From the IMG/VR virus record IMGVR_UViG_3300008255_000444, positions 1 to 25,516 of that record: DNA of 25,516 bases, one strand, 5' to 3'. Source of the stretch: a virus (Duplodnaviria > Caudoviricetes). The position numbers were made by a program, and so were the translations under genes. Positions 1-25,516 of the stretch are shown here, in pieces. A model generated the notes under the pieces. The model was given only the letters and a program-made list of their open reading frames with translations, had not been told where the DNA came from and did no database searches. Numbering within the stretch: the first letter of the stretch is position 1; every line of letters starts with the position of its first letter.

Positions 1-156
1 CTTTTGGCCGCCGTGGTCGTCGCCTTCCTGCTGGCCTTCGCCGGCTGGGATCTGGCCTATGACCGGGCGGTCTCCGCCGGCGGGTTCGGCTACAAGGGAA
101 TTCGCTACGTCGTGAGCCCCGCCGGCGGGGCTTCATCCCGGCTTTCCGATGAGTGA
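1..156 (+). CDS. 3' part of a small membrane protein (cut by window edge)
   Basis: Frame 1 open from base 1: LLAAVVVAFLLAFAGWDLAYDRAV...SDE*, hydrophobic stretch, GC3-rich codons, stop 6 nt before next ATG. Confidence 0.55.
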   Translation, partial: LLAAVVVAFLLAFAGWDLAYDRAVSAGGFGYKGIRYVVSPAGGASSRLSDE

Positions 157-162
157 GCGCCC

Positions 163-387
163 ATGAAATCCGACCTGATCGACCTCGCGCTGATCTTCCA
201 GACCGAGACGCCGCTCGCCGCCTGCTTCCACGAGGAAGAGAGCGGGCCCCTGTTTGGCGGCGCGACGAAGCCGCGGGACGTCTGGCTCCCGCTCAGCCGG
301 ATCGAGATCGAGGGCGACCGCAAGCGCGGCGCCGTGGTGACGGTGACGCTGCCGGAGCGGCTGGCGATAGAGAAGGGACTGGTATGA
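163..387 (+). CDS. Phage hypothetical protein (74 aa)
   Basis: MKSDLIDL...VWLPLSRIEI...VTLPERLAIEKGLV; protein-like composition, ATGA overlap with next gene. Confidence 0.8.
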   Translation: MKSDLIDLALIFQTETPLAACFHEEESGPLFGGATKPRDVWLPLSRIEIEGDRKRGAVVTVTLPERLAIEKGLV

Positions 388-788
388 TGAGCTTGCAGGA
401 TTTCGACGACGAGGACGACCGCTTCGAGGCCGCGCGAGAGGCCGGCTGGATTGATCCGACCGACCTGACCCGCGCGCTGATCGACGTGATGAACGAGCGG
501 TTCAGGCAATGGGACGAGGAAGGCTTTGGCCCCGACCACGACGACCAGCACATTCGCGGCGAACTCGGCGCGGCGGCGGCCTGCTACGCTGTCCCGTCTC
601 GGTCCAGGATGGAGATGCTGGATCGCTTCTGGCCGGCGACGTGGGGACGGAACTGGTTCAAGCCGACCGGGCCGCACGACGACCTCGGCGCCCGGCGCTG
701 CGATCTCGTGAAGGCCGGCGCGCTGATCCTCGCGGAGATAGAGCGGATTGATCGGCGACTTGCCCCAGAGGAACCCTCCGATGGCTGA
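384..788 (+). CDS. Conserved phage protein of unknown function (ERxRQ..EG..HDD.H..GEL..AAACYA..DLVKAGALILAEIER type)
   Basis: ATG at 384 overlaps the upstream stop; widespread phage accessory motif pattern recognised in translation. Confidence 0.8.
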   Translation: MMSLQDFDDEDDRFEAAREAGWIDPTDLTRALIDVMNERFRQWDEEGFGPDHDDQHIRGELGAAAACYAVPSRSRMEMLDRFWPATWGRNWFKPTGPHDDLGARRCDLVKAGALILAEIERIDRRLAPEEPSDG

Positions 789-1053
789 CGCGGAGAGGAT
801 CGAAACCGGGCGCCTCGCGATGCGCGTCGAGGGGACAATGTGGAACGCCTATTTCGCGCTCCCCGGCACGATGGAGGGCGCGGTCTTCCTAGGCGGCGGG
901 GCGACGGCAGCCGTCGCGGACCCGTTCCGAAAGGCCGCGTTCATGACGCTGATGACCGACTTCGTGAAAGACCTGCTCGAAGAGCGCACCGGCCTGCGCC
1001 CGGAAATGAGCGTCCGCCCCGCACCGGAGAGCGAGCGGGGAGGGAACGCCTGA
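781..1053 (+). CDS. Phage hypothetical protein (90 aa)
   Basis: ATG 781 after GAGGA; MADAERIETGRLAMRVEGTMWNAYFALP...; TGATG coupling to next gene. Confidence 0.75.
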   Translation: MADAERIETGRLAMRVEGTMWNAYFALPGTMEGAVFLGGGATAAVADPFRKAAFMTLMTDFVKDLLEERTGLRPEMSVRPAPESERGGNA

Positions 1054-2174
1054 TGGCTGACCGCACCCCCATAGAATGGACGGACGCCACCTGGAACCCC
1101 GTGCGCGGCTGCTCGCGCGTCTCCGAGGGCTGCCGCAACTGCTACGCCGAGATCATGGCCGCCCGCTTCTCCGGCCCCGGCCAGTGGGGCGAGGGGCTGG
1201 CGGAGATCGTGGGGGAGGGCTTGCGCCGCGATCATCGCTGGACGGGGAAGGTCGCGCTTGCCGGGGGCCTGCTCGACCAGCCCCTCCGCTGGCGCCGCCC
1301 CCGCCGCATCTTCGTCAACTCGACGTCCGACCTCTTCCACGAGGCGATCCCCGACGACTGGATCGACCGCGTCTTCGCCGTGATGGCGCTGGCGCCGCAG
1401 CACACGTTCCAGGTGCTGACGAAGCGGCCGGAGCGGATGCGCGAATACTTTATGCACGACGACGGGTTTGGCCGATGGGGCTACATCGAACATTTCGCGC
1501 GGGAGATGCTCACGAAAATGGGGAAGGCGCAGCCGCAGCGCAAAACTCTCGCCCATCACGGTGGATCGAACATGCCGCACGTCTGGCTCGGCGTTTCCGT
1601 CGAGGACCAGGCGACGGCGGACGCGCGCATCCCGCCCCTCCTCGCCACCCCCGCCGCAAAGCGCTTCATCAGCGCCGAGCCGCTGCTCGGGCCGGTGGAC
1701 GTAAGCCCTTACCTCTACATCTACACGCACGCGGACGACGCCCAGCTCGAATGCGGACCGTGTACCGACGAGCCCTTGCCGTTCAACGATCCGGAAACGA
1801 CTCCGTTCGATGCGATCTCGACGCCCCGCCTCGACTGGGTGATCGCCGGAGGCGAGAGCGGCCCCGGCGCCCGACCGATGCACCCCGACTGGCCCCGCGC
1901 CCTCCGCGACCAGTGCGCCGCCGCTGGCGTGCCGTTCTTCTTCAAGCAGTGGGGGGAGTGGGGGCCGGATGAAGAGCCGCCGGCGAAGGGGAGGGACCGG
2001 ATCATGGAAGGGAAGGCGCCCTGCGCCACGCTGGGCGCCGACGGCTGGACCTACCACCCGGGCGGCTTCACGCCCGACCCGTTTGAGGGCCGCGGGAGAT
2101 GGCTGTACCGCCTTGGAAAGAAGGCGACCGGCGCCGCGCTCGACGGCCGCGAGCACCGGGGGTTTCCGGCGTGA
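1053..2174 (+). CDS. DUF5131 / phage Gp37-Gp68 family protein (three-Cys, radical-SAM-like)
   Basis: IEWTDATWNPVRGCSRVSEGCRNCYA, IFVNSTSDLFHE, HTFQVLTKRPERM, WLGVSVEDQ, FISAEPLLG, DWVIAGGESGPGARPMHPDW, PFFFKQWGEW. Confidence 0.93.
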   Translation: MADRTPIEWTDATWNPVRGCSRVSEGCRNCYAEIMAARFSGPGQWGEGLAEIVGEGLRRDHRWTGKVALAGGLLDQPLRWRRPRRIFVNSTSDLFHEAIPDDWIDRVFAVMALAPQHTFQVLTKRPERMREYFMHDDGFGRWGYIEHFAREMLTKMGKAQPQRKTLAHHGGSNMPHVWLGVSVEDQATADARIPPLLATPAAKRFISAEPLLGPVDVSPYLYIYTHADDAQLECGPCTDEPLPFNDPETTPFDAISTPRLDWVIAGGESGPGARPMHPDWPRALRDQCAAAGVPFFFKQWGEWGPDEEPPAKGRDRIMEGKAPCATLGADGWTYHPGGFTPDPFEGRGRWLYRLGKKATGAALDGREHRGFPA

Positions 2175-2305
2175 CGCGCGATCGCATCATGGGCTTCCTG
2201 TGGGGCGCGCTCTTGATGGCGATTCTGGACGTCGCCGACATCTGGGTGTGCATGGGCGAATGCGGCGACATCCCTGCTCGAATCTGGACGGAGGAGCTCC
2301 GATGA
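2171..2305 (+). CDS. Small putative membrane protein (44 aa)
   Basis: GTGA and ATGA overlaps on both sides; hydrophobic IMGFLWGALLMAILDVADIWV. Confidence 0.55.
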   Translation: MTRDRIMGFLWGALLMAILDVADIWVCMGECGDIPARIWTEELR

Positions 2306-2718
2306 TCCGCCCCCGCCGGATCCAGCTCTCCCGCGCCGCCGGCTGGCGGAAGCCCGAGGGCGCCGTCGTCGTCGCGCGGCCGTCGCTCTGGGGGAACCCC
2401 TGGAAGCCGGGCCGGCCGGCAAGGTTCTGGCTGCCGGACTATTTCGTTCACGATGCGATCTGCGGCTGCGCGATGGACGCGGCGGACGTCGTCTCGCTCT
2501 ATTGCCGCCTGATCGGGGGTGGGCCTGACCCCGTGGTCGCCGCGCTCCCCGCTCAGCTCTCACCGGAGGGCCGCCGCAAGACGCGCGACATGCTGCGCGC
2601 CCACGCCGCCCGCATCCTCGCCAACCTCCCCGCCCTCCGCGGACGCGACCTCCTCTGCTGGTGCAAGCCGGGAGAGCCGTGTCACGGGGACGTCCTGCTG
2701 GAGCTCGCGAACCAATGA
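2302..2718 (+). CDS. DUF4326 domain protein
   Basis: PRRIQLSRAAGWRKPEGAVVVARPSLWGNPW ... LRGRDLLCWCKPGEPCHGDVLLELAN; GGAGGAG SD. Confidence 0.9.
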   Translation: MIRPRRIQLSRAAGWRKPEGAVVVARPSLWGNPWKPGRPARFWLPDYFVHDAICGCAMDAADVVSLYCRLIGGGPDPVVAALPAQLSPEGRRKTRDMLRAHAARILANLPALRGRDLLCWCKPGEPCHGDVLLELANQ

Positions 2719-3251
2719 AGCTTCTCCCCGAATTCGCCCTTTCCGTCCGCCAGCCTTGGGCCTGGGCGATCATCGCCGGCGGAAAGGACATCGAGAACCG
2801 GCACTGGGAATCGGTGCGCCGGGGCGGGATGGTTCCGGGGCGAATCCTGATCCACGCCAGCGGCCAGATGCTGCGCCAGGAATACGAGAGCGCCGCCGCC
2901 TTCATGGCCGAAATCGGCGACGCCTGCCCGCCCGCGGCAGCGCTTAGGCGCGGCGGCCTGATCGGCGCCGTGACGGTGACGGGCGTCGTCTCGGCCCCTT
3001 CGAGCCCGTGGTTCTTCGGGCCGCGCGGCCTCGTTGTGGCCGAGCCGGAGGAGATCGACTTCATCCCGGCCCGCGGGCAGCTCGGCTATTTCCGCTGGAG
3101 CCGCGCCGGCGAAGACTACGCACCCCCGCCCCGGCGAGATGGATGCTCGAAGGCGCCGCGCCGGACGCGCCGCCGACGCCGCCGCGCTTCTGCCCGCCAA
3201 ACGCGAGACGCTGGAGATAGAGGAAGCGCGCCGCCCGCTCGAGATCCGTGA
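2715..3251 (+). CDS. ASCH domain protein (C-terminus probably frameshifted or disrupted)
   Basis: ALSVRQPWAWAIIAGGKDIENRHW, ILIHAS, GGLIGAV, PWFFGPRG, FIPARGQLGYF; after ~3125 the frame becomes Arg-rich nonsense and overlaps the dam fragment. Confidence 0.85.
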   Translation: MKLLPEFALSVRQPWAWAIIAGGKDIENRHWESVRRGGMVPGRILIHASGQMLRQEYESAAAFMAEIGDACPPAAALRRGGLIGAVTVTGVVSAPSSPWFFGPRGLVVAEPEEIDFIPARGQLGYFRWSRAGEDYAPPPRRDGCSKAPRRTRRRRRRASARQTRDAGDRGSAPPARDP

Positions 3252-3567
3252 GCGTCTCGGCCGGCACCGCGCGGAGACGCTGGAACTCGGCCCGGCTCGC
3301 GACCTGGAAACGCAGCACGTCGATGAACTGCGGATAGTGCCGCTGCAGGATCCGGAAGAGGTTGATGATCTCCCCGTCGATGTCGTTCACGACCTCGGCC
3401 GGCGGCTTCGCCGCGCGGCGGAAGAAGACGCCGCCCATGCCCACGAAGGGCTCGGCGTAGGTTCGATGGGGGATGCGCGCGATCCGCTCGGCCAGCGTAG
3501 CTGCGAGCCGGTGCTTGCCGCCGAGCCAGGGCGCGACCGGCTCGATCGGCGAAATGGGCGTCAACAT
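3061..3567 (-). pseudogene. dam: Truncated D12-class N6-adenine (Dam-like) DNA methyltransferase; recognisable sequence ends at ~3185
   Basis: PVAPWLGGKHRLA, YAEPFVGMGGVFF, EVVNDIDGE, TDLERAARFLYLQRLAFGG; the catalytic DPPY half is not seen in any downstream minus frame. Confidence 0.85.
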
Positions 3568-3592
3568 AATGGAAACCGCCTTCGGGCAATGT

Positions 3593-3697
3593 CCGCTCGC
3601 CCCCTCGGGGGCCGGGCGGCCGAAAGGTGTCGACGGTCGGCGCGGCGGCGTGTGGAGCACAGGCCGTGTGGCGGGGGGCGGGAGACCGCCCTCCGCC
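3593..3697 (+). ncRNA. Candidate four-hairpin structured RNA upstream of dam (possibly D12-methyl RNA motif-like)
   Basis: Back-to-back stems 3593-3619, 3620-3640, 3641-3668 and 3670-3697; last stem closed by a GAGA tetraloop; G-U pairs favour the + strand. Confidence 0.5.
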
Positions 3698-3701
3698 CCT
3701 G

Positions 3702-4358
3702 CTAGCGCAGCCCGCCGCCCCGGCGGTCGCCCGGCTCGACGACGGGCTCCATCCGGCCGGCGCGCGGCAGGATCGGCATCCCGACGTCGGGAGAGGCGCG
3801 GGGGCGGCCGGAGGCGATGCCGGCCAGCTCTGCGTCCTTCGCCTTCGAGCCGCGGGAGGAGCCCCAGTAGAAGGCGGCGATGGCGGCGATGATCGGCAGG
3901 AGCCCGTTGGCGAGGGCGGAGAGCGCGGCCTCGGCCGGGGCGGAGAGGCCGGGGGCGAAGATCATCGCGGCGTAGGCGCCGACCATCAGCGCGAAGATCG
4001 CGACCATCAGCAGCGTCGCCTCCCGGTTCGCGCCGCCGTTCATCCGCCTGATCTCCAGGTCGCGGGCGCGGGCGTCCTGCCGGTCGAGGAGGAGGGCCTC
4101 CAGCTCCTGCGCCTCGACCGCGCGGATCTCGGCGGCGACGCGCTCGAAGGCCGCCGGGTCTTCCTTCAGCGCGCGGATCGCGGCGCTGACCTCGCCGGCG
4201 GACGAGACAGGGAGCCCCGTCGCCCGCCCGATCTCCGGCAGGATCGCCCCGGCGACGCGCCCCGCCGAATCCGAGCCCGTCGCCATCCGGACGAGCCCGG
4301 GCGCGACCTCGGCGATCAGCGGGGAGAGGAGGGGGAGGAGGCCGAAGGGTATGGGCAT
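3702..4358 (-). CDS. Holin (GTA 3TM-holin-like)
   Basis: Hydrophobic N-terminus, DRQDARAR motif, two C-terminal TM segments followed by FYWGSSRGSKAKD; downstream of endolysin; AAGGAG SD. Confidence 0.75.
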   Translation of the reverse strand: MPIPFGLLPLLSPLIAEVAPGLVRMATGSDSAGRVAGAILPEIGRATGLPVSSAGEVSAAIRALKEDPAAFERVAAEIRAVEAQELEALLLDRQDARARDLEIRRMNGGANREATLLMVAIFALMVGAYAAMIFAPGLSAPAEAALSALANGLLPIIAAIAAFYWGSSRGSKAKDAELAGIASGRPRASPDVGMPILPRAGRMEPVVEPGDRRGGGLR

Positions 4359-4370
4359 GGGGGGGGCTCC

Positions 4371-4562
4371 TTAGAAGCGGCGCATGGACGTCTCGACGAG
4401 GATGCCGGCGGCGACCCCGACGCCGGCGAAGATCAGCGGCAGCATCCAGACGGCCGCAAACGCCGCCGGAACCCAGATCGTGACGAGGAGGAACGGGATC
4501 GAAAAGAGCAGACCCACGACGCCGCCGAGAGAGCCGAGCAGGACCGGCACGAGCCAGTCCAT
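4371..4562 (-). CDS. Small two-TM membrane protein (63 aa), holin/antiholin candidate
   Basis: MDWLVPVLLGSLGGVVGLLFSIPFLLVTIWVPAAFAAVWMLPLIFAGVGVAAGILVETSMRRF; TGATG coupling with endolysin stop. Confidence 0.7.
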   Translation of the reverse strand: MDWLVPVLLGSLGGVVGLLFSIPFLLVTIWVPAAFAAVWMLPLIFAGVGVAAGILVETSMRRF

Positions 4563-5197
4563 CACACCGCCCTCGGGCAGTCGCCGCGCCCCAGCGGGCA
4601 GGCGCTCGCCGTGGCGGGGGCCTCGCCGATCAGGCGGAGCGCGGCCTCGAACTCGCGGGCGTAGGCGGCGATCTCCTCGGCCCGGTCCGTCCCGTTCACG
4701 ATCCGGCGGGCCTCGACGTAGTCGGCGCGGGCGTCGTCGAAATGGTCGGCGAGGCTCCTGCCGGTGAACGTGCCGCGGATCATGCCTTGCCAGAGCACCT
4801 TCGCCGCGATCTCCGGCTCCGCCGCGCGCTCCGGCGCGTTGACGAGATCGACGCCGGTCAGCAGCGTCATCCGGGCGTAGTTGGCGAGCCAGGTGAGCTG
4901 GACGAAGCCGCGCCCGTGATAGCGCGCCCGCTTCGTGATCCGGGAGCCCGTGCCCATAAGCGCCAGATCCTCGCCGTAGGCGCGCCCCTCGCCCTGGCCG
5001 ATCTCCTCCATGTGCCGGAACCGCCCCGTCTCGTGATAGGCCGTCGCCAGCACGTAGGCGCACTCCGTGAGCCGGCGCCCGCGCGCCTCGCCCTCGTCGA
5101 TGATCCGGTCCAGCGGCTCGCGCTGCCAGTCCGGCAGGGAGCCGCGGAAGAGCGAGGCGGCGACGGCGGCGTGGAAGCCGGCGCGGGCGGGATTCAT
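4562..5197 (-). CDS. Endolysin, glycoside hydrolase family 19-like
   Basis: YVLATAYHETG, RYHGRGFVQLTWLANY, ARRIVNGTDRAEEIA. Confidence 0.9.
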   Translation of the reverse strand: MNPARAGFHAAVAASLFRGSLPDWQREPLDRIIDEGEARGRRLTECAYVLATAYHETGRFRHMEEIGQGEGRAYGEDLALMGTGSRITKRARYHGRGFVQLTWLANYARMTLLTGVDLVNAPERAAEPEIAAKVLWQGMIRGTFTGRSLADHFDDARADYVEARRIVNGTDRAEEIAAYAREFEAALRLIGEAPATASACPLGRGDCPRAV

Positions 5198-5589
5198 GGC
5201 CGCGGCTCCGGATAGCCGCGCCGCCCGGTCAGCTCCCGCGCGACGATCTCCCGCAGGTCGGCGGCGATGCCGTCGAGCCGGGACTGGATCGCCCCGAAGC
5301 GCTCGTCCGCGACCCGCGCGGAGCCCTCGACGGCGGCGAGCCGCACGTCGTTCGCGCGCGCCAGCGCCTTCGCCTCCCGCGCCAGCTCATCCGTGTCGGA
5401 GAGCCGCTCCATCGCCGAGCCGACGACGACGGCGCCGCCGACCACCCCGCTCCCGATCGCCAGCGCGACGCCGAAGAACGCCCGGAGGAGGAAGACGCGG
5501 AACGCCTCCAGCTTCTCGCCCTGTTTCTCGAACCGCTCGTCCATGTCCGCCCGGAGGCAGGCGATCTCGTCAATCTCGCTGTCGGTCAT
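5194..5589 (-). CDS. Lysis-cassette membrane protein (one TM plus coiled coil, 131 aa)
   Basis: ATG 5589 after GAGGA; TM FLLRAFFGVALAIGSGVVGGAVVV then heptad-like helix; ATGA overlap with endolysin start. Confidence 0.7.
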   Translation of the reverse strand: MTDSEIDEIACLRADMDERFEKQGEKLEAFRVFLLRAFFGVALAIGSGVVGGAVVVGSAMERLSDTDELAREAKALARANDVRLAAVEGSARVADERFGAIQSRLDGIAADLREIVARELTGRRGYPEPRP

Positions 5590-5611
5590 CGCCGATCCTC
5601 GCATGATGTCG

Positions 5612-5745
5612 CTCCTGCTCGCGCCGCCCAGAGAGGGCTGACGTCTCCCGGCGGCCTCAGCCCCGCCGGCGGCTTCCCCGCAACGCAACGCCGGGGCGGC
5701 TCCGGGGGGTGCTCCGGAGCCGCGACGCACGCAACTAGTTCGTGA
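5612..5745 (-). promoter_or_regulatory. Structured intergenic leader before the lysis cassette
   Basis: Perfect 10-bp stem GCGGCTCCGG/CCGGAGCCGC (~5696-5723) plus nested GGGCTGA/TCAGCCC and GCCGCC/GGCGGC stems; no U-tract. Confidence 0.4.
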
Positions 5746-5751
5746 CGGCGG

Positions 5752-8700
5752 TCACACCGCCGCCCCCGCCATGAGCCACGGATCGGCGTTCACCGCCGCC
5801 GCGCCGCCGTCCAGCCGCTTCAGGAGCGTCAGGCCGGAGCCGTTGTCGATCTCATACTGCGCGTATCCGATCTGGAGGCCGGCGTTCCAGAAGTTGCCCG
5901 CCCCGCTCTTGCTGGCGATGGTGAGCCGCCGGTTGCCCGCCGAGGGGAATATCCCGGTGTTGGCGTTGAGCGCCTGAACCGGGAGCGCCACGTCGTTGAT
6001 CGAGACGATCATCTCTTGCGTCACCAGATTCACGTCCACGACGTATTTCCGCCAGGAGTCGGTCGGGAATATCTCCACATTGTAGGCCCCGGCAAAGAGC
6101 CCCGTCAGCGCGCTGTCCTTTGTGTCCGGCCCCCAGACGAGAACCTGCCTCGTTCCGCGGTTCATGTGCAGGTTGAACCAAGTCCCTTCCGATCCTCCGA
6201 GATAGGTCGTGCTGGAGCCGAGCGGCAGGGTCGAGGCCGGAACCCGCGCGACCACCTCGAAGCGGACGCGGAACGTCCCGGCGGGCAGGGCCGACGGATC
6301 GCGCCAATGCGGCGCTGACACGCCCTGCGTCCAGAACGTCGCCGGGACGGGCTCAGGAATGCCCGGAGCCTCGAAAATGTCGCTGTAGGTCTTGATGCAG
6401 AACCCGCAGAAACGGTCCGTCGCGCTCGAATTGGTGTAGGCCGCGACGTGCTCGATGGGGATATCCAGCATCAGCTTTTCCGCGTCGCTGAGGTGAGACG
6501 GATAGACATACCCGGCGTCGCTCCGGGAGAACGCCGGACCCCAGAGGAACGTGATCTGATCGCCGGGAGAAAACGCCACTTCCGGAGTGATGCGGACGGT
6601 CGTGTCGTTCTGGAGCGTCACCGTGCCCTGATATTTCGTGGCGATACCGGTCGATCCGGGCCGCATGATGTAGAAGCGACCGTCCGGGTCTGCGACGCGG
6701 AGGATTTCAAAGCCAGCGACCTCCTGCCAATAGTCGGACGGGGAGGCCGGATCGGCGATGCCCTTGACCTTGCGCTTGGTCGAGAGGACGCCGCCATTCG
6801 CGGGGGTGAAGCTGATGTCGGCGTAGGCGCCGCCCGGAGCGACAGTGATCGAGTCGAACGCGGCTTCATCTGCGGAGAGCCCTGCCGCCCTCAGAAACGA
6901 CGGGAACGCCATGTCGAACATCGCCTCATACTGGCCCACGGGGTCAGTGACGATTGGATGCGCCCCGTTGCTCCACCATGTGAACGCAGGCGGGCCGTAT
7001 TTTCCGCCGAGCGCGACGAAGCGGCTGTCCGCGACGAAACTCTCCACGCCGATATACCGGCTCTCGCTGTCGCCATCCCACGGCCCCTTGCGGACAATAT
7101 CGAGCGGGACGCTGCGCTTCAGAAGGCCGCGCCCGAGCGTGTCCGTATCGGCGCTCTCGAAGTCGTAGATGCAATGATCGACCACAGCCGATGGAGAGAT
7201 TGTCGCCGTGCTGCGGGTGTTTCCGAGGGTGAAGGCCGAGCCGTCCGGGTTCTGGCCGTAGTAGATCGCCGCCATGTTGGCGAGCCAGTTCGGCATCGCG
7301 GTTTGGTCGTTCGCCCACCAGAACTCGCACATGCGGTCGATGCCGCCGTAATCCGCCACGGCTTCTGCCACCATATCCGCAGAGCGCGCCCAGATGCGGT
7401 CGTTGTTCGCGTCGTCAACCCATCCCGTGCGCCCCGTCCCCGGCTCGCACAGATCGACGAACGCGAACTGCCGCCCCGGCGCGACGTGGTTCAAGGCGTT
7501 CGCCATGACCACCATGGCAGGATTGACCGTGAGCCGGTTGGCGCTGGTGAGCACGGTTTTCGTTGTGGTCGTCTCCGCCGTCAGCCCGGCACCGTTGCGC
7601 TGATAGATCGTCAGGTTTTCGGCTTCGAGCGCGGGAGGCGTGAGCGTCTGGTAGATGCCCCCGCGCTCCGAGACGTAGGCGAATTCGGACTGGCCGAGCC
7701 CCGCGATGACGATGGGCGAAAGTCCCGGCGCGTAATTCTCATTGACGCTCCAGCCGGCGCCATCCAGCGCAGTCCCGAATGTCGCGGCCCCGCTCCCGAT
7801 GGCCCCGTAGTCGCCTACCGTCCCCGTCCCGCTATTGTCAGCATCCGCCGGGCCGAAGGGCTTCATCGCGAACGCCGAGAGGAACTCTTCAAGCGTCGTG
7901 ATGTTGAAGTTCGGGGCGACGAAGACGTCCGCGTAGGCGTGGATCGCCCCGCCGTCCCCAATCACAAGGCTGTCCGTATCCGTCGCGCCCTCCGTCGCAA
8001 CCTCGACGATGTTGCCCTTAAACTGCGGCGGGTTGACGAGGGCGACGTTTCCGAGCCGCATCTGCGCTGTTCCGTCCCCGTTCAGAGACTTGAACTGGTT
8101 GCTGTAGACGTCGCCGCCGTCCATCTTGCCCAGAGTGCAAGGATGCCCGCCGGTAAGCATGGTGGCGTTGGCGCAGATCGTCCAGTCCTTCGCCACCCAG
8201 TCCGCCGTCCCGGCGTTGGTGAAGAACCCCTGTATGTCCCTCCCCCTCGCGACCGCCGGGTTTTCCCAGCCTACGCATTGCTCGATCCGCCCGGCCTCCA
8301 CTGCCGCCCCTGCGGTCAAGGCTGTCTGGAACTGCAACAGGTCGATATGCGGATTATCCAGATCGGAGGGCCTGCCAATCATCGTGTGATAGACGTTGTG
8401 AATGAACCACTTCTTGACGCTGGCGGGCTCACACCCCGAACCCCAGGTGATCGTCACCGGGTCGCTGTAGGTGCGGAAAATCTCGTTGTCTCGCAGGATC
8501 AGCTCGTCATGGCACTTCCAGCTTATCCCGGCTCTTGTGTCGTAAATCTGATTGCGCTGCATCGTCAGCTTGCCGGGGTCGCCGCCCGACCCCGCCGTCC
8601 AGACGAATGCCTTCGGACAGTTGGAATACGACCCCACCGCCGAATAATCTGCGTCCGGGCCGGGATCGCGATAGACGCCGTGAATCTTGGAGTCCTCCAC

Positions 8701-9318
8701 CACGACATCACCGCAACTGCCGATCATGTTGACGACGGCGAGCGTCCCCGTGGTTTCATGCACATCGAGGCCGCGCAGAACGACGTTCTTCGAGTTCTCG
8801 AACTGCATCCGCCCGACGATGACCGCGCCATCCTCCGCCGTGATGACCAGCGCCGGGTCATAGGTGATGTTCCTCGCGATCCGCTGCGCCTCGTCCGCGA
8901 TGGACGTCGTGTTGTCCTTCCGATACTCGACCTCCGTCCCGACGCCTCCCAGAGCCTCGGACGCCGCCTTGCACTCGGTATTGTTCAGGACCGTGCATCC
9001 CGCCACGCTCGCATCTATGGTGGCGGTGAAGCTGTCCCCCGCCGTCGTGGTCAGCGTGAGCGTCTTCCCATCGTCCACACCCGGCGTTCCGTTCGCGATC
9101 AGCCGCCCGCCGGAAATGCTCCACGTCCGCGTCGCGCCGGTCTGGTCGTCAACCGTGGCGAGGTCCACCCGCGCGCCCGATGCCGTGAGAGGCCGCCACC
9201 CGCCCGCCCCAGCGAGCGTCGATGCCCGGAACGCCGCCGTCTGGCTGGAGACGGCCGCCCCCCCCCCACGCCGCGCGATGCGCGCGACGAAGCCGGCTGT
9301 CGCCCGCGCGGCGAACAT
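5752..9318 (-). CDS. 1188-aa putative head-spike fibre / polysaccharide depolymerase: parallel beta-helix, SGNH-esterase-like domain, C-terminal LamG/ConA-like beta-sandwich
   Basis: ATG 9318 overlaps the ghsA-like stop (TGATG); repeated beta-helix rungs (KNVVLRGLDV, DVVVEDSKIHG, LTMQRNQIYD, LILRDNEIF, HIDLLQF); IAGLGQSE...PGTG...WANDQ...NGAHP pattern. Confidence 0.75.
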   Translation of the reverse strand: MFAARATAGFVARIARRGGGAAVSSQTAAFRASTLAGAGGWRPLTASGARVDLATVDDQTGATRTWSISGGRLIANGTPGVDDGKTLTLTTTAGDSFTATIDASVAGCTVLNNTECKAASEALGGVGTEVEYRKDNTTSIADEAQRIARNITYDPALVITAEDGAVIVGRMQFENSKNVVLRGLDVHETTGTLAVVNMIGSCGDVVVEDSKIHGVYRDPGPDADYSAVGSYSNCPKAFVWTAGSGGDPGKLTMQRNQIYDTRAGISWKCHDELILRDNEIFRTYSDPVTITWGSGCEPASVKKWFIHNVYHTMIGRPSDLDNPHIDLLQFQTALTAGAAVEAGRIEQCVGWENPAVARGRDIQGFFTNAGTADWVAKDWTICANATMLTGGHPCTLGKMDGGDVYSNQFKSLNGDGTAQMRLGNVALVNPPQFKGNIVEVATEGATDTDSLVIGDGGAIHAYADVFVAPNFNITTLEEFLSAFAMKPFGPADADNSGTGTVGDYGAIGSGAATFGTALDGAGWSVNENYAPGLSPIVIAGLGQSEFAYVSERGGIYQTLTPPALEAENLTIYQRNGAGLTAETTTTKTVLTSANRLTVNPAMVVMANALNHVAPGRQFAFVDLCEPGTGRTGWVDDANNDRIWARSADMVAEAVADYGGIDRMCEFWWANDQTAMPNWLANMAAIYYGQNPDGSAFTLGNTRSTATISPSAVVDHCIYDFESADTDTLGRGLLKRSVPLDIVRKGPWDGDSESRYIGVESFVADSRFVALGGKYGPPAFTWWSNGAHPIVTDPVGQYEAMFDMAFPSFLRAAGLSADEAAFDSITVAPGGAYADISFTPANGGVLSTKRKVKGIADPASPSDYWQEVAGFEILRVADPDGRFYIMRPGSTGIATKYQGTVTLQNDTTVRITPEVAFSPGDQITFLWGPAFSRSDAGYVYPSHLSDAEKLMLDIPIEHVAAYTNSSATDRFCGFCIKTYSDIFEAPGIPEPVPATFWTQGVSAPHWRDPSALPAGTFRVRFEVVARVPASTLPLGSSTTYLGGSEGTWFNLHMNRGTRQVLVWGPDTKDSALTGLFAGAYNVEIFPTDSWRKYVVDVNLVTQEMIVSINDVALPVQALNANTGIFPSAGNRRLTIASKSGAGNFWNAGLQIGYAQYEIDNGSGLTLLKRLDGGAAAVNADPWLMAGAAV

Positions 9319-9584
9319 CAGGTGAGCACCAGAGCATGGATCTGCGTCGCCGTCGTGCCGGTGGCCCGCACCCGCTTCACGCCGCAGAGAATCCACCCGA
9401 AATCGGAGACGCCGACCGTCCGCGTCTCGCCCTTCTGGCTGACGAAGGAGACGTCGCCCGCCCCCTCGACATAGAGCGCGATCGCGACGTCGGGCAGGTC
9501 CGCGTCGTCGTCCGGCGTCACCGGCGCGTAGTCGAGGCCCGGCCCGGCGATGCCGAGCGAGCGGGTGTCGAAGGGGTTGGCCAT
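9318..9584 (-). CDS. ghsA: Head-spike base protein, RcGTA Rcc01079 (GhsA) family
   Basis: MANPF...GPGLDYAPVTPDDDADLPDVAIALYVEGAGDVSFV...VKRVRATGTTATQIHALV matches the family pattern I recognise; GAGGAG SD. Confidence 0.85.
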   Translation of the reverse strand: MANPFDTRSLGIAGPGLDYAPVTPDDDADLPDVAIALYVEGAGDVSFVSQKGETRTVGVSDFGWILCGVKRVRATGTTATQIHALVLT

Positions 9585-9612
9585 GTCGGTCTCCTCGGTC
9601 AAGAAAGTCGGG

Positions 9613-9897
9613 TCAGGCGAGGCGGAAATGCGCGTCGAGCGCGGCCTGGTCGGCGGCGACGCCCATCACCTGCGCGAGCGCGAGCAGGTCCGGGTCGAGC
9701 CGTTCGTAGATCTCCGCGTCGTCGATCTTGATGCGGAGCCGCTCGGCGTCGGCGGCGGTGATCGCCTGCGCCGTCTCCAGCCCGTCGATGGCCGCGTGGA
9801 CGTTCGCCTTGGTGACGCCGATGGTGAGCGCGTAGATCCAGAACCGGGTCCGCTTCAGCGTGTCGGGCGCGGCGCGGTTGGCGACCACGAGGCTCAT
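9613..9897 (-). CDS. Small helical phage protein, possible tail-fibre assembly chaperone (94 aa)
   Basis: ATGA overlap; ...AEIYERLDPDLLALAQVMG...ALDAHFRLA resembles post-fibre chaperone C-termini. Confidence 0.65.
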   Translation of the reverse strand: MSLVVANRAAPDTLKRTRFWIYALTIGVTKANVHAAIDGLETAQAITAADAERLRIKIDDAEIYERLDPDLLALAQVMGVAADQAALDAHFRLA

Positions 9898-10328
9898 TCC
9901 CCGCCCTCGCCGACATCGACGTCGAAGGCGGCGCCCTGCGCCGGCCAGAGCTCGTCCACCACGAGGCGCCACGCGCCGGGCGCGCCGATCTCGACGGAAA
10001 GCGCCCCCGCGCCGTCCGCCTCGTCCGCGCCCATCTCGACGGGCGGATCGAGCGTCGGGTCGATCACCCGCACCGTCGCCCCCGGCGGGAGCCCCTCCCA
10101 GAGCGCCGCCGCCCCCGCCGTCAGCGCTGGCGGCGCGGCGGGCGCCGGGCGCGCCGCCAGCGCCGGCCCCGCCGCGACGTAGTGCGACGCGGCGGAGACG
10201 GCGCCGCCCTCCACGATCACCCAGTCCTCCCCCGGCTCGAACGGCTGGTCGGCGAGCGTCTGGTCCGGGAAGGAGAGCACCCGGTCGATCGCCGCCGGCG
10301 CCGCGCCCTGAAACACCGCGATCATCAT
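9894..10328 (-). CDS. Phage tail-associated hypothetical protein (144 aa)
   Basis: ATGA overlap with tail-tip stop; GLPPGATVRV...PGAWRLVVDELWP beta-rich C-terminus. Confidence 0.7.
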   Translation of the reverse strand: MMIAVFQGAAPAAIDRVLSFPDQTLADQPFEPGEDWVIVEGGAVSAASHYVAAGPALAARPAPAAPPALTAGAAALWEGLPPGATVRVIDPTLDPPVEMGADEADGAGALSVEIGAPGAWRLVVDELWPAQGAAFDVDVGEGGE

Positions 10329-13300
10329 GCCCAGGACCCCACGACCGCCGCCCGCCAGTCCTCCTTGGCGAGCGTCCCCGTCCCCGTCTTCACCGTCTCC
10401 AGCCGCACCGCCCGGGTCCCGGCGCCCGCGAACGAGGCGTTGCCGAGGAGGAAGAAGGTGAAAGTCTCCGTCTTCGCGGTGCTTGAATCCGAGCTGATCG
10501 AGAACCGCTCCGTGTGCCGCACCACCCCGTCGATCAGGAGCGAGAAGTCGCAATGAAGCGCCCCCGATTGCGCCACCGTTTGCGAGAGTGTCACCTTCCG
10601 CCGCGCCCATACCGTCACCGATCCGCCGCGCGGCATCACGACGTTCGTCATCGTGACGTTGAGCGCGGAGCCCCCCCCCGCGAACCAGTAGGAGACGGCC
10701 CCGTTCGCCAGCCGCCCGGGCCCGATGGACTCGCCCTTCAGGACGAGGTCGCCGTCGATGACGACCTGCCCGCCCTCGACCGTGAAGATCGCCTTCGTCT
10801 CACCGTTCGACGGATTCCTAACCTGAAACTTGTCGGACGCGAAAATCACCAGATTCGCGTCAAATTTCATGAATGAGTTGTTCGGAAGCGCCCCGATCGT
10901 CCGCCGCGCGACCGAATTGCCCGCCGTCACCGTGAGGATGTCGAACGCCGTCGCCTCGCCCTCGAAATTCGTGAACGCGGTCTGCACGGCGGAGACGGAG
11001 GCCTCCGCCGCGGCGAGCCCGGTCACGTCCTCTACCCGCGGCGCGAAGATCGCAACCCGGCCCGCGGCGGCGCCGACGGAGTTGATCGAGCCCTTGAAGG
11101 CGCGGGTCGCGAAGTTGATCGTCACGTCGATTGAGAAGAACCCCCAGGAGCCCGTCCCGGCGGCGCGCACCGTCGCGCGGGAGAACGCGGTGGACTCCGT
11201 CACCCCGTCGGGCAGGAGGAGCCGAAGGCCGAAGCGGAGCGTCCGGTCCTCGTTGGAGCGGCTAAATCCCCACCCCGAAATCCGCAGAGTCCGCCCGGCG
11301 AGGTTTCCCTCTCGCCACTCGGATTCGTCCACCGTGCCGGCGCCCGAGTTGACCACATCAATCGCCAGATTGAGCCCATCCACAAATCCCGGCGGGCGGA
11401 ACGCCGCGACCGAGACAGTATAATCGCCGGTCGCCGTCCAGAGGCCGACCCCGGCGTCGAACTGGTCGGTGACGATCATGTTCGGCCGGGAGAGGCGCGC
11501 CCTGACCACCTGATCCGCCGCCGCCCGCGCGGTCGTCTCGTCCGCGATCGCCGCGATCCTCTGCGCCGTCTCCGCCGCGAGGTCGCCCGCGAAGGCGTCC
11601 GTCGCCGCGACGGCGATCCCCGCCTGGTCCAGCGCCTCCGCCGCCGCCGCCTCCGCCGCCGCGATCGCCGCGTCGATCTCCTCCGGCGAGAGCGAGGTCG
11701 GCGTCGTCGCCTCCAGCGGGCCGAAGGCGCCCGATTCGTTCCCGGATCGATCAATCGCGGAGACGAAATAGCGGCGCGTCACACCCGACGGCAGGCCGAG
11801 CCGGACGAAGGAGACGTCCGCCGCGCCGGGCGGCGCCGCGACGTCGAGAATCGCCAGCGTCGCGCCGAAGGCCGCCCCGCTCGCGCCCTCGTAGAGCCGG
11901 AGCGCCGCGAGGTCGCGGTCCGCCGGCGTCCCGATCACGAAGCGGAAGCCCCCGGCGATGGGGAAGATCGCGCCCGAGGTCGGGATCGCCGGCGGCGTCA
12001 CGTCCCCCGCCGGCGTCACCGACCCCGGCCCGCCGCCGACCGAGCGGATTCCGAGCGTGTTGACCGAATAGACCAGCACGGTCGCGCCCGCCGTCGCCGA
12101 GAGGCCGAAGATCTGGAATTCGAGCGCCGTCGTCCGCGCCGAGAAGGTCCGCCCGCCCTGCGTCCACTCGACCTCGTAGCGGTCGAAATAGAGGAGCCCC
12201 GCCGCCGGCTCCTCCCAGGCCACGTCGAGCCAGCGCGTCACCGTCCCGTCCGGCTCCACCCGCCGCGCCGCCGTCACCGTCACGTTGACCGGCGGCGGGG
12301 AGAAGAACGGGTCCGGCAGGGTGGAGGAGAGGGACTCGGGCGGCTCCGTCGCCGCGCCCTCGACCCAGCCCCAGAAGGAGGGCGCATCCTCCAGCGCGAC
12401 GATCTCCACCCGCGGCCCGTCCGGGTCGAAGACGGCGCGGGATTCGATGATCTCGAACACCCCCGAGAGCCCGATCGCCGCGAGCGCCAGCGTCACCCGA
12501 TGCCCGGGCAGGAGCGCGGCGTTCAGCGCGGAGAAGGGAACCGACGCCGCGACCTTGCGGAGCCGCCGCGTCTGGCGGAGCGCGAGGAGCGCGAGGCGCG
12601 AGGCCCGCTGCCACTTCGTCTCCCGCGCGAAGTCGAGCTCGAGGAGCCGCGCGTCTTCCGGCGCGCCGGAATAATCGTCGAAGATCACCGTCTTGAATTG
12701 CTCCGCCTGAAAGCGCGCGCCGCCGCCCTGCGGCCGGAACGTCCCGCGGACGCCCTCCCATTTCTCCTCGACCAGCGTCTCCGCCGTCACCTTCAGAGGC
12801 GCGAGGAAATCGTCTTCGGCGAAATCGGCGACGGGCGCGGAATAGGCCCCCGGCTGGATCACCAGCCGATCCCCCGCGTTGACCAGCCCGCGGAGATTCC
12901 CGCCCTGCCGCAGCCATTCGCCGAGCGCCTCGCGCGGGATCACGTCGGAGGCAAAGGCTCCATTCATTTCATAGCGCGGAATCGTCCCGCCGCCGGCGAT
13001 GGAGACGCCCTCGTCGCAGATGTTCGCGGCCGCCGAGACTTCGGCGTCGGAGAAGCGGGCCGCGGGAATCCCCCCGCGCCGGATCAACCAGTCGCGGAAG
13101 CAAAGCGCCCAGTTCGCCGACCAGGCCGTGAGGCCGGAGCGCGGGTCGAAGACGCGGGCGCCCCGAACCCGGAACCAGAGCTTTTGCGGCAGGCCGTCCG
13201 GCCATTTCTTTTTGACGTTGCGAAAGCGGATGTAGCACCAGGCGCGCCCCGTGACCTTGAAGGTCGAGTCGATCTTGCCGTCGAGCCCGGCGAGCATGTC

Positions 13301-13768
13301 CGTCGGGGTCGAGGGCGCCGGCCCGCCCAGCCGCACCGCGAGGATCACCCGGTCGGTGTAGTCGGCGTCGAGCCCCCCGGCGAGGGACCAGATGCGCCGG
13401 TCCCCGTCCCAGATTTCGAGCACATCCTCGATCCGGTGCCCGGCGATCACCCATCCGGTGATCAGGTCGCGCCCCTTCTGGTCGCTCGATTCCTTCCAGA
13501 CGTTCGCCACCCCGCCGACCCGGCATTCGCCGTAGACGTCCGGCAGGAAGAGCGGCGTCGGCTGGCGGATCGAGGCGTCGGGCGCGAAGGTCTTCGGCTT
13601 CGGCGCGAGGAGGGAGGAGAGGCCAGCGCCGGCGGCGGCGACCGCCCCGGCGGCGACGATGGAGCCGACCGCCGCCGACGTCGCCAGCGCGGCGAAGCCC
13701 GAGGCCGCGCCAAGCGTGATCGCCTGGCTGGCCGCCGCGGCGAGGGCTACTCCGGCGACCGCGGGCAC
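10325..13768 (-). CDS. Tail tip / host-specificity protein (lambda gpJ-like central fibre) with FN3 domains, coiled coil and carbohydrate-binding-like insert
   Basis: GTG 13768 after GGAGG; YGECRVGG, VRGARVFDPR..TAWSANWALCFRDWL, AANICDE, FN3-like LDVAWEEP..RYEVEW and YFVSAIDRSGNES, FASDKFQV..FTVEGGQVVI. Confidence 0.88.
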   Translation of the reverse strand: MPAVAGVALAAAASQAITLGAASGFAALATSAAVGSIVAAGAVAAAGAGLSSLLAPKPKTFAPDASIRQPTPLFLPDVYGECRVGGVANVWKESSDQKGRDLITGWVIAGHRIEDVLEIWDGDRRIWSLAGGLDADYTDRVILAVRLGGPAPSTPTDMLAGLDGKIDSTFKVTGRAWCYIRFRNVKKKWPDGLPQKLWFRVRGARVFDPRSGLTAWSANWALCFRDWLIRRGGIPAARFSDAEVSAAANICDEGVSIAGGGTIPRYEMNGAFASDVIPREALGEWLRQGGNLRGLVNAGDRLVIQPGAYSAPVADFAEDDFLAPLKVTAETLVEEKWEGVRGTFRPQGGGARFQAEQFKTVIFDDYSGAPEDARLLELDFARETKWQRASRLALLALRQTRRLRKVAASVPFSALNAALLPGHRVTLALAAIGLSGVFEIIESRAVFDPDGPRVEIVALEDAPSFWGWVEGAATEPPESLSSTLPDPFFSPPPVNVTVTAARRVEPDGTVTRWLDVAWEEPAAGLLYFDRYEVEWTQGGRTFSARTTALEFQIFGLSATAGATVLVYSVNTLGIRSVGGGPGSVTPAGDVTPPAIPTSGAIFPIAGGFRFVIGTPADRDLAALRLYEGASGAAFGATLAILDVAAPPGAADVSFVRLGLPSGVTRRYFVSAIDRSGNESGAFGPLEATTPTSLSPEEIDAAIAAAEAAAAEALDQAGIAVAATDAFAGDLAAETAQRIAAIADETTARAAADQVVRARLSRPNMIVTDQFDAGVGLWTATGDYTVSVAAFRPPGFVDGLNLAIDVVNSGAGTVDESEWREGNLAGRTLRISGWGFSRSNEDRTLRFGLRLLLPDGVTESTAFSRATVRAAGTGSWGFFSIDVTINFATRAFKGSINSVGAAAGRVAIFAPRVEDVTGLAAAEASVSAVQTAFTNFEGEATAFDILTVTAGNSVARRTIGALPNNSFMKFDANLVIFASDKFQVRNPSNGETKAIFTVEGGQVVIDGDLVLKGESIGPGRLANGAVSYWFAGGGSALNVTMTNVVMPRGGSVTVWARRKVTLSQTVAQSGALHCDFSLLIDGVVRHTERFSISSDSSTAKTETFTFFLLGNASFAGAGTRAVRLETVKTGTGTLAKEDWRAAVVGSWA

Positions 13769-14196
13769 AGCAGCGCCTCCGTTTTCCAGGCCGCGACCGC
13801 GGCGGAGAGGGGCAGGCGGAGGAGCCCGGCCGGCTCCGCCGCGATCCAGAGCCCGCCGCCCTCGATCACCGCAAGCGCCAGCGGCCCCGTCGCGCCCGGG
13901 TCGGCCGCGACGGTGGCGACGTCGCCCCGCCCCGCGAAGGGAAGCGGGAGCCGCGGCGCGAGCCGATCCATCGCGGCGCCGAGATCCTCCGCCCCGAGCG
14001 CCCGGAGCGCGCGCCGGGCCGAGACCTCGGACTCCCACGCCGGAAGGGCGAAGGCGTCGCCCCCGCCGGCCTGCGCCGCGACGCAGCGCGCCGCGAAGCT
14101 CGCGCAGTCATGCTCGCCCCACGCCCAGGGCCGCGCCTTCGCCGCCTCGATCTCCTCGGCGAGACCGATCTCCCAGTTCTCGCGCCGCCCGCTCAT
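13747..14196 (-). CDS. NlpC/P60-like tail tip assembly protein (DUF6950-type)
   Basis: ARPWAWGEHDCASFAARCV, AGRGDVA, AWK; position between hub and tip genes. Confidence 0.8.
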   Translation of the reverse strand: MSGRRENWEIGLAEEIEAAKARPWAWGEHDCASFAARCVAAQAGGGDAFALPAWESEVSARRALRALGAEDLGAAMDRLAPRLPLPFAGRGDVATVAADPGATGPLALAVIEGGGLWIAAEPAGLLRLPLSAAVAAWKTEALLCPRSPE

Positions 14197-14702
14197 TTCA
14201 GCCGCGCCGTCCCGTCGACCAGCCCGGCGACGAAGTCGGCCCCCGTGTCCGCCGGGTCGATCACCCGCTGCGACTCGGGCGAGAACCGCTCCGGCCGGGC
14301 GATCCCGAGATCGATCAGAAAGGATTGCGCCGCGACGGTGATCGAGGGCGAAGCCGGGTCCGCGTCGATCTCCGGCGTCTCGACGTAGCCGGACCACGCC
14401 CCGAAGGGCGCGCCGACGCGGAGGAGCGTATCCGGGTCGATCACGACGTTCGCGATCCAGATCTCCGCCCGCGTGAGATCGGGGGAGAGGGCGAGAGCGA
14501 TCAGCTCGGCCGAGGCGCCCGACCAGGTGATCGCGACCGAGCCGCCGTCCGCCGCCGTCGAGGGCCCGCGCGGGCCGTGCTTCACGAGCCCGGCGGAGGC
14601 GATCCACGTCCGGCCCTCCGCGTCCGTCCACTCGAAAGGGAGCGAGGAGACGCGGACGACGCCGTCCGGATGATCGAGCTGATAGAGCACGGCGGCGATC
14701 AA
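14193..14702 (-). CDS. Minor tail / baseplate hub protein (gpL-like position)
   Basis: TTG start overlapping the upstream stop (TTGA) after GGAGG; WSGYVETPEI, ERFSPESQRVIDPADTGADFV. Confidence 0.75.
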   Translation of the reverse strand: MIAAVLYQLDHPDGVVRVSSLPFEWTDAEGRTWIASAGLVKHGPRGPSTAADGGSVAITWSGASAELIALALSPDLTRAEIWIANVVIDPDTLLRVGAPFGAWSGYVETPEIDADPASPSITVAAQSFLIDLGIARPERFSPESQRVIDPADTGADFVAGLVDGTARLK

Positions 14703-15322
14703 TTGAACGCCTCCACGAAGCGCCAGACCATCGGCCCCGCATTCTGGCCCGCCGCCCCGCGCCCGAGAGAGACGGAAAAGGAAAGCGGCGGCGCCTCCTG
14801 CAGCCGCCAGAGCGAAAGCACCCCGGTGAGCCTGAACGTCGCGGCGGCGCTCACCGGCTGGCGTAGCCGGGGGAAGAGCGCCAGCGCGGCGGAGCCCGCC
14901 CCGTCCGCCGTCACGTCGGCGCGGAGGGAGAAGAGCCGCCCCTCCGGGTCGGAAAGGAGCGAGCCGGCGAGGAGGGTCTTGCCCGCGCCGAGTCCCGAGA
15001 CGGTCAGAACCTCCGCCCCGGCGGCGGCGGCGGAGGCCGAGACCGTCGCCGCCGTCGTCGTCCCCCGCCGCGGCGCGATGTGATCCACCGCGAAGCGCGC
15101 GAGCGCGTCCGCCCGGCGGAGCTGCGCCGCCCAGGCCGAGAGCGCGCCCGCCTGGTCGCGGGTCAGCGCCGCCGTCTGCGCCTGGCACTCCCACCATTGC
15201 CCGCCGAAATCGAGGCGCGTCTCCCGGCCCGAATAGAGCGAGCGCGTCTCCGCGACCGTGTCCCGCGCCATCAGCGAAAGCTCCGCGAGGCGGAACTCGG
15301 GCGGGGCGGGATGGATCGTCAC
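14699..15322 (-). CDS. Distal tail protein
   Basis: Immediately after tape measure; SLYSGRETRLDFGGQWW, LALFPRLR, C-terminal FVEAF. Confidence 0.75.
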   Translation of the reverse strand: MTIHPAPPEFRLAELSLMARDTVAETRSLYSGRETRLDFGGQWWECQAQTAALTRDQAGALSAWAAQLRRADALARFAVDHIAPRRGTTTAATVSASAAAAGAEVLTVSGLGAGKTLLAGSLLSDPEGRLFSLRADVTADGAGSAALALFPRLRQPVSAAATFRLTGVLSLWRLQEAPPLSFSVSLGRGAAGQNAGPMVWRFVEAFN

Positions 15323-17076
15323 AGCGTCCCCCGCCGCTTCATGTCCCGGTTGACCGCCGGAACCCGCGCCAGCGCCTCCGCCACCGCGAGGCGGACGGCG
15401 GCCTGGACCGCGGCGGGGTCGGTCGAGCCCCGCGCATCGACGTGGATGACCGGCCCGCCGCCGCCCCCGCCGCCGGAGGCCGCGACGCCGAGCCGCCCGT
15501 CCGCCCCGCGCCGGAGCGGCATGATCGCCTCCTTCCCCGCCTCGCCCATCAGACCCATCCCGCCCGGCATCGGAAAAGCGGTCGGCCCGTTCACTATCCC
15601 GCCGCTGGCGAAGGGCACGACGTTCCCGCCCTTGAACGCGGCGCCATTCGCGAACGACCCGAACGCGAACGGCCCGGCGCCGAAGAGGTCGAAGAGCGAG
15701 GCCGAGCCGCCTTTGCCGCCGAGCGCATTCAGGAATGAGCCGAAAGGCCCGGCGCCGGCCAGCCCCTGAAGCCCCGCTGCGACGAGCTGCCCGACGACCG
15801 CCCGCATCGCGTCCTCGAAGCTCCGCGCATTGGCCACCGCCTGCGCGATCCCTGTCGAGAACTGCGCGAAGCTCTGCCGCGCCGCCTCAGTCGCCTGCTC
15901 CGTCTTCTCCAGCGCGGCGAGCCGGGCATCCTCCGCCTCCTTCAGCCGGATTACGTTGTCCGCCGCCTGGATGTATTCGACCTTCAGGCCAAGGATCGCG
16001 ACGCGGTGCGCCTCGGTTACCGTCGCCCCGTCCGCGCCCGCCTTGGCAAGCAGGTCCTGCCCCAGTCGCGCCGCCTGCTGGCGGGCCCGGAGCCGTTCGA
16101 GCTCCGCGCCGACGAGCCCGATACCCGCCGCCTCCTCTCGCAGCGCCTGGATGCGCGCCTGCGCCGCCGCCGTGAAGTCCGCCGCCTCGCGCGGTTTCGA
16201 GCCGCCGCCCGCAGCCCGGGAGCCCGACGACGCAAGATCGGCGAAGTCGGCTTCCGACGCCTTGATCGCCTTCTGGATCGCGATCTCAGCCAGCGTCGCC
16301 TCGGCCTCGAGTCGCTTCCGCCGGTCCATCAACTCCGGAAGCGCGTCTTCATAGTCTCGGAGCTGCTGCTCCAGCCGGAGCTGCTGCCCCCGCCGGTTGC
16401 GACCTGAGCCCGTCGCCTCGGTCGGATCAGGGCGCGCGGCGATGTCTCCCTGAACCGTCGCGAGCAGCGCCGTCCGCTCCGCCTGGACCGCTTGCTGGCG
16501 CTTGATCTCCAGCTCAAGAAGTGACTTCTTCGCCTCGAACTCCCGCTTCGTGTCGGCGAAGATGGAGTTCGAGGCGGAGCTTTGCGCCGTCGCAGTAGCG
16601 CTGATCGCATCGGCATAGGCCTTGGCGGACTGCTCCAGGTCCCGCACGCCGCCGTCAAGCGCCCCCGTCGAGAGCGCCAGGCGATCAATCTGCTCCTGCG
16701 AGCTTTCGGCGTTCTCGCCCATCCCGAGGAACGCCGAACCGGCCACCGCCACCACCGCGACGATGGCGCCGATCACTGCGCCGACCGGCCCGAAGGCTCC
16801 GGCGATCTGCGGACCCTGCTGCGCGAAGATGATCGCCGCGCTGGTGCCCATCTGCGCCTGAACGGCGATGTCCTGGAACTGCTGCGCGACGTTCCCGATC
16901 TGGAACGATCTGCCGAATCGGCTCCCGGTTGTCGCCAGCCGGGAGTCGAGCCGGGCCGCCCGCGCCTCGACGCTCGCCGCCGTCCGGTCGAACTGCGCTC
17001 GGGTGCGGTTCATGTTCGCATGGAACCGGTCCGCGTTCGCGTCGATCCGGACCTGAAGCGCGGCGAAGTCATCCAT
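15319..17076 (-). CDS. Tail tape measure protein (585 aa)
   Basis: QFQDIAVQAQMGT..IFAQQGPQI, long Ala/Glu/Gln helical body, C-terminal PFASGGIVNGPTAFPMPGGMGLMGEAGKEAIMPLRRGADGRLGV. Confidence 0.93.
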   Translation of the reverse strand: MDDFAALQVRIDANADRFHANMNRTRAQFDRTAASVEARAARLDSRLATTGSRFGRSFQIGNVAQQFQDIAVQAQMGTSAAIIFAQQGPQIAGAFGPVGAVIGAIVAVVAVAGSAFLGMGENAESSQEQIDRLALSTGALDGGVRDLEQSAKAYADAISATATAQSSASNSIFADTKREFEAKKSLLELEIKRQQAVQAERTALLATVQGDIAARPDPTEATGSGRNRRGQQLRLEQQLRDYEDALPELMDRRKRLEAEATLAEIAIQKAIKASEADFADLASSGSRAAGGGSKPREAADFTAAAQARIQALREEAAGIGLVGAELERLRARQQAARLGQDLLAKAGADGATVTEAHRVAILGLKVEYIQAADNVIRLKEAEDARLAALEKTEQATEAARQSFAQFSTGIAQAVANARSFEDAMRAVVGQLVAAGLQGLAGAGPFGSFLNALGGKGGSASLFDLFGAGPFAFGSFANGAAFKGGNVVPFASGGIVNGPTAFPMPGGMGLMGEAGKEAIMPLRRGADGRLGVAASGGGGGGGPVIHVDARGSTDPAAVQAAVRLAVAEALARVPAVNRDMKRRGTL

Positions 17077-17227
17077 CGGGGTAGCGCCTCATGAGCTCGT
17101 CAAGCCTCTTCACGTCGTCGTCGGTCGGGGCGTCGTCGGAAATCCCGTTCGCGCCCCGCCACCCTTCCAGAGCCGCCAGAAAGTCGTGCAGCGTCGCCGC
17201 CCGGACCTCGTCCGGCCGCCAGCCCAT
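17069..17227 (-). CDS. Tail assembly chaperone T portion (gpGT C-terminus), absent from the ORF track
   Basis: MGWRPDEVRAATLHDFLAALEGWRGANG...LDELMRRYPDG*, in the -1 frame of the upstream chaperone and open from the slippery site. Confidence 0.8.
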   Translation of the reverse strand: MGWRPDEVRAATLHDFLAALEGWRGANGISDDAPTDDDVKRLDELMRRYPDG

Positions 17228-17256
17228 CGCCCCCCCGGCGACGAGCCAGGGCCTGA

Positions 17257-17580
17257 TCAGGAAACGGGCGTCGCCGCTTCCGTCTTTCCGGCGGCGTCTC
17301 CGTTTCCCGCATCGGCCTTGAAAGCGGCCCGGAGCGCCTCCAGCGCGGCGTCCCGCGCCGGCTGGATCCCGGCGTCGTCGATCACCACGCCCGCGCTGGC
17401 GTCCTCGCCTGCGCCCTTCAGCCCGGCCGCCACGGTCGCCAGCAACTCCCGCAGCGTGTAGATGTTGGAGGCCAGCGCGCTCAGGACGACTGCGGGCGCG
17501 TAAGCCGCGTCCGTCATCTCCTCCAGCGCTCCGATTGTGATGCGGAGGGTCCGCTCGCCGAGCTTCACGTCGCCCTTCAT
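17257..17580 (-). CDS. Tail assembly chaperone G (GTA gp10-like)
   Basis: Between tail tube and tape measure; LGERTLRITIGALEEM; alternative GTG start at 17583. Confidence 0.8.
   Translation of the reverse strand: MKGDVKLGERTLRITIGALEEMTDAAYAPAVVLSALASNIYTLRELLATVAAGLKGAGEDASAGVVIDDAGIQPARDAALEALRAAFKADAGNGDAAGKTEAATPVS
17302..17308 (-). promoter_or_regulatory. Programmed -1 frameshift slippery heptamer G GGA AAC
   Basis: XXXYYYZ in the correct phase near the 3' end of gene G; -1 frame open to 17069. Confidence 0.8.
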
Positions 17581-18008
17581 CACGCTTCCGCCGTGAAGGA
17601 CGGCGCGCCCGCGCCTTCCATGGTGATGTCGAACCCGCTCACGCCGTCATAGGGCCCGTTGAAGGTCATGTTCGTGATGATCACCGGCACGACCCACGTC
17701 CCGACATAGGGCACGATCACCTGGACGTTGCGGATCACGTCCCCCGCAAAATCCTCGTAGAGGGACTGGATCGGCTCGATCGCCTTGCCGATCCCGTTCC
17801 CGCTGATCGACATGCTCTTCACGCCGTTGATCGAAGCACGCCAGAGGATGTCGTCGACGTCCACGTCGTCCGCCGTCGTCACGTCGATGGCGTTCCCGTT
17901 GATCGTCAGCGTCGCGCTCTGCAGCGCCCCGATCGTGGTGAACGCCTCGGTCGGCGTCGCGCCGTCGCCGCGCTTGATAAGCAGTTCCGAGCCGCGTTTC
18001 GCAGCCAT
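17580..18008 (-). CDS. Major tail tube protein, TP901-1/GTA family
   Basis: MAAKRGSELLIKRGDGATPTEAFTTIG, IDVTTAD, GVKSMSISGNG; AGGAGG SD. Confidence 0.9.
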   Translation of the reverse strand: MAAKRGSELLIKRGDGATPTEAFTTIGALQSATLTINGNAIDVTTADDVDVDDILWRASINGVKSMSISGNGIGKAIEPIQSLYEDFAGDVIRNVQVIVPYVGTWVVPVIITNMTFNGPYDGVSGFDITMEGAGAPSFTAEA

Positions 18009-18047
18009 GTCAGCCTCCTGGGTTTAAGAGCGCGCAGGCCGCGCGAA

Positions 18048-18488
18048 TTAGCCGATGGTCTCGGCGTCGGGTGCGCTGAACCGGCACGTGAACCGGGTCT
18101 GCAGCGCATAGAGCGTGCGCTCGGCGATCTCGCCGACGCTGAATTGCATACCCGCAGGGCGATGCTCGATCATGCTGTCCCAGGGCGCGCCGACTGCTGT
18201 CAGAATGCGCGTCTCGATCTGGGCGGCGATGGAGTCCATCGCGTCGTCCGCGGCGTCCGTCCCGTCCCGGCCAAAAGCGATGATCGTGACGTCCACCGTG
18301 ACCGTCCGGAGCGTCTCCTCCGTCCGGTCCAGCCACTCGATGGTCTCGGCCGCCGTGACGATGTTGACGGCCGGGCACTCCGCCTCGGAATAATCCCGCG
18401 CGCGGCTGGCGGAGAGCGTGACCACGCCTGTCATTCCGCCCAGCGCCGCCAGAAAGGCGTCGCGAACCTGCTTTCGCACATGCGCCAT
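18048..18488 (-). CDS. Tail completion/terminator protein
   Basis: MAHVRKQVRDA, PAVNIVTAAETI, DDAMDSIAAQIE; position before tail tube. Confidence 0.75.
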   Translation of the reverse strand: MAHVRKQVRDAFLAALGGMTGVVTLSASRARDYSEAECPAVNIVTAAETIEWLDRTEETLRTVTVDVTIIAFGRDGTDAADDAMDSIAAQIETRILTAVGAPWDSMIEHRPAGMQFSVGEIAERTLYALQTRFTCRFSAPDAETIG

Positions 18489-18787
18489 CAGGTCCGCCTC
18501 AAATCCATCACGGCCATCCCGCGCCCGTCGAAACCGGGCGCTCCGGCCAGCCAGTCAGCGCCCCCGGCGGTCACCTCCGCGCCGTCCGTCATGTCGTGAA
18601 CGTCCGCCGCCCGGGCGGAGAGCCGAGCGACGTGGACCTGCCCGCTCCGGTCGAAAGCCCCGTCGCGGTCCGCTTCCCGCCGAAAGACGGCGGTGATCGT
18701 CCGCGCCTCACCGCCCACAGGCGTGATGACGACGGCCTCCCCGAAGGTCGCGGCGAACACGTCGGGGAGGCCGTCGAAGACGCTCAC
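18488..18787 (-). CDS. Head-tail joining protein (gpFII-like)
   Basis: MSVFDGLPDVFAATFGEAVVITP...DGRGMAVMDL; synteny; TGATG coupling. Confidence 0.75.
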   Translation of the reverse strand: MSVFDGLPDVFAATFGEAVVITPVGGEARTITAVFRREADRDGAFDRSGQVHVARLSARAADVHDMTDGAEVTAGGADWLAGAPGFDGRGMAVMDLRRT

Positions 18788-18789
18788 GA

Positions 18790-19155
18790 TCAGATCGTCA
18801 CCGCAGCCGGGGCGGCGCCAGTGAGCACAACCGAGCCCGTGGCGGAGGGGTTCGCCGCCGCCGCCGCCGCGAAGCCGATCAGGATGTTTCCGGCGGTGGT
18901 GGCCGTGGTCGCCACCGCGCCGCCGACCGCATCATCGTCCCAGTAGATCGCGGCGCCCTGCGTCCAGGCCTGCGCCGAGACCTTCGGCAGGGTAAAGACG
19001 CCGCGGCGCTGCACCTCGACATCGGCGCCGGCCGCCGCGTCATGCAGCGCGACGCCGAAGCAGACGCCGACGCGGACGCCGGCGCCGGAGACGACGCCGC
19101 CGGAAGGGGCGACGAGGGTGACGACCTCGCCCGCCTGAGTATAGTTCGTGGCCAT
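18790..19155 (-). CDS. DUF2190 family capsid cement/decoration protein
   Basis: MATNYTQAGEVVTLVAPSGGVVSG, FGVALHDAAAG, GVFTLPK, QGAAIYWD; GAGGAGG SD. Confidence 0.9.
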   Translation of the reverse strand: MATNYTQAGEVVTLVAPSGGVVSGAGVRVGVCFGVALHDAAAGADVEVQRRGVFTLPKVSAQAWTQGAAIYWDDDAVGGAVATTATTAGNILIGFAAAAAANPSATGSVVLTGAAPAAVTI

Positions 19156-19180
19156 GGGGGCCTCCTCTTGGGATCAGGGT

Positions 19181-19206
19181 GAAACGCCCGGCCCGAAGGC
19201 CGGGCG
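19181..19206 (-). terminator. C(UUCG)G hairpin with short U-tract after the capsid gene (weak terminator or mRNA stabiliser)
   Basis: CGCCCGGCC-TTCG-GGCCGGGCG-TTTC on the - strand. Confidence 0.65.
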
Positions 19207-19214
19207 CGCGGTCG

Positions 19215-21290
19215 TCAGGCCTGCGGGTTCTTCCAGCCGCCGCGATAGTCGCTCGCGCCCAGCCCGAAGTCGTGCTCGAGCGTCAGGGACATCCCCTGCC
19301 GGCCAAACGGCTCCTCCATCCGCACTCGCGGCGCCTCGGCCCCGTTCAGATAGCCGTAGACGAAGCAGGCCGCCCCTGGCGTCGCCGGATCGGCGAAGAG
19401 ATACCAGGGGTTCGCCGTCAGGTGCGCCGTGGTGACGACCTGCAGCTTGCCGACGAACGGGTTGAAGTTGCCGGCCGATTCCGCGGAGATCGGCGCGACG
19501 TGCTGCTCCGCCAGCGTCTCGTGCTGCGGCGGCACGACCAGATAGCGCGGGGCGACGTTGATCTTCTGCCCGCCCAGCGTCGTCTGCGCCCGCATCGCCG
19601 CCCGGCCCGCCGCGAGCGTGGTGACGGAGATCGCGGCGCCTGCCGAAGCGAGGTTGCCGTGGTCGGCGTGGAAGACCCGCTTTCCGTCGGAAAGCAGCGT
19701 TCCCGCCGCGTCGAAGAAGGCGTAGAATTTCGCCTCCTCGAAATGCGCGATCGAGGCGCCCTGGTCGGAGAGCACCTGGTCGATGGCGTTCAGGTCGTCG
19801 TTGACGATCATCTCCCGGCTGAGGGACATCCCGATACCGTAGGCGGAGAGCACGGCGACCTCGCGATTGTCTCCGAACGTCCCCCACTTGATTTCCCCTG
19901 CCTGGCCGACCGGCTGGAGCTGCGGGAAATCGCCCGTCCGCACCATCGGATGCGGCCGGAAGTCGTTGAAGTTCCGCTGCCGCGCCAGCATGCGGTAGGT
20001 CGGCTCCTGCCGCTGGTAGCGCTCCAGAAGCCCCTTGTTCAGGGCGTTCTCGAAGATGCCCACGAAGTCGGAGGTCGTGTGGAACGCCGCCATCATCACC
20101 CGCTCGCGGTCGGCGTAGCGGATCAGCGAGCCGTCATGGCCGACGGCCTCGGCCGCCATCTCGACGATCCCCTTCGCCATAAAGGGCTTCGCCCGGTCAT
20201 CTTCCGGCGCCGCGCGGTTGATCCGGGCGACGAGCGCGGCGGACATGCCCGCCCGCATCGTCTCCCGCTCGTCCCGCAGGATGCGCGGCGTGGGGCGCGG
20301 CGCGTAGCCGGATTCGCGGCTCCCGGAGGCGTCGGCCCACATGTCGATGATCTTGGCGCGGGCCTGATCGACGCTGAGGCCCTCCGCGATCATCGCCGTC
20401 GCCGCATCCGGGTCCAGCCCCGCCTTCCGCACCGCCGCCATGATCGCCGCGCTGCGCTCGCGCTCCGCCTTCACGGCGGCGGCGGACGCCGCCTCCGCGG
20501 CCCTGGTCATGTCGGCGGCGGTCATCGTCACCCCGCCTTCCAACGCGGCGCCGTCGTTCTCGTTGTGCGACGTCGGGGTCGTCCCGCCCGCCTTGTCCTT
20601 CTCTTTGTCGGTCATCGCGACCTCCTTCTGCTTGGCGGCGGGCGAAGCCGCCGGTGAAGGGCGCAGACCATCTGCGCCCCATTTCTGACGCGCCGCCATC
20701 GCCACGAGGCGATCCGGCGCGGATGCGTAAAGCTGATAGGGAAAGGCCATGGCCGCGGCGCGGACCTCGCGCTCCCGTGCCTCGACGCGGTCGGCGAAGC
20801 CGCGCTCGACGGCCGCTTCCGGCCCCATCCACACCTCTGCGCGCATGATCTCCCGCGCCTCCTCGGCGGTGATCCCGGCGCGCCGCGCGTAGACGCCGGC
20901 GTATGTGTCGGCGATGGCGTTCAGCGCGTCCGCCTGCCTCTGGTGATCCTCCGCCGTCCCCCGCGTGAAGGCGGAGGGATCGTGGATCATCATCAGCGCG
21001 CCTTCCGCCATAACGATCTCGTCGCCCGCCATCGCGATCAGCGACGCGGCGGAGGCCGCGACGCCCTCGACGATCATGATCACCCGCCCCGGCAGGCCGG
21101 AGAGGACGGCGTGGATCGCCGCGCCTTCCATCGGGTCGCCGCCGCCCGAATTGATCCGCACCGTCAGGTCGCCGGAACGCCCGGAGACGAGGTCGCGCAC
21201 GTCGGCGGCCTGCAGCCCGTCATCGTCCCAGAAGTCGAGCCCGACGGGCCCGTGCAGCAGCAGCTCACCGCTCGCGAGTTTCGCTTTCAT
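19215..21290 (-). CDS. ClpP-like prohead protease / major capsid protein fusion
   Basis: VRINSGGGD, GVAASAASLIAMAGD, MMIHDP, EVWM..EAAVERGFAD; capsid part HTTSDF, DFRP, GEIKWGT, SREMIVNDDL, LFHADHGNL-like, DYRG. Confidence 0.95.
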   Translation of the reverse strand: MKAKLASGELLLHGPVGLDFWDDDGLQAADVRDLVSGRSGDLTVRINSGGGDPMEGAAIHAVLSGLPGRVIMIVEGVAASAASLIAMAGDEIVMAEGALMMIHDPSAFTRGTAEDHQRQADALNAIADTYAGVYARRAGITAEEAREIMRAEVWMGPEAAVERGFADRVEAREREVRAAAMAFPYQLYASAPDRLVAMAARQKWGADGLRPSPAASPAAKQKEVAMTDKEKDKAGGTTPTSHNENDGAALEGGVTMTAADMTRAAEAASAAAVKAERERSAAIMAAVRKAGLDPDAATAMIAEGLSVDQARAKIIDMWADASGSRESGYAPRPTPRILRDERETMRAGMSAALVARINRAAPEDDRAKPFMAKGIVEMAAEAVGHDGSLIRYADRERVMMAAFHTTSDFVGIFENALNKGLLERYQRQEPTYRMLARQRNFNDFRPHPMVRTGDFPQLQPVGQAGEIKWGTFGDNREVAVLSAYGIGMSLSREMIVNDDLNAIDQVLSDQGASIAHFEEAKFYAFFDAAGTLLSDGKRVFHADHGNLASAGAAISVTTLAAGRAAMRAQTTLGGQKINVAPRYLVVPPQHETLAEQHVAPISAESAGNFNPFVGKLQVVTTAHLTANPWYLFADPATPGAACFVYGYLNGAEAPRVRMEEPFGRQGMSLTLEHDFGLGASDYRGGWKNPQA

Positions 21291-22785
21291 CCTCGATCTC
21301 CGTGATTGGGCGATCCTCCGCCCGGGTCGCTCCGGCGCCGCCGCTCTTCGGGCGCCGCCCGTCGCTGTCGAAACCGAGGCCGAGCCGGTCGGCCTCCTTG
21401 TTGTCCGCCGCGATCTCCGCCGTCACCGTCTCGGGGTCGTAGCCGAGAGAGCGGATCACGCTGGAGCGGGACTGGAAGCCAAGGCGCACCGCCTCGCCCA
21501 TCGCCGGCAGCTCCTTCGTGGGGTCCACCAGAACCCGACGCGGCGGCGTCCACGCGAGGCGCGGGCGCCGCGGCAGCCCGTCCGTCATCTCCCACGCATC
21601 GAGGAACCAGTCGGCGAGCCGGTCCATCATCACCGGCACGGCCAGCAGGTGCTGCCAGTCGGAAATGTTCCGGTCCATCTCCATCCGGCCCATCCGGGCG
21701 GAGGAGAAGTTGACGGTCGAAAGGTCGCCGGTCAGCGCCTCGTAGGTGATTCCGAGCCCCGCCGCGACCTCGCGCGCCACCCCGCGCGAGAAGTCGGCGT
21801 AGCCGTCCACGCCCGGCGGCTCGGCGAAGACAATGCTCTCCCCGGGCGTAAGCCGCTGGATCAGCCCCGGCGCCAGCTTGGTCGCGATGTCGCGCGGGTC
21901 CGGGTCCGTCGCGTTCGGATCGTCCTCCAGCGAGGTGCGGAAGGCGGAGAAACACGCCGCCACCTTCTGCCGCATCAGGTGCGCGTCCTGGTAATCGGCG
22001 AGGTCCTGCAGCCGCAGCGCCACCGGCGCGAACCAGGTCACGCCGCGCATCTGCCCCGGACGGTCCTGCCGGTAGAGATGGATCACCTCGGAGGCCGGCA
22101 CGCGGTCGGAGATCAGCCGGTTGCGGAACGACCGCCCGGAGACGGAGGAGCCGGGATGGTCGCGGAAGAGGTGATAGGCGATCCGTCGGCCGAGCGCGTC
22201 GTATTCGATCCCCTCGCGGATGTAGTTCTCCGTCCCGCCGACGCGCCCGTACTTCGCCGTGTCGAGATGGTCCGATTCGAGCAGCTGGAGCTGAAACGGC
22301 AGCGGCAGCTTGTCCTCCGCCCGCCGCCGCCGCCTCCGGATCAGCGCCTCGCCGCTTTCCACCATCGCCCCGAAGGCGAGCTTCTGCAGACCGTAGAGAT
22401 TGCAGCGCCCGTCCGCGTCTATGGCCGTCGTGTCAAGATGCGCCCTGATCAGCTCCAGCCCACGCGCCTTGACCCGCTGGGAAGCGCCCTGCACCGCGGG
22501 AATGATCCCGTCGCCGATCACGTTCGCGACGATCACCGCCTTGCCCCGCGTCGCGAAGGGCGTGTTCCGCACCATGTCGCGGGAGACCTGCGCGAGGCGG
22601 GAGCGCTTCCCCGCCGCTCCGTCCGCGTCCGAAGCGGACGGTCGCCAGCTCTGTCCCCGCCGCCCGCTCGTCGCGGCGTCGTAATTCATGATCGCCCGCC
22701 CCGCGCTCTGCGCCCGGAGCCGGGACAGCGCAAAGGAGGGCGCGACGCTCAGGAGCGCGCGGTCGAACCAGCTTGACGAGGTCAT
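21265..22785 (-). CDS. Portal protein, lambda gpB family
   Basis: YDAA, SRDMVRN, LQLLESDHL, GIEYDALGRRIAYH, RPGQMRGVTW, ITYEALTGDLSTVNFSSARMG, VDPTKE. Confidence 0.95.
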   Translation of the reverse strand: MTSSSWFDRALLSVAPSFALSRLRAQSAGRAIMNYDAATSGRRGQSWRPSASDADGAAGKRSRLAQVSRDMVRNTPFATRGKAVIVANVIGDGIIPAVQGASQRVKARGLELIRAHLDTTAIDADGRCNLYGLQKLAFGAMVESGEALIRRRRRRAEDKLPLPFQLQLLESDHLDTAKYGRVGGTENYIREGIEYDALGRRIAYHLFRDHPGSSVSGRSFRNRLISDRVPASEVIHLYRQDRPGQMRGVTWFAPVALRLQDLADYQDAHLMRQKVAACFSAFRTSLEDDPNATDPDPRDIATKLAPGLIQRLTPGESIVFAEPPGVDGYADFSRGVAREVAAGLGITYEALTGDLSTVNFSSARMGRMEMDRNISDWQHLLAVPVMMDRLADWFLDAWEMTDGLPRRPRLAWTPPRRVLVDPTKELPAMGEAVRLGFQSRSSVIRSLGYDPETVTAEIAADNKEADRLGLGFDSDGRRPKSGGAGATRAEDRPITEIEDESETRER

Positions 22786-22792
22786 GGGTCGG

Positions 22793-22993
22793 TCAGACGC
22801 CCTTCGTGAAGGTCGGGTAGGTTTGCCCGGTCGACGTCGAGCCGTAGACCTGCCGCTTCATGTCCTGCAGGATCGCCCGCATCTCGGCGAGCGAGCGGTA
22901 AGTGACGGATTCCCCGTTGTACTCGACGGAGCGAACCCCGCGCCGAATCGCGCTCTCCAGCGCATCGACCTCAGCCTGCGTCGCGGCGGCCAT
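22793..22993 (-). CDS. Head completion protein (gpW-like)
   Basis: TQAEVDALESAIRRGVRSVEYNGESVTYRSLAEM; between terminase and portal. Confidence 0.88.
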   Translation of the reverse strand: MAAATQAEVDALESAIRRGVRSVEYNGESVTYRSLAEMRAILQDMKRQVYGSTSTGQTYPTFTKGV

Positions 22994-23005
22994 GACCCTC
23001 TCCTC

Positions 23006-24928
23006 TCACAACCAGCTCGGCGGCGGGCTGAAACCCGAGTGCACCGGACCCGGGGTCGGGAGCGCCCCCGCCGGCTCCGCCGCCGGCTTCGGCGTCGGAC
23101 TCCGCCGCTGATCCCCCGGCGAATCCTCCGGCGTCAGCGCCGCCTCCACCCGCTCCGCCGCGCCGGGCCCGGCCTTCCGCATGGCGAGCGGGATACTCTT
23201 CATCGCCGCCATCGCGTAGACCCGGCAGTCCGTCGCCTCGTTCCGCCGGCCCTTCATCACCGTCCAGACCGTGTAGGGCCGCCCGTGCCGGAACCGTGTC
23301 TCGCGCTGCTCGGCCGTCGCCTGGCGCATCCATTCGGCGTCGTAGCCGAGATCCTCGCTCGCCGGCAGGCGGCAGGCCCCGTCGCCCTCCTCGATCTTCC
23401 AGCGGGCGTAGACCGCGTCCTTCGCCGTATCGACGCCGACGAGGAACACCCGGTCTCGGTTCCGCGCCTTCGACATCCGCGGCGGCCAGACCGGCTTGCC
23501 CTGCCCCCCCACGCCCTTGATGGCATAGACCCGCCGCCGGAACCTGGAGCGGCAGAAACCATGCACCGCCGCCGCATGATGCCCGCCGCTGTCCACCGCC
23601 GCCGCCGCGACCCGGATCGTCCGCCCGCCCTCCGTGCTCATCTCGTCCAGCAGCAGCGCGTCAAGCTCGCTCCAGACCGTCTCCTGCGCCGGGTCGCCGT
23701 GCAGCACGACATAGCGCACGCCCCATGATCGCTCCCCCGGCCCCCAGGCGACGATCTCGACCTCGAGCCGGTCGTCCTGCGTGTCGACGCCCGCTGTCGC
23801 GAAGAGCACGTCTTCCGGCAGGCTGTCGGGCCCGTAGACCTCCACGAGGTCTTCCAGCCGGCCGGAGGCGACGCGCTCGCCCTTGTCCTCCCAGGTCTCC
23901 CCGAGCGCGGTGTTGACGAACACCCGGAGCCGTTCCGGGCTTCCCGAGGCGTCGATGAAGCTTTCGACCGTGTCGGAGAGCTTCACCCACGGCGAGATCA
24001 ACTCGTTCATGTGGAACCCGGCGATACCCCGGAACGGCAGCGCCGCCCGCCATTCCCCCTTTGAGATCGCGCGCCAGCGCGCGCCGTCGCTCCAGAGCGA
24101 GCCGCATTCCTCGCAGGCGTATTCGGCGGACTCGGGATAATGCTTCAGCGTCTTGCCAAGCAGGTCCTGATCCCGCCGCCACCGCACGTTCGCCCATTTC
24201 AGCACCTGCGCGTGCCCGCAATCCGGGCAGGGCACGTGGAATCGGCGCTGGTCGCTCTCGTGATAGGCCGCCTCGATGCGCGAGGCCCCCTTCACCGTCG
24301 GGGTCGAGACCATCACCCGCTTCCGGTTCCAGAAGGTCGTCGTCCGCTTCGTCGCCAGCGTGACCGGGTCGCCCTCCGCGCCCGCCGTGACCGGATAGCG
24401 GTCCACCTCGTCCGCCAGCAGCACCCGGATCGGTCGGGAAGCGAGAGAGGCCGGCGAGTTCGCGCCGGCGATGGTGATGTGCCCGCCGGCGAAGCTTTTG
24501 TGCAGGAGCGTGTTGCCGCTGTCCCGCGTTCTCGCGTCCTTCACCCGCCCCTTCAACGCCGGCGTGTCCCGCAGCATCGGAGCCAGCCGATCCTTCGACC
24601 AGGTCTGCGCCATCTCCAACGTCGGCTGCAGGACGAGGATCGGCGACGGGTCCTGGTCGACGAAGAAGCCGACGATGTTGTTCACGATCTCCGTCTTGCC
24701 GACCTGCGCGGAGGACATCACGACGACCGTGTGCGTCTGCGCGTCGCTCGCCGCGTCCATGATCCCGCGCTGGTATTCGGCGCGGGCTGTGTTCCAGCGA
24801 CCGGGCTCGGCGCTTGCTTCGGGGGAAAGCCGGCGATGCGCGTCAGCCCACGCGCTGATCGAGAGGTCGGGCGGCGGCGTCAGCGCCCGCCACCACATTC
24901 TGGTCATCGCCGCCCAGTTTTTCGACAT
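23006..24928 (-). CDS. terL: Terminase large subunit, lambda gpA family (start uncertain, 24907-24958)
   Basis: Walker A SSAQVGKTE, Walker B LLADEVDRY, STPT, CPDC/CEEC Zn site, AGVDTQDDRLE, VDSGG, RRNEATDCRVYA. Confidence 0.96.
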   Translation of the reverse strand: MSKNWAAMTRMWWRALTPPPDLSISAWADAHRRLSPEASAEPGRWNTARAEYQRGIMDAASDAQTHTVVVMSSAQVGKTEIVNNIVGFFVDQDPSPILVLQPTLEMAQTWSKDRLAPMLRDTPALKGRVKDARTRDSGNTLLHKSFAGGHITIAGANSPASLASRPIRVLLADEVDRYPVTAGAEGDPVTLATKRTTTFWNRKRVMVSTPTVKGASRIEAAYHESDQRRFHVPCPDCGHAQVLKWANVRWRRDQDLLGKTLKHYPESAEYACEECGSLWSDGARWRAISKGEWRAALPFRGIAGFHMNELISPWVKLSDTVESFIDASGSPERLRVFVNTALGETWEDKGERVASGRLEDLVEVYGPDSLPEDVLFATAGVDTQDDRLEVEIVAWGPGERSWGVRYVVLHGDPAQETVWSELDALLLDEMSTEGGRTIRVAAAAVDSGGHHAAAVHGFCRSRFRRRVYAIKGVGGQGKPVWPPRMSKARNRDRVFLVGVDTAKDAVYARWKIEEGDGACRLPASEDLGYDAEWMRQATAEQRETRFRHGRPYTVWTVMKGRRNEATDCRVYAMAAMKSIPLAMRKAGPGAAERVEAALTPEDSPGDQRRSPTPKPAAEPAGALPTPGPVHSGFSPPPSWL

Positions 24929-25397
24929 CCGTCTCTGCCAGCTCCCCGAGAACGTCAATGATCGCCGCCCTGATGACTGCCTCCGCCTCGGCCGGGCTTG
25001 CCGCCTGAACCGCCATCGCCGCCGCCTTGACCGGGATCGCCAGGAGCCGGGATCTGACGCGCGCGAAGGCGCTTGTCACCGCCGCGTCCACGTCGCCGCG
25101 GATCAACAGCTCGCCGCGGCGGACCTCGTTCTCCATCTCGATCCGGTCGGCCTGCTCCTTGGCGAGTCGCGCCCGCTCGTTCACGAGCCCGCTCTCCCCG
25201 TCGTCGCCCTGCCGCCCCGCCGCCTGCTCGCGCAGCCGCGCGCAGTAGGCCTGGACCGCGTCGGGCAGCGCATACTTGCCGCGCCCGTTGTCAGGGATCA
25301 CCCCGGCGTCGCGCAGCTCCCGCACACGTCGCTCCGATATCCCGACAAGCTCGCCGAGCTTGATCCCCGTCATCACATACCGCGGCGCATCGCCCAT
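24843..25397 (-). CDS. terS: Terminase small subunit, Nu1-like (N-terminal winged HTH)
   Basis: LGELVGISERRVRELRDAGVIP, YALPDAVQAY, ERARLAKEQADRIEMENEVRRGELL. Confidence 0.9.
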   Translation of the reverse strand: MGDAPRYVMTGIKLGELVGISERRVRELRDAGVIPDNGRGKYALPDAVQAYCARLREQAAGRQGDDGESGLVNERARLAKEQADRIEMENEVRRGELLIRGDVDAAVTSAFARVRSRLLAIPVKAAAMAVQAASPAEAEAVIRAAIIDVLGELAETDVEKLGGDDQNVVAGADAAARPLDQRVG

Positions 25398-25474
25398 TTT
25401 CCGGAACCCCTTGACGCAGAGACGATGGACGAACCCGCCGCCCCGAGCTACGATCCGGCGGCGGAATCCCCTAG

Positions 25475-25487
25475 CAACCCCCTGATT
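25475..25487 (-). promoter_or_regulatory. IHF consensus site in the putative cos/packaging region
   Basis: Minus strand AATCAGGGGGTTG matches WATCARNNNNTTR, with an AT-rich 5' flank, ~80 nt upstream of terS. Confidence 0.5.
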
Positions 25488-25516
25488 CTAAACAACTAAC
25501 AAGGTTCGAATATACC

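Follow-up and report, generated by a model that had tools for sequence, protein, structure and literature searches.

The window, by which we mean the whole stretch of 25,516 nucleotides analysed, carries an 88-aa gene followed by the gene of an 1188-aa protein, P0002, the latter located after the central tail fibre gene and before the lysis genes (Table 1). The TGA stop of the first gene and the ATG start of the second have one base in common (TGATG), as the first-pass annotation had noted, and the peptide and Gly linker it had quoted at the large protein's N-terminus were confirmed. A separately assembled contig covering 4588-9654 gave 0 differences, although this contig possibly derives from the source DNA itself. 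The protein P0002 had no significant match to Pfam, PHROG, NCBIfam or PDB sequences and no match among 50,697 phage records, and no relative was found in the viral contigs scanned with A2.

Table 1. Positions of the features at the ghsA locus and of related phage genes
Feature	Position	Strand	Basis or remark
ClpP-major capsid fusion	19215..21290	-	PF25209 and PF00574; the base would sit on its pentamers
Central tail fibre gpJ, start uncertain	10325..13759	-	phrog_5616, phrog_31
GAGGAG, ribosome-binding-site-like, of ghsA	9591..9596	-	Sequence; 6 nt upstream of the 88-aa ORF
ghsA-type head-spike base, 88 aa (P0001)	9318..9584	-	Matches to NF048002, 6TB9 and phrog_12296
1188-aa slot protein (P0002)	5752..9318	-	ORF call; contiguous in second assembly
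P0002 residues 1-20, candidate anchor peptide and Gly linker	9259..9318	-	Atypical; resembles N-termini behind the closest bases
P0002 residues 26-105, small domain of unassigned fold	9004..9243	-	phmmer stretches; precedes the beta-helix in many homologues
P0002 residues 106-530, right-handed parallel beta-helix, putative lyase or hydrolase of polysaccharides	7729..9003	-	Atlas, profile, Pfam, conservation
P0002 residues 531-983, CE20/SIAE-like SGNH O-acetylesterase with beta-sandwich	6370..7728	-	AF2, fold match, conservation
Ser544 codon	7689-7687	-	Candidate nucleophile, GQS
His787 codon	6960-6958	-	Candidate catalytic His, block V
P0002 residues 992-1188, LamG/ConA-like lectin fold	5755..6345	-	Fold match, Pfam

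The spike base and its phage

The product of the 88-aa gene is a GhsA-family spike base, in agreement with its earlier description as Rcc01079/GhsA-like. The proposed HMM search of 9318-9584 against the Rcc01079 family gave a full-length match to NCBIfam NF048002 at 90 bits, compared to a curated cut-off of 28 bits, and phmmer aligned residues 5-82 with 6TB9 (Rcc01079) at E 9e-4. The PHROG match was phrog_12296 (E 4.9e-15), the base being labelled ‘tail fiber’ in PHROGs. A weak match (E 0.05) was obtained with PDB 8CJZ, ‘Spike Base Protein’, which we take to be the base of the T7-like podophage Carin-1; if so, GhsA-like bases occupy true phage capsids. Glu12, the cation ligand in RcGTA, is absent from the 88-aa base, which has Ala13 at the aligned position; this column is mostly Ser/Ala in its relatives, and the ligand is thus not family-wide. 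A -1 frameshift fusing ghsA with the fibre has been proposed for RcGTA (available part of PMC5026251), but no slippery heptamer of the tested pattern occurs within the 88-aa ghsA.

The head genes comprise a lambda-type terminase and portal, a PF25209 ClpP-fused capsid protein and a PF09956 cement protein. The lambda-type capsid of the first-pass annotation thus held for terminase and portal and not for the capsid and cement proteins, which are not lambda gpE/gpD. The capsid part is 53.7% identical to that of Pben1, which also bears a ghsA pair; the available part of the Pben1 paper yielded no virion proteomics. Within the window gpJ is the only other large receptor-binding candidate, and no separate lateral tail-fibre gene was seen between gpJ and ghsA.

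Modules of the 1188-aa protein

All three domains that had been suggested for the large protein were detected: a beta-helix, an SGNH esterase and a lectin-like domain, here LamG. Full-length AF2 prediction of P0002 from a 4-sequence alignment reached a pLDDT of 32.5, leaving the beta-helix without a confident model, and a 102-sequence whole-length alignment was left out because its N-half was misaligned. The assignment of the beta-helix rests on sequence and on a language model; its Atlas score was 0.96. Its profile matched pectate lyase 7XKS (E 4.8e-6) over only ~170 profile positions in the early coils, and PF13229 was found in 12 of 30 family members. The PL1 family has the signature motifs WIDH and RxPxxR. 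Neither was seen by eye in P0002, whose family keeps HxDxxQ instead, and the module was therefore not filed as PL1. A wzy/GT2/acyltransferase cluster contains the best homologue of the beta-helix, 2.4 kb behind ghsA. Provided that P0002 is head-mounted, the beta-helix would fairly likely cleave the capsule backbone.

The esterase region gave an AF2 model with a pLDDT of 87.7, which matched 7KMM by Foldseek (E 4.7e-10) and in a fold comparison (Z 19.1, rmsd 5.0, 321 residues aligned); the second-best fold match was tailspike 9VYH (Z 16.9). The family conserves Q543 and S544 of block I (107/108 each), G627 of block II (106/108) and H787 of block V (108/108). With the CE20/SIAE esterases (XAC1771, 7KMM; Fl8CE20, 9H4U; SIAE, 8F9O) the module has in common the SGNH fold with beta-sandwich, the GQS nucleophile and the catalytic His; unlike them, it is fused within a phage late-gene product, and identity is only ~10-14%. 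Bacterial CE20 enzymes are marked by GQSNM and DxH motifs (PMC12313940, in the part available), whereas P0002 has GQSE, and no Asp before His787 is conserved in the family alignment, so that the module was filed as CE20-like only. SIAE itself is reported to use a Ser-His dyad. Judged from motifs and model, the esterase is very probably active, and de-O-acetylation is the best-supported predicted activity of P0002. The C-terminal lectin fold matched the LamG domain of PAPP-A (Z 14.6, rmsd 3.1, 175 residues), with PF13385 in 8 of 35 family members of this region.

The esterase thus supplies the firmest catalytic evidence, and the pectate lyase match is short; the RcGTA fibre has itself been reported as a binder in the accessible parts of the literature. 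A head-mounted spike might then only bind and de-acetylate, its beta-helix holding on to sugar but not cleaving it, and the particle would advance through the capsule by repeated binding and de-acetylation; the slot evidence below serves this reading as it does a head-mounted enzyme. We consider it unlikely, as H324 (49/49), D326 (47/49), D286 (46/49) and Q329 (44/49) show conservation resembling that of an active or metal site, and the HxDxxQ motif was present in all eight host capsule-cluster beta-helix proteins checked.

Candidate anchor, slot and capsule-cluster relatives

The alternating (Ile/Leu)-Gly anchor of GhsB (residues 2-10) is absent from the N-terminus of P0002, which as an anchor reached no higher than the 90th background percentile. 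The N-termini behind the two closest bases (89% and 82% identity) resemble that of P0002 with a BLOSUM score of 29 (background 99.9th percentile 25, maximum 39), whereas the bodies that follow showed no BLAST similarity. Beyond these two loci, N-terminal similarity to P0002 did not track base identity (rho 0.015). The GC3 of residues 1-25 is 0.92, as in ghsA and core genes; the payload has 0.83, compared to 0.92-0.93 for anchor and base. Complex prediction with four GhsA copies (a pentamer in nature) and residues 1-30 scored 0.01 against a mark of 0.32 and is no evidence either way.

The proposed survey of genes downstream of ghsA covered 244 loci, 213 of which have a tightly coupled ORF behind the base. 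The 182 complete ORFs have a median length of 290 aa, P0002 being the longest. After dereplication, 78 of 111 slot N-termini exceeded the 99th background percentile (leave-one-out). The (Ile/Leu)-Gly anchor was carried by only 16 of 112, indicating that the slot tolerates other anchors. In pairs with unrelated bodies, anchor similarity followed base identity (rho 0.38, with 300 shuffles reaching at most 0.11), a covariation that would also be expected from linkage alone. Pben1 carries ghsA with a canonical-anchor gene in addition to tail fibres; the phage ghsA homologues of RcGingersnap and RSJ5 have no anchor gene behind them. The payload at one locus (L162) looks like a glycoside hydrolase by motifs only, as Pfam, NCBIfam, PHROG and PDB gave no support. 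The survey supports the conclusion that the slot carries swappable payloads, and with it the idea of GhsA as a modular display socket.

Because no other lateral fibre gene was seen, P0002 might instead be a tailspike or tail-associated depolymerase, recombined in behind ghsA, with the base left bare or vestigial. The gene position between gpJ and the lysis genes, the atypical anchor and the SGNH domains of tailspikes 9VYH and 4QNL are consistent with this. We regard it as rather improbable: residues 1-105 matched no PHROG, no Pfam entry and no tail-attachment family, and both phages with the closest bases possess a tail-fibre-type gene of their own and nonetheless have a protein with a similar N-terminus in the slot. 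The host chromosomes also argue against it, as both enzyme modules have homologues near ghsA in Rhodobacterales capsule clusters, mostly with anchor-like N-termini, and no phage tail genes were detected around them.

The profile of the C-half of P0002 found matches in 13 of 401 genomes. In 9 of 15 fetched regions ghsA lay within 8 kb, each time amid polysaccharide-biosynthesis genes. These chromosomal esterases are only 23-25% identical to P0002; 2 of the 9 genes are directly coupled to ghsA and 7 belong to one clade. A canonical phi-G-phi-[GS]-phi anchor was found in 22 of 150 payload-module homologues (128 lack it), compared to 6 of 1854 background ORFs. The genomic company of the modules thus points to acetylated host capsule as the probable substrate of P0002. 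An acetyltransferase was present at 7/9 esterase-ghsA loci and 6/55 control loci; this is a lead only, since the sample is biased: 5 queries had been taken from the esterase-ghsA loci, the regions compared there were longer, and 7/9 are kin.

Probable head display and its meaning

In RcGTA, base pentamers occupy 11 vertices, each gripping a single fibre chain through that chain's ten N-terminal residues, and rcc01079-80 also adjoin capsule genes (PMC7296036, PMC5026251 and PMC10218006, in the parts available). The RcGTA GhsA/GhsB pair (6TB9) and the present one have in common the homologous base, the order of small gene then fibre gene, the capsule as probable target and, likely, N-terminal docking. 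Here, unlike in RcGTA, the phage is tailed, its capsid protein is fused to ClpP, and the putative fibre has 1188 aa, compared to 325 aa for GhsB, with predicted enzymes and no Leu-Gly anchor. A PDB sequence search with P0002 gave no Rcc01080 (GhsB) match, and we would file P0002 as working like GhsB rather than as a GhsB member.

From gene order and the slot survey, we consider it probable that the 1188-aa protein is mounted on the head. The full reading, to which we give a probability of about 0.5, is that P0002 is a GhsA-held head fibre that binds, de-O-acetylates and likely cuts host capsule from the capsid corners. The GhsA pentamer would bind capsid pentamers of the ClpP-fusion phage, and one P0002 chain would dock in the base via its variant anchor. 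LamG would grip the capsule, the esterase strip O-acetyl groups and the beta-helix cleave the backbone, so that the head would attach first and clear a path until gpJ meets its receptor. A ghsA-plus-anchor may already have been resident, the payload being exchanged in behind it out of a module pool in which head-spike genes of Rhodobacterales capsule loci also take part. A broader proposal, somewhat more tentative, is that GhsA provides phages and GTAs with a general peptide-in-socket display for enzymes matched to the capsule. Esterase and beta-helix modules would be supplied by GTA-type spike genes of capsule loci, beside O-acetyltransferases; here both would be fused in one monomeric head fibre, which would first de-acetylate and afterwards depolymerise capsule from 11 vertices.

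The NanS-p/SASA esterase gp84 of phi24B decorates the capsid (10.64898/2026.04.10.717836, in the part available) and has in common with P0002 a carbohydrate O-acetylesterase and a lectin-fold domain; head display was seen for gp84 and is inferred for P0002. That source describes a proteolytically processed hexamer sitting directly on face-centre hexons via DUF1737, with no separate base; it describes no beta-helix such as that predicted for P0002. A carbohydrate esterase on a phage head, differently mounted, is already in print; we found no paper on enzymes in the GhsA socket. The tailspikes of Pan3 (9VYH) and G7C (gp63.1, 4QNL) are virion proteins with an esterase-fold domain that modifies polysaccharide, as predicted for P0002, but they are tail-bound and no tail-attachment domain was detected in P0002.

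Apparent cleavage of gp84 from its capsid anchor (same source) and the detachable RcGTA tailspike TspA (10.64898/2026.07.19.739414, in the part available) are precedents for a P0002 that is released or loosely attached and, at lysis, degrades capsule or biofilm in soluble form. Its degenerate anchor and the adjoining lysis module would fit, but the gene is tightly coupled in translation with an intact ghsA, and relatives with unrelated bodies retain an anchor-like peptide, which makes this quite improbable.

Phage depolymerases acting on capsule are regarded as proteins of the tail, and the head spike of RcGTA as an adhesin and nothing more. Our analysis suggests that, in this phage, the attack on capsule is made by the head and not by the tail alone. 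If true, a head-mounted esterase with a lyase or hydrolase would alter the picture of capsule penetration, and the annotation of such genes, with their ‘tail fiber’ bases, would change. Unrelated payloads with only the anchor in common would also account for the report of Hynes 2016 that other Rhodobacterales have ghsA but no ghsB homologues. The loading of a ~1200-residue cargo on a capsid vertex by a short peptide can be tested directly, with the cultured siphophage Pben1 as a possible model.

The gene pair and its surroundings

By gene annotation, the minus strand of the window is a siphophage late region with the order lambda-type terminase and portal, ClpP-capsid fusion (PF25209), cement protein (PF09956), tail tube, tape measure, distal tail, the central tail fibre gpJ, two small ORFs, the ghsA and P0002 pair, and lysis genes. 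The first-pass annotation had read the 88-aa product as an Rcc01079/GhsA-like head-spike base, and this was borne out by a score of 90 bits against the NCBIfam spike_base model NF048002, whose cut-off is 28, and a match to RcGTA Rcc01079 (6TB9, E 9e-4). The overlap it had seen with the start of the large gene is also real, with the TGA stop and the ATG sharing one base.

Coordinates of the gene pair and of other features in the window and in surveyed loci (L numbers)
Feature	Position	Strand	Observation
ghsA	window 9584-9318	-	88 aa
P0002	window 9318-5752	-	1188 aa, payload protein
Separately assembled contig	window 4588-9654		0 differences; its run may be the window's source DNA
Related ghsA	window 9316-9596		40 differences over 281 bases; three studies have runs that contain it; its loose end in sequencing run X1 reads as an L162/L163-type anchor
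Endolysin, GH19-like	window 4562-5197	-	phrog_181, E 3e-27
ORF	window 3061-3660	-	start resembles, we presume, a phage adenine methyltransferase; seems truncated or frameshifted
Slot protein behind closest base (89%)	L162:4587-6230	+	body unrelated to P0002; motifs that we take to be like TIM-barrel glycoside hydrolases, without database support
Second esterase payload in slot	L085:6264-7499	+	10-locus cluster; representative Pfam SASA PF03629, E 2e-22
RcGingersnap ghsA homologue	L243:6001-6294		amid non-structural genes, ahead of HTH gene
RSJ5 ghsA homologue	L244:5001-5195		without annotation
ghsA of the window's subfamily (66%)	L274:8811-9497	-	next is a 137-aa ORF whose Phe/Ala/Arg-Gly N-terminus is similar; it overlaps a 1023-aa gene of the esterase module

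Domains of P0002

P0002 gave no direct family match in Pfam, PHROG, NCBIfam and PDB-sequence searches. A search of 1.84 billion representatives recovered 240 relatives, and the best 150, which we analysed, aligned either to residues ~20-530 or to a stretch from ~531 to 985 or 1188, rarely to both. Residues 106-530 are predicted to be a right-handed beta-helix (Atlas score 0.96); its profile reached pectate lyase 7XKS at E 4.8e-6, and PF13229 was found in 12 of 30 aligned members. The conservation of H324 (49/49), D326 (47/49), D286 (46/49) and Q329 (44/49) suggests a candidate catalytic or metal site in this module, which has no confident fold model. That P0002 sits on the head and leaves the backbone uncleaved is, in our estimate, unlikely.

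The fold model of residues 531-1188 reached pLDDT 87.7. Residues 531-983 matched the CE20 acetylesterase XAC1771 (E 4.7e-10; Z 19.1, rmsd 5.0 over 321 in the fold comparison), followed by the Pan3 tailspike (Z 16.9) and then other CE20s and SIAE. S544 (107/108), G627 (106/108) and H787 (108/108) are conserved, and the 108-sequence alignment held no conserved acid ahead of His787; PMC12313940 describes SIAE as a Ser-His dyad. Residues 992-1188 matched LamG (Z 14.6), so that the beta-helix, SGNH esterase-like and lectin-like domains proposed earlier were all recovered.

The slot behind ghsA and its candidate anchor peptide

The survey of genes behind ghsA homologues that the first-pass annotation had proposed was carried out on 244 loci: the 80 best matches from each of three sets (171 viral, 245 genome, 344 metagenome) together with 4 of 25 phage records. 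This set is redundant and includes the window's own contig, L161. A tightly coupled ORF followed ghsA in 213 of the 244. The 182 complete slot ORFs had a median of 290 aa, with at least 600 aa in nine and the window's the longest collected, and their bodies formed 97 clusters, whose domains were of LamG, Gly-rich, Ig, SASA or unassigned type. In the L068 cluster (14 viral loci) ghsA precedes a 105-aa BppU_N-like ORF that is not an anchor gene; the fibre may be encoded elsewhere.

Slot N-termini have a common signature, with 78 of 111 dereplicated sequences exceeding the 99th background percentile in leave-one-out scoring. The canonical RcGTA-type repeat (phi-G-phi-[GS]-phi) occurred in only 16 of 112 and, on comparison with the RcGTA anchor, is absent from the P0002 N-terminus, which scored weakly on the generic slot profile (90th background percentile). 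P0002 as a released enzyme is the least probable reading we considered. Among the matches listed, the two bases closest to the window's (L162, 89%; L163/L001, 82%) are followed by genes that start MLRLAATPWFVSA, and the N-termini of these genes scored BLOSUM 29 against that of P0002, versus a 99.9th percentile of 25 and a maximum of 39 for 1854 background ORFs. The L163/L001 body is likewise unrelated to P0002, and each of the two phages also carries a tail-fibre-type gene of its own.

Across 118 representatives, 18 non-fibre rows having been removed beforehand, anchor similarity tracked base identity wherever bodies were unrelated (rho 0.38; maximum 0.11 in 300 shuffles). Linkage alone would account for part of this correlation, and beyond the two nearest loci the window's candidate anchor gave rho 0.015. 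The canonical anchor begins 22 of the best 150 of 240 payload-module homologues versus 6 of 1854 background ORFs. GC3 was 0.92-0.93 in anchor and base, as in core genes, and 0.83 in the enzyme modules, the pattern that an exchange of cargo would leave.

The Paracoccus phage Pben1 has the window's head type (portal 47%, protease-capsid 45%) and carries tail fibres plus ghsA with a canonical-anchor gene showing, by eye, SGNH-like motifs. P0002 could instead be a tailspike, since we saw no further lateral fibre gene in the window, and we rate this improbable, slightly more so than head mounting without cleavage. Head mounting of P0002 is the probable arrangement. The RcGTA head spike is already known, for binding only, as are ghsA homologues in RcapNL and prophages, and phi24B gp84 is a SASA esterase that uses DUF1737 to decorate hexons (10.64898/2026.04.10.717836). 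Full-text searches found no paper on enzymes in the GhsA socket; the 8CJZ work and Westbye 2016 may bear on this.

Host capsule loci and the proposed mechanism

We found ghsA in 156 of 401 genomes from the order to which Oceanibium sediminis belongs, which we take to be Rhodobacterales. A profile of the esterase/LamG half of P0002 matched 13, two through LamG only. An esterase-type match lay within 8 kb of ghsA in 9 of 15 regions fetched, and a tenth genome with a match had ghsA ~9 kb away. All nine regions lie amid polysaccharide-biosynthesis genes (wzy, wzx, wza, glycosyltransferases), five with a Pfam acetyl- or acyltransferase, and eight of the nine genomes carry a GTA-type distal-tail marker. 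Their esterase genes share 23-25% identity with P0002; only two of nine are coupled directly to ghsA, seven form one clade and one is split. The best beta-helix homologue among the matches listed (27% over 558 aa, anchor-like start) lies 2.4 kb behind ghsA inside a wzy/GT2/acyltransferase cluster, and the HxDxxQ motif of P0002 recurs in host beta-helix proteins that lie in such capsule clusters (8 of 8 checked).

This host family, seen in Wzy-type clusters at L300, L302, L303, L265, L266 and L273 and with profile matches in 56 of 401 genomes, possibly comprises capsule-processing enzymes. With a limited query set, a polysaccharide-biosynthesis gene lay within 6 kb of 30 of 80 chromosomal ghsA loci (L081-L160) versus 0 of 80 viral ones. 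PMC5026251 also places R. capsulatus ghsAB next to capsule genes.

Since module homologues and ghsA occur in capsule clusters, we infer a Rhodobacterales host whose O-acetylated capsule or EPS is the substrate. In the mechanism that we propose, with a probability of roughly 0.5 for the whole, GhsA base pentamers would cap the capsid vertices and one P0002 chain would dock through its N-terminus; LamG would bind, the esterase would de-acetylate and the beta-helix would likely cleave, after which gpJ would engage the receptor.
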